A stretch of 64,000 nt of DNA from positions 151,751 through 215,750 of the forward strand of contig JAHJHG010000009.1 in NCBI GenBank assembly GCA_018823885.1, given 5' to 3'. The position numbers and the translations under genes are program-made. Shown here in pieces: positions 1 through 64,000 of the stretch. Origin of the DNA: Patescibacteria group bacterium. GTDB taxonomy: Bacteria > Patescibacteriota > Microgenomatia > UBA8517. Every line of letters begins with the position of its first letter. Within the stretch, counting starts at the first letter, position 1. The notes below the pieces were generated by a model, which saw nothing but the letters and a program-made list of their open reading frames with translations, did no database searches and was not told the origin of the DNA.

Positions 1-1076
1 CCAGCCTGCGTAATGTTATTGAGAGAAGAGTAAACCTTTTTGGTGTTTCAGAACCTAATGTTCAGTCTTCTTCATTTGAAGATAAGGATAGGATAATAGT
101 TGAGCTTCCCGGAGTTAAAGATACGGAAGAAGCAGTGGGCATTATTGGTAAAACTGCCCAACTGGTATTTGCTGAGTTAAGTGATGAAGAAGGAGGGGGT
201 TTAATTCCTACGGAGTTAACTGGTGCGTTCTTAAAAGATGCAAGTGTTGTTTTTGATAGAAATGTCGGTAAGCCAGCTGTGTCAATTGAGTTCACTCAAG
301 AAGGCTCAGAACTGTTTGCAGAAATTACCGGAAGAAATGTTGGTAAGCCACTAGCAATAGTATTAGATAATATGCCGGTTTCGGCACCCATGGTTCAGGA
401 ACAAATAGTGGGTGGTTCGGCCCAGATTACTGGAGAGTTTACTCAAGAGCAGGCCAGAGATTTAGCCATTCAGCTTAATGCTGGAGCCCTTCCCCTTAAT
501 ATAGAACTTATTGAACAAAGGACTGTAGGAGCTACTTTGGGAGGAGAATCTGTTGAAAGGAGCATTAAGGCAGGACTTGTAGGCTTATTAATGGTTCTTA
601 TCTTTATGGTTCTAGCCTATGGGAAATTAGGCTTCTACGCTGATTTAGCCTTGGTTGTTTTTGGGGTTTTAACCCTAGCCTTATACAAGTTAATACCAAT
701 AGTACTCACCCTGCCTGGTATTGCTGGATTTTTACTTTCCGTGGGTATGGCCGTGGATTCAAATATTCTAATTTTTGAGAGGTTTAAGGAGGAAAAGAAG
801 AGGCGTGATTATGCCAACGCATTAGAGATTTCCTTTGGAAGAGCCTGGGATTCAATTAGGGATGCAAATATAGCCACCTTGGTCACGGCGTTTATCTTAG
901 CCAATCCCCTCGATCTCTCTTTTCTTCACACTTCGGGTCCAGTGAGAGGTTTTGCTATCACTCTGGCCTTGGGAATCGGTATCAGTTTGTTTACAGGTAT
1001 AGTTGTTACCAGAAACCTACTTAGGGTGTTTGTTAGGGAAGGAAGAGAGGAAAAGGGAAAGGAAGGTAAAAAATAA
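1..1076 (+). CDS. secD: Protein translocase subunit SecD (5' end lies outside the window; reading frame is open from base 3)
   Basis: Frame 3 translates from base 3 as SLRNVIERRVNLFGVSEPNVQ...GKTAQLVF, typical SecD periplasmic and TM regions. It is followed by secF with a taATGa overlap. Confidence 0.85.
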   Translation, partial: SLRNVIERRVNLFGVSEPNVQSSSFEDKDRIIVELPGVKDTEEAVGIIGKTAQLVFAELSDEEGGGLIPTELTGAFLKDASVVFDRNVGKPAVSIEFTQEGSELFAEITGRNVGKPLAIVLDNMPVSAPMVQEQIVGGSAQITGEFTQEQARDLAIQLNAGALPLNIELIEQRTVGATLGGESVERSIKAGLVGLLMVLIFMVLAYGKLGFYADLALVVFGVLTLALYKLIPIVLTLPGIAGFLLSVGMAVDSNILIFERFKEEKKRRDYANALEISFGRAWDSIRDANIATLVTAFILANPLDLSFLHTSGPVRGFAITLALGIGISLFTGIVVTRNLLRVFVREGREEKGKEGKK

Positions 1077-1981
1077 TGATTAATTGGTTGAAATACAAAA
1101 AAATATATTTCACTGTTTCCGCGATCTTAATTGCGGTTTCTATCTATTCTCTTGTCACTTGGGGCTTAAAGCTGGGAGTTGATTTTAGAGGCGGGACAAT
1201 CATTGAGTATAAATTTGCCAACCAATTTTCAACAGAAGAGGTTATTAAAGAGATAGAAGAGAAAGGATTAGAAGTTACTTCAGTTCAACAAACAGGCGAT
1301 GATACTTATTTGTTTAAATTGCCTCCGATTAATACTGAAGACAAGATAACTATTGAAGGGGTGCTCCTAAATGTTACCAATGCGGAAGAAGAAACGGATG
1401 TGGATGAATTAAGATTTGAGACAGTTGGCCCTTCTGTTGGTCCGGAACTTATTAAAAAAACAGTCTATGCCATTCTGATTGCGGCAGGAGCAATGCTTCT
1501 TTGGATTGCTTATCAGTTCAAGAGTTTTAAATTTGGAGTATCAGCCATTCTAGCCATGTTCCATGACAGCTTCATCTTAATTGGCTCTTTTGCCATCCTA
1601 GGCCATTTCATGTCTGCCGAGATTGATTTCCTTTTTGTTACTGCTCTTCTGACTACTCTTTCGTTCTCGGTTCATGACACGATTGTTGTTTTTGACAGAA
1701 TTAGGGAAATTAAGAAAACACAAGGGGGAGAGATGGTTGATGTTGCTAATAGAGCCTTAACGGAAACAATGGTCAGGAGTTTGAATAATTCCTTCACCAT
1801 TGCCTTCATGTTGATGGCCCTACTTCTTTTGGGTGGAACAACAGTTAAATGGTTTGCAGCGGCACTATTAATAGGAACAATACTAGGAACATATTCTTCT
1901 CCTTTTGTGGCTACACCCCTTCTTATCAGTTGGGATGGGGTTGGTGAAAGAATCAAGTCGATAAAAATAATGAGAAAGTAA
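1076..1981 (+). CDS. secF: Protein translocase subunit SecF
   Basis: 301 aa with the conserved GVDFRGGT motif and multiple TM segments. Directly downstream of secD. Confidence 0.85.
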   Translation: MINWLKYKKIYFTVSAILIAVSIYSLVTWGLKLGVDFRGGTIIEYKFANQFSTEEVIKEIEEKGLEVTSVQQTGDDTYLFKLPPINTEDKITIEGVLLNVTNAEEETDVDELRFETVGPSVGPELIKKTVYAILIAAGAMLLWIAYQFKSFKFGVSAILAMFHDSFILIGSFAILGHFMSAEIDFLFVTALLTTLSFSVHDTIVVFDRIREIKKTQGGEMVDVANRALTETMVRSLNNSFTIAFMLMALLLLGGTTVKWFAAALLIGTILGTYSSPFVATPLLISWDGVGERIKSIKIMRK

Positions 1982-2189
1982 GGGAAACAAGAAATTTCAG
2001 ATCACGACTACGCCGTGAACGTTGTCTTATAAGCGTTGGGAAAGGATTGCGTAGAACTAGCAAACGTTAAAAAAGATTGCTAATTCTCCCAAGCGATTGA
2101 GAAAGAAAAGAAGTCAAAAGAGTAAAAATTTAGTGGATATTGCGCAAGGACTTTAAATTTGACATTATTATATAGAGAAGTGATAATAC

Positions 2190-2468
2190 ATGACCGCCCA
2201 GTCTAAAATGACACTATCAAGGTTTAATGTTGTTTTTAACTTGCCCACTAGATATATAACCGTTAATAAAAAAATATCAGGCGGACAACCCCTTTTGAGA
2301 GGCACTAGAGTCCCAGTTGATTTAATATTCGACTTCATTGTTAAAGGATGGAGCATAGGAGAACTTCCTGCACATTTTCCTGGAATAGACACTTCTTTGG
2401 TTGAAAAACTTGTACGATATCGTTCCATCGAATCCTCACGAGATGAACTCAAAGAGAAAAGAAAATAA
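2190..2468 (+). CDS. DUF433-family small protein (putative antitoxin-like)
   Basis: 92 aa with the GGQPLLRGTRVPVDLIFDFIVKGWSIGELPAHFP core typical of DUF433. Overlaps the next gene. Confidence 0.6.
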   Translation: MTAQSKMTLSRFNVVFNLPTRYITVNKKISGGQPLLRGTRVPVDLIFDFIVKGWSIGELPAHFPGIDTSLVEKLVRYRSIESSRDELKEKRK

Positions 2469-2823
2469 AGGAACACTCGTTTGGGATGCAGGCGCATCAA
2501 GATTACTACAAGAAAGCGCACGAAATGCTGGATATAAGATAATAGCAGTTAATCCTCTTGATAAAACATCGGGTGATCGACTTATTGCTTCCAAATATGC
2601 ACAGGGTAGATTTCCCGTTGTAACTAGCGATAGGACTGCATGGAAAGAGATGCTTGTTGAGAAAGGAGCTACAGCCATTGTGTGTATCAAGAATCCCAGA
2701 AAAGAAGATTTTGGAATAATCAAAAAAAAGCTGGAATCATTTTTAAAGAAAAGCACAGCAAATAGTCTAAGGGGATATATTTGGACAGTTTCTGTAACCA
2801 AAGTTGATAAAAAGAAAATATAG
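2443..2823 (+). CDS. DUF5615-like PIN-like small protein (putative toxin partner of DUF433)
   Basis: LVWDAGASRLL...VVTSDRTAWKEM pattern resembles the DUF5615/Mut7-C-like LVDENL...TxDxDF pattern. Overlaps the DUF433 gene by 26 nt with an ATG at 2443. The ORF track begins earlier, at a TTG at 2401. Confidence 0.5.
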   Translation: MNSKRKENKGTLVWDAGASRLLQESARNAGYKIIAVNPLDKTSGDRLIASKYAQGRFPVVTSDRTAWKEMLVEKGATAIVCIKNPRKEDFGIIKKKLESFLKKSTANSLRGYIWTVSVTKVDKKKI

Positions 2824-2962
2824 TCTTTTGTACCCTATGTATTTTACCCAGCCTATGATATTACATAGCTTTCATGAGTGTTACTATCATAAAACGAAAA
2901 ATGGGTGTCGCCCTCTCGGGCGCTCGCCGACTGATTGACCACCAAACAACCGATTTAAGGGG

Positions 2963-3268
2963 GTGAGTAGGATGATTAAATTTAATTCAACACAAGAATT
3001 TACAAAAACCAATATAAAGAAATTGCCTACCAACAAAGCCATTATTTACAAAATAAAAGACAGCAAAGGCAAAAATATATATACTGGCATAGCTGGAAGA
3101 GGGGAAAGTCAAAATAGATTACTTGCTCACAAGGAATTAAAAAAGGATAAAATTCCAGGAGCGAGTAAATTTCAAATTAAACAGGTTAAAAATAAGGATA
3201 TTGCCAGAAGAAGTGAGAAACAAATAATCAAGAGCGAAAGACCTAAATTTAATAAACAAGATAAATAA
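2963..3268 (+). CDS. Small GIY-YIG-like domain protein
   Basis: AIIYKIKDSKGKNIYTGIAGRGESQNRLLAH matches the GIY...YIG...R pattern. Basic C-terminal tail. Confidence 0.45.
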   Translation: MSRMIKFNSTQEFTKTNIKKLPTNKAIIYKIKDSKGKNIYTGIAGRGESQNRLLAHKELKKDKIPGASKFQIKQVKNKDIARRSEKQIIKSERPKFNKQDK

Positions 3269-3386
3269 CCCAACACGAAAGCCATCTGCAAGTTATGGCG
3301 ATTGAATAAGATTATTAGTGTTATCTAAAAAAATAAAGAGTGGAGTGGAATTAATGAATAAGAAGAAATTAAAAAAATAGAAAAGT

Positions 3387-4072
3387 ATGGGAATAAATAT
3401 GTCAAAGAAATACTGGAAACCCAATACAATAATAAACAGAACCTTAGACGCAACTGGTATAAGGGATTGGAATTTTTTTTCTCAAAAAGCTTTTATAGAG
3501 GAAGAAAAGATGAAATATCTGATGTATTTCAACAAAGAGCACTGGAAACAATTAAGGAATTTGACTTAAAAAAGAATATTGGAAAGTTTTCCTCTTCAAG
3601 TTTTACCAACTTACTTCAAAAAAACGGAGTAAATAACAATATGGATCGACGGATGGTTTGTGAAACGATCCAGTTAGTAAAAGGTGATGCTAATAAAAAT
3701 ATTGTTTCCTACTCGATCAATAAGATAAAAAAGGGAGAGGTTGGTGAAATTTATGAAGAATTGTGCAACATATATGGAATCGCAGATAAAATCGCATGTT
3801 TCTTTTTGAGAGATGTTTCTATTACTTTTAATTTAGATAAAATGATCGACGAAGAAGATTATAAATATTTTCAACCGATTGATACTTGGGTCAATCAAAC
3901 ATCCAGCAAGTTGGGGATCATCGGCCCAGAGTACAATAATGTTCAGGAAATCAAATCCAAAATTATAAACTCATGTCTTAATAACAAAGTATCACCTTTA
4001 CTGTTTAATGCTGGAGCTTGGTATGTAGGAAAACACGCATTTGACATCTTTTTTGAAGAACCATTTAGGTAA
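3387..4072 (+). pseudogene. HhH-GPD-type DNA glycosylase-like protein, reading frame broken at a T8 homopolymer (3473-3480)
   Basis: Two overlapping ORFs, 3387-3569 and 3467-4072 (TTG start), join into one ~229-aa ORF if the T8 run is read as T9. The downstream part carries a helix-hairpin-helix-like IYGIADKIACFFL followed by PIDTWV, resembling the EndoIII-family GxGxKxA...VDTHV signature. Confidence 0.35.
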
Positions 4073-4121
4073 CCCCTATTTATACTGTTTCATTTGTCTC
4101 GTTTAGTTTTAATGTGAGACA

Positions 4122-4424
4122 ATGGTGTTAATGTTTTATACATATATCATACGCACGACGGGGAACACTTTGTACACAGGTCAAACAAATAACCTTAAGC
4201 GAAGAGTAGAGGAACACACAATCCACGGCAAGCGGGCTTCTAAGTATTTGAAATCATTTTTAGGTTGTAAGCTTGTTTACTATGAAATTTATCCTATCCG
4301 AAGCGAGGCAATGCGCCGAGAGGCTGAATTAAAGAATTGGTCTCATGATGAAAAGGAGGATCTTGTTAAACAGTGTCAATTTCCGCTGACAGAATTTAAT
4401 GTGGAACAAAAAGTTCCAATATAG
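4122..4424 (+). CDS. GIY-YIG nuclease superfamily protein (YhbQ/UPF0213-like)
   Basis: FYTYIIRTTGNTLYTGQTNNLKRRVEEH is a classic GIY-YIG N-terminus. Paralogous to 25716-25973. Confidence 0.7.
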   Translation: MVLMFYTYIIRTTGNTLYTGQTNNLKRRVEEHTIHGKRASKYLKSFLGCKLVYYEIYPIRSEAMRREAELKNWSHDEKEDLVKQCQFPLTEFNVEQKVPI

Positions 4425-4434
4425 TCCCAGATGG

Positions 4435-4544
4435 TCAGCCCAATTAGGCACCCTAGCGACCCAGGTGTCTAGAATAACCCGGAAGTTTTTGTTAAAACGC
4501 CAGTTAAAACCTCAAACATTCGTACCACATCCTCACTGTCCGGA
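4435..4544. repeat. Copy A of a ~108-bp direct repeat family (GGCACCCTAGCGACCCA...AAACATTCGTACCACA...CCGGA)
   Basis: Roughly 80% identical by eye to 20853-20960. Shares both ends with 19300-19408. Same orientation in all copies. Confidence 0.6.
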
Positions 4545-4586
4545 AATTTCTATTAAAAATGGTAAAATTGATCGAAACAATCAATA

Positions 4587-7556
4587 ATGATGGAAAATAC
4601 TGTTAAAAACTATATTCAGTCAATCTCCTCAAAATTCTCTTACGAGGAAACTAGCGAGATGGGGTATCGTACTGATTTTGAAATATTGCTTAAAGAAATT
4701 TTCAAATCAATCAAGGTTACTCGCTTTGATCATGATGCGAGAGCCAGACAGGGCAATAAACCGGATTTTGTTGTAGTTAACAATAGCGTGCCTATTTTGT
4801 ATATAGAAACGAAAGATATTGGAAAGTCTCTAGATAAAGTTGAGAAATCAGAACAAATGACCAGATATTTTGGGTATGCCAATCTTGTTCTCACAGATTA
4901 CACAGAGTTTCGTTTTTACAGAAACGGTATTAATTATGGTGAGCCAATAAAAATTGCGGATTATGATATAAAAGATCGAACAATCACTCCGAACCCGAAA
5001 AATTATGAATACCTAGCAAAAACCCTACTTGATTTTACTAAGTCCCACAAAGAACCAATCCGTTCGGGTAAGCACCTTTCAAGAATTATGGGTGGCAAAG
5101 CTCAGAGAATTCGTGATAACACACGCCACTTTTTCTCCAATGGGTCGAAAAAAGATACAGATCTTGTCAAATTGTTTGAAACCTTTAAAAAACTTCTCTT
5201 ACATGATCTGACACCAGACTCTTTCGCTGACATGTATGCACAGACTCTTGTATATGGTCTTTTTGTCGCGCGCTATCACGATAAAACACTTGGTAATTTT
5301 TCAAGACAAGAAGCTCGTGAGCTCATCCCAAATTCCAATCCTCTTTTGCGTCACTTTTTCGATCATATAGTTGGAGCAGATTTTGATAAACGACTTAAAT
5401 ACATTGTTGATGAGTTGTGTGAGGTATTCTCACATGCCGACGTAGCCAAACTCATGGAGGAATATTTCAAGGAAGATTCCCAAAATGGACAAAAAGGCCC
5501 AGATCCAGTTATCCATTTTTATGAGGATTTTTTAAAGAAGTATGATCCAGATTTAAGAAAAAAGATGGGAGCTTACTACACTCCACAACCTATTGTGCAA
5601 TTTATCGTTTGCTCAATCGACTATTTACTCAAAAAAGAATTCGGACTTTCAACTGGCCTTGCTGATACTTCAAAAACGACAGATAATATTCATCGCGTTC
5701 AGATTCTTGATCCGGCAGTGGGAACAGGAACATTTATCAGTGCAGTTATCAGAACAATTTATAAGAGACTATTAAAAAAAGGGCAAAAGGGACGATGGCC
5801 TGCATATGTCCACAATGACTTGCTTCCACGCCTGCACGGTTTTGAGATAATGATGGCTCCATATACAATAGCCCATTTAAAATTAGGTATTGATTTTAGA
5901 AAGACTGGATTTTGGGATTTCCATCGTCGTTTGGGTATTTATCTTACTAATTCACTAGAGGAAAGTAGTATCCAACAGCAAGATTTATTTGCATTTGGTT
6001 TGGCAGAAAGTATCGCTGAAGAATCAAAAGAGGCATCAGTCATTAAGAACAAAACTCCAATTATGGTTGTAATTGGCAATCCACCTTATAGTGTTAGTTC
6101 ATCAAATGTAAATGCATATACAAAGAAATTAATAGAAGTATATAAAAGAGGCTTAAATTTAAGAAATACACAACCGTTATCTGATGATTATATTAAGTTT
6201 ATAAGATTGGCTGAAGTTTTAATAAATAAAAATAAAAGTGGAATAGTTGCGTATATTTCAAACAGATCTTTCTTGGAGGGTATTATCCATAAATCAATGA
6301 GAGCGTCACTTCTTGGTTCGTTTGATGATATATACATTGTTGACTTAAACGGTGATGCGACAATCAATCAAACAAGAGATAATCCTGATAATGATCAAAA
6401 TGTTTTTGATATAAAACAAGGTGTAGCAATATCAATTTTTGTGAAAAAGGTAAATAGTGTTACAGAGAAAAAATTAAATTATTTTAGTGTTCGTGGCAGT
6501 CGATTATCAAAGTTTGATTTTTTAAGTAGCACAAAATTAAGTGATATTGATTTTTCTGAACTCCAACCAAATTCAGAATTCAATTTTTTTGTTGAAAAAG
6601 ACTTAACTAATGATGAGTACGTAAAATTTATTTCTCTAGACGAAATATTTAATGTCCATTCAAGTGCAATAGCAACATCTGATGATAACAACTTGGTATC
6701 GTTTACAAAAAGAGACGAATATAAAATCCCGTTTTCGTACAGACCCTTTGATCAGAGATATATCAATTATGATTTGAAGAAAGTAAAAGGTAATCGTTAT
6801 AATCGTTTGGTTAAATTTTTAATAAATGAAGAATTTAGTGAACTTTTTGAAAATATAAGTTTGGCTTGCTCAAAAAATATCACAACAGAAAGTTTCTCTA
6901 GTGTTTTAGCTAGTAAATCACTTATTGAAAGGAAGTTTTGTGATTATTCAAGAGGCCCACATGTTTTTCCTCTTTACATATACAATGGCAAGGAATCACG
7001 TATCTCAAATGTGAACAATAATTTTACTGCTAATGTATCTCGAATAGTTGGTGATGTATATCCTGAAGATATTTTTGATTATATTTATGCAGTTTTATAC
7101 TCACCCAGCTACCGTGAGGAATACAGGGAATTTTTGAAAATTGATTTTCCAAGAATTCCATATCCTAAGAATAAAGAAGGTTTTAAAAAACTTGTTTCGC
7201 TCGGAAACGAATTAAGAGCACTTCATTTACTGGAATCGTCGAAGTTGAATCAATTCATTACTACTTATTCTATTGATGGGTCTAATATTGTAGAAGAAAC
7301 AAATTACCAAAATGGGAATGTTCGTATCAATGAAAATCAATATTTTGGGAATGTTCCAGAAATAGCCTGGAATTTTCATATCGGCGGGTATCGACCAGCT
7401 CAAAAATGGCTAAAAGATCGCAAAGGTCGAAAATTAATCAATAAAGACCTTGAACATTATCAGAAAATAATTGTTGTTTTGGTAGAGACGGTAAAGATTA
7501 TGGAAGAGATAGATAAATTTTACAATTTGGTAATAAGTTCCTCAAAAAGCCAATGA
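4587..7556 (+). CDS. Type IIG restriction-modification enzyme (fused PD-(D/E)xK endonuclease, gamma-class N6-adenine methyltransferase and C-terminal specificity domain; MmeI/Eco57I-like)
   Basis: N-terminal PDFVVV...ILYIETKD (PD...ExK). GAYYTPQPIV (Eco57I-family MTase signature). DPAVGTGTF (motif I). NPPY (motif IV). A long C-terminal domain ends in the GGYRPAQKWLKDRKG box typical of this family. Confidence 0.75.
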   Translation: MMENTVKNYIQSISSKFSYEETSEMGYRTDFEILLKEIFKSIKVTRFDHDARARQGNKPDFVVVNNSVPILYIETKDIGKSLDKVEKSEQMTRYFGYANLVLTDYTEFRFYRNGINYGEPIKIADYDIKDRTITPNPKNYEYLAKTLLDFTKSHKEPIRSGKHLSRIMGGKAQRIRDNTRHFFSNGSKKDTDLVKLFETFKKLLLHDLTPDSFADMYAQTLVYGLFVARYHDKTLGNFSRQEARELIPNSNPLLRHFFDHIVGADFDKRLKYIVDELCEVFSHADVAKLMEEYFKEDSQNGQKGPDPVIHFYEDFLKKYDPDLRKKMGAYYTPQPIVQFIVCSIDYLLKKEFGLSTGLADTSKTTDNIHRVQILDPAVGTGTFISAVIRTIYKRLLKKGQKGRWPAYVHNDLLPRLHGFEIMMAPYTIAHLKLGIDFRKTGFWDFHRRLGIYLTNSLEESSIQQQDLFAFGLAESIAEESKEASVIKNKTPIMVVIGNPPYSVSSSNVNAYTKKLIEVYKRGLNLRNTQPLSDDYIKFIRLAEVLINKNKSGIVAYISNRSFLEGIIHKSMRASLLGSFDDIYIVDLNGDATINQTRDNPDNDQNVFDIKQGVAISIFVKKVNSVTEKKLNYFSVRGSRLSKFDFLSSTKLSDIDFSELQPNSEFNFFVEKDLTNDEYVKFISLDEIFNVHSSAIATSDDNNLVSFTKRDEYKIPFSYRPFDQRYINYDLKKVKGNRYNRLVKFLINEEFSELFENISLACSKNITTESFSSVLASKSLIERKFCDYSRGPHVFPLYIYNGKESRISNVNNNFTANVSRIVGDVYPEDIFDYIYAVLYSPSYREEYREFLKIDFPRIPYPKNKEGFKKLVSLGNELRALHLLESSKLNQFITTYSIDGSNIVEETNYQNGNVRINENQYFGNVPEIAWNFHIGGYRPAQKWLKDRKGRKLINKDLEHYQKIIVVLVETVKIMEEIDKFYNLVISSSKSQ

Positions 7557-7844
7557 GGTACCAAGGTTGACTGGAGGCTCTTTTAGCGGAATGGACCAGT
7601 TGTATTTTGCTCACAAAAACCTTCTGTTAAAGAAAGTTAGGCAGCGAGAAAATAGCAGAAATATGGAAATAACGACACAAGCTAAAGATGGCTATGAACA
7701 ACGTATTGGTTGGATAGAATTTAAAAACAAGGTAATGACAAAAGAGAAAATTCTATTGTACAACTGGTTGCTTTAACAAAGAGCTGGAACGATGGGGGAA
7801 GCAGGTGATCATTATTATGAAGGCACTTGGCAGATGGTTTGAAA

Positions 7845-9203
7845 TCATGAAACCTTTTGTTTAAGGTGGGCCAATAAAGCTTTTTTCTTGTTTGGAATTT
7901 TCTTTTCTTCAACTTCTTCAAAAAGTTGTTCTAATATTTCTCCTACTTTTGGTCCAGGTTTTAAGTTTAATTCCTTCATGACATCATTTCCTGATATTTT
8001 TAGATCATGAATGGTGAATGGTTGTTTTTGAACTTCAATTATTCTTTTTTTGAATTCTTCTAATCTCCACGAGGTTTCTCTGGCTCCACCACCCAGTCTG
8101 TCTCCTACTCTTAAATCAATCATGTCTTTAATGTTTTCTTTACCTACATTTTTAATAAATCTTCTTATTGCTTTGTCCGTTTGTTTTTCATCAACAGTGA
8201 ATTGATGCCACTGAACAAGAGTGATTAGCTTTTCTGATTGTTTTTTTGATAATTTCAATCTTTCAGCTATTCTTTTGGCAATCCTGGTACTGACAACCTC
8301 ATGGTTATAGAAAGTAATTGTTCCATTTTCTAGTTTTCTGTATGTTTGCGGCTTGCCAATATCATGAATTAAAGTAGCGAACCTAACGATAGGGTCAGTG
8401 CTTTTACAATGTTTTAGAGAAAGGAAACTATGCGTACCAACGTCATGAACGTGGTGTCTGCCCGGTGATTTTTGTTCTACGCCAAAAGTTTTTTCAAGTT
8501 CAGGAAGAATTTCTTCCAACAATCCAACTTCTCTAAAGATAATCATGCCTTCATATGGATTAGTAGAGGCAAGAATTTTAATTAATTCATCTTTTGCTCT
8601 TTCTTTGGCTATCTTGTTAATGAGTGGGGCATTTGTTTTTATTGCTTCGAGTGTTTCCTTTTCAATTTTAAAATTAAGTTCTGTGGCAATTCTCACTGCC
8701 CTCATCATACGCAGGGCATCTTCCGAGAATCTTTCTGAAGCTTCTCCCACGGCTCTAATGAGTTTCTTTTCTAGGTCTTTTTGACCATCGTAGGGATCAA
8801 TAAGTTCATACTCATCTTTCTTGCCCTTTTTTCTTTTAAGAGCCATGGCATTGATGGTGAAATCACGTCTTTTAAGGTCTTCTTCTAGTGTTTTTCCCCA
8901 AACGACCTTGTCTGGACGACGCTTGTCTGTATAGCCTGATTCGTGCCTAAAAGTGGTTATTTCATACGGATGGGGCGATGATTCATGACTAATACCGACA
9001 GTACCGAAGGTATTGTCATAGAAACCGTCTGGAAAAATCTTAAGAATCTCTTTTGGAGTAGCGTTGGTGGTGAAATCCCAGTCTTCAGCGCTCTTTTTCG
9101 TCAATAAATCACGCACGGCTCCTCCTACAAGATATATTTCAAATTCTGCTTTCTCGAATTTTTTTAGAATTTCTAATACGAATTTTGGTAGCTGGACATC
9201 CAC
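7845..9203 (-). CDS. cca: CCA-adding tRNA nucleotidyltransferase with HD domain
   Basis: LVGGAVRDLL, a DxD nucleotidyltransferase core, RRDFTINAMA and a C-terminal HD domain (HDIGK). The ORF track extends to 9476, but that 90-aa hydrophobic extension overlaps recJ on the other strand. An in-frame GTG at 9203, 9 nt after a TATAAT box, is the more likely start. Confidence 0.7.
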   Translation of the reverse strand: MDVQLPKFVLEILKKFEKAEFEIYLVGGAVRDLLTKKSAEDWDFTTNATPKEILKIFPDGFYDNTFGTVGISHESSPHPYEITTFRHESGYTDKRRPDKVVWGKTLEEDLKRRDFTINAMALKRKKGKKDEYELIDPYDGQKDLEKKLIRAVGEASERFSEDALRMMRAVRIATELNFKIEKETLEAIKTNAPLINKIAKERAKDELIKILASTNPYEGMIIFREVGLLEEILPELEKTFGVEQKSPGRHHVHDVGTHSFLSLKHCKSTDPIVRFATLIHDIGKPQTYRKLENGTITFYNHEVVSTRIAKRIAERLKLSKKQSEKLITLVQWHQFTVDEKQTDKAIRRFIKNVGKENIKDMIDLRVGDRLGGGARETSWRLEEFKKRIIEVQKQPFTIHDLKISGNDVMKELNLKPGPKVGEILEQLFEEVEEKKIPNKKKALLAHLKQKVS

Positions 9204-9237
9204 TGCGCTACTATTATACTTCAAGAAAGGAGAACCA

Positions 9238-10920
9238 ATGAATACCCAAACTAAAAAATGGGAGGTATTAAACAAATTACCTAAGGGTAAAAAGAAAATT
9301 ACCAGTAATGATATTATTAACACTCTTCTTAAGAGTCGAGGGATAACAACCCCCGAAAAAAGAAAAGAATTCTTCAATCCGGTCCTGCCTGAAAAAATTA
9401 CCTTACGCACCTTGGGACTCAGCAAGGTGGCTGTTGAAAAGGGGATAGCGAGGATAAAGAAGGCCAAAAAGAACAAAGAAAAGATTATTGTCTATGGAGA
9501 TTATGATGCTGATGGCATAACCGGTACAGCTATTCTCTGGGAAACTCTTTTTGCCTTTGATAAAGAAACACTTCCATATATCCCTGACCGGTTTACTGAA
9601 GGATATGGTTTAAATCCCAAAACTATTATTAAGTTAAAAGAGGAATATCCCAATTTAGGATTAATAATCAGTGTTGATAATGGTATTGTGGCCAATAAAG
9701 CGGTCACTAAGGCCAATAAGCTAGGAATGGATGTCATTATTACCGACCATCACAAAAAAGCAAAAACAATTCCTAAAGCACTAGCCATCATTCACACAAC
9801 TGAGATCGGTGGAGCGGCCGTTGCCTGGGTTTTTGCCAGAGAGATTAGGAAAAAACTTCGAATGCCGAAATCTGAGTTTAAAATGGGAGACGGATTGGAT
9901 TTGGCCGCGATAGGAACAATTGCCGATCAAATTTCTTTACTAGGCTCAAATCGTTCTTTTGTGAAATATGGCTTGAGAGCTTTAAACAAAACTATTCGAC
10001 CCGGATTACTTTCTCTTTTTAAAGAAGCAGCTATTAAGAGAGGAGCGATTGGTACTTATACGGTTGGTTTTATTGTTGCCCCAAGAATTAATGCTATGGG
10101 TAGACTTGAACATGCGATGGATGCTTTAAGACTTCTTTGCACAAAAAAAAGAGTTCAAGCAGAAGAGTTTGCTCATTTTTTGGGAAAAACTAACAACGAA
10201 AGACGAAAAATAGTTGATGAAGTAACTATTCATGCAACCGAGGCCGTTAAGGAGACAATGGAAACATCAATCCTTGTTGTTCATGAAAGTTATCATGAGG
10301 GTGTCATTGGGCTTGTTGCTTCCCGTTTAGTGGAAACATTTTACAAACCAACCATTGTCATTTCTCGAGGAAAAGAAATTTCTAAGGCTTCTGCCCGTTC
10401 AATTCCGGGATTTAATATCATTGATGCGATTAGAAACCTGGATAAATTAACCATTGAGGCGGGAGGTCACCCAATGGCGGCTGGGTTTAGTATCAAGACA
10501 AGCAATATAGATAAATTTACTAAGGAATTTGAGAAAGAAACAAAACTTGCGTTAAACGGGGAACTATTAACAAAAAAATTAAAAGTGGACATGGAATTGG
10601 GTTTTGATTTGTTGAGTAAAGAATTAGCGGAGATAATTTCAACTTTTGAACCAACCGGAACAGGGAATTATGCTCCGGTTTTTGCGACCAAAGGAGCAAC
10701 GGTTATTGAAGCAAGGGTTGTCGGCAAAACAGGTACACATCTAAAGTTAAAGTTGCAAGAAAACGACAAGATACTTGATACGATTGCTTTTGGCTTTGGC
10801 CACTTGTCTCCTAAACTTTCTTTGGGAAGCCTTGTTGATGTTGCTTATAATCTAGAAGAAAATGAGTGGAACGGTAGGAAGAGTTTGCAGCTCAATGCAA
10901 GGGATATAAGAATAAAATGA
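9238..10920 (+). CDS. recJ: Single-stranded-DNA-specific exonuclease RecJ
   Basis: DHH family motifs (IVYGDYDADGITG, ITDHH), DHHA1 and a C-terminal OB-like region. ATG at 9238 is preceded by AGGAGAA. The ORF track begins earlier, at 9064. Confidence 0.85.
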   Translation: MNTQTKKWEVLNKLPKGKKKITSNDIINTLLKSRGITTPEKRKEFFNPVLPEKITLRTLGLSKVAVEKGIARIKKAKKNKEKIIVYGDYDADGITGTAILWETLFAFDKETLPYIPDRFTEGYGLNPKTIIKLKEEYPNLGLIISVDNGIVANKAVTKANKLGMDVIITDHHKKAKTIPKALAIIHTTEIGGAAVAWVFAREIRKKLRMPKSEFKMGDGLDLAAIGTIADQISLLGSNRSFVKYGLRALNKTIRPGLLSLFKEAAIKRGAIGTYTVGFIVAPRINAMGRLEHAMDALRLLCTKKRVQAEEFAHFLGKTNNERRKIVDEVTIHATEAVKETMETSILVVHESYHEGVIGLVASRLVETFYKPTIVISRGKEISKASARSIPGFNIIDAIRNLDKLTIEAGGHPMAAGFSIKTSNIDKFTKEFEKETKLALNGELLTKKLKVDMELGFDLLSKELAEIISTFEPTGTGNYAPVFATKGATVIEARVVGKTGTHLKLKLQENDKILDTIAFGFGHLSPKLSLGSLVDVAYNLEENEWNGRKSLQLNARDIRIK

Positions 10921-12467
10921 ACAGGAAATTAGAAAAAGAATTTCAAGATTTAATAAAAGTTGTTAAAGAGCATGATGAAAAAGCGAATATCGAAAAAATT
11001 AAATTTGCCTGGGAATTTGCCAAGATTGCCCATACGGATCAGAAAAGATTAAGCGGGGAGCCATTTGTAAATCATCCCTTGCAAACTGCCAAAATATTGG
11101 CTGAATGGAGACTCGATTCAACCTCAATTATCGCTGCCCTCCTTCATGACACGATTGAGGATGGGGGAGCCGTCAGAGCAGACATTGTCAAAGAATTTGG
11201 GGAAGAGGTTGCTTTATTGGTAGACGGAGTGACCAAAGTGACTGCTCTTCGTTTGAAGGGGAGTAAGGAGGAAGTGTATACCGAAAACTTAAGGAAACTA
11301 CTGTTGGTGATGGCAAAAGACCTGAGGGTTGTCTTAGTGAAGCTCGCCGATAGGTTCCACAACATGCGGACATTATCAGCTCTTCCTGCAAACAAACAAA
11401 ACGAAAATGCGATAGAAACGTTAGAAATTTACGCACCACTGGCCGAGAGAGTGGGGGTAGGAGAAGTCAAAGGACAACTTGAAGATTTAGCTTTTCCCTT
11501 TGCCTATCCTAAAGAATTTAAGAAGACGATAGAAACCTCAAAGACTCATTATAAGGAAGTGGAGAGTTATATAGGGAAGATGAGAAGAGTCTTGTTGAGG
11601 AAGTTGACCAAAGAAGGCATTAAGGCAAAAATTCACGGTAGGAAGAAACACCTCTACTCATTGTGGAAAAAACTTAATCGTCCAGAGATTAATTGGGACT
11701 TCGATAAAATACATGACGTTGTGGCCATGAGGATTATTGTCAACAGAATTCCTCAATGTTATACGGCCTTGGGGGTTGTCCATGGTACATACAGACCTGT
11801 TCCCAATATTGGGGTTTCGGATTTCATTGCCCAACCAAAACCAAGCGGTTATCGATCAATTCACACAAAAGTGTTTGGTCCGGGAAGAAGAATTGTTGAA
11901 ATTCAAATTAGGACAAACAAAATGCATGAGCAAGCCGAGTTTGGCATTGCTGCCCACTGGGCATACGGAGAAGCGAAGAGTAGAGGAGTGAAAGATGTGA
12001 TATTGGAAGCGATGGGGGTAAGAACAGATGAAAACAAACTTCTTTGGGTTAAGCAACTGATTAATTGGCAGAAAGAAATTACGGACTCGAAAGAATTTTT
12101 AGAGGCAGTTAAATTTGATGCATTTCATCATCGGAATTTTATTTTCTCTCCCATGGGGGATGTTTATGATCTTCCTGATGGTTCCACGCCTGTTGATTTT
12201 GCCTACGCAATCCATTCTGATTTGGGTAGTTACACTAAAGGTGCCAGAGCGGATGGTAAGATGGTCCCGCTTGATTACAAACTAAAAAGCGGACAGGTGG
12301 TTGAAATACTAAAATCAAAAACTCCGAATGTGAATGCAGATTGGCTAGGTTTTGCAGTAACTACAGTAGCTAGACGAGAAATAAAAAAGTTTATTCAAGG
12401 CAAGACGGAGGCTCCAAAGGTTGACGATAATAATAGGCATTTGAGCAACAAGGGTAAAAAAAGGTAG
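10917..12467 (+). CDS. rel: RelA/SpoT-family (p)ppGpp synthetase/hydrolase (short form: HD, synthetase, TGS)
   Basis: HD motif LHDTIEDG. Synthetase region with YRSIHT. TGS-like VYDLPDGSTPVDFAYAIHSDLG. 516 aa. Confidence 0.85.
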   Translation: MNRKLEKEFQDLIKVVKEHDEKANIEKIKFAWEFAKIAHTDQKRLSGEPFVNHPLQTAKILAEWRLDSTSIIAALLHDTIEDGGAVRADIVKEFGEEVALLVDGVTKVTALRLKGSKEEVYTENLRKLLLVMAKDLRVVLVKLADRFHNMRTLSALPANKQNENAIETLEIYAPLAERVGVGEVKGQLEDLAFPFAYPKEFKKTIETSKTHYKEVESYIGKMRRVLLRKLTKEGIKAKIHGRKKHLYSLWKKLNRPEINWDFDKIHDVVAMRIIVNRIPQCYTALGVVHGTYRPVPNIGVSDFIAQPKPSGYRSIHTKVFGPGRRIVEIQIRTNKMHEQAEFGIAAHWAYGEAKSRGVKDVILEAMGVRTDENKLLWVKQLINWQKEITDSKEFLEAVKFDAFHHRNFIFSPMGDVYDLPDGSTPVDFAYAIHSDLGSYTKGARADGKMVPLDYKLKSGQVVEILKSKTPNVNADWLGFAVTTVARREIKKFIQGKTEAPKVDDNNRHLSNKGKKR

Positions 12468-12479
12468 AATCAAGACTAG

Positions 12480-13886
12480 ATGGAAAGAATCTTAATAAAA
12501 GAAACAAAAGAAAAAGTAGGCGAAAAAGTTAAGGTGGTGGGCTGGATCAATAGCATTCGTGATCATGGCAAACTGACTTTTATCGATCTTCGAGACAGAA
12601 CGGGTTTGGTTCAGTTGGTGGGCAAAGAATTACCCAAGATAAGCAATGAAAGTGTTGTAGAAGTAGTCGGTAAGGTCGCTAAGCGTCCTGAGAAGCTGGT
12701 TAACTCGAATCTTGAAACAGGCGGGATTGAAATTCAAATTGAGAAATTTGAAGTAATATCCAAAGCTAAAGAGATACCTATTCCTCTTGATACGGATGGT
12801 TATGATATTGAGGAAGGGACAAGATTAAAATATCGCTACCTCGATCTTAGGCGAGAAAGATTAACGAAAAATATAAGAATAAGAAGTAAGGCCATTAATT
12901 TTATTCGTAACTGGTTAACCGAAAAGGATTTTGTTGATATTGAGACTCCAATTTTTACAAAGACAACTCCTGAAGGAGCCCGTGACTTTTTGGTTCCTTC
13001 TAGACTCCAGCCTGGAAAATTCTATGCATTACCTCAATCTCCTCAACAGTACAAACAACTTTTAATGGTTTCGGGGTTTGAAAAATATTTCCAGATTGCA
13101 CGCTGTTTTAGAGACGAAGATCCTCGAGCGGACAGAGCCTATGGAGAATTTACTCAATTGGATATCGAAATGAGCTTTACCGATCAGGAAGAGATATTAA
13201 AGCTTACAGAGCAACTTTTTACGGATTTAATTAAAAAGGTTTTTCCCGAAAAGAAAATAACCAAGGAACCCTGGCCTCGACTCACTCATGCTGAGGCAAT
13301 TAAAAAATACGGAAATGATAAGCCGGACTTGAGAAAAGATACGAAAGACCCCAACGAGTTGGCTTTTGTTTGGATAGTTGATTTTCCTCTTTTTGTAAAA
13401 CAAGAAAAAGAAGATTTCTATCATGGAATAGGTAAAGCAAAATATGCACCTTCTCATCACATGTTTACCGCTCCTCACCCTGATGATATTTCCATGTTGG
13501 ATAAAGATCCCTTAAAGGTTCGCGGATTACAGCACGATATGGTATTAAACGGACACGAAGTTGGAGGGGGAAGTATTAGGATTCATCAAGCAGAAATACA
13601 AGAAAAAATATTTAAATTGATTGGCTTTGATGACAAGCAAAAGAAGCAATTTGAACATCTTCTTCAAGCTTTTGAATATGGTGTTCCTCCTCATGGTGGA
13701 ATCGCTCCCGGCATTGATAGATTTTTGTACACCGTTTTGGGTGAGCGAAGTCTTAGGGAAGTGATGGCTTTCCCGATGACAGCCGGTGGAACCACGGCCG
13801 TTATGGATGCCCCCAGTCGGGCAGGAGAGGAACAGTTGAAGGAATTGGGAATTAAGGTTACAGAAAGCCGTGACAAGAAAAAATGA
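12480..13886 (+). CDS. aspS: Aspartate--tRNA ligase (compact bacterial type lacking the GAD insertion)
   Basis: QSPQQYKQLLM, FRDEDPRADR (motif 2), GGGSIRIH and PPHGGIAPGIDR (motif 3). 468 aa. Confidence 0.85.
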   Translation: MERILIKETKEKVGEKVKVVGWINSIRDHGKLTFIDLRDRTGLVQLVGKELPKISNESVVEVVGKVAKRPEKLVNSNLETGGIEIQIEKFEVISKAKEIPIPLDTDGYDIEEGTRLKYRYLDLRRERLTKNIRIRSKAINFIRNWLTEKDFVDIETPIFTKTTPEGARDFLVPSRLQPGKFYALPQSPQQYKQLLMVSGFEKYFQIARCFRDEDPRADRAYGEFTQLDIEMSFTDQEEILKLTEQLFTDLIKKVFPEKKITKEPWPRLTHAEAIKKYGNDKPDLRKDTKDPNELAFVWIVDFPLFVKQEKEDFYHGIGKAKYAPSHHMFTAPHPDDISMLDKDPLKVRGLQHDMVLNGHEVGGGSIRIHQAEIQEKIFKLIGFDDKQKKQFEHLLQAFEYGVPPHGGIAPGIDRFLYTVLGERSLREVMAFPMTAGGTTAVMDAPSRAGEEQLKELGIKVTESRDKKK

Positions 13887-14833
13887 AATCTCTTCTAGGT
13901 GGAAATCGTAATCTATTATTTTTGTCTCTATTTTCATTTGTTTTTATAGCATCAAGCGCACTTGCTATTTCAAAAGGACAGGAAATATATTTGGAGAAGA
14001 AAGCAACTGTTTCAAAATCCTTTACCCCAATCCCTGTTTTGTCTGAAGAAGCAGGCTTTCCGGTTCTTTCCGCCCAGGCGGCTTTAGCAATTGATATTGG
14101 TTCGGGAATAACTCTTTATGAAAAGAATCCGGAAAAACCTTTACTTCCGGCTTCTACTACAAAAATTGTTACGGCCCTTGTCGCTATGGATTATTATCCA
14201 ATGGATACGATTATCAAGGTAGGCAGAGTAAATATTGAAGGGCAGAAAATGGGTCTGGTTCAAGGAGAAGAGATAACAGTCCAAGATTTGCTTTATGGTC
14301 TTCTGATTTACAGCGCCAATGATGCGGCAGAAGTTTTGGCGGTCAACTTTCCGGGCGGAAGAGAAATGTTTATCACAGCCATGAATTTAAAGGCAAGTCA
14401 GTTACATTTGGAAAATACTTCTTTTTCAAATCCCTCAGGGCTTGACGGAAACGGGCATCACTCAACGGCAAAGGATTTAATTAGAGTGGCGGAAGTGGCT
14501 ATGAGAAAACCCGCATTTCGGGAGATAGTGGCTATCAGAGAAAAAGAGGTTGCCAGTGTTGACGGAAAAATAAAACACAAACTAGTAAATATAAATGAGT
14601 TGTTGGGAAAAGTTGAAGGGGTTTTGGGAGTAAAAACAGGCTGGACGGAAAGCGCCAGAGAAAACTTGGTTACTTACATTGAGAGGGATGGGAAGAAAAT
14701 CATGATTGTTTTGCTTTCAAGCCAAGACAGGTTTGGAGAAACAGAAGAGCTTATCAACTGGATATTTGAAAATTATGAATGGCAGGAAGTGAAACTGTCT
14801 TTTGAAGAAATTATTCTCCGTAGTAATCACTAG
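13883..14833 (+). CDS. D-alanyl-D-alanine carboxypeptidase (peptidase S11, PBP5-like)
   Basis: Signal peptide. SxxK (ASTTK), SxN (SANDAA) and KTG (KTGWT) motifs present. Confidence 0.75.
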   Translation: MKSLLGGNRNLLFLSLFSFVFIASSALAISKGQEIYLEKKATVSKSFTPIPVLSEEAGFPVLSAQAALAIDIGSGITLYEKNPEKPLLPASTTKIVTALVAMDYYPMDTIIKVGRVNIEGQKMGLVQGEEITVQDLLYGLLIYSANDAAEVLAVNFPGGREMFITAMNLKASQLHLENTSFSNPSGLDGNGHHSTAKDLIRVAEVAMRKPAFREIVAIREKEVASVDGKIKHKLVNINELLGKVEGVLGVKTGWTESARENLVTYIERDGKKIMIVLLSSQDRFGETEELINWIFENYEWQEVKLSFEEIILRSNH

Positions 14834-15857
14834 TCACTGCCGGTACGTAAGCTGAGAATCCTCTGTCTCCCTCAAAGACGATGATTGGTTGGTAAAATTC
14901 TGCTGAGACTCCCCCATCATAATAGGCGAGATAGACACGTCTGATAACAATATTGCTTTCGTTATCGACGCCTTGACTGGCAATAAATGCATTTCCAGCT
15001 TTAAGTTCTTCCCAGGCGGATTCGGCGAGTTTGATGGGATAAGTTGCGGATTTATCTTCGTCTACTGGGAAGTAATGAAATTCAGAGGCAATAATTTGTT
15101 TTTCCCGTTCTCTCGATCCGCTAACCATAAACCAAGTGTTGGCTTGACTCGGATTTGGTGTAAGGCTGGGGAAATTATCATAACTTTTTCTAAAAAGGTA
15201 GACCTTAACCAAGTCAGCTTCGGAAAGTGAAACTGCGTTGGCGAAACTTCCCTCCTCTATTTTAAGGAATTGGTGAGTGGTCGGGCCGGTTAAATCTACT
15301 GGCAAAAGGTTTGCAGAAGAAAGATATGACCTAATTTGAGATGCGGCTATTTCAGGTGAAGGCGGTCTTTGCTCTATTGGAGAAGAATCTTTAGATAAAT
15401 CATAACTAATAGAGAAAATGCCATTAATAATGTTCATATCTAAAGTTGAAGGTGCTCTTTGATGTTTAAAACGATAGAGTGTTTGGGAAACTTGTTCTCC
15501 GCTAGGGATAAAACCGAGATTAGTCGCTTTATCTTTCGCCAGCTCTAAGTTTAATTGGGTTTGAACAGGTTTTGGCATAAAGTATACCTTGGCCTGAGTT
15601 GAGAGAACGGGAATACTTCCTTCAGGCGTTTCAAGAGTATAACTAGGGTTTCCAGCAACTTCTTTTTTTGGGAAGGGAATCTTTGGTAATTTTCCAAAGG
15701 CAACTGTTGGCGGAGGAGGCGGTTCTGGGAAGAAGTGTCGATAAACACTAATACTTGTAGAGAGGGCAATTTTTCCGATAATTAAGGCAATCACCCCATA
15801 AAGGCCGTATCTTATTATTTTCCTGGTCATAATTGCAGTTTGAGTCAATGAGGCCAT
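14811..15857 (-). CDS. Hypothetical membrane-anchored secreted protein
   Basis: N-terminal TM helix, then a Pro-rich stretch (PEPPPPPT). 348 aa. No recognised domain. Convergent with the carboxypeptidase gene, 23-nt overlap. Confidence 0.5.
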   Translation of the reverse strand: MASLTQTAIMTRKIIRYGLYGVIALIIGKIALSTSISVYRHFFPEPPPPPTVAFGKLPKIPFPKKEVAGNPSYTLETPEGSIPVLSTQAKVYFMPKPVQTQLNLELAKDKATNLGFIPSGEQVSQTLYRFKHQRAPSTLDMNIINGIFSISYDLSKDSSPIEQRPPSPEIAASQIRSYLSSANLLPVDLTGPTTHQFLKIEEGSFANAVSLSEADLVKVYLFRKSYDNFPSLTPNPSQANTWFMVSGSREREKQIIASEFHYFPVDEDKSATYPIKLAESAWEELKAGNAFIASQGVDNESNIVIRRVYLAYYDGGVSAEFYQPIIVFEGDRGFSAYVPAVTSDYYGE

Positions 15858-15933
15858 TTTTAGTTTTTCCAGCTGTTTTTGCTTGTTAGGCTGCTTTGAG
15901 TATAGACTTTGTAGGTGGTAGAATTCAATTACA

Positions 15934-17223
15934 ATGGTGGCTTCTGAGGGTAAAAAAGTAAGAGTTAGGATTGCACCTTCTCCAACGGGATTTGCTCATG
16001 TGGGAACTGCCTATGCCGCTCTTTTTAATTACGCTTTTGCGAAAAACAAGGGTGGGAAATTTATTATCAGGCTCGAGGATACAGACGTAAAACGACATGT
16101 TAAAGACGCCGAGCAGGCCATTTACGATGGTCTTGCCTGGCTGGGTTTCTCTTGGGACGAAGGACCGGATAAAGGTGGGGAGTATGCCCCATATAAACAG
16201 TCGGAGAGGCTAGAGATATATAAAGAGAAAGCAAAAGAGTTACTAGAGAAAGGTAAGGCTTACGAGGAAGATGGCGCCATTAGGTTTAAGAACCCTGGAG
16301 ATGATGTTGGTTGGAAGGATATTGTGAGAGGAGATATAAATTTCCCAGGCGGTGAAGTAACCGATTTTGTCATTATGAAGTCCGATGGTTTCCCTACTTA
16401 TAACTTTGCGGTAGTAATAGATGATTTATTAATGAAAATAACCCATGTTATCCGGGGAGAAGAACACATTTCCAATACTCCCAGGCAACTTGCGCTTTAC
16501 AAAGCCTTGAATGAGAAAGCGCCGGAGTTTGCTCATCTGCCCACACTGAGAAACAAAGAAAGAAAAAAACTTTCTAAAAGAAAAGACCCTGTCGATTTAA
16601 GGATCTACCAAAAGGAAGGATATTTGCCGGAAGCATTAGTTAATTTCTTGTGTCTTCTCGGCTGGTCTCATCCGAAAGAAAAAGAAATATTTTCATTGAG
16701 TGAATTTGTTAAATCCTTCAGTTTGGAAAGGGTAAGAAAGGCGGGGCCAATCTTTGATAAAGATAAACTAGATTGGATAAATGGAGAATATTTAAGAAAA
16801 CTAGATGATTCAGAACTTGTAGATAAGATTTGGGAATTTTATAACGGAAAATATTCAAAAGGAGAAATTGCAAAAATAGTTCCACTCATTAAAGAAAGAA
16901 TTAAAACTTTTTCCGAGCTAGAAACATTGGCCGGATTTTTCTTTGAAGAGCAGAAGGTTGACAAAGAATTATTTGGTAAAGGTTATAAGGAACATATTGA
17001 CAAGGCCGTTGAAACATTGGAGAAAGTTGATGAGTGGAGTAAAGAAAATATCGACAAAATGCTTTTGGCTAATGTTAAGAAAAATAATTTTAAGACAGGG
17101 AACTTTTTTATGGATTTAAGAATTGCGATTACGGGAAAGAAATTTACACCACCGATTAATGATTCAATTGTCATCCTTGGGAAAGAAGAAACATTAAAGA
17201 GACTAAAGAAATATAATAAATAA
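15934..17223 (+). CDS. gltX: Glutamate--tRNA ligase (short class I GluRS)
   Basis: HIGH-type motif SPTGFAHVGTA, KMSKS-type KLSKRK, and a helical C-terminal anticodon-binding region. 429 aa. Confidence 0.8.
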   Translation: MVASEGKKVRVRIAPSPTGFAHVGTAYAALFNYAFAKNKGGKFIIRLEDTDVKRHVKDAEQAIYDGLAWLGFSWDEGPDKGGEYAPYKQSERLEIYKEKAKELLEKGKAYEEDGAIRFKNPGDDVGWKDIVRGDINFPGGEVTDFVIMKSDGFPTYNFAVVIDDLLMKITHVIRGEEHISNTPRQLALYKALNEKAPEFAHLPTLRNKERKKLSKRKDPVDLRIYQKEGYLPEALVNFLCLLGWSHPKEKEIFSLSEFVKSFSLERVRKAGPIFDKDKLDWINGEYLRKLDDSELVDKIWEFYNGKYSKGEIAKIVPLIKERIKTFSELETLAGFFFEEQKVDKELFGKGYKEHIDKAVETLEKVDEWSKENIDKMLLANVKKNNFKTGNFFMDLRIAITGKKFTPPINDSIVILGKEETLKRLKKYNK

Positions 17224-17224
17224 T

Positions 17225-18190
17225 ATGGGAAAACCTGCCTCTAAAAAAACAAAGAAAAAAATATCTTCTGAGGATCTGCGACAAAAACTAAAACTTAAAC
17301 ATTTAGAGACTAAAAGAAAGTTTTCAGAAAAATATCCTGATGTAGAAAAGTTTTTCGAAGACAAAGGGATTAAATTAGAAGATGTTAGAAAGCACTCAGC
17401 TAAAATAATCGGGGCAGGGGCGATAACCGGAACCCTTCTTCTAAACCCTTCCGGAGATCCGCAAATATTACCGACTCCAAATGAAGTAATTGAAAAGCTC
17501 AAAGATCAGGGTAAGGTAGAAGGGGTCGACACTCCGCAGAAATTATTGGTTGATACCCTAGATTCTGTTTTACCAAAGGAAGTACAGTCTTTAACTCGGG
17601 CAGAAGAAAAATTTTTAGAACAGCTTTTTCAAAACATATTGGGTGTTAACACTCGGGCAACACTAGAAGGTGAGCATTTAAATACGACATTTGGTCGCAT
17701 TGGGGCAGAACAGCACTTAAGAAGATACCCAGGAGATGTTCTTCTCAATCATGGCTCAGGGGATGTTCTTACGGAAGGAATTGCTCCCGGTCTTGGTGCT
17801 TGGGGATATTTTGCGCCTACTAAGGCTGCGTTTACCCCGGATTTGGAAGAAACCGAAAGATGGTATGCAGTTGTTCAAACTCTCTATTTACCAGACTGGA
17901 ACACAAGACAGCCATATTTAAGGGATTGGTACAAACACAGAAAGGTATTGATAGTTAATACCGATAATGGCAATGCTGTTATTGCCGCTATCGCCGATTC
18001 TGGGCCGGCCGCGTGGACGGGGAAGCATTATGGAGGCAGTCCTGAGGTAATGGACTACCTTGGCGGGCCAAGGTACAAGAAAGGTCCAGTTATTCTGTTC
18101 TTCGTTGACGATCCGGAAAACAATGTGCCATTAGGTCCAGTGGAATATAATAAATTAAACTTACCAGCAGGTTCATTGCACGAAATATGA
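17225..18190 (+). CDS. Hypothetical protein with a C-terminal RlpA-like double-psi beta-barrel (DPBB) domain
   Basis: The C-terminal stretch VLIVNTDNGNAVIAAIADSGPAAWTGKHYGGSPEVMDYLG resembles the RlpA/3D DPBB core (VxVTNxxNGxSVVVRINDRGP...DLSxAA). Confidence 0.4.
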   Translation: MGKPASKKTKKKISSEDLRQKLKLKHLETKRKFSEKYPDVEKFFEDKGIKLEDVRKHSAKIIGAGAITGTLLLNPSGDPQILPTPNEVIEKLKDQGKVEGVDTPQKLLVDTLDSVLPKEVQSLTRAEEKFLEQLFQNILGVNTRATLEGEHLNTTFGRIGAEQHLRRYPGDVLLNHGSGDVLTEGIAPGLGAWGYFAPTKAAFTPDLEETERWYAVVQTLYLPDWNTRQPYLRDWYKHRKVLIVNTDNGNAVIAAIADSGPAAWTGKHYGGSPEVMDYLGGPRYKKGPVILFFVDDPENNVPLGPVEYNKLNLPAGSLHEI

Positions 18191-18513
18191 GTAAAGTATA
18201 TTACGATCATTTAATTGTTCTTGATGATATCGAGAACAAAATTAAAGATATTGCCGAGACACGAGAAGAAAGAGAAGAACTTTGGCAATTAGTTGATGAC
18301 ATTATTCACCGCCGAGTATTGGCTTGTGTATTAGACAATCTTCCTAAGGGCAATCATGAAGAGTTTCTGGGAATGTTCCACGAAGCTCCGCATAGCTTAA
18401 GCTTGATGGATTACTTAAAAGAAAGAATTAAAGATAATATTGAAGAGTTAATTAAACAAGAAATTGGTGGTTTAGCCACGGAACTTCTAGAGGAACTTCA
18501 AGCAAAAGAGTAG
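18187..18513 (+). CDS. Hypothetical acidic small protein
   Basis: 108-aa ORF overlapping the upstream gene's stop (ATGA junction). No recognised motif. Confidence 0.4.
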   Translation: MSKVYYDHLIVLDDIENKIKDIAETREEREELWQLVDDIIHRRVLACVLDNLPKGNHEEFLGMFHEAPHSLSLMDYLKERIKDNIEELIKQEIGGLATELLEELQAKE

Positions 18514-18519
18514 TTGTTT

Positions 18520-18800
18520 TTCGAAGGTGGTACTGGGGACTGGCTAGGAATTGGTAAAGTTGTTGTGATGTTGATGCTGGTATCGGTCTCACTTGGATAG
18601 GTCTAGTCGCCGTTGATTGTTTGGAGCAAGGAGGTAGGATTTTTTATTAAACAGCATATGCTGTCCCTCCTCCTGCGCTTTGTTCGGCGATCCACCCACA
18701 CCCTTTACTTGATATTCAATTGTAGGAAACTTTAGACGCCCAAATCGTCATGTCTCCTGCTTTCTCTACAGATAAGCCAGTCCCCACCGGCTGTCAAGCT
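18520..18800. ncRNA. Candidate structured RNA of unknown class in a 375-bp intergenic region
   Basis: An 11-bp long-range complement joins 18534-18544 (TGGGGACTGGC) and 18777-18787 (GCCAGTCCCCA). There is an internal perfect palindrome ACAGCATATGCTGT, a GGAGG/CCTCC flanking stem, and a further hairpin GGCTG..CGAAC/GTTCG.CAGCC at 18790-18832. Strand and class are undetermined. Confidence 0.2.
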
Positions 18801-18889
18801 TCGAACGAATAAGCAATAATGGTTCGTCAGCCTGACTTCTAACTCATAATACCACAGCTAATATATTTTTCACAAGTAGTTGATATACT

Positions 18890-19201
18890 TTGAACATGGA
18901 GAGAAATTTTGGGGGAGTAGTTTGGACAAATCATGCCTTGAAAAGATTAACAGAAAGAAATATTTCTCAGGGTGATGCTTGGGCAGCCTTCAGGCGTCCA
19001 GAGCAATCAGAGTATGCGAAAGCAAAAGGTGCCTGGATATATTACAAAACCTATGGGAATCAAAGAATTGAAGTTGTTGCCAAGCAAAATGAAAAAAAAG
19101 AATGGATAATTCTTTCTGTTTGGTCAAGGCAAGTTTTCAAAAAAACAAAAAAAATGGATTCTCTTGCAAAACTGCTTTGGAAGAGAATTTTTAAGAAATA
19201 G
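18890..19201 (+). CDS. DUF4258-like small protein (putative BECR-fold toxin-like RNase domain)
   Basis: WTNHALKRLTERNIS matches the DUF4258 signature (TxHAxxRMxERxI). 103 aa. No adjacent partner gene recognised. Confidence 0.5.
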   Translation: MNMERNFGGVVWTNHALKRLTERNISQGDAWAAFRRPEQSEYAKAKGAWIYYKTYGNQRIEVVAKQNEKKEWIILSVWSRQVFKKTKKMDSLAKLLWKRIFKK

Positions 19202-19231
19202 CCTTATCTTTGGTATAATAGGGTTCTTCAA

Positions 19232-19302
19232 TGCGGGATGGTGTAATGGTAGCACGCTGCTCTCTGGAAGCAGAGATTGGGGTTCGAGTCCCTGTCCCGC
19301 AG
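19232..19302 (+). tRNA. tRNA-Gln (anticodon CUG)
   Basis: Manual cloverleaf: acceptor TGCGGGA/TCCCGCA with U1:A72 (typical of bacterial tRNA-Gln). D-stem GTGT/GCAC. Anticodon stem CTGCT/AGCAG with loop CTCTGGA. T-arm TGGGG-TTCGAGT-CCCTG. Discriminator G. CCA not encoded. Confidence 0.85.
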
Positions 19303-19408
19303 CTAGTTTGGGCACCCTATTGACCCATATGCCTCGAAAAGCCCATGTTTCTCTTCAAAACTATCGATCATACTCCCAAACATTCGTACCACACCCTCAG
19401 CTTCCGGA
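19300..19408. repeat. Copy B of the ~108-bp direct repeat family, immediately 3' of tRNA-Gln
   Basis: TTGGGCACCCTATTGACCCATATG...CCAAACATTCGTACCACACCCTCAGCTTCCGGA. Its ends align with copies A and C. Confidence 0.55.
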
Positions 19409-19452
19409 TTTAATACCCCAATTTCCATTGTTGTGTTAAAATCGGAATAAAT

Positions 19453-20352
19453 ATGGCGGATTTCAAAATAACTCTGATTCTTGGAACTGAACTGGCAGGC
19501 ATAAGAAATCTTATTGATCAACTCGAAGGCTTGCATTTCGGAATATTAATAAATAGCCTCAGATGGGAAAGTCAAATCGAAGGAGAAAAAAGAAAAAAAG
19601 AATACTATAAATCGATAAAGGAAAATGTAATAAAGATTAACAAAAGAATAAAAGACTTCAATATTCTTCTAAAAAGAGCATTTGATACCAAATACTACAC
19701 GTTCAGAAAACTTGAACAAATAAAATTAAGTAGTCTGGATAAAATAATTAAGGAACACCGTGGTGAATTTCCTCGTAACAAAAAGGAAGAAAGTTACATA
19801 AAATATGTAATGGCTGAAGACAGCTCACCTTCTTCCCTCGCTAGAAAACACACTTCTGTTCTCCTAAGTAACGCTCTCCTTCCGACCAAGTTGTCTATTT
19901 CAAATTTCGCAAAGGGATTTGACAAGCTTTACGAACCGTTTGGTGATTATAATAGTTTAAATATCCGTTCTAAAACTATTAACGACATCACAAAGGCTGA
20001 AGTTTGTTATACAAACGGGTTGGCAGAAGAAGCTGTTTTCATCCTCGGCAGGACAGTCGAGAGATTGTCAATAGATTGTCTAAAACATCTAAAAAAATTA
20101 GGTAGAGTAAATAAAACTTATAGTGAAATTGACGAGCTCAATTTTGAAAACAGTATTAACTTACTCTCAAGTCCTAAAATAAAAGTTTTTAGAAAAGATC
20201 AAAAACCCAAAGCTCTCGCATTAAAGTGGGATAGAAACATTTATGGACACAAACGATCTTCACCCTCAAAAATGAAGGAGAAAGACATGGATTCCATGAT
20301 TAAAATAGGTATTAATATAATTGAAAGATTAGAAAAAAAATTAAGAAGCTAG
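19453..20352 (+). CDS. Hypothetical protein with a C-terminal HEPN-like Rx4H motif (Abi/DUF4145-like)
   Basis: 299 aa. C-terminal ALKWDRNIYGHKRS fits the HEPN Rx4-6H motif. The helical region before it is predicted by eye. No other domain recognised. Confidence 0.4.
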   Translation: MADFKITLILGTELAGIRNLIDQLEGLHFGILINSLRWESQIEGEKRKKEYYKSIKENVIKINKRIKDFNILLKRAFDTKYYTFRKLEQIKLSSLDKIIKEHRGEFPRNKKEESYIKYVMAEDSSPSSLARKHTSVLLSNALLPTKLSISNFAKGFDKLYEPFGDYNSLNIRSKTINDITKAEVCYTNGLAEEAVFILGRTVERLSIDCLKHLKKLGRVNKTYSEIDELNFENSINLLSSPKIKVFRKDQKPKALALKWDRNIYGHKRSSPSKMKEKDMDSMIKIGINIIERLEKKLRS

Positions 20353-20371
20353 GAATACTGAGACAAATCGT

Positions 20372-20806
20372 GTGTACATGACTATTGGGGATCAAATAAA
20401 GGAAAATTTCTACAGAATAGCCTCATCACTGGCTCCTAATCCCGTTGTAAAACGTGTTATACCAGAAAAATTGAAAAATTATCATGTAGTATGGGACGCT
20501 GAAACAGTAGAAGAACTCTCAACCGGTAAAAAAATTTCACGAGATAACTGGGCGCGAAAGAAAGCGAAAATCAATGGCTTCTATGACGATTTTTTGAAAG
20601 GGAATATCGAAAAGACCCAGATACTTGTAGTAAAAGATTTGGATAATCCAACTATGTTGATTGTTGATGGTATTCATAGGTCAGTGGGTTTTTATACGGC
20701 TTACCTCGAAAATCCAGAAATTGCTTCAAAAACAGATTTCACATATAAACTTTTTGAGTCAAATAAAATAAGAAAGATGTATGATTACAAAAGGTTATTT
20801 AGTTAG
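20372..20806 (+). CDS. Hypothetical protein with a ParB/sulfiredoxin-like motif
   Basis: QILVVKDLDNPTMLIVDGIHRSVGFYTAYL resembles the ParB N-terminal / Srx motif (xxVDGxHRxxA). 144 aa. Lies 19 nt downstream of the previous gene. Confidence 0.4.
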   Translation: MYMTIGDQIKENFYRIASSLAPNPVVKRVIPEKLKNYHVVWDAETVEELSTGKKISRDNWARKKAKINGFYDDFLKGNIEKTQILVVKDLDNPTMLIVDGIHRSVGFYTAYLENPEIASKTDFTYKLFESNKIRKMYDYKRLFS

Positions 20807-20852
20807 AGTTCTATGGTTTAAATTATAAGGACTAGAGAGGCCTAAGCCCACA

Positions 20853-20960
20853 AGCTCAGCCAAATTGGGCACCCTAGCGACCCATGTGCTAAGAATAACC
20901 CGAAAGTTCTTGCTTAACCTCCGTATTATTTCCAAAACATTCAGTTTACAATGCTGAACC
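20853..20960. repeat. Copy C of the ~108-bp direct repeat family
   Basis: TTGGGCACCCTAGCGACCCATGTGCTAAGAATAACCCGAAAGTTCTTG...AAACATTCAGTTTACA. About 80% identical by eye to copy A. Confidence 0.6.
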
Positions 20961-20974
20961 TCACATTTTAGTGT

Positions 20975-21823
20975 TTAGAGGTTTGAAGAGATGATTTTGA
21001 AGCAGTCACCTGTTGAAACACCCAATCCATACTGAAATCCGTCTCCCTGGCTTTCACTGGAAGAAATCGGTAAATTGATCTCAAAAGCACTTCCGGGCTC
21101 GAATTCATATTCTGGACCAAGAACTGCAGGATTAATAGTCAACAAAGGAAGTTTTTTGTTAGGAAATACGGGCGACAAACTAAGGGTGATATATTTGTCT
21201 AAAGGAGCGTCACTCACAGATCTTTCAAATGTAACCTCATCATCATTGCGGTCACGAAGACGAATAGTGTTTAAATCTCCATCAAAAACATTGATTCTAT
21301 AAAAGGAGTCAGGAACGTCATTACTTTTATCTCCATAACTGATAAAAAAGGTTGGATTTTTATTGTTATCTGTTTTGTCTTTTAATGAGAAAGTTATGGA
21401 AACCTCTCTGTCAACTAAATATTTATTTGCAGTCCACATAACCCATGAGGGAAAAGCGGGGTTCTTGGGGGGGCAATAAAATCCCTCTTTATCAGGTGTC
21501 ATTCCACTTGCAAATAACCAGTTTACGATATCAAAACTTTTACCCAGCTCATTGCCAAATTCTCCCTCGTCGCTTACTGATAAAGTGGAGCCAGTCTCGC
21601 TAGTAATAACTGTTTGACTTTGTTTTTGAACATTTGAATTTTGTACTTGAAAATCAGACCTCAAGCTAGCTATGTGCGTGTTTGCAGTATTAATTGCTGC
21701 AAAGTAGGAGAAAAGCCCTGTTATCAGGGCTGGTATAATCGCGATAAACCATCGCGAGTTTATTAACTTCCGAATTTTTACTGACCACTTATTCTTTGAA
21801 CTTTTGGGGGCAGTGTTTTTCAT
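20975..21823 (-). CDS. Hypothetical membrane-anchored exported protein
   Basis: 282 aa with an N-terminal TM helix (WFIAIIPALITGLFSYFAAI). No recognised domain. Confidence 0.5.
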   Translation of the reverse strand: MKNTAPKSSKNKWSVKIRKLINSRWFIAIIPALITGLFSYFAAINTANTHIASLRSDFQVQNSNVQKQSQTVITSETGSTLSVSDEGEFGNELGKSFDIVNWLFASGMTPDKEGFYCPPKNPAFPSWVMWTANKYLVDREVSITFSLKDKTDNNKNPTFFISYGDKSNDVPDSFYRINVFDGDLNTIRLRDRNDDEVTFERSVSDAPLDKYITLSLSPVFPNKKLPLLTINPAVLGPEYEFEPGSAFEINLPISSSESQGDGFQYGLGVSTGDCFKIISSNL

Positions 21824-22159
21824 TTATCTCCAATATATTTTTACCTCGAAGAGTCCTTTCTTGAATTCTTCGAAATTACTTTTAACATTGTCGGAAAGAG
21901 TCCAGAGTTTATCTCTATCACCAGTCAATCTAATCAGAATTTCATTTCGAAGTAATCCACTGAGTGTGGCGCCAATGGACTTTCCATACTCTTCAGAGTC
22001 AGTAGAAAGGTAAGACTTTACGTAAGGACGGAAAACTTTAGCAAAATCTGAACTTGAAAAACTGAAGTTTTTTTCGCTAGAATCCTTCATTCTCAAAATG
22101 GCCCATAAGGCTACTTGTTGAGAAAGTGGAAAGGATGTTACCGTGTTTTTTATGTCCAT
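21824..22159 (-). CDS. Hypothetical small protein (possible regulator), first gene of a two-gene minus-strand operon
   Basis: 111 aa. Abuts the downstream gene with no gap. No confident motif. Confidence 0.4.
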   Translation of the reverse strand: MDIKNTVTSFPLSQQVALWAILRMKDSSEKNFSFSSSDFAKVFRPYVKSYLSTDSEEYGKSIGATLSGLLRNEILIRLTGDRDKLWTLSDNVKSNFEEFKKGLFEVKIYWR

Positions 22160-22267
22160 AGCTCATAAGTATACCATAGAACCACAAGCAAAACAAGTAC
22201 TGTTACCATGACCTCTCTTTTAGCCTCAACTGTGGTACACTCAGAGTAATTGGTTATGGGCTCGAAA

Positions 22268-22350
22268 GGTTCTAGACCGACATGCTCAATTATCTCGGAA
22301 TCAGAACCCCAGGCACGACATCCAGTTATGGGACTGGAAGGGTCTAGACC
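22268..22350. promoter_or_regulatory. Pair of palindromic operator-like sites (GGTTCTAGACC at 22268-22278 and a perfect GGTCTAGACC at 22341-22350), each followed by a (C/G)ATGCTCA-like half-box
   Basis: 10-bp perfect palindrome. The extended motif R-G-K-TCTAGACC-N3-RKGCTCA recurs at 23808-23818 and 23855-23864. Confidence 0.3.
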
Positions 22351-22438
22351 AGAGAGCTCAGCAAAGATTTTTAGTCTCTGTTTTACGGTAAAAGTCAAAA
22401 AATATATTTTCAATATTTGCTATAATTAACATAACAGT

Positions 22439-22831
22439 ATGCAAAGTGAATGGTATCAGCAACTAATTAGACCATCATGGTCACCGCCTTCTTGGCTTTT
22501 TGGCCCAGTTTGGACTTTTCTATATCTATTAATTGTTGTTTCCTTTTTTAAAGTATTTCAATTAACTTTTCAAAAAAGAATCTCATTTATTATCGCTCTC
22601 CCGTTTATTCTTAATCTCATTTTTAACTTCGCATTTACTCCTTTACAATTTGGGTTAAGAAGCAATATCCTGGCGGCCATTGACATTCTTCTTGTCCTGA
22701 TCACTCTTGTCTGGGCGATGAAGGCAATCTATCCTCATGCAAAATGGATTACTTATATCCAAATCCCATATTTGTTGTGGGTTAGTTTTGCGACTGTTTT
22801 GCAGTTAGTCATTACTTATTTAAACCGTTAA
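22439..22831 (+). CDS. tspO: TspO/MBR-family tryptophan-rich membrane protein (short)
   Basis: WYQQLIRPSWSPPSWLFGPVWTFLY matches the TspO N-terminal signature (W..L.KP.W.PP..F.PVW..LY). Four predicted TM helices. 130 aa is short for the family. Confidence 0.55.
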   Translation: MQSEWYQQLIRPSWSPPSWLFGPVWTFLYLLIVVSFFKVFQLTFQKRISFIIALPFILNLIFNFAFTPLQFGLRSNILAAIDILLVLITLVWAMKAIYPHAKWITYIQIPYLLWVSFATVLQLVITYLNR

Positions 22832-22832
22832 G

Positions 22833-23225
22833 ATGTTTTTAAAAGCATATTTAATCACCCTGCCAGTTTTTTTGGCAATCGACTTGGTTTGGCTCAGTCT
22901 AATCGCCAGGAAATTTTACGCTCAATACCTGGGTTATTTGATGAAGGCAAACGTCAATTTTATAGCAGCCGGTCTATTTTACTTACTGTTTGTGGTTGGC
23001 TTAGTGGTTTTCTCAGTTTTACCGGCTTTGGAGAAGAACTCTTGGACCCAGGCTCTTTTTTTAGGAGCTCTGCTTGGATTTGTATCTTACGCCACCTATG
23101 ATTTGACAAACTTAGCCACTATTAAAGACTGGCCGTTGATAGTCACGATTGTGGATATGCTTTGGGGGACAGTCTTGGGGGCTTCAGTCTCTCTGGTTAG
23201 TTATTTTATTGTCACAAAAATTTAA
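22833..23225 (+). CDS. Small integral membrane protein (DUF2177-like)
   Basis: 130 aa with four hydrophobic helices. Begins 2 nt after the tspO stop. Confidence 0.4.
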   Translation: MFLKAYLITLPVFLAIDLVWLSLIARKFYAQYLGYLMKANVNFIAAGLFYLLFVVGLVVFSVLPALEKNSWTQALFLGALLGFVSYATYDLTNLATIKDWPLIVTIVDMLWGTVLGASVSLVSYFIVTKI

Positions 23226-23306
23226 AAAGTTCCAATATCGCCCCACATTCTCAGCAAAAATTATATTATCTGCTATAATTTCCCCAGATTTTGCTCGGGA
23301 ATAAAG

Positions 23307-23780
23307 ATGCCATATTATTATGTTATTAAAGGTCATACGTATGTTGGAGGGCGGGAGGTTATACATGAGGTGCTCGATCGTCGTATTTCTTTTTTGGAAA
23401 AATTGAAAGTGGGCAGAAGAGAATACGGCCTTTTTGGCTCTAAGGAAGTGGAATTAGAAGTTGATAGTCACGATAGAGTGAGAGTTACAGCCCTTAGAGA
23501 TACAACCTTAATCTTAAAAATTCACGAAGAAAATCCAGATCAGGAGGATGTTGTTGATTTAAACCATCCTCTTGTCCCAATAGGTAGTGAGTCAGGCGGA
23601 AACCAAGAATATAAAGCAATTAGATTGACAAAAGGTTCTCAGCTTGCTTTATATAGAACCTCCTTTATGGTTGGAAATAAAACTGATAGACAGATTAGGT
23701 GGGCTTCAAGCGATGACGGCTTTCAAGATGAATTATTTTCGGAATTTTGTATAAAAACACTTAATGAAGGTGGTTTTTAG
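23307..23780 (+). CDS. Hypothetical soluble protein
   Basis: 157-aa ORF. No motif recognised. Confidence 0.4.
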   Translation: MPYYYVIKGHTYVGGREVIHEVLDRRISFLEKLKVGRREYGLFGSKEVELEVDSHDRVRVTALRDTTLILKIHEENPDQEDVVDLNHPLVPIGSESGGNQEYKAIRLTKGSQLALYRTSFMVGNKTDRQIRWASSDDGFQDELFSEFCIKTLNEGGF

Positions 23781-23807
23781 AATAATAACACTATTAGATT
23801 CTAGACC

Positions 23808-23864
23808 CACTCGTTTAACTTGCTGGGAATAGACTGTAAGTAAGGGATCAAGTAGTTCTAGACC
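23808..23864. promoter_or_regulatory. Second pair of TCTAGACC palindromic sites (ATTCTAGACCC at 23808-23818; GTTCTAGACC plus TGTATGCTCAGCC at 23855-23877)
   Basis: Same extended motif as at 22268-22350. Lies between convergent genes. Confidence 0.3.
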
Positions 23865-23898
23865 TGTATGCTCAGCCACATAACACACTGAGGATTTT

Positions 23899-24324
23899 TT
23901 AGCTAAACTCCTGCGCTAGCCACTTTTTAAATTTCTCTTTTCTTTCACCTTCTAAAACAGAATCTATTGTTTTTATTATTTCAATTACAAAGTTTGAATA
24001 TTCTTTTGATAGTTTTTCACCAAGGTACTCCTCACCCAATATCTCCTCGATCTTTTTAAGAGTTTCTAATGCCTCCTCAATCTCAATTTTCTTTTCTCCC
24101 TCTTGATCAAACAAGTTTTTTATTTGATCTTTTTTTATCTGGTCAAGCTGAGTATCTGAAAGAATTTCAGAAAAAACATTCGTGAAAAATTTCTCTTGGA
24201 GTTGATTGTTGAGTTTGGTTTTCGCCTCATCGTCACTAGCTGCCAAATCAACGAATACGGTAAGTAGCTTAATTACTGAATTATAAAAGCTTTTAGGTTT
24301 GTTATCCATTTTACTATTTCTCAA
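23899..24324 (-). CDS. Hypothetical acidic coiled-coil protein
   Basis: 141-aa ORF. Distal gene of a two-gene minus-strand operon. Confidence 0.4.
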   Translation of the reverse strand: MRNSKMDNKPKSFYNSVIKLLTVFVDLAASDDEAKTKLNNQLQEKFFTNVFSEILSDTQLDQIKKDQIKNLFDQEGEKKIEIEEALETLKKIEEILGEEYLGEKLSKEYSNFVIEIIKTIDSVLEGERKEKFKKWLAQEFS

Positions 24325-24786
24325 TCACTCTCTCGCTTGAAGCCATTTTTTTACGTCCTTTTCGGCACTTTTCATCATTTTGTGATGCTTAATATCTTCT
24401 GCCACATTTTTTACTAGATTGGCAGAATACTCACCAGTCATAGCTCCTAGACCCCCAATAAGTCCTACTCCCAGCGTCGTCAATGGAAATATAATCAAAG
24501 CAAACGCACCCCCTCTCGTACCTGCATGAACAATTTCTTCAAATATCTCAGGTTTTACGAGAGTGCCGTGAATCACTGCTCCTGCGGAAGCGATAATTCC
24601 TCCTACCAACTTGGCTTTCTCTATAACATCTTCACTGATTACGTCTTCTTTAAATCTTGTGTACCAATCTTTATTAAACACTTTTTCGCTCAGAGCTTTT
24701 CGAACTTGTTCACGATTTTCTCCAATAAAATCTTCTGGTATTATATGTTCAGGGATTTCAGTAAATTCTTTAGAATTAATATTCAT
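24325..24786 (-). CDS. Hypothetical protein with a Gly-rich membrane-associated segment
   Basis: 153 aa. GGIIASAGAVIHG...LGVGLIGGLGAMTG hydrophobic Gly-zipper-like region. Confidence 0.4.
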   Translation of the reverse strand: MNINSKEFTEIPEHIIPEDFIGENREQVRKALSEKVFNKDWYTRFKEDVISEDVIEKAKLVGGIIASAGAVIHGTLVKPEIFEEIVHAGTRGGAFALIIFPLTTLGVGLIGGLGAMTGEYSANLVKNVAEDIKHHKMMKSAEKDVKKWLQARE

Positions 24787-24915
24787 TTCTTCACTTGACT
24801 TAATATCAACATTTTACTATACAGATGAAATAGAAACAATCTAGTTACGTATTAAGTTCGAAAATCATCAATTAGTCTCAGCCAAATTGAATGTCTAAAT
24901 TAAGAAAAGGATTAT

Positions 24916-25197
24916 ATGACAACAGAAGATAGAGAAATTCAAAATTTACTACCTGAAGCAAAGGAGTTTGTTCACGAAGTTAAAGATGGGGTACATAAAT
25001 ATGCAAATAGAGAATATGGGCATGCTGCCAAAAACCTCGCACTCATATTAGACGGGTGTGCTGAAGAAGGTGTTTCTCGGGAAACCCAAAGAATATTAAT
25101 GAAAGAGTTTATAGAAAGACAAATAGAAGAATTTGGTCCAAACATAATTGATTTTTTAAGAGATGAGTTAAAACTTGTAATAGAGAATGAAGATTAA
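24916..25197 (+). CDS. Hypothetical small acidic protein
   Basis: 93-aa ORF 21 nt upstream of the SET-domain gene. Confidence 0.35.
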   Translation: MTTEDREIQNLLPEAKEFVHEVKDGVHKYANREYGHAAKNLALILDGCAEEGVSRETQRILMKEFIERQIEEFGPNIIDFLRDELKLVIENED

Positions 25198-25218
25198 AGG
25201 CAGCAAATAATTGGGGGT

Positions 25219-25710
25219 ATGACAATAAGAGTGCTTTGGCCGACCCGCTCAGCCAATCTTCCCAAAGATGACAACATCTTTGCTATAATTTTCATCATGC
25301 AAAAACTTCTTGCTTCAGACAAGGTATATATTAGTAAATCAGGAATTCTTGATGCCGGTAGGGGAGTTTATGCAAGACGTGATATTAAGAAAGGTGAAAT
25401 GATTGAAAGGTGTCCAATTATTGAAGTTTCCAAAAATGATACATCCAATCTGAAAGAAAGCGTTCTTGTAACTTATTTCTTCTATTTTGGCAAAAACAAG
25501 GAACGGTTAGCGATAGTTTTAGGTTTTGGATCAATATATAACCATTCATACAAACCTAACGCAACTTATAAAATGAAATCTCGAGAAAAGACAATTGATT
25601 TTATTGCCATAGACGATATCAAGAAAGATGATGAGATTACATTTAATTATTCCAATTGCAGCAACCCAAAAGGTAAGGAAAACCCATTGTGGTTTGAAGT
25701 AAATAAATAG
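25219..25710 (+). CDS. SET-domain protein (putative protein-lysine methyltransferase)
   Basis: GRGVYARRDIKKGEMI, then the NHSCxPN-type motif YNHSYKPNA, then the ELxFDY-type motif EITFNY. 163 aa. Confidence 0.7.
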   Translation: MTIRVLWPTRSANLPKDDNIFAIIFIMQKLLASDKVYISKSGILDAGRGVYARRDIKKGEMIERCPIIEVSKNDTSNLKESVLVTYFFYFGKNKERLAIVLGFGSIYNHSYKPNATYKMKSREKTIDFIAIDDIKKDDEITFNYSNCSNPKGKENPLWFEVNK

Positions 25711-25715
25711 TTTGT

Positions 25716-25973
25716 TTGCTAAAATGTATTGTGTTTACTGTATATATCTTAAGAACCGATAAGAACACTCTTTATACGGGGCAAACCAAAGACCTTGTGG
25801 CTCGCCTAGGAAAACATACATTAGGAAAGGGAGCAAAATACGTAAGAGGATTTAAATCTTTTGAGTTGGTTTACACAGAAAAATTTAAAACTCGTTCAGA
25901 AGCCTTAAAGCGAGAGCATGAGTTAAAGAAATTATCAAAACAAGAAAAAGAAAATCTAATAGCTGCCCTATAG
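25716..25973 (+). CDS. GIY-YIG nuclease superfamily protein (YhbQ/UPF0213-like), paralog of 4122-4424
   Basis: VYILRTDKNTLYTGQTKDLVARLGKH and the C-terminal RSEALKREHELK. Begins 5 nt after the SET gene stop. Confidence 0.7.
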   Translation: MLKCIVFTVYILRTDKNTLYTGQTKDLVARLGKHTLGKGAKYVRGFKSFELVYTEKFKTRSEALKREHELKKLSKQEKENLIAAL

Positions 25974-26146
25974 TTTCTTGACAAATGTTTTTAATCTGTT
26001 ACACTGACATCTGTTCCGTTAACTCGGAACCAAAGACTGTTTTTTTAATTTGATTTAAGTCGGTAAGTAAGGGTACCCCAGAAACTACTTTTAACACGTA
26101 TCTTTCCTTCAAACACTTGCATTCCCATTAATATAAGCAGTTTCGT

Positions 26147-27322
26147 TTGAAACTAATGTATAAACAAAGAAATCATTCGCGTTATTCGCGAAGAAGGAAT
26201 TTTGGGCCCAGAAAGGCCAATATTCGTAGCTTTGATCCAAGGACTGTTATTGGGAAAATAACCAGTCCTATTTCTGATGTCTGTGAAATTAAAAACAAAT
26301 TTTCAGACTTTGTTCTTGACGGGCGACTTTCTGGAAATATCGCAGCTCACAGATTTAATGCGCCTACTCCTATCCAAGATCAGGCGATACCTGAAATCTT
26401 ATCCGGTCATGATGTGGTTGGTGTTGCCAACACAGGTACGGGTAAAACAGCTGCTTTTTTAATCCCCCTTATTAATAAAATAGTTCTTAATGGAAGATCT
26501 AGAGTTTTAATCATTACGCCTACACGCGAGTTGGCTGTTCAAATCGAAAAGGAATTACAAGGTTTTTCCAGTGGTATGGGTATATATTCTGCCGTTTGTA
26601 TTGGAGGAGTTTCCATTCATGGGCAAATAAATAAGCTTCGAAGAGGCCCTCATTTTGTGATAGGCACTCCAGGGAGGTTGCTTGATTTAGAAAATCAAAG
26701 GAAGATTAATTTTAATAGCTTTGATTCAATTGTTTTGGACGAAGTAGATAGAATGCTTGATATGGGATTTATCAACGATATGAAAAAAATTATTTTAAAA
26801 CTTCCAAGAAATAGGCAATCACTCTTTTTCTCAGCTACTCTTGATGAGAAAGTAAAGGGCGTAATGAGTCAATTTGTTTCGAATCCGGTCATGATTTCAG
26901 TTAAAGTCGCAGATGCCAGCACAAACGTACGTCAAGATGTCGTTGAATTGAGAGGTAGAAACAAAGCAGACGTTTTATGTGAACTATTAGATACAAAAGA
27001 AGCGTCAAAAACTCTTATATTCATGAGGACTAAAAGAAGTGCGGACAAGCTGCACAGAAGTCTTACAGATGTTGGGTTTCATACAGCGGTTATGCATGGA
27101 AACAAGACTCAAAACCAAAGACAAAGATCTCTTGAGCAATTCCGTCATGGTAGGGTAAGCGCTTTGATTGCGACAGACGTTGCCTCAAGAGGAATAGACG
27201 TCGATGATATTACTCACGTTATCAATTACGATCTTCCGGAAGACTATGATACTTATATTCACAGAATTGGGAGAACAGGTAGAGTAGACAAAAAAGGAAT
27301 CGCTCTAACATTTATAGGCTAA
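26147..27322 (+). CDS. DEAD-box ATP-dependent RNA helicase
   Basis: Q-motif region. Walker A GTGKTAAF. DEVD (motif II). SAT. HRIGRTGR (motif VI). Confidence 0.85.
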   Translation: MKLMYKQRNHSRYSRRRNFGPRKANIRSFDPRTVIGKITSPISDVCEIKNKFSDFVLDGRLSGNIAAHRFNAPTPIQDQAIPEILSGHDVVGVANTGTGKTAAFLIPLINKIVLNGRSRVLIITPTRELAVQIEKELQGFSSGMGIYSAVCIGGVSIHGQINKLRRGPHFVIGTPGRLLDLENQRKINFNSFDSIVLDEVDRMLDMGFINDMKKIILKLPRNRQSLFFSATLDEKVKGVMSQFVSNPVMISVKVADASTNVRQDVVELRGRNKADVLCELLDTKEASKTLIFMRTKRSADKLHRSLTDVGFHTAVMHGNKTQNQRQRSLEQFRHGRVSALIATDVASRGIDVDDITHVINYDLPEDYDTYIHRIGRTGRVDKKGIALTFIG

Positions 27323-27592
27323 GTCTGATACAATAAATTTATCTTAAAAAACAACGACATGGGAGAAATTATTGAGAACTTCCTCAATAAGGGTGGAAGA
27401 ATCAATAAAAGGTATCTCAAAAATTCTTCAAAAGGACCAGTTTTGGTTTTTTATAAACAGTGGTTTCGTGGCAGAAATATACGTGAGGCAATCTCCAGAG
27501 CATTAGCAGGATAGTTAATATATTCTTCAGTTTCATTTCCGCGAAAACAAAACTACGCGCACTCTTTTTTCAAGATAACCCCTTTGCAATTT

Positions 27593-27985
27593 TTAGGCGT
27601 GGTCGTGCTCGTCTGCCATTGCCTCCTCTTTAGTCTTATGAATTGTTCCGTCTTTGTGTTCAGCTGGAGTATAAATGGTGTAAAGCTTTAACTCTTTTTC
27701 CTGAGATGTATTTATTATATTGTGTTTTGCTCCTGCGGGGATAACTGTGGCCCAGTCATCCTTAATTTCTGTTTCTTCTCCATCTAGAACAACCTTGGCT
27801 TCACCTTCTTCGATTCTAATAAATTGGTCGACATCACTGTGGATTTCTTCTCCAATGTCTTCGCCTGGTTTGAGACTCATGACAACTAATTGACTGTGTG
27901 GCCCCGTAAACAGAACTTTCCTAAAATTTGTATTTTCTTTAGTCTCTTTTTCAATGTCTGTTATATAGCCTGCCATACTGATCAC
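27593..27985 (-). CDS. Cupin-domain protein
   Basis: 130 aa. Cupin_2-like core (GEEIHSDVDQFIRIEEGEAKVVLDGEE...IPAGAKHNIIN). Confidence 0.55.
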   Translation of the reverse strand: MISMAGYITDIEKETKENTNFRKVLFTGPHSQLVVMSLKPGEDIGEEIHSDVDQFIRIEEGEAKVVLDGEETEIKDDWATVIPAGAKHNIINTSQEKELKLYTIYTPAEHKDGTIHKTKEEAMADEHDHA

Positions 27986-28181
27986 CTCTTTTCCTTAATA
28001 ATTTATAGCGCTAATAGAAATATTTATCAACTCCACAGGAAGTTTCTATTATGCGGATGAGTATAGACGGATATAAACGTGAGCGGCTTTTGAAGTTGGA
28101 ACTCAGGGATGAGAAGTTTGGTCTTTTTTTGACCGAACCTATTTATTCTCACCCCTGATCTTTTGGTACTTTCTTGGTAAC

Positions 28182-28706
28182 TTATATTTTAATCATCTCC
28201 TGAGGGTATTTGGGAATTAGCTTGTTTAAATATATTTGCAGGCTGTTGCCCCTAAGATCTTTTAAACACTCTAGAAGTCCAGGTTGAGCTTCGGGTCGGA
28301 TTTTTCGAGCCCACTTTCTAAAACTTTTTCTTTGCTTAGCGCTTAGTTGGGATCGAAAATGTTTGTCGGAATCGACATACTTAAGAAGAATAGTATATGT
28401 TGGTATCAAACCAAGTCCATGATACTTATTTATTGTCGCACATGACTTAGGGGTCAGATGAACTCCTCCACCTTTGTCTTGCTCGATAATCTCAAGTTCC
28501 AAGAGGGGACGAGTATCCGACCCATTTTTCAAAAGGTTTGCCCTACATATCATTCTGCCATTTTTCTTAAGAACCCTCCTGAGGAATACTTTTGAACAAC
28601 CGGGCACAGCATTATTATCAAGAATCGTGTACAGCTCTCTCAGACACTTCATGCCACCCTCCTCGGTGTGATGATGTTTCCCTTTCGGGACTGTGTAAAG
28701 GAACAA
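28182..28706 (-). CDS. Hypothetical basic protein
   Basis: 174 aa. His-rich N-terminus. No confident domain assignment. Confidence 0.4.
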   Translation of the reverse strand: MFLYTVPKGKHHHTEEGGMKCLRELYTILDNNAVPGCSKVFLRRVLKKNGRMICRANLLKNGSDTRPLLELEIIEQDKGGGVHLTPKSCATINKYHGLGLIPTYTILLKYVDSDKHFRSQLSAKQRKSFRKWARKIRPEAQPGLLECLKDLRGNSLQIYLNKLIPKYPQEMIKI

Positions 28707-28809
28707 TTATTACCAAGAGTTTAAAAAAGCAATCTTTCGATTGCGATGTGCCTATTATACATATTTTTCGATTTTTTTCAAAAAGATGTTATAAACTAAC
28801 TAATTAACG

Positions 28810-29484
28810 ATGTTTCTTTTAATAAACAAACCAAAAGGTATTACTTCGCACGATGTTATCTATTTTGTTCGAAAAGTAACAGGAGAAAAAAAAGTTGGGC
28901 ATGCCGGAACACTAGATCCTAACGCGACAGGCTTATTGATTGTGGGAGTAGGGCGCAATTCAACCAAAAAACTTGGTTGGATAGCAAAAGATACAAAGAA
29001 AATGTATGAAGCAGAAATATTTTTAGGTGAAGAACGAGACACTGACGATTCTGAGGGGCAGATCATTTCCAAAAAAAATGATTTTCCGGCCCCAAATATG
29101 GCTTTACTTAAAAAAACGTTGAAAGGCTTTAAAGGTAAACAAAAACAAAAGCCTCCTGCATACTCTGCTCTTAAAATAAAGGGGAAGAAAGCATACGAAC
29201 TTGCCAGGAAAGGAGAAAAGGTGTTTCTCAAAGAAAGAGACATAACAATTTACTCAATTGAATTATTTCAGTATAAATATCCTGTTTTGAAAATAAAGAC
29301 GACTGTTTCTTCCGGAACTTACATTCGGGCCTTAGCTCGGGATATCGGCGAGCAACTTGGTTGCGGTGCGTATTTAAGAAATCTCAAGAGAACAGGGATA
29401 GGCAACTTCGATCTTAAGGATTCTATAGAGATGGACAAGCTAACAGCTGATAACTGGAATAATTTTGCGATTGAGATAGATTAG
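28810..29484 (+). CDS. truB: tRNA pseudouridine(55) synthase TruB
   Basis: INKPKGITSHDV...GHAGTLDPNATGLLIVGVG, the catalytic-Asp motif of TruB. Confidence 0.85.
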   Translation: MFLLINKPKGITSHDVIYFVRKVTGEKKVGHAGTLDPNATGLLIVGVGRNSTKKLGWIAKDTKKMYEAEIFLGEERDTDDSEGQIISKKNDFPAPNMALLKKTLKGFKGKQKQKPPAYSALKIKGKKAYELARKGEKVFLKERDITIYSIELFQYKYPVLKIKTTVSSGTYIRALARDIGEQLGCGAYLRNLKRTGIGNFDLKDSIEMDKLTADNWNNFAIEID

Positions 29485-29499
29485 ATTAAAATATTTATT

Positions 29500-30240
29500 G
29501 TGAACCTAATATCTTCAATATTTCTAGGGATTCTTCAGGGGCTCACTGAATTTTTGCCCGTTTCTTCCTCAGGTCATCTGGTCATTGTTCAAAATCTAAT
29601 CCCTGGTTTCACTCAGGACGGTGTTCTTTTTGATGTGTTCCTTCACGCAGGAACGGTTTTGGCTGTACTGTATTATTTTAGAAAAACACTTTTAAAATTA
29701 ACCCCAAAATATTTGTTTCTCCTTTTAATAGGAACCATTCCAGCAGGACTCGTCGGTGTATTTTTGGGATCATCGATAGAGAATCTTTTCAATGGGGTAT
29801 ATATAGTGGGATTTGCCCTCCTTTTTACGGCTGTCTTGAATTTTCTTACAGATAGAGCAAAAACGGGATCTAAAGAAATTTCAATCAAGAAAACTATCTT
29901 GATTGGTATGGCTCAGGCCTTGGCAATAATTCCCGGTATTTCCCGCTCGGGTTCTACTATCTTTGCAGGAACTAGTTTGGGTATTAAAAGGAAGGAGGCG
30001 GCTCAATTTTCATTCCTGCTTTCTGTTCCAGCCATTGTCGGTGCCAATGCTATTCAGTTTCTAAAATATGGCTCCGAGGTAACTGGAAACATATTGTTTT
30101 ATAGTGTCGGATTTATAGCCGCTTTTATTTCAGGAGTAATTGCGATTAACTTCGTCCTCAAATTTTTACTGGCCGGTAGATTCAAATTATTTGCGTATTA
30201 CTGTGTAGTTTTGGGGGTATTGGTTTTAACTATTTTATAG
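29500..30240 (+). CDS. uppP: Undecaprenyl-diphosphatase UppP/BacA
   Basis: GILQGLTEFLPVSSSGHL and PGISRSGSTI motifs. Eight TM helices. 246 aa. Confidence 0.85.
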   Translation: MNLISSIFLGILQGLTEFLPVSSSGHLVIVQNLIPGFTQDGVLFDVFLHAGTVLAVLYYFRKTLLKLTPKYLFLLLIGTIPAGLVGVFLGSSIENLFNGVYIVGFALLFTAVLNFLTDRAKTGSKEISIKKTILIGMAQALAIIPGISRSGSTIFAGTSLGIKRKEAAQFSFLLSVPAIVGANAIQFLKYGSEVTGNILFYSVGFIAAFISGVIAINFVLKFLLAGRFKLFAYYCVVLGVLVLTIL

Positions 30241-30600
30241 AAAAAGGAATATTTTTGGCAAAAACAGAAAAGTCCCGACGATTATAGAAAAGAATGCCGC
30301 CATAAGGACCACTGCAGCTGAAACATCCTTCGCAATTTTTGCTTCAGGCCTTAACTCTGGACTGACCAGATTTACAAGGGCTTCGAGAGCGGTGTTTAAT
30401 AATTCGAAAGTCATTACTAAGAATATGGTGAAAACAAGAATGGTCCATTCAGAGAGAGTGAAATTTAGAAAATATGCCGCAACGATAGTTATGATGGCAA
30501 CAAAAACATGGATACGAAAGTTTGGCTCTCTTTTGACGGCACTTTTTAGTCCACTGAAGGCAAATCTGAAACTTTTTGTGATTGGATATTTTCTGCTCAC
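30235..30600 (-). CDS. dgkA: Diacylglycerol kinase / undecaprenol kinase family protein (DgkA)
   Basis: 121 aa, three TM helices. FELLNTALEALVN resembles the DAGK_prokar core. Confidence 0.65.
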   Translation of the reverse strand: MSRKYPITKSFRFAFSGLKSAVKREPNFRIHVFVAIITIVAAYFLNFTLSEWTILVFTIFLVMTFELLNTALEALVNLVSPELRPEAKIAKDVSAAVVLMAAFFSIIVGTFLFLPKIFLFL

Positions 30601-30668
30601 ATAACTATATTAACCTAAATAAGAGAGGTTGTTCAAAGAGAAATGTTTGTGTTAGCATAAATTAGATT

Positions 30669-31346
30669 ATGGCCAAGCGAAGAAGAAAGAAATTTTTCAT
30701 ATTTTTGGCTCCAGCACTAGCTCTTTTGGGGCTGTTTGTTATTACGACAACATCAAAAAGAGTAACGGCGCCAACAGGGTGCAACATAGATGATTACTCC
30801 GGGCAATTTAGCGAAGGAGAGAAAATTGCTGTCTTTGAAAATAAGACAATTTCTATTCCCGATCTTGCTACTATTCCTGAAGGAAAAGCAGTATTGGGTA
30901 CGGCTTCACCAAGTGAGCGTTGGATAGAAGTGGATTTATCAGAGCAAAAGCTAAAGGCTTGGGATGGAAATGCTCTATTTTTGGAAACGCCAATTTCTAC
31001 CGGTCTTCCGTGGTGGCCGACACCTAAAGGAGAATTCAGGATTTGGATTAAACTTCGTTTTACTAAAATGGAGGGTGGAGAAGGCAAATATTATTATAAT
31101 TTACCCAACGTTCCCTATGTTATGTTCTTCGAGAATGAAAGTGTGCCTGGGTGGATAGGATATGGACTGCACGGGACTTATTGGCATAATGCCTTCGGGA
31201 CTCAAAGAAGCCATGGGTGCGTAAACCTTCCGACCCCCATAGCGGAAAGGCTTTTTTATTGGACAACACCCGAGCTAGGACATAATAAATGGGCGGTTTA
31301 TGCCTCAGATAAGAATCCGGGGACAAGGATTGTTATTCACGAATGA
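30669..31346 (+). CDS. L,D-transpeptidase (YkuD domain)
   Basis: N-terminal TM anchor. The YkuD catalytic motif HGTYWHNAFGTQRSHGCVNL (His...Ser-His-Gly-Cys). Confidence 0.7.
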   Translation: MAKRRRKKFFIFLAPALALLGLFVITTTSKRVTAPTGCNIDDYSGQFSEGEKIAVFENKTISIPDLATIPEGKAVLGTASPSERWIEVDLSEQKLKAWDGNALFLETPISTGLPWWPTPKGEFRIWIKLRFTKMEGGEGKYYYNLPNVPYVMFFENESVPGWIGYGLHGTYWHNAFGTQRSHGCVNLPTPIAERLFYWTTPELGHNKWAVYASDKNPGTRIVIHE

Positions 31347-31855
31347 ACTTTTATTTAAATCAGCAGGCCGTGCTTGGAGCTACTAGTACGACTTTTATTA
31401 TCACTTTTTTGGCAAGTTTTCTGATTTGGTTTATGTTTGCCGGATTAATTATTCTCTGGTTTGTGGACGGAAGAGTAAAAAAAGAACAGGCGCTTCGTGC
31501 TTTTGCGGCCGCACTATTGGCCTGGGTAATTGCTCAGATGTTAAAAAGCCTTCTCCCGTCTGTTCGACCGTTCCTTATAAATGGGGAATTACCTTTAACT
31601 TTAACTTTTCATTTTGATAATGCGTTCCCCTCATCACATACAGCCATTGCTTTTGGCTTGGCAATTACACTTTGGTTGCATAATAAAAAATTGGGGATTG
31701 TGTATATAGCATTAGCATTCCTTGTTGCTGTAGGGCGAGTGTTTGCTAACGTTCATTATATTTTAGATGTTGTAATCGGAAGCATGATCGGAACAATGGT
31801 GGCTGTTGTTGTTAGCAAACTCCGCTTTTTTAGATTACTCAAGACAAAGAAATAG
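31343..31855 (+). CDS. PAP2-family phosphatase (type 2 phosphatidic acid / undecaprenyl-PP phosphatase-like)
   Basis: PAP2 motifs KSLLPSVRP, PSSHT and GRVFANVHYILD. Membrane protein. Confidence 0.7.
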   Translation: MNFYLNQQAVLGATSTTFIITFLASFLIWFMFAGLIILWFVDGRVKKEQALRAFAAALLAWVIAQMLKSLLPSVRPFLINGELPLTLTFHFDNAFPSSHTAIAFGLAITLWLHNKKLGIVYIALAFLVAVGRVFANVHYILDVVIGSMIGTMVAVVVSKLRFFRLLKTKK

Positions 31856-31906
31856 ATAGGTTAATTTATCTGGCAAGCCCAAGGCTGGTTAGCAGTAAGC
31901 TGGAGG

Positions 31907-31935
31907 TTGACTTCTAGCAGTTAAATTGTTAGACT
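31907..31935 (+). promoter_or_regulatory. Putative sigma70-type promoter of lon (TTGACT, 17-nt spacer, TAGACT)
   Basis: -35 at 31907-31912, -10 at 31930-31935, 20 nt upstream of the lon ATG. Confidence 0.35.
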
Positions 31936-31954
31936 GCTAAAACTGAATTCAAAA

Positions 31955-34414
31955 ATGGGAAAAAGCACAAAAATTATACGAAAAGTCCCAGTTGTTGCTA
32001 TCCGCGGGTCAGTGGTATTTCCTTATACGGATACGATCTTATCTTTTGGAAGGCAAAAGTCGGTAAAGGCTGTTAATGCGGCGTTTCAGGAAGATAAAGT
32101 CATTGCCGTATTTACTCAAAAGGACGCCAAAACTTCACATCCATCTCAAAGAGATTTATATGAAATAGGGACAATTGCCACGATTACACAAATGATGCAA
32201 TCCGATGGTGAAATTCACGCCATAGTCAAGGGACATAATAGAATCCGATTGAATAAAATAGTGCCTCATGAGGCTTATTTAATTGGAGAGGTGGAGGAAA
32301 TAAAAGAAGACAGAGTGATATCTCCAGAGGTTGAGGTTCTTGCAAAGAAACTTACGGAATTATTTAAAAAGGCGGTAAATCTCGGCAAACAGGCAGAAAT
32401 TGTAACAGTGATGAAACTTGTATCAGGACAGGTTGAGCCGGTTGAACTGGTTGATCAGGCGGCTTCACTTTTGGACATAAAGACAAACGAGAAACAAAAG
32501 CTTCTTGAAACACTTACCTTAAAATCAAGAATGAAAAAGGTTTTAGAAGCTCTTGCCCGCGAGATTAACATTTTGGATTTGGAAAAGACGATTTCGCAGA
32601 AAACACAAAAGAGATTTGAAGACCAAATGAGGAAGGCAATGCTCAGGGAGAAGAAGAAAACTATTGAAGAGGAGCTTGGTCAAGAGGGAGGAGAGTTGGG
32701 CTTGGAAGAAGTATCTGAATACAAGAAAAAAATTTTAGAAGCAAAAATGCCCAAAGAGGTTAGAAAAAGAGCCAAAAAGGAACTTAAAAGACTTTCTCAA
32801 CTTTCCCCTCACAATCCGGAGGGTGGTTATATTAGAAATTATTTAGATTGGCTTACCGACATGCCTTGGAGCATATCAACAGCCAACAATGTCTCTATAA
32901 AAGCGGCCGCAAAAGTACTTGAAGATGATCATTATGGTTTAAGGAAAGCAAAGGAAAGAATATTGGAGTATTTGGCTGTAATGAGGGTAAAAAAAGATGC
33001 CCTTGAAAAAATAAAGACAAAATTAAAAATAAAAGGAAAAGATAAAACAATAAAGAATGAAGAGAGTCAGCCAACCATTCTTTGTTTTATTGGCCCTCCA
33101 GGTGTGGGCAAGACTTCAATCGGTAAATCAATTGCAAGAGCCTTGGATAGAAAATTTGTAAGAGTGTCTTTGGGAGGAATTCGTGATGAGGCAGAAATAA
33201 GGGGACATAGAAGGACATATGTTGGTGCGCTTCCTGGACGCATTATTCAGGGAATTAAAAATGCTGGAACAAAAAATCCTGTTTTTATGCTTGATGAGAT
33301 AGACAAGATAGGCATTGATTTTAGAGGAGATCCATCTTCTGCTTTACTTGAAGCCTTAGATCCTGAACAAAACAGGGAATTCTCCGACCACTATCTGGAA
33401 GTACCCTTTGATCTATCAGAGGTTATGTTTATTGCTACGGGGAACGTTTTAGACACAATCCCTGTAGCCTTGAGAGACAGGATGGAAGTTATTAGTTTTC
33501 CAGGTTACACAGAGGAAGAAAAATATAATATTACAAAAAAATTCTTGTGGCCAAAGCAGTTAAGACTTCATGGTTTGGCGGATGAAAAGATTAAATTATT
33601 GAGCGAAGCAATTCGTGAAATAATCAATCGCTATACAAGGGAAGCAGGGGTTAGAAATTTGGAAAGAAATTTGGCTGGGGCTTGTAGAAAGATAGCGCGA
33701 CTAGTTGCCGAGAAAAAGAGATATACGAAAGAAATTAAAATAACTGATGTTCGAAAATTCTTAGGGCCTCAGAAGTTCTCCTCTCTTATTGCCGAAAAGA
33801 AAGATGAAGTAGGTATGGCAACCGGTTTGGCGGTTACTCCGACAGGGGGCGACATTATTTTTATTGAAGTGGCCTTAATGCCGGGTAAAGGAAAGCTTCT
33901 TTTAACAGGGCAATTGGGAGATGTTATGAAAGAATCAGCAAAGGCTGCTTTTACATGGACAAAGGCTCATTGGGAAGAATTGGGCTTAAAGGAGGATTTT
34001 GGTAATGCTTTAGATGTTCACATCCATGTTCCAGAAGGAGCTGTTCCCAAGGATGGTCCGTCGGCAGGAGTAGCCATGGCCACCAGCTTAGTCTCAGCCC
34101 TTGCGGGTATCCCTGTAAAAAGAGATGTTGGTATGACTGGTGAAATAACCTTAAGAGGGAGAGTTTTAGAGATTGGTGGAGTGAAAGAAAAAATTATTGC
34201 CGCTCATAGAGCTGGTTTAAAAACCGTAATTTTACCCAAAGACAATAAAAAAGATTTAGAAGATGTTCCAGCAAAGACTAAAAAAGATATTAAGTTTGTA
34301 TTTACGAACAGATTAGAAGATGTTTTAAAAACGGCGATAAAGAAGTGGCCTCCTAAAAATGTAAAAAAAGTTCGAAAAACCCTATCAACACCTTCATACA
34401 TAGCGGCAAATTAA
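31955..34414 (+). CDS. lon: ATP-dependent protease Lon
   Basis: LON N-domain. AAA+ Walker [10 protein letters not shown]. Protease domain with the catalytic PKDGPSAG. 819 aa. Confidence 0.9.
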
Positions 34415-34485
34415 TTATTCCTGGCTTTAGGTCTTTTTCTTGAAAATTGTATCTCAGCCTCAAATAGAGTAAAATATGTGATTCA

Positions 34486-34558
34486 GGCCCCATCGTCTAG
34501 TGGCCTAGGACACTGGGTTCTCATCCCAGAAACCGGGGTTCGATCCCCCGTGGGGTCA
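34486..34558 (+). tRNA. tRNA-Glu (anticodon CUC)
   Basis: Manual cloverleaf: acceptor GGCCCCA/TGGGGTC. D-arm TCGTCTAGTGGCCTAGGAC, as in bacterial tRNA-Glu. Anticodon stem CTGGG/CCCAG with loop TTCTCAT. T-arm CGGGG-TTCGATC-CCCCG. Discriminator A. Confidence 0.8.
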
Positions 34559-34622
34559 CAACAAAAATACCCGCCTTCAGTTAAACACTGGAAGGTGATA
34601 ACTTTTTACCGACTTCAACTAA

Positions 34623-35237
34623 TTAATACCCTGACAGGATGCGGTTTAACCAGCCAAAAAGGGAAAAGCCCTGAAGTTCCTGATTAAGTTCGGTTTCCAA
34701 GGCATCTGCCTCTCCTTCTAGGTTATCTATAGCATCTTGCATTTCTTCTTGGTCAGACGCGTAAGTTAACTCTTCTTTAAACTTTGCTAGATCCTCAGCG
34801 TCGCTTCTAAATTGAGCTGCTTGAGCCTTTACCTCTCCTGCGTTTTGATAATTAGCCCCAAAAACGAATTTTAGGAGTTTAGAACGGGAACGCATGCTAG
34901 ATAGTGCTGTGTTAATTTTTTCCTGAGATCGCGTATGGTTCTCAGTCATCGTTCTAACTTGTTCTCCAGTCTCTGGGTTATTAAAACGCTCAGACACTCT
35001 GGTCAAGGTTTGTATCGCATTTTCTAAACCAGCTCTAGGGCTTCCGGCTGAACCTTGCCCGTTACCAGTGCTGTCTAGATCTGCCTCTACCACGTCTCCA
35101 TCATGAGTTGTTGGATCCTGAACCCTATTTTGGTCTTGACCCTTTGCACTGATTGGAGATGAAATCCACAGGCCGAGAGTGACGATAAGGAATAAAGATG
35201 TTAATAAAAATTTAATATTTCTTTTCAAAGTTATCAC
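34623..35237 (-). CDS. Hypothetical secreted protein
   Basis: Signal peptide and hydrophobic anchor, then a low-complexity acidic coiled-coil region. 204 aa. Confidence 0.45.
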   Translation of the reverse strand: MITLKRNIKFLLTSLFLIVTLGLWISSPISAKGQDQNRVQDPTTHDGDVVEADLDSTGNGQGSAGSPRAGLENAIQTLTRVSERFNNPETGEQVRTMTENHTRSQEKINTALSSMRSRSKLLKFVFGANYQNAGEVKAQAAQFRSDAEDLAKFKEELTYASDQEEMQDAIDNLEGEADALETELNQELQGFSLFGWLNRILSGY

Positions 35238-35345
35238 CCCCTTTCAAGGTATAAATATATGATACAGAAAGAGAGAAATAATTACATCTCGAGTAAATAA
35301 TTTCACAATTTCAATGATGATAAGAAATGTGGAGTAAAATATTTC

Positions 35346-35375
35346 TTGACAAAAGAATTAGTAAAAAGATACAAT
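35346..35375 (+). promoter_or_regulatory. Putative sigma70-type promoter of greA (TTGACA, 18-nt spacer, TACAAT), with a ~120-nt structured leader
   Basis: -35 at 35346-35351, -10 at 35370-35375. The leader's CCTCCCTTCTTC (35395-35406) can pair with the SD region GAAAAAGGAGGG (35471-35482). Confidence 0.4.
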
Positions 35376-35502
35376 TCCCAAACGATATATTAATCCTCCC
35401 TTCTTCTCGTTTTACCACACGCTAAAAGGTTGGGTAAACGGAGAGAGCGAAATTTTTAACGCTCTTCCGAAAAAGGAGGGTAATTTTTTTGATAAAGAAC
35501 AC

Positions 35503-35976
35503 ATGAGTCAAGACAAAATAAATAATATACAAATAACAAAACAAGGTTTTGAAAACCTGGAGAAAGAGCTCGATGGATTGGTTAATACAAAAAGACCAAA
35601 ACTAGTCGAGAGACTTGCTAATGCAAGAGGTCAGGGGGATTTATCCGAAAATAGTGATTATCAAAACGCAAAAGAAGAGCTTGATTTTTTGGATGGAAAA
35701 ATATCAGAGCTCGAAGGTGTTATTCATAATGCAGAAGTCGTAAGTGGTAAAAATAATAATGGAGAAATTGCTGTCGGGGCTGAGGTAACGCTTAAAATAC
35801 AAGACGAAGAGCATGTCTATTATATAGTAGGCGAGTGGGAAGCTGATCCAATTAGCAAGAAAATTTCCCACAGTTCTCCTCTGGGTTTAGCCTTGGTTGG
35901 AAAGAAGATAGGAGAGAAAGTAGAAGTAGAAGCTCCTGCTGGAAAAGTGGTATACGAGATTTTGTCAATTAAGTAA
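35503..35976 (+). CDS. greA: Transcription elongation factor GreA
   Basis: N-terminal coiled coil with the GDLSENSDY acidic tip motif. C-terminal FKBP-like domain. 157 aa. Confidence 0.85.
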   Translation: MSQDKINNIQITKQGFENLEKELDGLVNTKRPKLVERLANARGQGDLSENSDYQNAKEELDFLDGKISELEGVIHNAEVVSGKNNNGEIAVGAEVTLKIQDEEHVYYIVGEWEADPISKKISHSSPLGLALVGKKIGEKVEVEAPAGKVVYEILSIK

Positions 35977-36023
35977 CAAACTTCTTTTTGTAACTCCTAT
36001 TAATCTTAAGTTATACTTAATCT

Positions 36024-37469
36024 ATGGCGGAACAAAGACTTGAAGAAATTCGAAAAATTAGATTTGAAAAAGCAAAAAAGCTGAGAAGTCTGGGCATCAA
36101 TCCTTATCCGTCTAAAGCTCCTAGTAAGCCCGAGAAGATAAGTAATGTGGTAAGTACACTTGGTAAAGAAGCAGTCGTTGCTGGGCGTATTTGGAGCGTT
36201 AGAGAGCATGGTAATTGCTGCTTTGCCGACGTTAAAGACGAAACAGGAAAAATCCAGCTATTTCTACAAAAGAAAAAATTAGGAGAAAAATTCAAATTAG
36301 TAGATCTTCTTGATATTGGGGATTTTGTTTGGGCTAAAGGGGAGGTAATTAAAACAAAAGCTGGTGAAATCTCACTTGATGTTGCTGATCATGGAATATT
36401 AACAAAATCTATTCGCCCTATCCCTTCAACCTGGTATGGATTAAAAGATATGGAAGAGCGTTATCGTCAAAGATATATTGACTTACTTCTTAACGATGAA
36501 CTAAAAGATCTTTTCAAGAAAAAGACTGTATTTTGGCAAAGCATGCGCGAGTTTTTATACGAGAAAGGTTTTTTGGAAGTAGAGACTCCTATTTTGGAAA
36601 ATACGGTTGGTGGAGCTGATGCCAACCCTTTTGTAACTCACCACGATGCTTTGGATATAGATCTCTATCTCAGAATTTCGATGGGAGAGCTTTGGCAAAA
36701 AAGATTAATGGTTGCCGGATTTGAGAAAACATTTGAAATTGGCCGTCAATTTAGAAATGAAGGGATTAGTCACGAGCATTTACAAGATTACACCCAAATG
36801 GAGTTTTATTGGGCCTATGCGAATTATGAAGACTCGATGAAATTAGTGGAAGAAATGTATAAATATGTGGCTAAAAAAACTTTTGGCAAACTTAAGTTTA
36901 AAATTAATGATTTCGAAATTGATCTCTCTAAGACTTGGAAGAAGATCGATTATACAAAGACTCTTTTAGAACAAACAGGTGTTGATATCTCAAAGGCAAA
37001 GACTGACGAGATTAAAGCGAAGTTGAAAGAACTTAAAGTGCCATTCGAAAAGAAAGCGGCAAAGGGAAGGTTAATTGATGCACTTTGGAAGTCAATTAGA
37101 AAAAACATAGCGGGACCGGCGTTTTTAGTTGGGCATCCGGTTGAAGTATCACCTTTGGCCAAAAGAAAAGAGGATGATCCAGATTTTACCGAAAGATATC
37201 AAGTCATTATTGCAGGAAGTGAGATGGGTAATGGATATTCAGAGCTTAATGATCCAGCAGACCAGACAGAGAGATTTAAAGAACAGCAAAAGATGAGGGA
37301 TGAAGGAGATAAGGATGCTCAGATGCACGACCAAGATTTTGTAAAAGCTTTAGAATACGGAATGCCGCCGGTAACTGGTTTTGGTGTTAGCGAAAGACTG
37401 TTTTCATTCTTAGCTGACAAGCCCATTCGCGAAACTGTACTGTTTCCTCTTCTGAGACCAAAAAAATGA
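36024..37469 (+). CDS. lysS: Lysine--tRNA ligase (class II)
   Basis: N-terminal OB anticodon-binding domain. Class II motifs FRNEGIS and GNGYSELNDP. C-terminal GFGVSERL. Confidence 0.9.
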   Translation: MAEQRLEEIRKIRFEKAKKLRSLGINPYPSKAPSKPEKISNVVSTLGKEAVVAGRIWSVREHGNCCFADVKDETGKIQLFLQKKKLGEKFKLVDLLDIGDFVWAKGEVIKTKAGEISLDVADHGILTKSIRPIPSTWYGLKDMEERYRQRYIDLLLNDELKDLFKKKTVFWQSMREFLYEKGFLEVETPILENTVGGADANPFVTHHDALDIDLYLRISMGELWQKRLMVAGFEKTFEIGRQFRNEGISHEHLQDYTQMEFYWAYANYEDSMKLVEEMYKYVAKKTFGKLKFKINDFEIDLSKTWKKIDYTKTLLEQTGVDISKAKTDEIKAKLKELKVPFEKKAAKGRLIDALWKSIRKNIAGPAFLVGHPVEVSPLAKRKEDDPDFTERYQVIIAGSEMGNGYSELNDPADQTERFKEQQKMRDEGDKDAQMHDQDFVKALEYGMPPVTGFGVSERLFSFLADKPIRETVLFPLLRPKK

Positions 37470-38023
37470 AGAAGAGATTGGTTAACTCGTTGTTAAAGGT
37501 TGGGAAATTAAAATCCTTAAAGCGCACGGGCTGGGTGCGGGAAGGTATGCCTGACCCCGAAAGTGTAGCAGAACATACTTTTAGAGTATGCCTATTGGTT
37601 GTCTTCTTGGGAGAAGAATTGAAGGTCTCGATGGACAAACTTCTAAAAATGGCTGTTCTTCATGATATAGAAGAAGCTGCAACAGAAGATCCTGTTACAC
37701 AGAGAGGGACAGAAGATATTGATGATCATGATCACGAGTCGGAGAAACATATTGTTAGAGACTTAGTTTCTGAAGCTTCGGCGCCACAAGAATTATATCA
37801 ATTATGGATAGAGCATTTGGGAAAGAATGCAAAAGGGGGTTCTCGAGAAGCAGATATTCTTTATCAATTAGGGAAAATTGCCACAGTATGGCAAGCTTTG
37901 GAGTATGAACTTGACGGAGCAGATCCTAAAAAACTTGATGAATTTTGGGAGAACGCACGAGAACATACAAAGGAACAATTGTTAATAAATCTATTAGATT
38001 CCTTAGAAAAAAGAAGAAAATGA
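37466..38023 (+). CDS. HD-domain phosphohydrolase (YfbR-like 5'-deoxynucleotidase family)
   Basis: H...HD motif (EHTFRV...LHDIEEA). 185 aa. ATGA overlap with lysS. Confidence 0.6.
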   Translation: MKKRLVNSLLKVGKLKSLKRTGWVREGMPDPESVAEHTFRVCLLVVFLGEELKVSMDKLLKMAVLHDIEEAATEDPVTQRGTEDIDDHDHESEKHIVRDLVSEASAPQELYQLWIEHLGKNAKGGSREADILYQLGKIATVWQALEYELDGADPKKLDEFWENAREHTKEQLLINLLDSLEKRRK

Positions 38024-38586
38024 TAATAAGAAAAAACGCCTTGGAACTTCTGCACAAAAACATGCAGAACATTAATCTAAGAAGACATTGTTATGCTGTG
38101 GAGGCGACGATGTGTGCTTTGGCAAAGCGGTTTAAAGAAGACGAAGAAAAATGGGGGATGGTTGGACTTCTTCATGATGGGGATTACGAAAAAACCAAAG
38201 AGATACCAGAAAAACATACTCTTTTAATGGCGGAATGGTTAAAAGAAGCCGGTGAGGGTGATAAAGAGATATTGAGTGCAATATTGTCTCATAACTACGC
38301 TCATACAGGGGAAAATCCTCCCAAGAACAAGCTAGAATGGTCTTTATACTGTTGTGATGAATTAACTGGTTTTATTGTTGCCGTAGCCCTTGTCAGGCCG
38401 GATAAGAAATTAGCTTCGGTCACAGCCGATTCTATTTTGAAGAAGTGGAATCAAAAATCTTTTGCCGCCGGCGTAAAAAGAGAGCAAATAGAAGAGTGCG
38501 AGCCTAGCTTAGGAATACCGTTAAGGGAATTTGTTGAAATAACTCTTAACGCTATGCAGGGAATTTCAAATGATTTAGGGTTATAA
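38020..38586 (+). CDS. Second HD-domain hydrolase
   Basis: RRHCYAVE...LLHDGDYEK HD signature. Start taken at the ATG at 38020 (ATGA overlap with the previous gene) rather than the earlier start in the ORF track. Confidence 0.55.
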   Translation: MIIRKNALELLHKNMQNINLRRHCYAVEATMCALAKRFKEDEEKWGMVGLLHDGDYEKTKEIPEKHTLLMAEWLKEAGEGDKEILSAILSHNYAHTGENPPKNKLEWSLYCCDELTGFIVAVALVRPDKKLASVTADSILKKWNQKSFAAGVKREQIEECEPSLGIPLREFVEITLNAMQGISNDLGL

Positions 38587-38593
38587 TAATTCA

Positions 38594-39820
38594 ATGATAG
38601 ACATTAACTATATTAGAGAAAATCCGGAAAAGGTGAAAAAGGGGATAGAGGCAAAACAGCTTGATCCAAAACGAGTTGACGAAGTTTTGGAGTTAGACAA
38701 AAAAAGACGAGAGCTATTGAGCGAAATTGAAACCTTGCGCGCAGATAGAAATAGGGTTGCGAAAGAACAAGATAAAGAAAAAGGTAAAGAGATAAAAACA
38801 AAACTTCAAAAACTAGAACCAGAATTGGCGAAAATTGAAAAAGAATACAAAGAAAAACTATACCAAATCCCAAATCTACCGGCAGACGATGTGAAGACGG
38901 GCAAGGATGAAAGTGAAAACGAGGTTATTAGGGAATGGGGAGAAAAAAAGAAATCTTCTGCTAAGGATTATTTGGAATTAGGTGAGGATTTAGACATTAT
39001 CGATATTAAGCGTGCCGCAAAAGTTTCCGGGAGTCGTTTTGGTTACTTAAAGGGCGATGGCGCTCTTCTTGAGCTTGCTCTGGTTCAGCTCGCAATGGAG
39101 TTTTTGGTTAAAGAAGGATTTACCCCTGTCATTCCTCCCTCCTTTATTAAAAGGGAGTCAATGCGAGGAATGGGATATTTAGAACACGGCGGAGAAGAGG
39201 ATATGTACGTATTTGAGAAAGATGATCTAGTCTTAGTGGGCACATCAGAGCAATCAATTGGACCGATGCATATGGACGAGGTTTTAGAAGAAAAGAATTT
39301 GCCCAAGAGGTATGTTAGTTTCTCTCCATGTTTTAGGCGGGAAGCAGGCTCCTACGGTAAAGACACAAAAGGAATATTAAGGGTTCATCAGTTTGATAAA
39401 GTAGAGATGTTTTCTTTTACTAAGCCGGGGGACTCTGAAAAAGAGCATGAATATTTGCTTTCTTTAGAAGAAAAGTTTTTTCAAGCCCTAGAAATTCCTT
39501 ATCAGGTAGTGAAAATGTGTTCAGGTGATTTGGGAGCGCCAGCCGCAAAAAAATATGATTTAGAGGCTTGGATGCCGGGGCAGGGGAAATATGTAGAGGT
39601 AACTTCGACCTCCAATGCAACTGATTTTCAGGCCCGAAGGCTTAATATTAAATACCAAGATAAAGGTGAAACAAAATTTGTACACACATTAAACGGTACG
39701 GCATTTGCTATCGGTCGCACAATAATTGCGATAATAGAGAATTATCAACAAAAAGACGGGAGTATTCTAATTCCTGATGTTCTTCAAAAGTGGGTTGGAA
39801 AAGAAAAAATTACTAAATAA
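38594..39820 (+). CDS. serS: Serine--tRNA ligase
   Basis: N-terminal coiled coil. Class II motifs FRREAGSYGKDTKG and GTAFAIGRTIIAIIENYQ. Confidence 0.9.
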   Translation: MIDINYIRENPEKVKKGIEAKQLDPKRVDEVLELDKKRRELLSEIETLRADRNRVAKEQDKEKGKEIKTKLQKLEPELAKIEKEYKEKLYQIPNLPADDVKTGKDESENEVIREWGEKKKSSAKDYLELGEDLDIIDIKRAAKVSGSRFGYLKGDGALLELALVQLAMEFLVKEGFTPVIPPSFIKRESMRGMGYLEHGGEEDMYVFEKDDLVLVGTSEQSIGPMHMDEVLEEKNLPKRYVSFSPCFRREAGSYGKDTKGILRVHQFDKVEMFSFTKPGDSEKEHEYLLSLEEKFFQALEIPYQVVKMCSGDLGAPAAKKYDLEAWMPGQGKYVEVTSTSNATDFQARRLNIKYQDKGETKFVHTLNGTAFAIGRTIIAIIENYQQKDGSILIPDVLQKWVGKEKITK

Positions 39821-39833
39821 ACCAGAAAATTAA

Positions 39834-41075
39834 TTATTCTTTTTCTTCGTAGTATTTTTTATCTTTTAATCTCTCTGGCAACAAGCTTTCTTCTGGATAA
39901 AGCTCATAATCTTTACCGTAATCAAGATCCTCCATTAATTTGGTAACAGGGTTTCTAATTTTTAAAGGAACGGGAAGATTGCCATATTGTTTTACATCCC
40001 CCAAAGCTTTCATGTAGGCTTCGTATGCTGATCTGTTCTTTTTTGCTTGAGCTAGATAAACAGTTCCTGCTGCTAAATTCTCTTGACATTCAGGGTAGCC
40101 AATCATTTCACAAGCTCTAAATACGGAGTTGGCGACCACTAAAGCAGTTGGCGAGGAAACATCTTCGGAAGCAAACACAACCATTCTCCTTGCTATATAA
40201 AGAGGATCCTGTCCCGCTTCAACCATTCTGGCTAGATAATAAAGGGCGGCATCAACATCGCTTGCTCTCATTGATTTTATAAACGCTGAAATTACGTTGT
40301 AATATTCTTCACCTTTTTTATCAAAAGTAAATTGTCTTCTTTGAAGAGCTTCTTCCAGGTCTTTCAATGTGATTTTCTTTGACTTAGAAAGATTAGTGGC
40401 AATTTCCAGAACATTTAACATTACTCTTGCATCACCATTTGAAGATTCAATAAGAAAAGTTTTCATTTCCTTATCTAGTGTGATCGTAAGGAATTTAATG
40501 GCTTTGTTAAGGATTTTATTTAAAGCCTTTTTGTCTAATTGATTAAGCGTTAAGATTCGGGATCGGGAGAGCATTGGTCCGATTACTTCAAAGGAAGGGT
40601 TTTCGGTCGTTGCCCCGATTAGTATTATTATTCCCTTTTCAACATGAGGAAGAAGTTTGTCTTGCTGTGCTTTATTAAATCTATGAATTTCATCGATAAA
40701 GATAATTGGAGCGCCTTTTTCTTTTTTCTTTTTCGTTTTTTTAACCAGTCTCATTTGCCCTGGTGCACCCCTTAATTGGATGATTTTTGTGATTATTTCT
40801 TCGACATCTTTTATTGAAGTGTTAACAGCTGAAAATTCAAAAAACTCTCGGTTTAGTTTATTGGCAATAATTCTTGCTAAGGTTGTTTTCCCTGAGCCGG
40901 GTGGTCCCCAGAAAATTAATGATGGGAAAAAACCCGTTTGCTTGGCACCAGTAATGAGTTTTTTAATGACTCCTTCTTTTCCAGTTAGATGTTCTTGGCC
41001 AACAAAACCGGTCAATGCGGGCGGTCTTAGCTTTTCAGGTAGAGGGATTTGGTCCATGGACATATAATAATCCAA
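39834..41075 (-). CDS. rarA: Replication-associated recombination protein A (RarA/MgsA AAA+ ATPase)
   Basis: Walker A GPPGSGKTTLA, Walker B IIFIDEIHRFNK, C-terminal MgsA helical domain. 413 aa. Confidence 0.85.
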   Translation of the reverse strand: MDYYMSMDQIPLPEKLRPPALTGFVGQEHLTGKEGVIKKLITGAKQTGFFPSLIFWGPPGSGKTTLARIIANKLNREFFEFSAVNTSIKDVEEIITKIIQLRGAPGQMRLVKKTKKKKEKGAPIIFIDEIHRFNKAQQDKLLPHVEKGIIILIGATTENPSFEVIGPMLSRSRILTLNQLDKKALNKILNKAIKFLTITLDKEMKTFLIESSNGDARVMLNVLEIATNLSKSKKITLKDLEEALQRRQFTFDKKGEEYYNVISAFIKSMRASDVDAALYYLARMVEAGQDPLYIARRMVVFASEDVSSPTALVVANSVFRACEMIGYPECQENLAAGTVYLAQAKKNRSAYEAYMKALGDVKQYGNLPVPLKIRNPVTKLMEDLDYGKDYELYPEESLLPERLKDKKYYEEKE

Positions 41076-41125
41076 ACAAAAGACGAAGAAAAGGGGTTTC
41101 TTGGTTAGCGTATAATAGTTTAATC

Positions 41126-41800
41126 ATGGGAAAGCTAGAAAATTTTCTCTCAGGCTCGAAAATATTAGAAGAGGTCGTGTCTCCTATTAATGGTAGGCTT
41201 ACGGTTATTCGTGATTTGGCATGGGGTGTCCACATCAAAGCTGGAGGGTTAACTCAATCGGGTGGGGTTGCCGAAAAAGTTTGGTACGCTTCGCTAAAGG
41301 AAGTGGAGAAAGCAAAAACAAAAGTTAATAAATGTCTCATCCTCGGGTTAGGGGGAGGCGGAGCGGTAAGAGTTGTTAGAAAATATTGGCCCAAGACGGC
41401 AATAACTGGTGTAGAAATTGATCCGATTATGATTGATCTCGGGGGAAAGTATATGGGACTAAAAGAGGGCGAAGTAGAGGTTGTAATAGAGGATGCGATG
41501 AAATATGTAAAAAGGCAGACAAAAAAGAAGGAAAGGTACGATTTAATTTTGGTGGATTTATATATTGGAGACACTATTCCGGAAAAGTTTGCATCACCTG
41601 CTTTTTATACTTTGATAAGAAAACTTTTAAGGAGAGGCGGAGCGGTAGTAATTAATAGGTTATATTATAGCGAAAAGAGAAAATTGGCCGACATAACTCA
41701 CCAAGAACTGAAAGAGATTTTTTCAGAAGTTGTGGCTGTTTACCCCGAGGCCAATATAATGTTTGTGTGCTCAGACTCTGATAAGATGAAGGTATGTTAA
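41126..41800 (+). CDS. Spermidine synthase-like class I methyltransferase-fold protein
   Basis: Gly-rich LILGLGGGGAVR loop, EIDPIMIDL, DLILVDLY. Start taken at the ATG at 41126, which avoids overlap with rarA. The ORF track begins at 41015. Confidence 0.5.
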   Translation: MGKLENFLSGSKILEEVVSPINGRLTVIRDLAWGVHIKAGGLTQSGGVAEKVWYASLKEVEKAKTKVNKCLILGLGGGGAVRVVRKYWPKTAITGVEIDPIMIDLGGKYMGLKEGEVEVVIEDAMKYVKRQTKKKERYDLILVDLYIGDTIPEKFASPAFYTLIRKLLRRGGAVVINRLYYSEKRKLADITHQELKEIFSEVVAVYPEANIMFVCSDSDKMKVC

Positions 41801-44514
41801 ATATATTTTCTAAACTATTAGATTTAAATCAAAGGGAGCTTGACAGGCTCTCCAAAATTGTTGGCAAAATTAATTCTTTAGAGCCAGAAATAAAAAAGCT
41901 TAAAGACGGCGATTTTATCAAAAAGACCGAAGAGTATAAAAAGCGACTTAAAGAGGGAGAAGTAATTGAAAATATATTACCGGAGGCTTTTGCTCTTGCA
42001 AGGGAGGCTTCATGGAGAGCGATTGGTTTAAAGCCGTATGATGTTCAACTTCAAGCTGCGATTGCTCTTTTTGAAGGTAAGGTTGTTGAACAAAAAACAG
42101 GGGAGGGAAAAACCCTGTCTGCTGTTCCCGCACTATATTTAAGGGCTCTTGTCGGGAAAGGAGTCCATCTTGTTACTGTTAACGATTACTTGGCTCGCCG
42201 AGATGCAGGTTGGAATGCGCCCGCTTTTGAGATGTTGGGGCTCTCAGTTGGAGTAATCGTTCAAGAAATGAAATCTTTTGTCTACGATACTAAACATGAA
42301 GACAAAAGTCATGGGGATGAGCGTCTTGCCCATTTAAAACCTGCCCAAAGGAAGGAAGCATATGAAGCTGATGTTACTTATGGGACGAATAACGAATTTG
42401 GATTTGATTATCTTCGAGACAATATGGTTCAAAGCCTCGAGCAAATGTCTCAGAGAAGTCACTATTTTGCCATTGTTGATGAGGTGGACTCTGTTTTAGT
42501 TGACGAAGCAAGAACTCCTTTGATTATTTCGGCCCCCGACGCAGAGCCAACCGATAAATATTACAAATTTGCGGGACTTGTTGAACAGCTTAATCCCGAT
42601 ACAGATTATTCAATGGACGAAAAAGCCAAAAGCGCAACTTTAACAGAGCATGGTATTACCAGGGTGGAAAAGATATTAAAAACACCCAATTTATACGAAA
42701 AAGACTTTGAATCGATACACCATATCGAAAATGCCCTTCGCGCCAAAACATTATTTTTGAGAGATAGAGAATATGTTGTTAAAGACAACAAAGTAACCAT
42801 TGTTGATGAATTCACGGGAAGATTGATGGTTGGCCGCCGTTGGAGTGATGGACTTCATCAAGCGGTTGAAGCAAAAGAGGGAGTTGTTATTCAACAAGAA
42901 AGTAAAACCTTGGCAACAATTTCTTTTCAGAATTATTTCAGGATGTATGACCATCTTTCCGGTATGACAGGGACAGCCGCAACCGAAGCAGAGGAGTTCA
43001 AGAAAATTTATGACCTTGATGTTATTGTTGTTCCCACAAATGACCCAATGGTCAGAAAGGATCGTTCTGATGTAATTTATAAATCTCTACGAGGGAAATA
43101 TGGAGCCATAGTAAAAGAGATTGAAGAGAAACACAAAAAGGGACAACCTATTTTAGTAGGTACCACCTCTATTGATAAAAATGAAATAGTTGATACATAT
43201 CTTAAGCGCAAGAAAATTCCCCATAACGTTCTTAATGCTAAGAACCACGAAAAAGAGGCATCGATCATTTCTCAGGCGGGAAAACCAGGTGCCGTTACTG
43301 TTGCGACAAATATGGCCGGTCGAGGTGTTGATATTGTTTTAGGAGGAACTCCTCCAGAGATACCTTCCGGTATGAGTAAAGAGAAATACAAGGAAACTAA
43401 AGGATACAAAGAGTGGCAGAATGCTCATGATGAAGTGATTAAGGCAGGTGGGCTTCATGTAATAGGAACTGAAAGGCATGAATCGAGAAGAATAGACAAT
43501 CAGTTGAGAGGTCGTTCTGGTCGACAAGGAGATGCAGGATCTTCTCTTTTCTATCTTTCATTAGAAGATGATTTGATGAGAATTTTCGGAGGAGAGCAAA
43601 TAGGGGGAATAATGGAAAAATTGAAGTTGCCTGAAGACCAGCCAATTGAAAATAAAATGGTTTCAAGAGCAATTGAACAATCGCAGGTTAAAGTTGAAGG
43701 ATTCAACTTTGACATGAGGAAGAGATTGGTCGAATATGATGATGTCGCTAACCAACAAAGAGAAATAGTTTATGGTTTGAGAAGAAGGATATTGGAGTCG
43801 AAAGATCTAAAGAAGGAGGTTCTTGAAAAGTTAGAACACAGGATTGACAGGATCCTATTATTGGCCTTTCCCGAAGACGGAGGGAAACCAAATCACGAAA
43901 GAATTATTGTTAGCCTTCTTGAGATAATTCCTTTTGATGATGTTTCCAAAGAAGCGGTTAAAAAACAACTTGCTAAATCAGATGACAAAGACAAAATTAG
44001 AACGCTATTAATAAAGGTACTAAATGATGTTCACAAAACGCGGGAGAAACAAGTGGGCGAAACAGTAATGAGACAGATTGAAAAGTATGCCTATTTGGGA
44101 TCGATTGATCACCTTTGGATCAATCATATTGACCACATTGATGGATTAAGAGAAGCGGTTACCTTAAGAGCTTATGGACAAAGAGATCCCTTGGTTGAAT
44201 TCAAGCAAGAGGCGTTTGATCTTTTTGAGGGATTGATAGATAAGATTGACGAAGAACTTTCAAGAAGAATATTTAGGGTAGGGGTGGCGGTTCCTCAACC
44301 GGAAATTCCTTTAGATCAAGCCAGGACAAATATAGATAAAACTGACGCCATGGGCTTAGCTCAGAAAGGTACTGATGAAACAGCTCAAAGTGGAAGTAAA
44401 GCCTTTTCTGGCAGTAAGGCTACAACAAAGAAAAAGGTAGGTAGAAACGACCCCTGCTGGTGTGGGAGCGGCAAAAAATGGAAGAAGTGTCACTATCCTC
44501 AGCAAGGGGAATAG
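41794..44514 (+). CDS. secA: Preprotein translocase ATPase SecA
   Basis: DEAD-like motor motifs. C-terminal zinc-binding CWCGSGKKWKKCH. 906 aa. Confidence 0.9.
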   Translation: MLNIFSKLLDLNQRELDRLSKIVGKINSLEPEIKKLKDGDFIKKTEEYKKRLKEGEVIENILPEAFALAREASWRAIGLKPYDVQLQAAIALFEGKVVEQKTGEGKTLSAVPALYLRALVGKGVHLVTVNDYLARRDAGWNAPAFEMLGLSVGVIVQEMKSFVYDTKHEDKSHGDERLAHLKPAQRKEAYEADVTYGTNNEFGFDYLRDNMVQSLEQMSQRSHYFAIVDEVDSVLVDEARTPLIISAPDAEPTDKYYKFAGLVEQLNPDTDYSMDEKAKSATLTEHGITRVEKILKTPNLYEKDFESIHHIENALRAKTLFLRDREYVVKDNKVTIVDEFTGRLMVGRRWSDGLHQAVEAKEGVVIQQESKTLATISFQNYFRMYDHLSGMTGTAATEAEEFKKIYDLDVIVVPTNDPMVRKDRSDVIYKSLRGKYGAIVKEIEEKHKKGQPILVGTTSIDKNEIVDTYLKRKKIPHNVLNAKNHEKEASIISQAGKPGAVTVATNMAGRGVDIVLGGTPPEIPSGMSKEKYKETKGYKEWQNAHDEVIKAGGLHVIGTERHESRRIDNQLRGRSGRQGDAGSSLFYLSLEDDLMRIFGGEQIGGIMEKLKLPEDQPIENKMVSRAIEQSQVKVEGFNFDMRKRLVEYDDVANQQREIVYGLRRRILESKDLKKEVLEKLEHRIDRILLLAFPEDGGKPNHERIIVSLLEIIPFDDVSKEAVKKQLAKSDDKDKIRTLLIKVLNDVHKTREKQVGETVMRQIEKYAYLGSIDHLWINHIDHIDGLREAVTLRAYGQRDPLVEFKQEAFDLFEGLIDKIDEELSRRIFRVGVAVPQPEIPLDQARTNIDKTDAMGLAQKGTDETAQSGSKAFSGSKATTKKKVGRNDPCWCGSGKKWKKCHYPQQGE

Positions 44515-44574
44515 ACACCAGAGATATCAAATTGCCTCTTGTGGCCGATTTGTTAATATGTAAAAATCGCACTT

Positions 44575-45114
44575 GTGGAAGAAGAAAATCAGGATAATGT
44601 TACCCAAAATAAAATAATGATTGGTTTGGGGGTCGTAGCTTTTGGGGTTTTTGCCTTAGTTTTCTTTGGAAATTTCGGTACGCCCAAGAAACTGGACGTA
44701 GAAGTAGAGGGAACTAAGACAGAAAAAGAAAGCTTGCAATTTGAGATTGAAGGGGAGGATGAAGAAATGACAGCAGAAGAATTACAAATAGAAGATATTG
44801 TTGTCGGCAAAGGAGAAGAAACAGCTTCTGGCGCCAAAATAACAGTTAACTACTCAGGGACATTAACTGATGGAACTAAGTTTGACAGTTCCTATGATCG
44901 AGGTGAACCTTTTACTTTCCTTTTTGGTGTTGGCCAAGTTATCCCTGGTTGGGATAAAGGATTGGTTGGAATGAAAGTTGGCGGAAAAAGAATATTAACA
45001 ATTCCTTCTGAAATGGCTTACGGAGAAGCAGGGGCAGGCGATGTTATTCCTCCTAACGCAACTTTAATTTTTGAAGTAGAACTTCTAGATGTGGAACTTC
45101 CAGAGACAGAATAG
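44575..45114 (+). CDS. FKBP-type peptidyl-prolyl cis-trans isomerase
   Basis: N-terminal TM anchor. FKBP core YSGTLTDGTKFDSSYDRGEPFTFLFGVGQVIPGWDKGLVGMKVGGKR. Confidence 0.8.
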   Translation: MEEENQDNVTQNKIMIGLGVVAFGVFALVFFGNFGTPKKLDVEVEGTKTEKESLQFEIEGEDEEMTAEELQIEDIVVGKGEETASGAKITVNYSGTLTDGTKFDSSYDRGEPFTFLFGVGQVIPGWDKGLVGMKVGGKRILTIPSEMAYGEAGAGDVIPPNATLIFEVELLDVELPETE

Positions 45115-45157
45115 CAAGAACATGCTCCAGTAGATAGAAAATGATATTATTGAGGTA

Positions 45158-45622
45158 ATGAACCTGCCTTCAGTTTTTAAACAAACGATAAATTTTAACC
45201 TTGGAAATATTTCGTTTTCCCCTTCATATATTCAAGCAGGTGGGATTATCTTCTTGCTTTTTCTTTTAGTATTAACTCTTGCCAGAGTCAGAAGGTTGTA
45301 TGTTAATTGGAATCTAAGTAGTGCAGGGTCAATGTTGTTCATAGGCTTTGTTTTAGCTTTGATATTGGAAGGATTTCTAATATTAGGTGGGAGAACGATG
45401 TTGACAGAAATACTAGGGTGGGAAAATGCCCCTAAGCCACTTCAGAATGCCTTGGTTGCAGGAAGGGAAAGAATGGCTGAAGTTTTGGGTATAACGGAGG
45501 AAATTCCTGATACTTATGCAGAGGGCACTCTTGATTTGTATGATGTTGTGACTGAATTTCAAAGCTTAAATTCCGAAGACGCGGAAGAATTTCGCTCCAT
45601 GATTTGTACTCCCGAAGAATAA
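45158..45622 (+). CDS. Hypothetical membrane protein
   Basis: 154 aa with two TM helices. No domain recognised. Confidence 0.4.
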   Translation: MNLPSVFKQTINFNLGNISFSPSYIQAGGIIFLLFLLVLTLARVRRLYVNWNLSSAGSMLFIGFVLALILEGFLILGGRTMLTEILGWENAPKPLQNALVAGRERMAEVLGITEEIPDTYAEGTLDLYDVVTEFQSLNSEDAEEFRSMICTPEE

Positions 45623-45662
45623 GGCTACGGATCGCTCCTCTTTTGATATACTTAAGCTTGTT

Positions 45663-46757
45663 ATGCAAGATCTAAAACAAAATATTAAGAGAATATCCTC
45701 TGATTTTAATAAAATTAAGGCATCGCTTAATTTAAAAGAAAAAGAGGAAAAATTATCAAAACTAGAAGCTGAATCAACAGATACTAATCTTTGGGATAAT
45801 CAAGAAAAGGCGAGGAAATTGATGCAGGAGATTGGAGATATTTCGCATGAAGTTAAAAAGATTAAAGATTTACAAAGCGAAATTGCAACCTTGAACGAGT
45901 TTGCTAAAGAAGGAGAATTGTCATCGGATCTTAAAAGTGACGTTGAAAAATTAGAAAAGCAAGTTGAAGAACTAAAGCTCTCCTCATTTCTTTCAGGAGG
46001 TTATGATGGAAAGAACGCCATTGTATCTATTCATGCCGGCCAAGGAGGAACGGAAGCAATGGATTGGACAAGTATGCTCTATAGAATGTATACGAAGTAT
46101 TGCGAGAAAAGGGGATGGAAGATGCAAGTTATAGATTTATCTTCGGGTGAAGAAGCAGGAATAAAAAGTGTCGTTTTTAAAGTTGCCGGACTTCATGCTT
46201 ATGGATATCTAAAGGGCGAAGCGGGGACACATAGATTGGTGAGGCAATCCCCTTTTAATGCTGACAAACTTCGTCAAACATCCTTTTCCTTGGTAGAGGT
46301 CCTTCCAGAAATAGATGAAGTGGATATGCCGGAATTAGAAATGAAAGATGATGACCTTGAGTGGCAGTTTTTTAGGGCCTCTACACAAGGAGGCCAGAAT
46401 GTCCAGAAAGTATCGACGGCTGTGAGAGTAAAACATAAACCGACAAATACAGTTGTGACTGCACAACGGGAGCGATCCCAAATACAAAATAGGCAGATAG
46501 CCCTTGATTTGCTTCGCGCAAAGCTTTGGGTATTGGAGCAAGCAAAAAAGGATGCCGAGGAAAAAGGATTAAAGGGTGAATATAAGCCGGCCTCCTGGGG
46601 AACACAAATCCGTTCATATGTCCTGCATCCATATAAAATGGTTAAGGATTTGAGAACCAAGGTAGAGACAGCTGATCCGGAATCAGTACTTGATGGGGGT
46701 CTAGATGAATTTATTGAAGCAGAGCTAAAATTATCAGAAAGGGCTATTGATACTTGA
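45663..46757 (+). CDS. prfB: Peptide chain release factor 2
   Basis: SPF tripeptide (RQSPFNA) and GGQ motif (GGQNVQKVSTAVR). Single uninterrupted frame, 364 aa. Confidence 0.85.
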   Translation: MQDLKQNIKRISSDFNKIKASLNLKEKEEKLSKLEAESTDTNLWDNQEKARKLMQEIGDISHEVKKIKDLQSEIATLNEFAKEGELSSDLKSDVEKLEKQVEELKLSSFLSGGYDGKNAIVSIHAGQGGTEAMDWTSMLYRMYTKYCEKRGWKMQVIDLSSGEEAGIKSVVFKVAGLHAYGYLKGEAGTHRLVRQSPFNADKLRQTSFSLVEVLPEIDEVDMPELEMKDDDLEWQFFRASTQGGQNVQKVSTAVRVKHKPTNTVVTAQRERSQIQNRQIALDLLRAKLWVLEQAKKDAEEKGLKGEYKPASWGTQIRSYVLHPYKMVKDLRTKVETADPESVLDGGLDEFIEAELKLSERAIDT

Positions 46758-46781
46758 TAGTTTTTCCCTGGCAATGATATA

Positions 46782-47309
46782 TTGAGAAATATGGATCCTC
46801 AAACAAAAGAAACTCAAAGCCAACCGGTAAGCTCAACCACTAGCCAACCAACTCAACCCACAGCAGGGCAGGCTGTGGCAAAGACTCCAGTACTTAAAAA
46901 ATTTCCTAAAAAGATATCAAAAAGAACTGCCTTTTATGCTTTAGCATCACTATTAGTAGTACTGCTTGGAGTGGGAACCGGTTGGGCTTTATCAGGTACG
47001 AAAAACACGGGTGAACCTACCTCAGCAGGAGCGCCAGGTGCTGAAACAGGGGCCAAAGAGGCAGGGATTGCTGATGAAGCTACTTTTAGAGACTCGGCGG
47101 AAGGATCTTTGGTAAAAGGAGGGATAGATGGAGAAGGTACACACCACCTTGAACGTGAGGGGGGTCCCACAAAGTATGTATATCTAACCTCAACCGTAAT
47201 TGACCTAGAAGCATTTGTTGGGAAAACCGTTACGGTATGGGGTGAAACTATTTCAGCCCAAACAGCTGGCTGGTTAATGGATGTGGGTAAAATTAAGGTT
47301 TCAGAATAG
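46782..47309 (+). CDS. Hypothetical membrane-anchored protein with a Pro/Thr/Gln-rich N-terminus
   Basis: 175 aa with one TM helix. Low-complexity regions. Confidence 0.4.
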   Translation: MRNMDPQTKETQSQPVSSTTSQPTQPTAGQAVAKTPVLKKFPKKISKRTAFYALASLLVVLLGVGTGWALSGTKNTGEPTSAGAPGAETGAKEAGIADEATFRDSAEGSLVKGGIDGEGTHHLEREGGPTKYVYLTSTVIDLEAFVGKTVTVWGETISAQTAGWLMDVGKIKVSE

Positions 47310-47398
47310 GTCCCCAGATTTTTCATATTTAAGAAACTGATTAAGAACTAGCGATATTTCGTTTAATTTGTTAATCTAAAGATTGAACTTAAACTGTC

Positions 47399-48166
47399 AT
47401 GATTAGCTTAAAAGATGTCACAAAAACTTTTGGAAAAATAAAAGCCATCGAAGATGCTACTTTCTCGGTCGATAAAGGAGAGTTTGTATTCTTGACGGGA
47501 CCATCTGGTGCCGGCAAGACAACCATCTTGAAGTTGATTTTAAGAGATTATCTTCCGGATAAGGGGAAGATCTTTTTTGAAGGTAAAGATATAGTGCGAT
47601 TGCCAGATAAATATATTCCTTCTCTTAGGCAGCAAATTGGCGTGGTTTTTCAAGACTTTAAAGTTTTGCCGGAAAGAACAGTTCGCGAAAATGTTGAAGT
47701 TGCTTTAGCAGTTAAAGGAACGCCGCTTTCAGAATGGAAGAAGCGCGTGGGTGATGTTTTGAATTTAGTAGGTTTAATTGAAAGATCTAGTCTTTTTCCT
47801 TCACAGCTTTCAGGAGGAGAGCTTCAAAGAGTTTCTCTTGCCCGAGCCTTAGTGATTAATCCTAAGATGATTTTAGCGGATGAGCCTACAGGAAATTTAG
47901 ATTGGGATACGGCAGATGAATTAATGGATTTATTTGAAAAGATTAGCAAAGAAGGGAAAACTGTCATAATGGCTACACATCATAGGGGAATTGTTGATAA
48001 ACTAAAGAAGCGGGAAATAAAGATAGATAATGGCAAGATTACCGGAGACAGCGAATCTCCTAAGAGAAAAGCGAAAGCTAAAGAAAAACCAGTAGAAAAA
48101 AAGGCTGAAGAAGAGAAAACGAAAGTAAAAGCAGAAGTTGAGGAGGTTAAAGAAAAGAAGGAATAA
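47399..48166 (+). CDS. ftsE: Cell division ATP-binding protein FtsE
   Basis: Walker A GPSGAGKTT, ABC signature LSGGELQR, Walker B ILADEPTGNLD. Lys/Glu-rich C-terminal tail. Confidence 0.85.
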   Translation: MISLKDVTKTFGKIKAIEDATFSVDKGEFVFLTGPSGAGKTTILKLILRDYLPDKGKIFFEGKDIVRLPDKYIPSLRQQIGVVFQDFKVLPERTVRENVEVALAVKGTPLSEWKKRVGDVLNLVGLIERSSLFPSQLSGGELQRVSLARALVINPKMILADEPTGNLDWDTADELMDLFEKISKEGKTVIMATHHRGIVDKLKKREIKIDNGKITGDSESPKRKAKAKEKPVEKKAEEEKTKVKAEVEEVKEKKE

Positions 48167-48172
48167 AATCTG

Positions 48173-49090
48173 ATGGCAAACATTCATTTTAGAACTGCTT
48201 TGGACTACGCAAGAAGGTCTCCATTTCAGGCCTTAGCAGCAATTTTCGTATTGGCGCTGACATTTTTTGTTGGCACTCTTTTAGCGGTATTGGTTTATTC
48301 ATCGGGCAAGGCCCTCTCTCATTTCGAGACAAGACCACAAATTATCGCATTTTTAAAGGATGACGTAACCGCAGAAGAGATTTCTTCTTTTCAAAATACA
48401 CTTAATAAAGATTCACGCGTAAAAGATGTTGCCTATGTTTCAAAAGAAGAAGCTTTGGAGATTTATAAAGATGCAACCGCCGACAACCCGCTTTTATCGG
48501 AGTTGGTAAGCCCGTCGATATTTCCTGCAAGCTTAGAATTTTCGTTGACCGACCTTAATTTTGCCGAAGAAGTTATAAACGAGGTAAAGAAAATAAGTCT
48601 CGTAGATCAAGTAGGTTTTACGGCAAGCTTAGGAGGAGAATCAACTTTGGGTGACGTTGTGACAAGGTTAAGGACAATTACTTGGTATGTCAGAATTGGC
48701 GGGGCGGTTTTTGTAGGACTTCTTGTTGGAACATCTTTATTGGTTCTTTTAGTCATTATCACTATGAGAATAACAACAAGAAGAGGAGAGATGGAAATTC
48801 TAAGTTTAATTGGGGCCACTAAAAAGTTTATTAGAAGTCCAATAATTATGGAGGCTTTAATTTATGCTTTTGTCGGTGTTTTCCTTGGCTGGATTTTTGC
48901 TTTGATATTAGTTCTCTACGCAACACCAGGCATTGTTTCATATTTTGGAGAAATTCCTGTTTTGCCAAGAGACACTGTACAATTATTCATTCTAATGGGT
49001 ATTATATTGGCGGTTGAGATTGTAGTAGGTGTATCGCTGGCATTATTCGGAAGCACCCTTGCAATCTCAAGAGTGCGCCGACGCAAATGA
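48173..49090 (+). CDS. ftsX: Cell division permease FtsX
   Basis: One TM helix, a periplasmic domain, then three TM helices. Directly downstream of ftsE. 305 aa. Confidence 0.8.
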   Translation: MANIHFRTALDYARRSPFQALAAIFVLALTFFVGTLLAVLVYSSGKALSHFETRPQIIAFLKDDVTAEEISSFQNTLNKDSRVKDVAYVSKEEALEIYKDATADNPLLSELVSPSIFPASLEFSLTDLNFAEEVINEVKKISLVDQVGFTASLGGESTLGDVVTRLRTITWYVRIGGAVFVGLLVGTSLLVLLVIITMRITTRRGEMEILSLIGATKKFIRSPIIMEALIYAFVGVFLGWIFALILVLYATPGIVSYFGEIPVLPRDTVQLFILMGIILAVEIVVGVSLALFGSTLAISRVRRRK

Positions 49091-50274
49091 AAAAAATTAA
49101 CCCCAAGAGGTTGTTCTTCGCAATTCTATTCTCGCTCCTATTAGCAGCGGGACTCTTTAAGGTTGGCTCCCATTTTGTTGTAGCTCAAACACCAGACGAG
49201 AAATTACAAGAACTGAATGATCAAATCAAGCAATATGAAGCCGAGCTTTCTCGTCTGAAAAGCCAATCAAATACTTTATCTAATCAGATTGCCCAATTTG
49301 ATGCCCAGATTAGGCTAACAACCCTTAAGATTCAGGAAACCCAAGAAAAAATATTATTACTTGGTGGCAGGATTGATCAACTCGAGGTTTCATTAGAAGC
49401 TTTAACCGAAGCTTTTTCTACTCGAGCCACAGAGATTTACAAGATGACTCGGTTGGGGGATTCTTTAATTTTACTTATCACTGCCTCTGATTTGAATGAA
49501 GCAGTATCCAGATATTATTACCTTCATAAAATTCAAGAGGCAGATAGGGATTTATTAGTAAGACTTCAAGAAGCACAAGATGTGTATGAAGAGGAAAAAG
49601 TGGACCAGGAGGATTTACATGCTCAGTTGGAACAACAAGGCCAAGTGTTGGGTGCCCAAAAAGCTGCTAAGGCTAATTTATTGGCTGTTACCAAAAATGA
49701 CGAGAAGAAATATCAAGATTTATTGTCTCAAGCGGTTGCACAGAAAAATGCGTTTTTAAGATTCGTTTCAGGACAAGGCGGGGCAAGTATCCTTGAAAAC
49801 CAAACTACTCACGATGACTGGGGTTATTATTACAACCAGCGGGATTCTCAATGGGGAAATAATTCTTTGGGCCTGAGTGGGCTCTCTGTTGCTAATTACG
49901 GGTGCTTAATTACTTCAGTTTCAATGATTGCCTCTCATCATGGAATAAATATTAAACCTTCAGACATTGCATCTAATCCGGATGCGTTTTTTGGTAGTAC
50001 CGCTTTTATGTTACACCAATATGAAGTGAATAATGTTGATGTCCGAGTACAGGTTCCCTCAGTGTCCATATTAGATAGTGAGTTGGCTGCAGGCAGGCCT
50101 GTGATAGCAGGTCTATATAACGAATATTCTCCTGAGCACTTTATCGTTATATTAAGAAAAGAAGGAGATCAATATATCATGCACGACCCTTTCTTGGAAA
50201 ACGGGGCTAACCGTCTATTAACAGACAGATATAATGTTTCAGACATAAAGACCTTGCGTCTTGTTAGTTTTTAA
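49087..50274 (+). CDS. FtsEX-associated coiled-coil protein with a C-terminal Cys/His papain-like (CHAP/C39-like) peptidoglycan hydrolase domain (PcsB/EnvC analogue)
   Basis: Signal peptide. ~200 aa of coiled coil. A C-terminal domain with YGCLITSVSMIASHHG (candidate catalytic Cys) and a downstream EHFIVIL...HDP. ATGA overlap with ftsX. Confidence 0.5.
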   Translation: MKKINPKRLFFAILFSLLLAAGLFKVGSHFVVAQTPDEKLQELNDQIKQYEAELSRLKSQSNTLSNQIAQFDAQIRLTTLKIQETQEKILLLGGRIDQLEVSLEALTEAFSTRATEIYKMTRLGDSLILLITASDLNEAVSRYYYLHKIQEADRDLLVRLQEAQDVYEEEKVDQEDLHAQLEQQGQVLGAQKAAKANLLAVTKNDEKKYQDLLSQAVAQKNAFLRFVSGQGGASILENQTTHDDWGYYYNQRDSQWGNNSLGLSGLSVANYGCLITSVSMIASHHGINIKPSDIASNPDAFFGSTAFMLHQYEVNNVDVRVQVPSVSILDSELAAGRPVIAGLYNEYSPEHFIVILRKEGDQYIMHDPFLENGANRLLTDRYNVSDIKTLRLVSF

Positions 50275-50293
50275 GTAACACAAAACCTGCCTG

Positions 50294-51151
50294 ATGCGGA
50301 ACATAATATTCTTTTTTCTTATTTTTTTTGTTTTTACTTTTATCTTTACTTCTAAAGTTTCCGCACAGGTTGAAATAAAAATAAATGAAGTTTTGCCGAA
50401 TCCTTCTGGGGACGATAAAGAAGGTGAATGGATTGAAATATATAATTCTAGTGATACGCCTTTTGTAATCGATGGATATAAGCTTAGTGATAGAAACGAT
50501 AAACAAATTGTTCTATCTGGCTCCGTGGAAAAATGGTTGGTAATTTATCCAAAAGGGGAGAGTGGGTTTGCTGTTGCGAATAGCGACAGCACAACGATTA
50601 CATTACTTGGGCCAGATGATAGCGAAATAGATAAATTTATTTATGTAGGATCAAGCGAGGATAAAAGTTGGGGAAGGATTCCAGATGGGGGTGGAATAAA
50701 TTCCGAGAAACTGAATCCAACTCCTGGTGGAGCGAATGAAGCGCCACCAATTCCAACTCCCACTTCAAATCCCACACCAAATCCAACATCAACCCCTGTG
50801 CCAACCGAGAGTCCAACACCAAAACCTACAGTTTTAGCGGTTGCTACCAAAAGGCCGACAATAACTCCACGACCTGTTGTTAATAATAATGAAGGAGATG
50901 ACGGTGATTATGTATTGGGTTTGAGAGATGGGTTATCATCTCCTTCTCCAGATCCCGAAGAGGAGGTTGAGAAAAAATTTCCTTTTATGGCCGGCCTTTT
51001 TCTTGTTGGTGGTACAGGCTTAATTGGTATTGCTGGATACACCTTTATTAAAAATGGGAAGAAAGAATATAATAAAGACAGCAAAAAAAAGAGAAATGAT
51101 GGATTCAATAAAATTGAAATCAAAGGAAACGATAGCAAGGAAAGTTCTTAA
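50294..51151 (+). CDS. Lamin-tail-domain (LTD) secreted protein with a Pro/Thr-rich linker and C-terminal TM anchor
   Basis: Signal peptide. The LTD signature KINEVLPNPSGDDKEGEWIEIYN. A PTPTSNPTPNPTSTP linker. A C-terminal hydrophobic helix. Confidence 0.55.
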   Translation: MRNIIFFFLIFFVFTFIFTSKVSAQVEIKINEVLPNPSGDDKEGEWIEIYNSSDTPFVIDGYKLSDRNDKQIVLSGSVEKWLVIYPKGESGFAVANSDSTTITLLGPDDSEIDKFIYVGSSEDKSWGRIPDGGGINSEKLNPTPGGANEAPPIPTPTSNPTPNPTSTPVPTESPTPKPTVLAVATKRPTITPRPVVNNNEGDDGDYVLGLRDGLSSPSPDPEEEVEKKFPFMAGLFLVGGTGLIGIAGYTFIKNGKKEYNKDSKKKRNDGFNKIEIKGNDSKESS

Positions 51152-51545
51152 GTATTGGTTTCCAGTTGTTGTTTGGTCATTAGTTATCTTCTATTTCTCT
51201 TCTTTGCCGACTGCACCAATAACAAAAGTGTATTGGAGAGAATTTATTATTAAAAAATCGGCTCATGTTTTTGAATATGCGATATACGCCGCATTAATGT
51301 ACCGTGCGTTGAAAGAAAGTGGAGTTGAAAAAAGAGAAGCCGGTGTTTATTCAATTATATTGGCCATCGTATATGGAATTTCGGATGAGTTTCATCAATC
51401 TTTCACTCCAGGAAGGGATCCGCGATTGCGCGATATCATTTTTGATACAATAGGAGCTTCACTGGCTATCTATACAATATGGAAACTATTACCAACAGCG
51501 CCCAAGAAACTAAAGACTTGGGCAAAAAGACTGCAGTTAATTTAA
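51096..51545 (+). CDS. VanZ-like family membrane protein
   Basis: VanZ-like motifs (SAHVFEYAIYAAL, DEFHQSFTPGR). Four TM helices. Start taken at the ATG at 51096, which overlaps the previous gene's end. Confidence 0.55.
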   Translation: MMDSIKLKSKETIARKVLKYWFPVVVWSLVIFYFSSLPTAPITKVYWREFIIKKSAHVFEYAIYAALMYRALKESGVEKREAGVYSIILAIVYGISDEFHQSFTPGRDPRLRDIIFDTIGASLAIYTIWKLLPTAPKKLKTWAKRLQLI

Positions 51546-51904
51546 AGGGTGGCGAGACGTTAGCTCTAACAGGTGAGCTGGGTAGCGGAAAAACAACTTT
51601 CATTCAGGGATTGGCGGAAGGCTTTGGAATAAAAGGACGAATAATTTCTCCTACCTTCATACTGATGAGAAAGTATGTGGCTTCAAAGTTTGACTTTTAT
51701 CATATTGATTTTTATAGACTTGAAGATGGTTTGGAAAACGAAGTTAAAAACTTAGGAGTCGATGATACTTGGGGAAAGAATGATAATGTTGTTGCGATAG
51801 AGTGGGCGGAGAAGATTGAGAATGCCTTACCGCAGGAAGTTATTTGGATAAGGTTTGAAAATTTAGGCGAGGATAAAAGAAAAATATTGATTGAAGGTAT
51901 ATGA
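51479..51904 (+). CDS. tsaE: tRNA threonylcarbamoyladenosine biosynthesis protein TsaE
   Basis: LTGELGSGKTTFIQGLA P-loop and the conserved FxHxDxYRL motif (FYHIDFYRL). Overlaps the vanZ-like gene's end by 67 nt unless an internal TTG start is used. Confidence 0.7.
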   Translation: METITNSAQETKDLGKKTAVNLKGGETLALTGELGSGKTTFIQGLAEGFGIKGRIISPTFILMRKYVASKFDFYHIDFYRLEDGLENEVKNLGVDDTWGKNDNVVAIEWAEKIENALPQEVIWIRFENLGEDKRKILIEGI

Positions 51905-52893
51905 AAAAAAAGATATTAGTAACAGGTGGAGCTGGATATATCGGGAGCTTCATTGTCCGGGAGCTTAAAAATGAGGGTTATGGCGTGGTTATTGTAGATA
52001 ATCTATCTCAAGGTCACAAGGAAGCCGTTCCGGGGTTTGAATTTCATAAAATTGATCTGGTAAGGGAAAAAATAAAACTAGAAACATTATTTAAAAAGAA
52101 TAAATTTGTTGGCGTCATTCATATGGCCAGTTTTATTCAAATGGGCGAGTCATTTAAAAATCCAAATAAATATTTTCAGAATAATTTAATTGGGGTGATG
52201 AATTTACTGGACGTAATGTTAGAAAACAATGTTAATAAAATAGTTTTTTCTTCCTCCGCTGGTGTCTATGGTAGCCCCAAAAAATTGCCTATCAAAGAAG
52301 ATGATCCTAAAAACCCTGAAAATCCGTATGGAGAAACAAAGTTGATGATCGAAGACATTCTTCGCTGGTTTGATAAAGCATATGATTTTAAATCCGTGAG
52401 CATTAGATATTTTAATGCAGCTGGCGCAGCTTTGGACGGATCAATTGGAGAAGCACATCCAAATGAGAGCCACATTATTCCTTTAATATTAAAGGCAGTT
52501 CTTGCAGGAAGAGAGTTTACTCTTTTTGGCGATGATTATGATACTCCGGATGGCACTTGTGTTAGAGATTATGTTCATGTTTTAGACTTAGCAAAAGCAC
52601 ATACGGCGGCTATTCAATATTTAATTAATGGAGGAAAAACTAATCAATATAATGCCGGGACAGGAGGGGGTTACTCAAACAAAGAAATTGTTGAGGAAGT
52701 TAAGAAAGTGGCTGGAGATTTCAAAGTCAAAATGGGGCCACGCAGACCAGGAGATGCCGATACTTTATATGCTTCAATAGATAAAATTAAAAAAGATTTA
52801 GGTTGGGAGCCAAAATATAAACTAAAGGATATAATCAAGACTGCTTACAAGTGGCACAAAAGCCATCCAGATGGCTACAAAGGTAAAAAATGA
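51901..52893 (+). CDS. galE: UDP-glucose 4-epimerase
   Basis: Rossmann VTGGAGYIGS. Catalytic SSSAGVYG...YGETK (S...YxxxK). 330 aa. Confidence 0.85.
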   Translation: MKKKILVTGGAGYIGSFIVRELKNEGYGVVIVDNLSQGHKEAVPGFEFHKIDLVREKIKLETLFKKNKFVGVIHMASFIQMGESFKNPNKYFQNNLIGVMNLLDVMLENNVNKIVFSSSAGVYGSPKKLPIKEDDPKNPENPYGETKLMIEDILRWFDKAYDFKSVSIRYFNAAGAALDGSIGEAHPNESHIIPLILKAVLAGREFTLFGDDYDTPDGTCVRDYVHVLDLAKAHTAAIQYLINGGKTNQYNAGTGGGYSNKEIVEEVKKVAGDFKVKMGPRRPGDADTLYASIDKIKKDLGWEPKYKLKDIIKTAYKWHKSHPDGYKGKK

Positions 52894-53198
52894 AACTATA
52901 TATAGACACATCGGACGGTAAAAAAATAATAGTTGGTGTTGATGATGAGAAGTTTGAAACAGAAGCAAGGAAGGAGAAGTCTCAAAAACTTCTTCCTTTT
53001 ATAGATGAACTTTTAAAGAAGCAAGGAAAGAAAATAAAAGATATAACGGAAATAGAGGTTAATACGGGACCAGGGTCTTACACTGGCCTAAGAGTAGGAG
53101 TATCGGTTGCTAACGCGATTGGGTGGGCCTTAGATATCCCTGTCAACGGTAAGGATATAAAAAAGGGTGATACGGTAGAAATAAAATACGAAACTTAA
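52890..53198 (+). CDS. tsaB: Truncated TsaB-like protein (N-terminal YeaZ/TsaB domain only)
   Basis: NTGPGSYTGLRVGVSVANAIG matches the TsaB/TsaD-fold signature. Only 102 aa, where canonical TsaB is ~230 aa. Confidence 0.5.
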   Translation: MKLYIDTSDGKKIIVGVDDEKFETEARKEKSQKLLPFIDELLKKQGKKIKDITEIEVNTGPGSYTGLRVGVSVANAIGWALDIPVNGKDIKKGDTVEIKYET

Positions 53199-53223
53199 TA
53201 ATAGGCTCCGTGAGTGGATTACG

Positions 53224-56200
53224 TTGACAAGTACCATAAGACAGTGTATACAGAGGGCACTACTCAATATAATGTCTGACAAGATTTTATTTAAAATATT
53301 GTCTGCTGTGGCTTGTGTCTCATTGCTTCTTAATTCTTTTTTGGGAATTTTATTATACCCACAAACCATTTTTGCTGAAGAGGTAATCGAGAGTACAGAA
53401 TTGGAATTGATTGAAGAGGTGGTGTCAACTCCTGAGGCAAACCCGACGTCGTTACCAGCTTCTGACACAGATGAAATAGAAAAAGAATTACCTGAAACAT
53501 TAGAGGTAGAATTAGAGGAAAGCCCTGTGGTGGAAGAATCAGCTAGTTTGGTAGTTTCACTTTGGATTGAAAACGAAGATGGTTCAGTTACTACCAGTTC
53601 AACAGTTGGTGAAGGGGTGGAGTACTATTATAAAGATACTCAAACAAAAGTTGTTTTTACAAAACTTACAGAACCCGGTTACTTAACTATTAGAGAATTT
53701 GATCCTGAGGATGCTGAAGAATTAGGAATTTTAGGAAAGGCCTACGAAATCACTTCCGATATGCAGAATGGCACTTTCCTATATGATTTGACGCTTCCTC
53801 TTTCTGAAGAAGTGGGGGATGATTTTGAAATTAAATATGCCGAGAATGGAGATAGTTTAGATAATGCGCAAGTTGTTGAAGAACTCAAAGAGGAAAATGA
53901 GAATACAGTAACAATACGAGGATTAGACCATTTTACTGTTTTTATTGTTACCGATGATGAAGCAGATTATGATGGCGGGACATGGATAGATTACGCTACA
54001 CAAGGTTATTATAGTGACGGCGTTCATTATCCACTTACGGTTCCGGTTGGGCAAACTGCAACCTGGACTTTTTCTGGGATCACACCAGGAATTTACTCTG
54101 TCTATATTAGCTGGTCAACTGATATTAACAGAACTACAGCAGCGCCTTATACCCTTAATTATAGTGGCAGCTCAACATCTTTTGAGATAAATCAAGAATT
54201 ACTTGCAGATCAATCAACTGTAGGGGGAGTGGGTGAATGGTCCGGCTGGTATTCTCTAGGGGAATACTCTTTAGATACTAGCTCAACACTTGTTTTAGCT
54301 TCGGTTGAGAACTCTTCCGAATTGGATTATGTAATTGCTGATGAAATTTTAATAAGCCAAGCACCGGTTATTGTTTCTCCTTTAAATAATTCTTTTCTTA
54401 AAACATCTGAATTACTAAAAATAGATTGGACAGACTCAGTTGGGAATGGACCTTTTACCTATCGATATCAAGCATTTTCTGATGAAGGTTATTTAGTAAA
54501 TCGGTATGGACCGACTGCCTGGTTTTCTGGCTCTGAAATACCGACTCCAAATACTCCAGAGGGTGTCTACTATGTTCAGATTCAGGCTAAGGATGCAAAT
54601 GGAAATGAGACTGATTGGAGCAATGGAGCGGGTGATCCTTATAAAATCACCGTTGACAATACTGCCCCGTTAATTACTTGGGATATGCCGATTGATGGCT
54701 CAACTCATAATGGGGCAATACATTTGAAAGCTCTTTGTAATGAAAATTGTGATTATGTGAATTTCTGGTGGAGAGAAGAAAGTGAAACATACAGTTCATC
54801 ATTAAAACGATACCACTATGTTTATGTAGATGGAACAGAATTTGAGTGGGACCTGAATACGCTGAATGCTGAAAGGGCGGACGGCACATTTTATCAAATG
54901 ACAGATGGGACATATTACCTATATGCGGCTGGAAAAGATATCGCAGGAAATTGGGCCAGAACGCCGGATATTCAAATTATTGTTGACAATACGGCTCCGA
55001 CAGCTGATTTAATTTTCCCGATTCCAGGAGCTTCTTCCACTTCTTTTGAGGTAACTTTTAGTGAAAATGTTGTTGTTAGTGAAGCAGAAAATCCTGCTAA
55101 CTACTTTTTGAATAATTGGCCTGGAGCTGGAGGATCAGGAGATCTCTCTGGAGATGTATCAATTGTTTATGATTCTTCAACAAAAACATCGACAATTATA
55201 TTTATGAATTCTTCGTGGTATATTTCAGCCGAACAAGAATGGGGTGTGCAGAATATTCACGATCTAGCGGGTAATTTGTTAAGTCCAAATCCTACGATCG
55301 AAACTTCGACACCAATGATTAATCCCGATATTCCTGGGTTACCAGTTACCCTACCCAATCCTACTAATAATATTAGCCAAACTTGGAATTGGATGCCATC
55401 AATTGACCCGGGAGGAGTTTTTGCTTCTGGGATAAAAGGATATTATTCACGAATTTATGATTCATTATTAAGTGGTTTTTCGGGTGATTGGGTTTATATA
55501 GGAAATGTTTTAGGAACAATAACAAATCTAAATGAAGGAAGCTGGAAATTCTATCTTAAATCCGAAGATAGAGCTGGCAATCAAAGTGGAGAAGTTGAAT
55601 CTGAAAACTTAGTGATAGATACCACTGCTCCAGCCATGCCGACTGGCCTCAAATTTCAATCACAAAACAGGACACAAAATTTTGCTTGTGGCGCGACCGT
55701 TCCACTGCAAGTTGCTATTCCGGACTGGGATGATATAACAGGGGATCCAACATTTTCTCATTATGAATACACTTCTTTTCACCCCAACGGAAGTATTGGA
55801 TTAAATGAGCAAGTTTTGACTGTATCCGAACTCAATAATTCATGGATGCCGCCGGCAGATGGTGCATATGGATACGCTGTTAGATCGGTGGATTTTGCAG
55901 GCAATAAATCAGATTGGGCACTTTCAGCAAAAACATTGGCGGGAAGTTGTCGGATAATTTATGATTCGACAGCTCCTACTAAGCCTGTATTTACTGCACC
56001 GGCAAATAATCTTTTCACAAATGTAAACTTTGTTACCTTAACCTGGTCTGAAGGTGATGATACAGGGATAATTCAATCAGGGATTAAGGGGTATACAATC
56101 CGTTACGATTTTGTTCCTATGGGTGGCGGATTTACAATTGCTTGGACTTCTAATCTCATAGCAAATGGTAATCCCAAAACACACAGTGGTATTTATGGAC

Positions 56201-57165
56201 ATGGACAAGGCACATATACTATCTATGTTTCCACGACAGACAATGCGGGAAACGTCAGTGCTGAGAGCAATCCTCTAACTCTGAACTATGATGCAACGGC
56301 TCCCGTTGTTACATGGACCAGTCCAGCCGAAGGCGTTGTCATTTCAGGTTCGACAGTTGTTGGTACTGATGCCACTGACAGTTTCTCTGGTGTTAAGTCT
56401 GTAACCTATTCTTATCAAAAAGTAGGTGAAGGTACCTGGTCTGCACTAGATATCAAAACAAGTTTTCCCTATGAGACCATTTGGGACACAACTGGTCTTC
56501 CACTTGGCGATTACACTTTAAGAGCTATTGCTGAAGATAATGCTGGTAACAACAGCACAGAAATATTCCGCTCTGTTGGTGTTGCTGCTGTTATCTCAGG
56601 TGAATTTTGGAGTCGGCCAGGATGGGGTGAAATTACTATTAATTGGACCACAGACAGACCAACTGATGGCAGAGTTGTATATGACACAGTAAGTCATCCA
56701 ATTAACCTTACTCATCCTAATTATGGATATGCCAACACCAGTGGTACAGTTGATACTTCTCCAAAAACTTTAAGTCACACAGTAATTCTATCTGGACTTT
56801 CAAATGGGGTGACATATTATTGGCGTACCGTTTCCGCTGGATCACCGACGGCAATTAGCGCCGAACGTAGAGGTGATACCTTCAGTATTCCAGGAGGAAG
56901 CACAGGCGGAGGAGGAACTGTGGTTGGGCTAGCCACAAGCACAACACCCTTTGCTTATGATGCATTTGAAGTAATTACCGCCACAGAAGAAGAGAATTCT
57001 GGAGATATACTAGGAGAAGAAGCAGAGATTGTTACAGAAGAGCCCGAAACAGCCTTTAATGAAGCCGTAGACACTTTAACAAGGACGACTAAGGGTAGAA
57101 TTGCAGCTATTGGTGCTTTTGTGATTGGTTTAATTCTTTTCTTCTTCACTAGGCGCAGGCGTTAA
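53224..57165 (+). CDS. Giant cell-surface protein (1313 aa) with repeated Ig-like/fibronectin-like modules and a C-terminal TM anchor
   Basis: Signal/anchor at the N-terminus. Multiple modules begin VDNTAP/IDTTAP/YDSTAP/YDATAP. C-terminal hydrophobic helix followed by RRRR. Confidence 0.6.
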   Translation: MTSTIRQCIQRALLNIMSDKILFKILSAVACVSLLLNSFLGILLYPQTIFAEEVIESTELELIEEVVSTPEANPTSLPASDTDEIEKELPETLEVELEESPVVEESASLVVSLWIENEDGSVTTSSTVGEGVEYYYKDTQTKVVFTKLTEPGYLTIREFDPEDAEELGILGKAYEITSDMQNGTFLYDLTLPLSEEVGDDFEIKYAENGDSLDNAQVVEELKEENENTVTIRGLDHFTVFIVTDDEADYDGGTWIDYATQGYYSDGVHYPLTVPVGQTATWTFSGITPGIYSVYISWSTDINRTTAAPYTLNYSGSSTSFEINQELLADQSTVGGVGEWSGWYSLGEYSLDTSSTLVLASVENSSELDYVIADEILISQAPVIVSPLNNSFLKTSELLKIDWTDSVGNGPFTYRYQAFSDEGYLVNRYGPTAWFSGSEIPTPNTPEGVYYVQIQAKDANGNETDWSNGAGDPYKITVDNTAPLITWDMPIDGSTHNGAIHLKALCNENCDYVNFWWREESETYSSSLKRYHYVYVDGTEFEWDLNTLNAERADGTFYQMTDGTYYLYAAGKDIAGNWARTPDIQIIVDNTAPTADLIFPIPGASSTSFEVTFSENVVVSEAENPANYFLNNWPGAGGSGDLSGDVSIVYDSSTKTSTIIFMNSSWYISAEQEWGVQNIHDLAGNLLSPNPTIETSTPMINPDIPGLPVTLPNPTNNISQTWNWMPSIDPGGVFASGIKGYYSRIYDSLLSGFSGDWVYIGNVLGTITNLNEGSWKFYLKSEDRAGNQSGEVESENLVIDTTAPAMPTGLKFQSQNRTQNFACGATVPLQVAIPDWDDITGDPTFSHYEYTSFHPNGSIGLNEQVLTVSELNNSWMPPADGAYGYAVRSVDFAGNKSDWALSAKTLAGSCRIIYDSTAPTKPVFTAPANNLFTNVNFVTLTWSEGDDTGIIQSGIKGYTIRYDFVPMGGGFTIAWTSNLIANGNPKTHSGIYGHGQGTYTIYVSTTDNAGNVSAESNPLTLNYDATAPVVTWTSPAEGVVISGSTVVGTDATDSFSGVKSVTYSYQKVGEGTWSALDIKTSFPYETIWDTTGLPLGDYTLRAIAEDNAGNNSTEIFRSVGVAAVISGEFWSRPGWGEITINWTTDRPTDGRVVYDTVSHPINLTHPNYGYANTSGTVDTSPKTLSHTVILSGLSNGVTYYWRTVSAGSPTAISAERRGDTFSIPGGSTGGGGTVVGLATSTTPFAYDAFEVITATEEENSGDILGEEAEIVTEEPETAFNEAVDTLTRTTKGRIAAIGAFVIGLILFFFTRRRR

Positions 57166-57239
57166 TTTTTTCAACTTGCATGTAGAACGATTCTAAAGAA
57201 GTCGAAAGAGCAGGTAAAAAGTATAGCTAACCCTCAAAA

Positions 57240-57269
57240 TTGACAACAAATTCTATTATGGGATATAAT
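57240..57269 (+). promoter_or_regulatory. Consensus sigma70 promoter of paralog 1 (TTGACA, 18-nt spacer, TATAAT)
   Basis: -35 at 57240-57245 and -10 at 57264-57269. An almost identical promoter sits upstream of paralog 2. Confidence 0.55.
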
Positions 57270-57346
57270 GTCGTGTTCATTAACAACTTGCGGAAAAGGT
57301 TGTTGTCAATAATCCGAGTAGTCACACACAAGACAAGGAGGAAACC

Positions 57347-58369
57347 ATGTCTGATAGAGGACCCAACTGGGTTGATTATGCAAATTTGGGAGCCAATATT
57401 GTTCAAGCAGGTCAGTTGGCGGGAGTGCGCGACAGGCTTAGTGAGTTGGCCCGCATAGAGACAAATCGAGAGAGACGGATTCAACTCGAAAACGAACTAA
57501 GGCAGTTTATCTTCGAGATAGAAGAGGGGATTGAACGTCTCACGGGTTATCTCCAAGAGGCACCTTTGGGTGTTTATATTACGGCGCACATACTAGAAAA
57601 TATTTTTGATGAAGTGGGCGTCGAGCCGGCTACTTTCCAGCAGTTTACGGATAAGGACCGAGTTAAGCAGGTTCGAGCAGCAAATTCCCTGATAACGGAA
57701 AATGCAGCAAATGAGTTAAGTGAAAAAGAAGTTGAAAAAGTGCGTTTTCACTTAAAACTCTCTGATCGTTTTTCTGATCTCGACTTGTTAATTTCTCATC
57801 TTAAGGCTTCCCAAAAACTACCAGATATGAAAAAGAAGTTGGAGAAACTTTCCGATGAAAAAAACAGAGGTGTGAAATATTGGGTATTGCTTATAATAGG
57901 GGGATTTCTTGTTCCGCTATTTGCACTTGATTATTTAGGTCCCAATGTCCTGTGTTGGATTGGTTTGATAGAAGTAATAGGGTTTGCTGGTCTACTCTAC
58001 TCGTCGTCGTCGGAAGAGTATAGAAAAGTAAAAAACGAGGGGGAAGAACTTCGAAAAAAGATTCTTTCATCAGAGAAACTTCATGTACTCTATGAGGTTT
58101 TTGGCGAAGGCTTAACGATCTCCCAATACGAAGAGATAGAGAAAGAGACGAGGGATTACATAGGCCAAGCAACAGAGAAGGATAAGGATGGGAATTCTCT
58201 CCCTAAGTCTTTGTTCGAATTAACATTTCCACCACAGATATTTGAGCCGGAAAAAAGCTTGGACAAAGTAGTACATACCCGTGAAAATTGGTTATGTCCC
58301 AAATGTGGTGGTGGTAACCCCGGCAATCGAACAACTTGTTTGGGTTGTAACACCGAGAGAAGATGGTGA
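57347..58369 (+). CDS. Hypothetical membrane protein, paralog 1 of a tandem pair (N-terminal conserved domain, central two-TM hairpin, C-terminal Cys4 zinc ribbon)
   Basis: N-terminus MSDRGPNWVDYANLGANIVQAGQL. TM region WVLLIIGGFLVPLF...IGLIEVIGFAGLLY. C-terminus CPKCGGG...CLGCN. 340 aa. Confidence 0.55.
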   Translation: MSDRGPNWVDYANLGANIVQAGQLAGVRDRLSELARIETNRERRIQLENELRQFIFEIEEGIERLTGYLQEAPLGVYITAHILENIFDEVGVEPATFQQFTDKDRVKQVRAANSLITENAANELSEKEVEKVRFHLKLSDRFSDLDLLISHLKASQKLPDMKKKLEKLSDEKNRGVKYWVLLIIGGFLVPLFALDYLGPNVLCWIGLIEVIGFAGLLYSSSSEEYRKVKNEGEELRKKILSSEKLHVLYEVFGEGLTISQYEEIEKETRDYIGQATEKDKDGNSLPKSLFELTFPPQIFEPEKSLDKVVHTRENWLCPKCGGGNPGNRTTCLGCNTERRW

Positions 58370-58453
58370 GGGATTTAAACGAGATGAATGGGAAAATGTT
58401 TATTTTGATTATTCCGTCACCAGATAGAGAAAGTAACTTTCCGCAAGATTTAA

Positions 58454-58540
58454 GCCCTCCAATCGTAAGAAGATTGCCTTACTGTTGCACACTTTGTGTG
58501 TTATTACAGATAGGTAATTGAGATTGGAGGGTTTTTTATT
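58454..58540 (+). terminator. Rho-independent terminator of paralog 1 (stem GCCCTCCAATC / GATTGGAGGG, long loop, T6)
   Basis: 11-bp GC-rich stem whose 3' arm (58522-58532) runs directly into TTTTTTATTT. Confidence 0.45.
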
Positions 58541-58647
58541 TGGATTACTTTTATGAACCACTAGCGCTCAATAATTATTTCTTCAGCTTATAGATAAACA
58601 AACATAGAGAGATCTTAAAGATGAGCAAGAAGGGTAAAAGCTCTAAA

Positions 58648-58677
58648 TTGACAACAAATTCTGTTATAGGATATAAT
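58648..58677 (+). promoter_or_regulatory. Consensus sigma70 promoter of paralog 2 (TTGACA, 18-nt spacer, TATAAT)
   Basis: -35 at 58648-58653 and -10 at 58672-58677. The TTGACAACAAATTCT.TTAT.GGATATAAT block is shared with the paralog 1 promoter. Confidence 0.55.
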
Positions 58678-58752
58678 ACAACGTTCTTTAAAACTTGCGG
58701 AAAAGATTCGATCCGAATACGCGGAAAGCCCATATTAAAAAGGAGAAAGCCA

Positions 58753-59649
58753 ATGTCTAACAGAGGATCCGACTGGGTCGGTTACGCAAATTTGGGAGCC
58801 AATATTGTCCAGGCAGGTCAATTGTCTAGAGTGCAACGAAATCTTGAAGGCTTAGCCTTGATAGAAATCGCCAGGGAGGAACGCGTCCGACTTGAAAATG
58901 AATTAAGGCAATATATCTTCGAAACAGAAGAAGGGCTCAAGCGCCTGAGGAAATATATTGACAAAGCTCCCTTAGGAGTTTTTACTGTTACTTCGCAATT
59001 AGATAGTTTCTTCAGGGAGATACGACTTGAACCCGAAGCTTTCCAGCAATTTGTCGATAAAGACAGGGTACAAAGTTTGTTTAGATCAGTTGAGGAGATC
59101 TTTGAAGAAACATCAAAGTTTTTGGACCAGAATGTAATGGAAGAGGTAAGAAGCAAGGTTGAACTTGTTCAGAAACTGCTTGGTTATCTGAAGATTTTAC
59201 CTAAACTGACCGAAACTACCAACGAAGACAAGAAACTGGAGAAAAAAAGAGCTTTTGTCATCACCATGTTGTTGGGAGTAGCGATATTTACATTGATCGC
59301 TTTTGGTTTTGATACTCCTGGTAATTGTATCTGTGGTGGGTCGGGCGTGGTGTATTTAGCAATCTTGATGTTCGCACTCGCCAAAGGTCCATATGGAGAT
59401 AAGAAACGGGGAGTGAGAATTAAACAGCTTGAGGAACTTCAGAAACAAGTGAGCTTGCTAGCAAAAGAAATTAATAGTATTGCTGGTAAAGAATTGACGG
59501 AGAAGAAGGAATACGAGCAAGTTCTTGATGAGGCGCAGACGCGTTTGAAAATGTTGACACAAGAAGATAAGGATGGAGAACAGTTCGTTGAATCTTTGTC
59601 TACGATTCTTTTTCAACCGCAGTTCTCGAAAACAGCGCAAGACGAGTAG
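58753..59649 (+). CDS. Hypothetical membrane protein, paralog 2 (lacks the C-terminal zinc ribbon)
   Basis: MSNRGSDWVGYANLGANIVQAGQL aligns with paralog 1. ATG at 58753 is preceded by AAGGAG. The ORF track's start at 58621 would read through the promoter. Confidence 0.55.
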   Translation: MSNRGSDWVGYANLGANIVQAGQLSRVQRNLEGLALIEIAREERVRLENELRQYIFETEEGLKRLRKYIDKAPLGVFTVTSQLDSFFREIRLEPEAFQQFVDKDRVQSLFRSVEEIFEETSKFLDQNVMEEVRSKVELVQKLLGYLKILPKLTETTNEDKKLEKKRAFVITMLLGVAIFTLIAFGFDTPGNCICGGSGVVYLAILMFALAKGPYGDKKRGVRIKQLEELQKQVSLLAKEINSIAGKELTEKKEYEQVLDEAQTRLKMLTQEDKDGEQFVESLSTILFQPQFSKTAQDE

Positions 59650-59667
59650 TGATTTTCCGCAAGGAAT

Positions 59668-59720
59668 GAGCCCTCCAAATCATCGTTATGATGATATGTT
59701 TTGAGGGCTCTTTTTCTTTT
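59668..59720 (+). terminator. Rho-independent terminator of paralog 2 (GAGCCCTCCAAATCAT / ATGTTTTGAGGGCTC, then T5CT4)
   Basis: Imperfect 12-14-bp stem followed by a T-run. Confidence 0.5.
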
Positions 59721-59813
59721 TCGCCAGACACAGATAGTAATTTCTCCAGCTTGCAGACAGCTTCTGAGGCGTTTAAGATGAAATAGATACAGTTATACCC
59801 TTATTGGGGTTTA

Positions 59814-60776
59814 TTGAGTATGCCTAAGAAACTAGATAAAGTAATAAATAGAGCAATTCACTTATTTCTTCCTTGGCATACCAATAATCAGAAGGCCAGA
59901 CTTATTCATCCTCAGATAATAATACTGTTTGTAATAAAACTTATTGTTCTCCAAGTAGGCCTTCAATTTATACCTGCATCTGGACTAAAGATACTTGGAT
60001 ATGCTGCCAATATTTCACCAGATGAAGTGATAAGGATTACTAATGAACAACGGGTTTCAGTTGGGCTTCTTCCTCTTGAAGCGAACCCGACTCTAGCCCA
60101 GGCAGCCCAAGCCAAAGGTGCAGACATGTTAAATAATAATTATTGGGCTCATGTTTCCCCTGATGGAACTCAACCCTGGAGCTTTTTTGTAAATGCTGGC
60201 TACAGTTATCGCTACGCTGGCGAGAATCTTGCCCGTGATTTTACGAATCCGGCATCTGCAGTTGAAGCTTGGATGGCCTCTCCAACCCATAAAGACAATC
60301 TTCTTTCTGCGAATTACAGAGATATAGGTATCGCTGTAATTGAAGGAGATTTAGATGGGGTCGATACAACCATAATAGTTCAGTTTTTTGGTACTAAATA
60401 TACAGATACAGTTCCTTCTGTTCCAATTGCGGAAGCCCAGCCTGCATCAACAGAAGCGCCACAATTTAGCCCATCTCCTGCTCCAGTTGCAGCAACTTTC
60501 CCAAGTCCATCACCAGAGAGTTCATTAGTAGCCGTACAAACACCAATTGCGGAAGCAGGGCCAATAGGAGGACGAGTGTTGATTTCTCCATTTAGTACAA
60601 CTAAAGGGGTTTCTCTAGTTGTAGTGGGCCTTCTTCTAAACGTGCTGGTTTTTGATGGTCTTATTACCAGGCGAAGAAGGATTGCTAGGATTGGAGGGCG
60701 CACTTTTGCCCACCTCTCTTTCCTTGGAATGGTTTTGGCGATAGTATTAATATTAAAAGCAGGGCAAGTTATATGA
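59814..60776 (+). CDS. CAP/SCP/PR1-like (YkwD-type) domain secreted protein with a Pro/Ala-rich linker and C-terminal TM anchor
   Basis: N-terminal signal anchor. CAP-domain motifs HVSPDG, YAGENLAR and SPTHKDNLL. 320 aa. Confidence 0.6.
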   Translation: MSMPKKLDKVINRAIHLFLPWHTNNQKARLIHPQIIILFVIKLIVLQVGLQFIPASGLKILGYAANISPDEVIRITNEQRVSVGLLPLEANPTLAQAAQAKGADMLNNNYWAHVSPDGTQPWSFFVNAGYSYRYAGENLARDFTNPASAVEAWMASPTHKDNLLSANYRDIGIAVIEGDLDGVDTTIIVQFFGTKYTDTVPSVPIAEAQPASTEAPQFSPSPAPVAATFPSPSPESSLVAVQTPIAEAGPIGGRVLISPFSTTKGVSLVVVGLLLNVLVFDGLITRRRRIARIGGRTFAHLSFLGMVLAIVLILKAGQVI

Positions 60777-61036
60777 TGAAAAGAATAGCAAAACACTTAC
60801 CTCACTATTTGTCTCTTGCGGGCATACTTATTGCGGGAGTTGTCGGCTTTTTAGTTTTCTCATATGAGAGAGCCTTTCAGATAGCCGTAGCCATAGGGCT
60901 GGCCTTAGCTTATGTAGCTTGGGGGATTATTCATCACGCAATCCATAGAGATCTTTATCTCTCTGTTGTTGTGGAGTACATAGTGGTTGCTTCCTTGGGC
61001 TTGGTTGTTATTCTCTCATTGATCTTTCGAGCGTAG
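60773..61036 (+). CDS. Small membrane protein
   Basis: 87 aa with two TM helices. ATGA overlap with the previous gene. Confidence 0.35.
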   Translation: MMKRIAKHLPHYLSLAGILIAGVVGFLVFSYERAFQIAVAIGLALAYVAWGIIHHAIHRDLYLSVVVEYIVVASLGLVVILSLIFRA

Positions 61037-61090
61037 CAAAATAGCTTCGAAAAAGTTAATTTTTCCTCTAAATGGTGGTATAATTCGCTC

Positions 61091-61594
61091 ATGGCTAAGG
61101 CTAAGAACAGGATTTTTATCAATCCAACCAAGGGAAAAATATCGAGCACAAAGATGGTGGAAGCGATTGCTGATTTCGTGGAAGAAGAGCCAGATAGTTT
61201 ATATCGACTAATCATCGGTACCGACTCTCAGGCACGAAGGAAGAATGGGAAAGCTGAAATAGATTATGTAACCGCCGTTGTTGCTCATAGAATCGGTAGG
61301 GGAGCTCGTTATTATTGGAGAAAAGAGAAAAAGAATAAAATACCAGTACTTCGGGATAAAATATACACAGAAACTTTAATGTCGCTTGATGTAGCTCAAG
61401 AAATCGTTCCTTGTCTTCGAGAAGCAATTTCCCCGACAAAGTATGATTTCGAAATCCATATTGACGTGGGACCACTGGGACCGACAAGGGATATGATAAA
61501 AGAGGTTGTTGGTATGGTAAATGGCAGTGGATTTGAAGCTAAAACTAAACCTGAATCGTGGGGAGCTTCTTCAGTTGCAGACAAACACGCTTGA
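61091..61594 (+). CDS. YkuK/DUF458-like RNase H-fold protein
   Basis: LIIGTDSQ motif and overall size (167 aa) fit the YkuK family. Confidence 0.45.
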   Translation: MAKAKNRIFINPTKGKISSTKMVEAIADFVEEEPDSLYRLIIGTDSQARRKNGKAEIDYVTAVVAHRIGRGARYYWRKEKKNKIPVLRDKIYTETLMSLDVAQEIVPCLREAISPTKYDFEIHIDVGPLGPTRDMIKEVVGMVNGSGFEAKTKPESWGASSVADKHA

Positions 61595-61603
61595 ACTAAA
61601 AAA

Positions 61604-62089
61604 TTAATTACTTGAGTTTATTTCGTAAGGAAATTCATCATCCTCAACATTTGGAGCAGTGGCTACAACCATTAAGATAGCATTGCGATCTTTCGCAATA
61701 ACTTTGTGAGCAATTCCGGGCCGAACAGAAAGGGCCACATGATCTTCAGCTTTTAGTTCAACAATTTCATGCTTCTTGTTTTGTGGATTTTGCATGTGAA
61801 TCTCAAAACTACCAAAGATAGGATAAAAAAGTTCAAACTTAACTTTATGATAGTGGTTACCGGCTTGATTGCCTATTTTTTCGAAGATAACTGTATAGAG
61901 ATACTCTGACTTGAAATCTTCAATAAGAGGAAAGCGCGAGTCAAAAAGTACACGCAAAGACCTACCAGGCTTTTCTGGTCTTTGTCTTGGTTTGAGAATG
62001 AATAATCGTCCTAATTCTGTATTTCTTGCACTTATCGGATGTGAATATTCATCCATTGGATTAGATGATTCTTGAGATTTTTCTTTCAT
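61604..62089 (-). CDS. Cupin protein resembling the WxcM/FdtA-like sugar 3,4-ketoisomerase C-terminal domain
   Basis: GNHYHKVKFELFYPIFGSFEIHM resembles the RGxHAH...GS motif of WxcM-like cupins. Lies near the nucleotide-sugar genes. Confidence 0.35.
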   Translation of the reverse strand: MKEKSQESSNPMDEYSHPISARNTELGRLFILKPRQRPEKPGRSLRVLFDSRFPLIEDFKSEYLYTVIFEKIGNQAGNHYHKVKFELFYPIFGSFEIHMQNPQNKKHEIVELKAEDHVALSVRPGIAHKVIAKDRNAILMVVATAPNVEDDEFPYEINSSN

Positions 62090-62221
62090 GTTATTTGTAT
62101 TTCACTTAATACGTTTTTGATATTATATACTTTTGCGCTGATGTGGAAAAACGATTGGTTACCACCAGTTGAGGGTTATGGCCTCATAAACTGGTGGTAA
62201 CCATCTGCAGGAAAACAGAAT

Positions 62222-62995
62222 TTAGTTATCGGGTTCGAGTAAGGATGCGGGGAGAATACCTTGAGCAACCGCTCGGGTCACCAAGATGTGGAAATACGCA
62301 TCGTCATTCGCCATGACTGTGTCGCGCATCCTCTCCACGGGCATGATGGTTGGACCTATGGAAAGTTCCCACGGATCCGGATTCGGAAGTTCACCAATCA
62401 ACTCAGCTTGGCTGGCATCAATGATGGCAACAAATAGCTGAGGATGATTGTTGGTCATACCCGCATCAGGAAGAATTCTGCCGAGATTGTGGATTTTTTT
62501 AACGATAAGATTTTCCGACAATCCCAATTCTTCCTTAAATTCCTCCTCGAATCGAGCGAGCATGCCGCTTACGCCTTTTTCATCGGGGGAAGCAAAACCT
62601 CCCACAACATCGAAGGCGTCGCCGCCAACAGCAAATTTGCTGCCGCGCAGAATCACGAAGTGGGTGATGCGATCTTCAGCATCAGCGATAAGAACCAATC
62701 CTTTGGCCCCACTCAATGGTCCATTTTTCCAGCTGACGTACTCGTAAGTGTAGACCTTTTCGGCTTGAGGCTGGCTGACTTCGAAGAGAGTGATGATGGC
62801 GAAATTTCCTCTCTTCAGGTCAACGATCTTATGAATTTCCAAATTGCCGATTTGATCAGGTCGGTTTGCCAGGTCCTCCAGATACCCATCGTGATCTTCG
62901 GGCATGGTGGTAAGCTCAACCCATAGATTGTGATCAGTTGCTTTAATCCACGACCGTTGTTCCAGTAAATCAAGAACCTCGTCTCTAGTGAGCAT
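62222..62995 (-). CDS. Nudix-like hydrolase domain protein; by eye it is about 50% GC, well above its surroundings
   Basis: GGFASPDEKGVSGMLARFEEEFKEELGL approximates the Nudix box Gx5Ex7REUxEExGU. 257 aa. Confidence 0.4.
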   Translation of the reverse strand: MLTRDEVLDLLEQRSWIKATDHNLWVELTTMPEDHDGYLEDLANRPDQIGNLEIHKIVDLKRGNFAIITLFEVSQPQAEKVYTYEYVSWKNGPLSGAKGLVLIADAEDRITHFVILRGSKFAVGGDAFDVVGGFASPDEKGVSGMLARFEEEFKEELGLSENLIVKKIHNLGRILPDAGMTNNHPQLFVAIIDASQAELIGELPNPDPWELSIGPTIMPVERMRDTVMANDDAYFHILVTRAVAQGILPASLLEPDN

Positions 62996-63241
62996 GTCTC
63001 TTCTCCTTTGATAAGATTTTTCCTGCAGGGTTCACTTTTAATAAAAGTGACCACAACAGAGCAAAAGATGTAAAAGTACTAAGTGATTTATAGTAATTTA
63101 CTATAATTGTTCTATTATGTCAAACGGAACGGGGTATCTGCGTAATTCTAGGAGATACATCTTATTATAGGTTTAATAGGTTTTATAAAAGATTTGATTT
63201 TCTTTAACTCTTGTGATATATTTCAATCTGTTAAAAATATT

Positions 63242-63982
63242 ATGAAAGGAATAATTTTAGCAGGCGGTTTAGCCACAAGGCTTTACCCCCTAACTCACGC
63301 AACCAATAAACATCTGTTGCCGGTCTACGACCAACCGATGATTTATTATCCTATAAAAACCTTGCTAAAAGCTGGGATAGACGAGATATTGATAGTCACT
63401 GGAGGCCCACATGCAGGTGATTTTATTCGAGTTTTAAAAGATGGTAAGGATTTGGGAATAAAACATTTGGAATATACTTATCAAGAAAAAGCTGGAGGAA
63501 TAGCTGATGCCTTATCTTTGGCAAAGGACTTTGCAGATAACGAGCCGGTTGCAGTTATTTTAGGAGACAACACAACGGATATTGACATCAAACCTTATGT
63601 TGAATCATTCAAGGATGGCGCGATGATTTTTCTTAAGAAAGTCGCTGATCCCCAACGTTTCGGCGTGCCTGTCTTTACAAAACCTCGAAAAGGAGCAAAA
63701 AAGAAAATAACAAAAATTGAGGAAAAACCAAAAGAACCACAATCAGATTATGCAGTTACCGGGTTGTATTTTTATGACAATGAAATTTTTGATATTATAA
63801 AAACGATTAAACCTTCAGATAGAGGACAACTTGAGATAACAGATGTCAACAATATTTATCTAAAAAAAGACAAACTTAATTGGACAGAGATAGATGGCTT
63901 CTGGACGGATGCCGGGACTCCCGCCTCGCTATTTAAAGCAAATGCTTATTGGTCAATAAGAAAAGGAGTTAACTTAGAATGA
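63242..63982 (+). CDS. Sugar-phosphate nucleotidyltransferase (glucose-1-phosphate thymidylyltransferase-like)
   Basis: MKGIILAGGLATRLYPLT matches the N-terminal G(x)GxRL signature. Start at the ATG at 63242. Confidence 0.7.
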   Translation: MKGIILAGGLATRLYPLTHATNKHLLPVYDQPMIYYPIKTLLKAGIDEILIVTGGPHAGDFIRVLKDGKDLGIKHLEYTYQEKAGGIADALSLAKDFADNEPVAVILGDNTTDIDIKPYVESFKDGAMIFLKKVADPQRFGVPVFTKPRKGAKKKITKIEEKPKEPQSDYAVTGLYFYDNEIFDIIKTIKPSDRGQLEITDVNNIYLKKDKLNWTEIDGFWTDAGTPASLFKANAYWSIRKGVNLE

Positions 63983-64000
63983 ATATATTAATTACTGGAG
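63979..64000 (+). CDS. Start of a downstream gene (MNILITG..., probably an NAD-dependent sugar epimerase/dehydratase); 3' end lies outside the window
   Basis: ATGA overlap with the previous gene. Only 7 codons are visible. Confidence 0.3.

What the first reader, a model, noticed from the sequence alone, without database searches (positions are those of the whole stretch)
25219..25973. SET-domain protein in a reduced CPR-like genome, in an operon with a GIY-YIG protein
Bacterial SET-domain proteins (motifs YNHSYKPNA and EITFNY here) are uncommon. They are often horizontally acquired effectors or nucleoid/histone-like protein methyltransferases. Here the gene is tightly coupled (5-nt gap) to a GIY-YIG gene and preceded by a 93-aa unknown gene. 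It lies inside an accessory stretch of hypothetical genes. The target could be a host nucleoid protein, a phage protein or, for a symbiont, a host factor.
Basis: partly seen in the sequence, partly recalled or inferred. Interest (0 to 1): 0.5.

Follow-up and report, generated by a model that had tools for sequence, protein, structure and literature searches.

The report
Minimal SET methyltransferase beside GIY-YIG nuclease
The window encodes a real, probably active, very small SET-type protein-lysine methyltransferase from a large, strongly conserved family of candidate-phyla-radiation (CPR) bacteria. It is repeatedly found next to, or fused with, a small GIY-YIG nuclease, which hints at a shared but still unknown job inside the cell rather than a role as a host-directed effector.

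Summary
Both genes are real. The SET ORF matches Pfam SET (E=3e-17) and the next ORF matches GIY-YIG (E=2e-19). All catalytic motifs are conserved, and the model's best structural matches are the minimal SET enzymes vSET, S. pombe Set7 and Plasmodium PFL0690c.

The true SET start is almost certainly ATG 25297 (137 aa). The GIY-YIG start is probably GTG 25731 (80 aa). Each gene sits 5-7 nt downstream of its own extended -10 box, so they look like two tandem leaderless genes rather than a classical operon. The 93-aa upstream ORF is not conserved next to SET anywhere.

SET belongs to a family with more than 700 90%-identity clusters, mostly Woese-, Levy- and Roizmanbacteria. Members are 70-88% identical although synonymous sites are saturated (dN/dS about 0.1). 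This argues against recent acquisition and against a fast-evolving effector.

The genomic context is highly variable. GIY-YIG is nevertheless adjacent in 4 of 80 species loci and in 12 of 80 GIY-centred metagenome loci, in both gene orders. At least seven distinct true fusion proteins exist, also in both orders. GIY-YIG is in turn often next to a DEAD-box helicase.

No substrate can be named. Verdict: a new member of a known kind, with an undescribed SET/GIY-YIG association worth testing.

The parts
25281..25289 (+). Extended -10 promoter box TGCTATAAT, 7 nt upstream of the SET start codon. It predicts a leaderless SET mRNA.
   Evidence: Sequence read. TGnTAnnnT lies 5-8 nt before the start in 38 of 54 CPR SET loci, none of which has a Shine-Dalgarno-like motif. 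The background rate is 0.7% per position.
25297..25710 (+). SET-domain protein-lysine methyltransferase gene, 137 aa, minimal vSET-like form. The ORF extension 25219-25296 is probably not translated.
   Evidence: Pfam SET E=3.3e-17. It is 100% identical to a UniRef entry of 137 aa, and homologues are 131-142 aa. Conserved residues are G23, Y60, N82, H83, N88, E113, Y118 and the PLWF tail. PDB profile hits: Set7 at 3e-14 and vSET at 9e-14. Foldseek top hit is vSET with TM 0.80.
25717..25725 (+). Extended -10-like box TGCTAAAAT, 5 nt upstream of GTG 25731. It is the probable own promoter of the GIY-YIG gene.
   Evidence: Sequence read. The same box and spacing occur in relatives whose GIY-YIG is not preceded by SET (L087, L094). 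41 of 72 GIY-YIG genes have a -10 hexamer 4-8 nt before a start codon, and only 4 of 72 have an SD-like motif.
25731..25973 (+). Small GIY-YIG (URI-type) nuclease gene, 80 aa from GTG 25731. The alternative start TTG 25716 gives 85 aa.
   Evidence: Pfam GIY-YIG E=1.9e-19. Catalytic Y10, Y20, R30, H34 and E67 are invariant in 15 SET-linked homologues. The L100 orthologue starts at the equivalent GTG.
25213..25261 (+). Degenerate copy of a dispersed intergenic repeat of about 45 nt. It separates the 93-aa ORF from the SET promoter.
   Evidence: nhmmer E=5.5e-6. The same element sits directly upstream of SET in L003, L092, L094 and L083, and directly downstream of SET in L005 and L017.
25978..26005 (+). 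Sigma-70-like promoter (TTGACA, 16 nt, TACACT, with TG) for the DEAD-box helicase gene, immediately after the GIY-YIG stop codon.
   Evidence: 10 of 12 match in the consensus scan. This is a consensus match only.
26147..27322 (+). DEAD-box helicase gene. It is the recurrent neighbour of the GIY-YIG gene and, through it, of SET.
   Evidence: Pfam DEAD 9.6e-50 and Helicase_C 3e-34. It lies next to GIY-YIG in 15 of 80 GIY-centred loci, and next to the GIY-SET fusion in L081.

Best explanation
The gene at 25297-25710 encodes a minimal, single-domain SET enzyme of about 135 aa, with no pre-SET or post-SET zinc modules. It most likely works as a homodimer, like the viral vSET, and uses S-adenosylmethionine to methylate lysine(s) on an endogenous, conserved protein of the CPR cell.

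It is made from its own leaderless transcript.

It is functionally coupled to the small GIY-YIG nuclease encoded next door. The two are repeatedly adjacent, in either order, and have fused several times. The likeliest site of action is therefore either the nuclease itself or a protein bound to the nucleic acid on which the nuclease, and possibly the neighbouring DEAD-box helicase, works.

What is shown: domain identity, motif integrity, strong purifying selection, promoter architecture, and recurrent adjacency and fusion.
What is inferred: dimerisation, the intracellular target, and the functional coupling to GIY-YIG.
Unknown: the substrate.
For: Enzyme identity:
- Pfam SET 63 bits.
- Profile hits to solved minimal SET enzymes, with NHSxxPN and EITxNY aligned to the vSET motifs.
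- AF2 model at pLDDT 70, with best Foldseek hits vSET (TM 0.80), Set7 and PFL0690c.
- Invariant G23, Y60, N88, E113 and Y118, and >=90% conserved N82 and H83, across 142 homologues.

Endogenous, constrained function:
- 703 homologous clusters, nearly all of those with a source name Patescibacteria.
- dS of at least 1 or saturated, with dN 0.12-0.25.
- SET is 76% identical to L004 while the flanking helicase is 52% identical.
- No signal for secretion effectors, phage or defence.

Dimer: relatives exist as tandem SET-SET proteins, one with a degenerate first half.

Coupling to GIY-YIG:
- Directly adjacent in L004, L015, L028 and L033.
- Adjacent in 12 of 80 GIY-centred metagenome loci, in both orders.
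- Seven fusion clusters in both orders with different junctions, five of them lacking an internal Met.
- The fusion genes were confirmed on contig DNA.
- Linked pairs fall in at least 4 SET clades and at least 5 GIY clades.

Leaderless expression.
Against: - At least 90% of SET loci have no GIY-YIG within 6 kb, and no neighbour family is shared by more than 9 of 80 loci.
- The GIY-YIG family is about ten times larger (at least 6944 clusters), is multi-copy (a second paralogue lies at 4122-4424), and mostly occurs without SET. Some adjacency is therefore expected by chance, and GIY-YIG is a promiscuous domain.
- Each gene has its own promoter.
- No substrate, activity or interaction has been tested.
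- The C-terminal 18 residues, including the invariant PLWF, are modelled with low confidence.
Confidence: 0.45

Rival explanations
1. The enzyme is the same endogenous SET lysine methyltransferase, but it has no functional tie to GIY-YIG. Both are small, self-contained leaderless genes that accumulate in the same variable intergenic 'parking' area upstream of the DEAD-box helicase gene. The fusions are neutral accidents of very short spacers.
For: - SET context is highly variable.
- GIY-YIG is multi-copy and very abundant.
- GIY-YIG to DEAD adjacency exists without SET (L085, L086, L113, L126 and others).
- Each gene has its own -10 box.
- SET is only 70% identical between the window and L015, whereas the flanking genes are 81-85% identical. 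This suggests that SET alleles are swapped in and out.
Against: - Seven fusion clusters occur in both orders with trimmed junctions that lack the second start codon, and they have diverged to 48-69% identity while keeping both domains' catalytic residues.
- Linkage is spread over several clades of both trees, and over two GIY subtypes.
Confidence: 0.35
2. A secreted effector (nucleomodulin-like) that methylates proteins of the organism on which the CPR cell lives.
For: Characterised bacterial SET proteins such as NUE, LegAS4/RomA, BaSET and BtSET are host-directed (PMC3980110, PMC10117894). CPR bacteria are often episymbionts (my own knowledge).
Against: - No N-terminal signal-like hydrophobic stretch (sequence).
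- LegAS4 NCBIfam model scores 15 bits against a cut-off of 550.
- dN/dS is about 0.1 with 70-88% identity across many lineages, unlike fast-evolving effectors.
- It is fused to a cytoplasmic-type nuclease and, in one relative, to RNase H.
- Known hosts of CPR are prokaryotes without eukaryotic histones (my own knowledge).
Confidence: 0.07
3. A mobile or phage-derived cassette (vSET-like) that serves an element's own interests, for example anti-defence or modification of a host nucleoid protein during infection, and spreads horizontally among CPR genomes.
For: - Patchy distribution and variable context.
- Position at the border of a non-syntenic stretch flanked by a dispersed repeat.
- The nearest solved structure is a viral enzyme.
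- SET is less conserved than its flanks between the window and L015.
- The UniRef twin is labelled 'viral metagenome'.
Against: - No PHROGs or PADLOC hit for SET or any neighbour.
- No integrase, transposase or phage gene was seen in the stretch.
- Synonymous sites are saturated among copies, so any spread is ancient.
- The window is a cellular genome. CPR cells pass the filters used to make viral fractions (my own knowledge).
Confidence: 0.08
4. A catalytically inactive or non-methyltransferase SET-fold protein, acting as a binding module.
For: No activity has been measured. The first half of some tandem relatives is degenerate.
Against: In the window protein and its family, every motif needed for SAM binding and catalysis is invariant or conserved in at least 90% of members.
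Confidence: 0.05

Closest known systems
vSET (PBCV-1 A612L; PDB 1N3J, 3KMA), the minimal dimeric viral SET H3K27 methyltransferase
   Same: A single SET domain of about 120-137 aa with no zinc-binding pre-SET or post-SET modules. It is the best structural match (TM 0.80, 32% identity). The profile E-value is 9e-14, with the GFGxxxNHSxxPN and EITxxY motifs aligned. Tandem SET-SET relatives fit a dimeric working unit.
   Different: The window protein is bacterial and chromosomal, in an organism with no eukaryotic histone H3. It has an extra invariant C-terminal PLWF(E) motif. Its substrate is unknown, and dimerisation has not been tested.
Schizosaccharomyces pombe Set7 (PDB 5H6Z) and Plasmodium PFL0690c (PDB 4RZ0)
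   Same: Set7 is the best sequence-profile match among solved structures (E=3e-14). Set7 and PFL0690c follow vSET in the structural ranking. Both have a compact SET core.
   Different: Both are eukaryotic chromatin enzymes, with only 26-33% identity to the window protein.
Go1-SET of Methanosarcina mazei and cpnSET of Chlamydia: prokaryotic SET enzymes that methylate the cell's own DNA-binding proteins (MC1-alpha; Hc1/Hc2)
   Same: Small prokaryotic SET proteins with endogenous nucleoid-protein substrates (PMC3980110; the cpnSET substrates are from my own knowledge). This is the functional precedent I favour.
   Different: No direct comparison was run here. CPR genomes lack MC1 and Hc1 as far as I know. 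No GIY-YIG partner has been described for either.
SETMAR/Metnase (human SET domain fused to a transposase-derived nuclease)
   Same: A SET methyltransferase covalently joined to a nuclease domain, as in the CPR GIY-YIG/SET fusions (comparison from my own knowledge).
   Different: The nuclease fold is unrelated (DDE versus GIY-YIG), as are the origin and lineage. This is an analogy only.
Small stand-alone GIY-YIG (URI-domain) proteins of bacteria (COG2827 / UPF0213, e.g. E. coli YhbQ)
   Same: About 80-100 aa, the GIY-YIG catalytic core only, with all catalytic residues present. Source names include 'GIY-YIG nuclease family protein' and 'Excinuclease ABC C subunit domain protein'.
   Different: Membership of that specific orthologous group was not tested: there is no NCBIfam hit. 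The function of these proteins is itself poorly known.

Membership tests
SET-domain protein-lysine methyltransferases (Pfam PF00856) | Significant match to the SET profile over the whole domain | tested here: met
   63.3 bits against a gathering score of 22.4, profile positions 1-105 of 105.
SET-domain protein-lysine methyltransferases (Pfam PF00856) | N-terminal GxG cofactor motif, and the NH(S/C)xxPN motif that forms the SAM pocket and pseudoknot | tested here: met
   G21-R22-G23 is present, with G23 invariant. In N82-H83-S-Y-K-P87-N88, N88 is invariant and N82, H83 and P87 are conserved in at least 90% of 142 homologues. The motif aligns to vSET NHSKDPN.
SET-domain protein-lysine methyltransferases (Pfam PF00856) | ELxF/YxY-type motif with the catalytic tyrosine | tested here: met
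   In E113-I-T-F-N-Y118, E113 and Y118 are invariant. The motif aligns to vSET EEITISY.
SET-domain protein-lysine methyltransferases (Pfam PF00856) | SET beta-fold with the knot-like C-terminal threading | tested here: inconclusive
   AF2 mean pLDDT is 70. All of the top 50 Foldseek PDB hits listed are SET-domain methyltransferases or complexes containing one, the best with TM 0.80. Residues 120-137, which would complete the knot and lysine channel, are below pLDDT 50.
SET-domain protein-lysine methyltransferases (Pfam PF00856) | SAM-dependent lysine methylation activity | not testable with these tools
   Needs biochemistry.
Minimal dimeric vSET-like SET enzymes | Single domain under about 140 aa, without Cys-rich pre-SET or post-SET modules | tested here: met
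   137 aa, with only two Cys residues (C39 and C123), so no Cys-rich zinc module is possible. No other Pfam domain is present.
Minimal dimeric vSET-like SET enzymes | Homodimer as the active unit | not testable with these tools
   Indirect support only: tandem SET-SET relatives P0152, P0153 and P0161.
Secreted bacterial SET nucleomodulins (NUE, LegAS4/RomA, BaSET, BtSET) | Match to an effector family model, a secretion signal or system, and a eukaryotic host | tested here: not met
   The LegAS4 model scores 15 bits against a cut-off of 550. No signal-like N-terminus is visible. Strong purifying selection applies. The presence of secretion systems in the genome was not examined.
GIY-YIG nuclease superfamily (Pfam PF01541) | Profile match plus the catalytic residues Tyr (GIY), Tyr (YIG), Arg, His/Tyr and Glu | tested here: met
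   70.1 bits against a cut-off of 22.6. Y10, Y20, G22, R30, H34 and E67 are invariant in alignment A2.
Two-gene operon SET-GIY-YIG | Same strand, short gap, a single promoter and conserved co-linearity | tested here: not met
   Same strand and a 5-20 nt gap are met. However, GIY-YIG has its own extended -10 box 5 nt before GTG 25731. The gene order is reversed in L087 and L089. Most SET loci lack GIY-YIG.
Anti-phage defence systems / phage genes | Match to PADLOC or PHROGs models | tested here: not met
   No hit better than E=0.0078 for SET, and none for GIY-YIG.

The most novel reading that the evidence does not exclude
SET and the small GIY-YIG nuclease form a previously undescribed two-part module of Microgenomates-type CPR bacteria, sometimes made as a single polypeptide. 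In this module, lysine methylation is coupled to nucleic-acid cleavage or processing. SET might switch the nuclease on or off, or mark a nucleoid or RNA-bound protein at the nuclease's (and the DEAD-box helicase's) site of action. This would be a prokaryotic counterpart of SET-nuclease fusions such as SETMAR.
Probability: 0.3. Interest if true: 0.65.

Novelty: new member of a known kind. Interest (0 to 1): 0.4.

Why it matters
Almost everything known about bacterial SET enzymes comes from pathogens that inject them into eukaryotic cells. What SET enzymes do inside prokaryotes is largely open; Go1-SET and cpnSET are the few precedents.

This family is tiny, abundant and unusually constrained, and it occurs in organisms with about 1-Mb genomes where little is dispensable. 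That points to an important endogenous lysine-methylation target.

The recurrent fusion with a GIY-YIG nuclease gives a concrete, testable partner. It could lead both to the substrate and to a function for the widespread but uncharacterised small GIY-YIG proteins.

Tried and rejected
- **First AF2 run.** It used 28 near-identical sequences and gave pLDDT 54, which is unusable. A repeat with 142 sequences gave pLDDT 70.
- **Conserved operon partner of SET.** Clustering all ORFs within 4 kb in 80 loci found no family in more than 9 loci. The small VOC, DUF1801, YdeI-like and cold-shock genes that recur are generic.
- **93-aa upstream ORF as part of the system.** It has no Pfam, NCBIfam, PADLOC or PHROGs hit and no homologue in 160 loci. 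Rejected.
- **RNase H as a second recurrent partner**, suggested by the P0157 fusion. No RNase H gene lies near SET in any locus.
- **Conserved DNA upstream of the SET promoter as a tRNA remnant.** ARAGORN and Rfam found nothing there. It turned out to be a dispersed repeat.
- **The repeat as a structured RNA.** RNAalifold gave no consensus structure on either strand, and single-sequence folds were inconsistent. There was no Rfam hit.
- **MGMT-like gene as a general neighbour.** It occurs only in the L015/L097/L086 clade and, 5 kb from SET, in L001.
- **Literature.** No paper in the library combines SET domain with Patescibacteria, or reports a SET plus GIY-YIG architecture.
Full report
**1. 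What is in the sequence**

They are 24916..25197 (93 aa), 25219..25710 (163 aa from the first ATG) and 25716..25973 (85 aa from a TTG), all on the + strand.

The second ORF matches Pfam SET at E=3.3e-17 (63 bits, cut-off 22.4, whole profile). The third matches Pfam GIY-YIG at E=1.9e-19 (70 bits, cut-off 22.6). The quoted strings YNHSYKPNA and EITFNY are present. The 93-aa ORF matches nothing in Pfam, NCBIfam, PADLOC or PHROGs.

The window is a cellular genome. It encodes Lon, SecA, class I and class II aminoacyl-tRNA synthetases, TruB, UppP and two tRNAs. The closest relatives of its genes carry Woesebacteria or Patescibacteria names. The 'CPR-like' label is therefore reasonable.

**2. Gene boundaries and expression signals**

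Homologues of the SET protein are 131-142 aa and begin M-K-K-L-L. One UniRef entry of 137 aa is 100% identical to the product that starts at ATG 25297.

Immediately upstream lies TGCTATAAT (25281-25289), an extended -10 box, followed by 7 nt and then the ATG. This architecture is conserved. Of 54 CPR-type loci, 38 have TGnTAnnnT ending 5-8 nt before the start codon, and none has a Shine-Dalgarno-like motif. The background rate is 0.7% per random position. The SET gene is therefore predicted to be transcribed as a leaderless mRNA from its own promoter. The 26 codons upstream of Met27 are promoter DNA, not coding sequence.

The GIY-YIG gene shows the same design. TGCTAAAAT (25717-25725) is followed by 5 nt and then GTG 25731. 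That GTG is also the start of the L100 orthologue (80 aa). Across relatives, 41 of 72 GIY-YIG genes have a -10 hexamer 4-8 nt before a start codon, and only 4 of 72 have an SD-like motif.

The pair is thus better described as two tandem leaderless units than as one operon. Read-through from SET cannot be excluded, because no terminator-like site was found between them. The helicase gene downstream has its own good sigma-70-type consensus (TTGACA, 16 nt, TACACT) right after the GIY-YIG stop.

**3. Is it a real SET enzyme?**

A profile of 28 homologues finds solved SET enzymes only. The best are S. pombe Set7 (5H6Z, E=3e-14), PBCV-1 vSET (1N3J, E=9e-14) and Plasmodium PFL0690c (4RZ0, E=4e-11). 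In these alignments GFGSIYNHSYKPN lines up with vSET GFGAIFNHSKDPN, and EIT(V/F)NY lines up with vSET EEITISY.

Across 142 homologues, G23, Y60, the L75-S79 stretch, N88, E113 and Y118 are invariant. N82 and H83 are conserved in at least 90%. A C-terminal P-L-W-F motif is also invariant (L, W, F) or conserved in at least 90% (P).

An AlphaFold2 model built with that alignment reaches pLDDT 70. Its best PDB matches are vSET (TM 0.80 on the target, 32% identity), Set7 and PFL0690c. All of the top 50 hits listed are SET-domain methyltransferases or complexes containing one. The last 18 residues are poorly modelled, so the knot and lysine channel could not be inspected.

There are no Cys-rich pre-SET or post-SET modules. 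I conclude that this is a catalytically competent minimal SET lysine methyltransferase of the vSET type. Relatives that are tandem SET-SET proteins, one with a degenerate first copy, fit a dimeric working unit like that of vSET.

**4. How common is it, and how is it evolving?**

The word-indexed search returned 703 clusters at 90% identity. The best 120 are all 71-88% identical to the window protein, and the named ones are Patescibacteria or Woesebacteria.

The exhaustive search of 50%-identity representatives gave 30 clusters at E<=1e-30, 1839 at E<=1e-10 and 4668 at E<=1e-3.

A pattern-limited scan of one genome per GTDB species confirmed 158 species. The first 60 or so are Woese-, Levy- and Roizmanbacteria and other CPR. 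Below about 50% identity come Saprospiraceae, Endozoicomonas and a planctomycete. Many of the TPA assemblies are titled 'uncultured Gammaproteobacteria', but their SET sequences nest among CPR ones and one of them (L015) is syntenic with the window. I do not trust those labels.

Between the window and 14 relatives, synonymous sites are at or near saturation (pS 0.54-0.95, dS from 0.95 to not computable), while dN is 0.12-0.25, so dN/dS is about 0.1 or lower. Compared with L004, SET is 76% identical while the adjacent DEAD-box helicase is 52% and GIY-YIG is 55%.

The high similarity therefore reflects long-term purifying selection, not recent transfer. The gene is not a rarity in this lineage, and it does not behave like a fast-evolving effector.

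It is also not universal or syntenic. No neighbour family is shared by more than 9 of 80 loci. The commonest neighbours are assorted small genes.

Between the window and its close relative L015/L100, the genes downstream of SET are co-linear and mostly 73-85% identical: GIY-YIG 82%, helicase 81%, cupin 85%, TruB 73% and UppP 80%. The exception is the 174-aa ORF (28182-28706), which matches at only 43-49%. SET itself is only 70% identical, and everything upstream differs. SET thus sits exactly at the border of a variable stretch, and its allele may have been exchanged within the lineage.

**5. The GIY-YIG connection**

In the 80 SET-centred species loci, a GIY-YIG gene lies within 6 kb in 7. 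It is directly downstream in 4 of them: L004, L015, L028 and L033.

In the converse test I took the 80 metagenome loci carrying the nearest relatives of the window's GIY-YIG. SET is adjacent in 12 of them: 11 of the 21 loci with at least 80% GIY identity, plus L159. Both gene orders occur among near relatives. The order is SET then GIY in the window and in L083, L092-L094 and L097-L101, and GIY then SET in L087 and L089. In those two loci the SET -10 box overlaps the GIY-YIG stop codon.

Seven distinct 90%-identity clusters are single polypeptides that carry both domains.
- GIY-YIG then SET: P0078, P0121 and P0124. P0100 is a truncated example.
- SET then GIY-YIG: P0122, P0127, P0133 and P0135.

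Their junctions differ, and five of them lack the second gene's start codon. The fused proteins have diverged to 48-69% identity while keeping the catalytic residues of both halves. Two of the fusions were confirmed on their contigs.

Two divergent GIY-YIG subtypes are involved. In neighbour-joining trees the linked pairs fall in at least 4 SET clades and at least 5 GIY-YIG clades, interspersed with unlinked genes. These trees are built from short sequences and are only indicative.

Several points weigh against a functional link.
- The GIY-YIG family is much larger, with at least 6944 clusters.
- It is multi-copy. A second paralogue lies at 4122-4424 in this window.
- It mostly occurs without SET, and at least 90% of SET loci have no GIY-YIG nearby.

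With roughly 5 GIY-YIG genes per megabase of unlinked sequence, I estimate about 0.6 chance adjacencies among 61 CPR loci, against 4 observed. This is a rough figure and is not corrected for shared ancestry.

I rate a genuine functional or physical link at somewhat under one half.

**6. The helicase**

GIY-YIG is next to a DEAD-box helicase gene in 15 of the 80 GIY-centred loci, across many GIY clades and often without SET. The GIY-SET fusion in L081 sits immediately after such a helicase.

GIY-YIG to helicase therefore looks like the older synteny. SET is placed into it at varying positions: before GIY-YIG, or between GIY-YIG and the helicase. In the clade closest to the window, an MGMT/ATL-like gene precedes the unit. 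The order is MGMT-like, SET, GIY, helicase in L100, and MGMT-like, repeat, GIY, helicase in L086.

**7. Most likely mechanism and rivals**

I favour a cytoplasmic, probably homodimeric, SAM-dependent lysine methyltransferase acting on an endogenous conserved protein. It would be functionally tied to the GIY-YIG nuclease, with the target being either the nuclease itself or a protein on its nucleic-acid substrate (confidence 0.45).

The precedent for endogenous nucleoid-protein targets is Go1-SET, which methylates MC1-alpha (PMC3980110). The precedent for a SET-nuclease fusion is SETMAR (my own knowledge).

The main rival has the same enzyme with only coincidental GIY-YIG neighbourhood (0.35). 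A secreted effector (0.07), a mobile or phage-derived cassette (0.08) and an inactive SET fold (0.05) are less likely, for the reasons listed under each. The substrate cannot be inferred with these tools.

**8. Novelty**

The protein is already annotated automatically as a 'SET domain-containing protein-lysine N-methyltransferase' in UniRef and NCBI. As a domain assignment it is therefore known, and the window gene is a new member of a known kind.

I found nothing in the searchable literature on SET proteins in Patescibacteria, or on a SET plus GIY-YIG architecture. Three things appear to be undescribed: the extreme constraint on the family, its conserved leaderless promoter, and the recurrent two-way fusions with GIY-YIG. 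They are testable.

**9. Seen on the way**

The DNA between the 93-aa ORF and the SET promoter is a degenerate copy of an intergenic element of about 45 nt. Its consensus is roughly TAT(AA)GGG..AAAGGTYCTAGACCGRCCTGCTCAGC.

The first nhmmer pass found five copies in the window, all on the + strand and all between 20.8 and 25.3 kb. That is the non-syntenic stretch between tRNA-Gln and SET. About 50 further copies lie in related loci, never inside long ORFs and often 0-25 nt after a stop codon.

The element has no consensus RNA structure and no Rfam match. I could not explain it.

Noticed in passing
window 20821-20868, 22251-22292, 22321-22369, 23836-23880, 25213-25261 (all +); also L002, L003, L005, L009, L017, L084-L092, L094, L099-L102 and others: A dispersed intergenic repeat of about 45 nt, with consensus roughly TAT(AA)GGGnnnnAAAGGTYCTAGACCGRCCTGCTCAGC. 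There are 58 nhmmer hits in 1.25 Mb, and 55 are on the same strand as the reference gene. None of the 50 checked lies inside a long ORF. Many start 0-25 nt after a stop codon, and some form tandem pairs that are conserved between genomes. All five window copies lie in the non-syntenic 20.8-25.3 kb stretch. No consensus RNA structure, tRNA or Rfam match was found. Its nature is unknown: it could be REP-like, a cassette boundary, a protein-binding site or an unusual 3'-end signal.
   Followed up: partly
window 4122-4424 (+), next to 4587-7556 (+): A second GIY-YIG paralogue of 100 aa (E=2e-31 to the GIY profile) lies just upstream of a 989-aa Type ISP-like restriction-modification / N6-methylase gene. 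Small GIY-YIG genes are therefore multi-copy in this genome.
   Followed up: partly
L085, L086, L113, L118, L122, L125-L127, L134, L160, L081; window 25731-27322: The small GIY-YIG gene lies next to a DEAD-box helicase gene in 15 of 80 GIY-centred loci, across many GIY clades and often without SET. This is a wider conserved pairing of a nuclease with a helicase, of unknown meaning.
   Followed up: partly
proteins P0157, P0152, P0153, P0161, P0166, P0148 (one search hits): Other architectures exist in the SET family. P0157 is SET plus RNase H. P0152, P0153 and P0161 are tandem SET-SET proteins; the first copy in P0153 has lost the NH motif. P0166 is an 889-aa protein with five SET-like stretches. 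P0148 carries an insertion of about 30 aa in the SET domain.
   Followed up: partly
window 19232-19303 (tRNA-Gln) to 25297; L017 5888-5959, L009 4855-4926, L011 2783-2856, L001 278-349; also L013, L061, L070: A tRNA gene, most often tRNA-Gln, recurs upstream of SET at distances from 40 nt (L017) to 6 kb (window). Variable hypothetical genes fill the gap. This may be a tRNA-linked variable region with SET at its far edge.
   Followed up: no
L015 2206-2508, L099/L100 3261-3563, L097 679-981, L086 2065-2367: An MGMT/ATL-like protein of 100 aa (motif IPCHRVV) lies directly upstream of SET, or of GIY-YIG where SET is absent, in the clade closest to the window. The window has unrelated hypothetical genes there instead.
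   Followed up: partly
window 22419-22441 and 61091: Other genes share the extended -10 motif close to the start codon. TspO has TGCTATAAT 12 nt before its ATG, and the ORF at 61091 has TGGTATAAT 6 nt before its ATG. Only 12 of 53 long ORFs have an SD-like motif. Leaderless or short-leader expression may be common for stand-alone genes in this genome.
   Followed up: partly
L006, L007, L009, L010, L015, L019, L022 and others (record titles): Many TPA metagenome-assembled genomes titled 'uncultured Gammaproteobacteria bacterium', and one titled 'Nanoarchaeia archaeon', carry CPR-type SET genes. L015 is syntenic with this CPR window, so the taxonomic labels in those records look unreliable.
   Followed up: no
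window 25974-26146: The 173-nt spacer before the DEAD-box helicase gene has a strong sigma-70-like consensus at its 5' end. This implies a 5' UTR of about 135 nt, which contains a GTTCCG/CGGAAC hairpin. It may be a regulatory leader, as in cold-shock helicase genes.
   Followed up: no

Follow-up and report, generated by a model that had tools for sequence, protein, structure and literature searches.

A conserved boxA-like leader element and complementary 5' and 3' boxes on tandem paralogous genes of Patescibacteria

The 64-kb stretch of patescibacterial DNA analysed here (referred to as the window) contains two tandem paralogous genes with short complementary boxes at their two ends and a boxA-like block directly ahead of each 5' box. 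The complementarity between the boxes is confirmed, and RNA is the level at which it most plausibly acts. As the best explanation, to which we give an even chance, we propose a conserved boxA-like leader combined with a helix between the 5' and 3' boxes on autonomous paralog transcription units.

Two tandem paralogs form autonomous transcription units

The features of the two cassettes are as follows, all on the forward strand:

57240..57269 (+), promoter of cassette 1, TTGACA-18-TATAAT, perfect 12/12 match
57275..57285 (+), boxA-like element 1, GTTCATTAACA, one mismatch to GYTCTTTAANA, 5 nt after the -10 hexamer
57287..57298 (+), 5' box 1, CTTGCGGAAAAG, exact; paired with 58437-58447 in the MFE structure
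57335..57341 (+), Shine-Dalgarno site 1, AAGGAGG, read from the sequence, with the ATG 5 nt further
57347..58369 (+), paralog 1, 340 aa, NCBI KKH23_03855
58437..58447 (+), 3' box 1, CTTTCCGCAAG, 68 nt past the stop codon and 5 nt ahead of the terminator stem
58452..58537 (+), predicted intrinsic terminator 1, -47.3 kcal/mol, z=-5.46
58648..58677 (+), promoter of cassette 2, TTGACA-18-TATAAT, perfect match
58683..58693 (+), boxA-like element 2, GTTCTTTAAAA, perfect match to GYTCTTTAANA, 5 nt after the -10 hexamer
58694..58705 (+), 5' box 2, CTTGCGGAAAAG, exact; paired with 59653-59663 with a probability of 0.98-1.0
58721..58728 (+), second copy of GCGGAAAG in the 5' UTR of cassette 2, read from the sequence
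58740-58745 (+), Shine-Dalgarno site 2, AAGGAG, ahead of paralog 2
58753..59649 (+), paralog 2, 298 aa, without the zinc ribbon, NCBI KKH23_03850
59653..59663 (+), 3' box 2, TTTTCCGCAAG, 3 nt past the stop codon
59668..59721 (+), predicted intrinsic terminator 2, GAGCCCUC stem followed by a U-run, -25.4 kcal/mol, z=-4.29

A preliminary description of this DNA had referred to textbook promoters. Their hexamers are indeed perfect and rare, these two being the only perfect TTGACA-18-TATAAT sites in the 64-kb window (with one mismatch allowed, the window holds three promoter matches vs 0.61 expected), but the 18-nt spacer is one nucleotide longer than the optimum. Terminator 1 consists of a 13-bp GCCCUCC stem with a long structured loop and a U-run. 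Both terminators were missed by a simple scan because their loops are long; the folding energies of -47 and -25 kcal/mol bear out the earlier claim that each cassette has its own. Each gene is thus predicted to be transcribed independently, from a strong sigma-70-type promoter to an intrinsic terminator of its own.

The proteins share 39% amino acid identity across 306 aa (E=1e-54), and synonymous sites between the two genes are saturated (pS 0.69). The picture of tandem paralogous cassettes, each autonomous with its own promoter, Shine-Dalgarno site and terminator, therefore holds, and the two genes are an old, diverged tandem pair from a protein family that is widespread and uncharacterised. 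No tandem paralogs were found in other homologous loci. The family had been called unknown, which is correct as far as annotation is concerned; it is nevertheless widespread, comprising 388 clusters at E<=1e-3, a large family entirely without annotation.

Paralog 1 is made up of an N-terminal helical domain, a two-TM hairpin, a coiled coil and a C-terminal Cys4 zinc ribbon, and its AF2 model (pLDDT 84) is all-helical. A tight two-helix membrane hairpin separates the N-terminal domain (175 aa) from the C-terminal coiled coil with the Cys4 ribbon, so both large domains are predicted to be cytoplasmic, and the protein has no signal peptide. The models thus point to membrane-anchored, mostly cytoplasmic, helical proteins and lend no support to the surface or host-interaction role suggested previously. 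As described before, the ribbon is restricted to copy 1. Residues 314-338 of this copy match the RanBP2-type zinc ribbon family (PF00641) weakly (E=0.0045), with 16.7 bits vs the gathering cut-off of 27, and the Cys4 pattern is kept in the homologues P0002-P0004. The C-terminus of copy 1 hence appears zinc-ribbon-like, with RanBP2-type membership unproven.

A boxA-like block lies at the predicted transcript start

Immediately ahead of the box, where transcription is predicted to begin, we found an invariant block, GTTCTTTAACA, that had been overlooked in the preliminary description. It resembles the boxA element recognised by NusB/NusE, for which the consensus GYTCTTTAANA was published (PMC5725501). 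Measured against this consensus, which may not be that of the host, four of six leaders match perfectly (cassette 2 of the window and the homologous loci L001, L008 and L010), while cassette 1 (T5A) and locus L009 (A8G) deviate at one position each. In an alignment of the six leaders (alignment A4), GTTC.TT.A.A.C.TGCGGAAA is the most conserved stretch of the 5' region, outranking even the promoter hexamers, with diverged flanks on either side. Two further leaders, L146 and L147, contain the boxA-like block as well.

The distance between the -10 hexamer and GTTC is 5-6 nt in 8/9 leaders. L009 has its orthologous promoter ~80 nt upstream of the block, which argues that the block belongs to the transcript and is independent of the promoter. 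A position of the box upstream of the transcription start would have spoken against the RNA-level reading; in every case it lies downstream of the predicted start. The earlier placement of the box at the very beginning of the transcript needs adjusting, as the box is inside the predicted transcript but the predicted start precedes it by 11-12 nt, at the G of GTTC. For a boxA, a position at the extreme 5' end is unusual. The 64-kb window contains no rRNA. Two additional boxA-like matches in the window, 10960-10972(-) and 53866-53884(-), were dismissed as chance, both being antisense inside ORFs and without a promoter.

Between the two window copies, the boxA-like block together with the box is identical at ~21/23 positions, with diverged sequence in between, and the promoters are identical at 28/30 positions, with even the spacer unexpectedly conserved. 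Such identity despite saturated synonymous sites indicates selection on these blocks. More distant members of the protein family (L002, L139, L141, L142, L145) are without the boxes, so the element is specific to a lineage rather than tied to the function of the protein. As judged from these comparisons, the putative RNA leader is conserved and confined to one low-GC subclade of Patescibacteria.

Searches beyond the locus covered several collections. Scanning a genome collection with TTCTTTRAMARCYTGCGGA gave >120 matches in many phyla, essentially all of them chance occurrences in coding DNA with no rRNA near; a metagenome scan with GTTCWTTRAMARCYTGCGGAAA returned only the window's own contig and chance matches, and a viral scan chance matches only. 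No known Rfam family was detected over leader, trailer or terminator, either in the window at the gathering threshold or in the homologous loci at the E-value threshold.

The complementary boxes are conserved and covary

The inverted complementary boxes reported at both gene ends are borne out, with exact 5' boxes and 10 (cassette 1) or 11 (cassette 2) contiguous Watson-Crick pairs to the 3' boxes. That the complement follows just past the stop codon is true of copy 2 (3 nt) but not of copy 1 (68 nt), whose 3' box is conserved in L001 and L008. [quoted passage not shown] When the 1267-nt transcript of cassette 1 is folded, its 5' box pairs with the 3' box with a probability of ~1.0. The same 5' box can also form a local hairpin, AACAACUU/AGGUUGUU, and such a hairpin competes for the 5' box in four leaders (cassette 1, L001, L008 and L010). 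The box is located ~40 nt upstream of the Shine-Dalgarno site, which the 5'/3' pairing leaves uncovered. A second candidate helix in cassette 1, CAAUAAUC/GAUUAUUG, was dropped as it is not kept in L001 or L008.

A lack of conservation in homologous cassettes would have spoken against the complementarity reported earlier, but it is kept in 6/6 complete homologous cassettes, where whole-transcript folding pairs the boxes with a probability of ~1 in every case. Four of the ten core pairs show double-sided changes and none a one-sided change, 91.7% of the cells in the core helix are paired (slid controls, 22-52%), and the covariation score is 0.28 vs 0.14 in shuffles (0/500), all in a sample of six cassettes, three of them closely related, and in a hand-anchored alignment (A7). 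Locus L146 carries a distinct 14-bp box pair with a 1-nt bulge between the arms, for which the cognate duplex reaches -19.9 kcal/mol vs -8 to -10 kcal/mol for non-cognate combinations. For L009 alone, the longest-complement shuffle gives a P of 0.25. The core helix spans 9-14 bp; interrupted extensions to 18-25 bp exist and are not conserved. RNAduplex applied to whole UTRs gave no difference from shuffles because these AU-rich sequences are long, and it was replaced by the longest-complement test, the covariation count and full-length folding. Taken together, pairing of the RNA ends is well supported computationally: the proposal that the mRNA ends pair stands as a conserved, covarying interaction predicted by folding, and an accompanying effect on stability or translation would be a possible consequence.

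Alternative explanations

All compensatory changes go from one Watson-Crick pair to another with no G-U intermediates, and therefore a DNA inverted repeat would fit them equally well. The boxes could accordingly be sites of a site-specific recombinase, where a 1.1-kb inversion would uncouple the gene from its outside promoter, resulting in phase-variable ON/OFF expression or in cassette shuffling. It is true that each gene is enclosed as a whole by inverted repeats of 10-14 bp, which leave its promoter outside, that both repeats change jointly across species, and that strictly Watson-Crick changes are also expected of recombinase sites. Yet the likeness to invertons ends with short inverted repeats flanking a segment: here the promoter lies outside that segment, a Pfam scan of the neighbours revealed no recombinase (they encode FtsX, PcsB-like, LTD, TsaE, an epimerase, an Ig-repeat protein, CAP, an RNaseH-like DUF and sugar-nucleotide enzymes), and 12/12 contigs read from at least 7 samples have the same gene orientation, seven of them being identical in sequence at the contig level. 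All orthologous cassettes are likewise oriented ON, the repeats lie precisely within the two ends of the transcript, joined directly to a conserved motif of RNA type, and the bulge of L146 separates its arms. The suggestion that the boxes act as a DNA inverted repeat thus finds no support in the neighbourhood or in the contigs, and we regard a recombinase as very unlikely.

The leader might instead be a protein-binding site, either for a CsrA-like repressor contacting the GGA in the hairpin loop and the Shine-Dalgarno site or, as an operator, for a DNA regulator, the complementarity then being secondary. GCGGAAA does lie in the local-hairpin loop of cassette 1, L001, L008 and L010, cassette 2 has the second GCGGAAAG in addition to the GGA of its Shine-Dalgarno site, and the promoter spacers of both window copies are unexpectedly alike; but the hairpin is missing in cassette 2, L009 and L146, the block of L009 is ~75 nt from the promoter, which counts against an operator, and no CsrA was identified. 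As this proposal also leaves the 3' box and its covariation unexplained, it seems to us quite improbable. Hardly credible, finally, is that the complementarity has no function and is a chance feature inherited by duplication and descent on two well-expressed paralogs. The short helices, the small number of sequences and the shuffle P of L009 alone would be compatible with it, whereas conservation of the blocks against saturated synonymous divergence, the four double-sided and zero one-sided changes and the lineage-specific 14-bp replacement pair in L146 argue against it.

Proposed mechanism and relation to known systems

The presence of a boxA-like block next to the box changes the likely mechanism. 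According to the explanation we favour, the transcript would start with the boxA-like GUUCUUUAACA, the recognition motif of NusB/NusE in rRNA leaders, and run straight into the 5' box, which would pair with the 3' box 5-12 nt ahead of the terminator hairpin, leaving a finished mRNA with its two ends joined by a helix of 9-14 bp. NusB/S10 on boxA may remain attached to the polymerase during elongation, as it does in rRNA operons; such tethering would protect transcription from Rho and present the 5' box to its partner once the 3' box emerges, just ahead of termination. The end-to-end helix could then control nuclease access, either by protecting the ends or by serving as a target for RNase III or RNase Y, as in hbs and icaR (though at 9-14 bp the core is on the short side for RNase III). 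In those cassettes whose stop codon adjoins the 3' box, ribosomes finishing translation would unwind the helix.

Carried further, these would be closed-loop mRNAs on the rRNA principle: NusB/S10 on boxA would circularise the message co-transcriptionally, the stop-abutting 3' boxes (cassette 2, L009, L146, L147) would be melted by each terminating ribosome, coupling termination to 5'-end accessibility and hence to decay or re-initiation, and the module of promoter, boxA-like block and box, which also stands ahead of unrelated genes (L146, L147), would be a general expression device of the lineage. We think this extended scenario unlikely.

The closest parallel is the leader and trailer of rRNA operons, for which boxA, an RNase III processing stem and a model of Nus-factor looping are outlined in PMC4807359 (citing Bubunenko 2013). 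Both systems have a strong promoter and a boxA-type motif adjoining the 5' strand of a long-range helix, with the partner strand >1 kb downstream and transcribed last. In contrast to rRNA, the cassettes enclose a protein-coding mRNA, their helix measures 9-14 bp instead of 20 bp or more, and their boxA-like element lies at +1 and not, as in rRNA leaders, tens of nucleotides further in. Long-range pairing between 5' and 3' UTR is also found in the short, highly expressed monocistronic hbs mRNA of B. subtilis, where 14 bp modulate nuclease access (PMC5737220); hbs differs in lacking a boxA, in gene family and phylum, and in that its pairing overlaps an RNase Y site. In the icaR mRNA of S. aureus, too, the 3' UTR and the 5' UTR pair with each other; there the 3' motif is an anti-SD, which occludes the ribosome-binding site and brings in RNase III (PMC3868564), whereas the cassette box leaves the Shine-Dalgarno site unmasked. 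Among boxA-regulated non-rRNA transcripts are suhB, a ParE-like toxin and CRISPR arrays (PMC5725501, PMC7665894), which like the cassettes have a consensus match in a non-rRNA leader that is conserved across related species; they are without a 3' complement and were demonstrated in Proteobacteria by ChIP and genetics, whereas the boxA-like element of the cassettes is known from its sequence.

Implications for Patescibacteria

Patescibacteria are an uncultivated, genome-reduced phylum in which post-transcriptional control is, to our knowledge, almost uncharted. We know of only a handful of bacterial mRNAs with documented long-range pairing between 5' and 3' UTRs, and of boxA outside rRNA only in Proteobacteria (suhB, a toxin gene and CRISPR arrays). 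In the cassettes, a boxA-like motif and end pairing appear fused in one conserved, covarying module of Patescibacteria, with the signature of a promoter followed by GTTCTTTRRCARCYTGCGG. If the boxA reading is true, GTTCTTTAAC would be expected upstream of 16S/23S, ideally followed by CTTGCGG. Should the pairing alone be true, the cassettes would still add to the hbs type a clean new case with phylogenetic support. Were the Nus link true as well, the role of the rRNA antitermination complex as an 'RNA-looping chaperone' would extend to the pairing of mRNA ends, and promoter, leader, trailer and terminator would together form a compact, portable expression module of Patescibacteria.

A tandem pair of autonomous cassettes

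In the window, which derives from a Patescibacteria MAG, the ORFs at 57347-58369 (340 aa) and 58753-59649 (298 aa), NCBI KKH23_03855 and KKH23_03850 and both annotated as 'hypothetical', align end to end with 39% identity (E=1e-54). Each gene has a Shine-Dalgarno site and a perfect TTGACA-18-TATAAT promoter (the sole two perfect matches in 64 kb), and carries the exact 12-mer CTTGCGGAAAAG in its leader (the 5' box). The trailer holds the reverse complement of CTTGCGGAAAAG (the 3' box), giving copy 1 a run of 10 contiguous pairs and copy 2 one of 11; a scan of the 64-kb window at up to one mismatch gave no matches to the box beyond these four copies. Both units end in a strong hairpin followed by a U-run (-47 kcal/mol, z=-5.5 in copy 1; -25 kcal/mol, z=-4.3 in copy 2). 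The nucleotide alignment of both cassettes, in which the duplicated unit reaches from about 100 nt 5' of the promoter to some 60 nt beyond the terminator, together with the promoter, boxes and terminator that each copy owns, bears out the preliminary description of tandemly duplicated, autonomous cassettes. The box that it placed at the transcript start is indeed in the leader, starting roughly 11-12 nt past the predicted start site; its 3' box just past the stop codon holds for copy 2, while that of copy 1 lies 68 nt after the stop.

In cassette 2, the 5' UTR carries GCGGAAAG a second time, at 58721-58728 and 27 nt past the first copy, with a small hairpin (AUUCGAUCCGAAU) between them, and the 3' box of this cassette could pair with either copy. 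A 52-aa ORF at 58363-58521, a gene call in one ENA assembly (L150), overlaps the stop codon, 3' UTR and terminator of copy 1; it is probably spurious, since its start codon is not kept in the homologous locus L001.

The duplication is old: between the copies, synonymous sites have reached saturation (pS 0.69, dS ~2, dN/dS ~0.3). In the alignment of the two cassettes, the 30-nt promoter nevertheless shows 2 differences and the stretch from GTTC through the 5' box about 2 in 23, whereas the 5 nt separating the -10 hexamer from GTTC differ at every position and the remaining 5' UTR is ~50% identical. This mosaic of kept and diverged stretches indicates purifying selection on discrete blocks and is at odds with a single recent gene-conversion tract. 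The 18-nt promoter spacers (promoters at 57240-57269 and 58648-58677) are identical at 16/18 positions despite the saturated synonymous divergence, and those of orthologous promoters in other species are unrelated; this could reflect an operator common to both copies or a short tract of conversion. The close relatives L001 and L008 (65% and 62% amino acid identity) have a single copy, followed directly in L001 by the same CAP-domain gene as in the window, and no tandem paralogs occur at any other locus examined, so that, of the genomes sampled, this one alone has two copies.

A large family with the regulatory module in one group

Word-indexed searches returned few relatives, and family size was taken from an exhaustive profile search, which gave 388 cluster representatives at E<=1e-3 (211 at E<=1e-10); the family is thus large yet unannotated. 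Flanks were taken for 12 family loci. The leader and trailer features are confined to a low-to-moderate-GC group comprising the two window cassettes and L001, L008, L009, L146, L010 (5' end only) and L147 (3' end only), which leaves six complete cassettes: both window copies, L001, L008, L009 and L146. The boxes are absent from the more distant, often GC-richer members L002, L139, L141, L142 and L145.

The boxes adjoin a boxA-like leader

In an alignment of six leaders, the best-conserved stretch of the entire upstream region is GTTC.TT.A.A.C.TGCGGAAA, of which the preliminary description had caught the box and missed the boxA-like block. The first 11 nt of the GTTC block fit the boxA consensus GYTCTTTAANA, which Baniulyte et al. 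used to find NusB/NusE sites outside rRNA (PMC5725501). The match is perfect in copy 2, L001, L008 and L010, with one mismatch each in copy 1 and L009; as such an 11-mer is expected by chance once per 64 kb, it is the conservation at the homologous position, and not occurrence alone, that carries the argument. Counting two extra leaders located downstream in L146 and L147, in 8/9 leaders GTTC coincides with the predicted +1, starting 5-6 nt past the -10 hexamer. In L009 the orthologous promoter (TTGATA-17-TATAAT, then GTCG as in copy 1) lies ~80 nt upstream of the block, which makes the block part of the RNA and not bound to promoter geometry. The intervening insert of ~75 nt (L009:120-195) contains a hairpin, CAGGCGATTGCGCCUG, that recalls the rrn boxB hairpin, likewise upstream of boxA. 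We regard the boxA assignment as a well-founded lead from sequence, not a demonstrated identity.

The two extra leaders follow second promoters 3' of the family gene: TTGAAC-17-TAGAAT in L146 (1313-1454; leader TGTTCTTTGGCAGCTTGCGGAGAG) and TTGACA-17-TATACC in L147 (~975-1040; leader GTTCTTTGACAACTTGCGGGAGAA), each with the same leader after 6 nt. The former precedes an unrelated gene starting MSTCPICG and the latter no clear ORF; the promoter-boxA-box module is therefore not limited to this protein family.

The 64-kb window contains no rRNA. Two further boxA-like matches lie in it, both antisense within ORFs and lacking a promoter:
10960-10972, minus strand: TGCTCTTTAACAA, identical to E. coli rrn boxA, within a 516-aa ORF (10917-12467, plus strand); judged a chance match
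53866-53884, minus strand: GTTCTTCAACAACTTGCGC, 2 differences from the leader consensus (0.06 such matches expected), within a 1313-aa ORF (coding ...AQVVEEL...); probably chance

The ends of each cassette co-vary

The complementarity between leader and trailer, first noted in the window, is conserved in 6/6 complete cassettes, with the same core (TGCG/CGCA) every time. The 3' box always lies 5-12 nt before the terminator stem but, depending on the cassette, 0 to 74 nt from the stop codon. The two boxes of a pair change in step: CCUGCGGA/UCCGCAG in L009 and CCUAAUAAUCUGCGA/UCGCAGAU-AUUAGG in L146, the latter forming 14 bp with one bulge and a cognate duplex of -19.9 kcal/mol, against -8 to -10 kcal/mol for non-cognate ones. 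On a gapless alignment anchored by hand on the core, with six sequences of which three are close relatives, 91.7% of cells are paired (22-52% in slid-register controls), and changes are two-sided at 4/10 pairs and one-sided only at none. The covariation score is 0.28 versus 0.14 in shuffles (0/500), a value that by itself, because there are no G-U intermediates, fits a co-evolving DNA inverted repeat as well as an RNA helix. When the six complete predicted transcripts (1036-1290 nt) are folded, the MFE structure contains the box-box helix in 6/6, with pair probabilities of 0.98-1.00. Judged from sequence, the 5'/3' complementarity is under selection.

The 5' arm of the terminator stem reads (G/A)(C/T)CCTCC in all seven cassettes with a 3' end (58454-58460, 59670-59676; L001, L008, L009, L146, L147), and the loops are wholly different. 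Its CCUCC resembles an anti-Shine-Dalgarno sequence, and GGAGGG in the 3' arm a Shine-Dalgarno site; the motif is not general to terminators of the window (7 matches versus 4.5 expected, the others in genes).

Readings at the DNA level (ALTERNATIVES)

The boxes could alternatively bound an inverton, with the promoter outside and the gene flipping between the inverted repeats. This reading finds no support: no recombinase is present among the neighbour genes examined, the orientation is the same in 12/12 gene-carrying contigs read from several samples, the 7 contigs shown are 100% identical across the cassettes, and every ortholog has the ON orientation. A dispersed repeat is rejected, as box copies number just four in 64 kb, and a mobile element is unlikely because the locus is syntenic across species: tsaB lies immediately upstream in L008, L009 and L010, and FtsX and TsaE are upstream in L010 as in the window. 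Position 57175, 10 nt past the stop of the 1313-aa gene, is the exact first base of three independent assemblies (ENA k141_294102, NCBI JAHITM010000013.1, Logan SRR10598177), a pattern that points to structural variation between strains, or to a branch in the assembly graph, just 5' of cassette 1.

The protein and its neighbours

The family was described as unknown, and Pfam, NCBIfam, PDB, PADLOC and PHROGs indeed give no assignment. The AlphaFold model (26-sequence alignment; pLDDT 84, pTM 0.69) is all-helical: its helices are very long, two of them form a tight membrane hairpin at about residues 176-220, and the C-terminus bears a small ribbon. Given the lack of a signal peptide, the basic residues on both sides of the hairpin and the Cys4 ribbon, both large parts are predicted to be cytoplasmic, which lends no support to the surface or host-interaction role proposed earlier.

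At other loci the gene neighbourhoods vary and point to no consistent function, although individual neighbours of distant members may be hints: a Ser/Thr protein kinase gene directly preceding the family member with a 35-nt gap (L139:57-2988), an RHS toxin with SMI1/HEAT immunity-like genes (L002:1-11068) and a WXG100-like gene (L142:1-3321). In the window, the 1313-aa product of 53224-57165 is likely a large protein of the cell surface: it has Golvesin_C, several bacterial Ig-like and Y_Y_Y domains, and its C-terminal hydrophobic anchor ends in RRRR. Its gene is missing from the orthologous site in L008, L009 and L010; there tsaB is the gene directly before the cassette.

A proposed mechanism

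The cassettes mirror rRNA operons in having a strong promoter, a boxA-type motif, and a long-range helix whose 5' strand adjoins this motif and whose partner strand is transcribed last, shortly before termination. In rRNA operons, NusB/S10 on boxA stay tethered to RNA polymerase, and the proposed looping of the nascent RNA brings the leader to the trailer to form the 16S stem (PMC4807359). The cassettes also resemble the B. subtilis hbs mRNA, where a 14-bp 5'/3'-UTR pairing controls RNase Y access (PMC5737220), and less closely icaR (PMC3868564), as their Shine-Dalgarno site is not masked. We therefore propose that the mRNA ends close during transcription with the help of Nus factors, and that the closed ends would govern nuclease access; where the 3' box adjoins the stop codon (copy 2, L009, L146, L147), terminating ribosomes would be expected to open the helix transiently. 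Nus binding, the points where transcripts start and whether the effect is stabilising or destabilising are all inferences here. The module itself is real: a conserved, co-varying 5'/3' pairing attached to a boxA-like leader, carried by two genes that duplicated long ago and are transcribed autonomously. BoxA-regulated mRNAs and 5'/3'-UTR pairing are known kinds of control; what is new is a variant in which both are joined.
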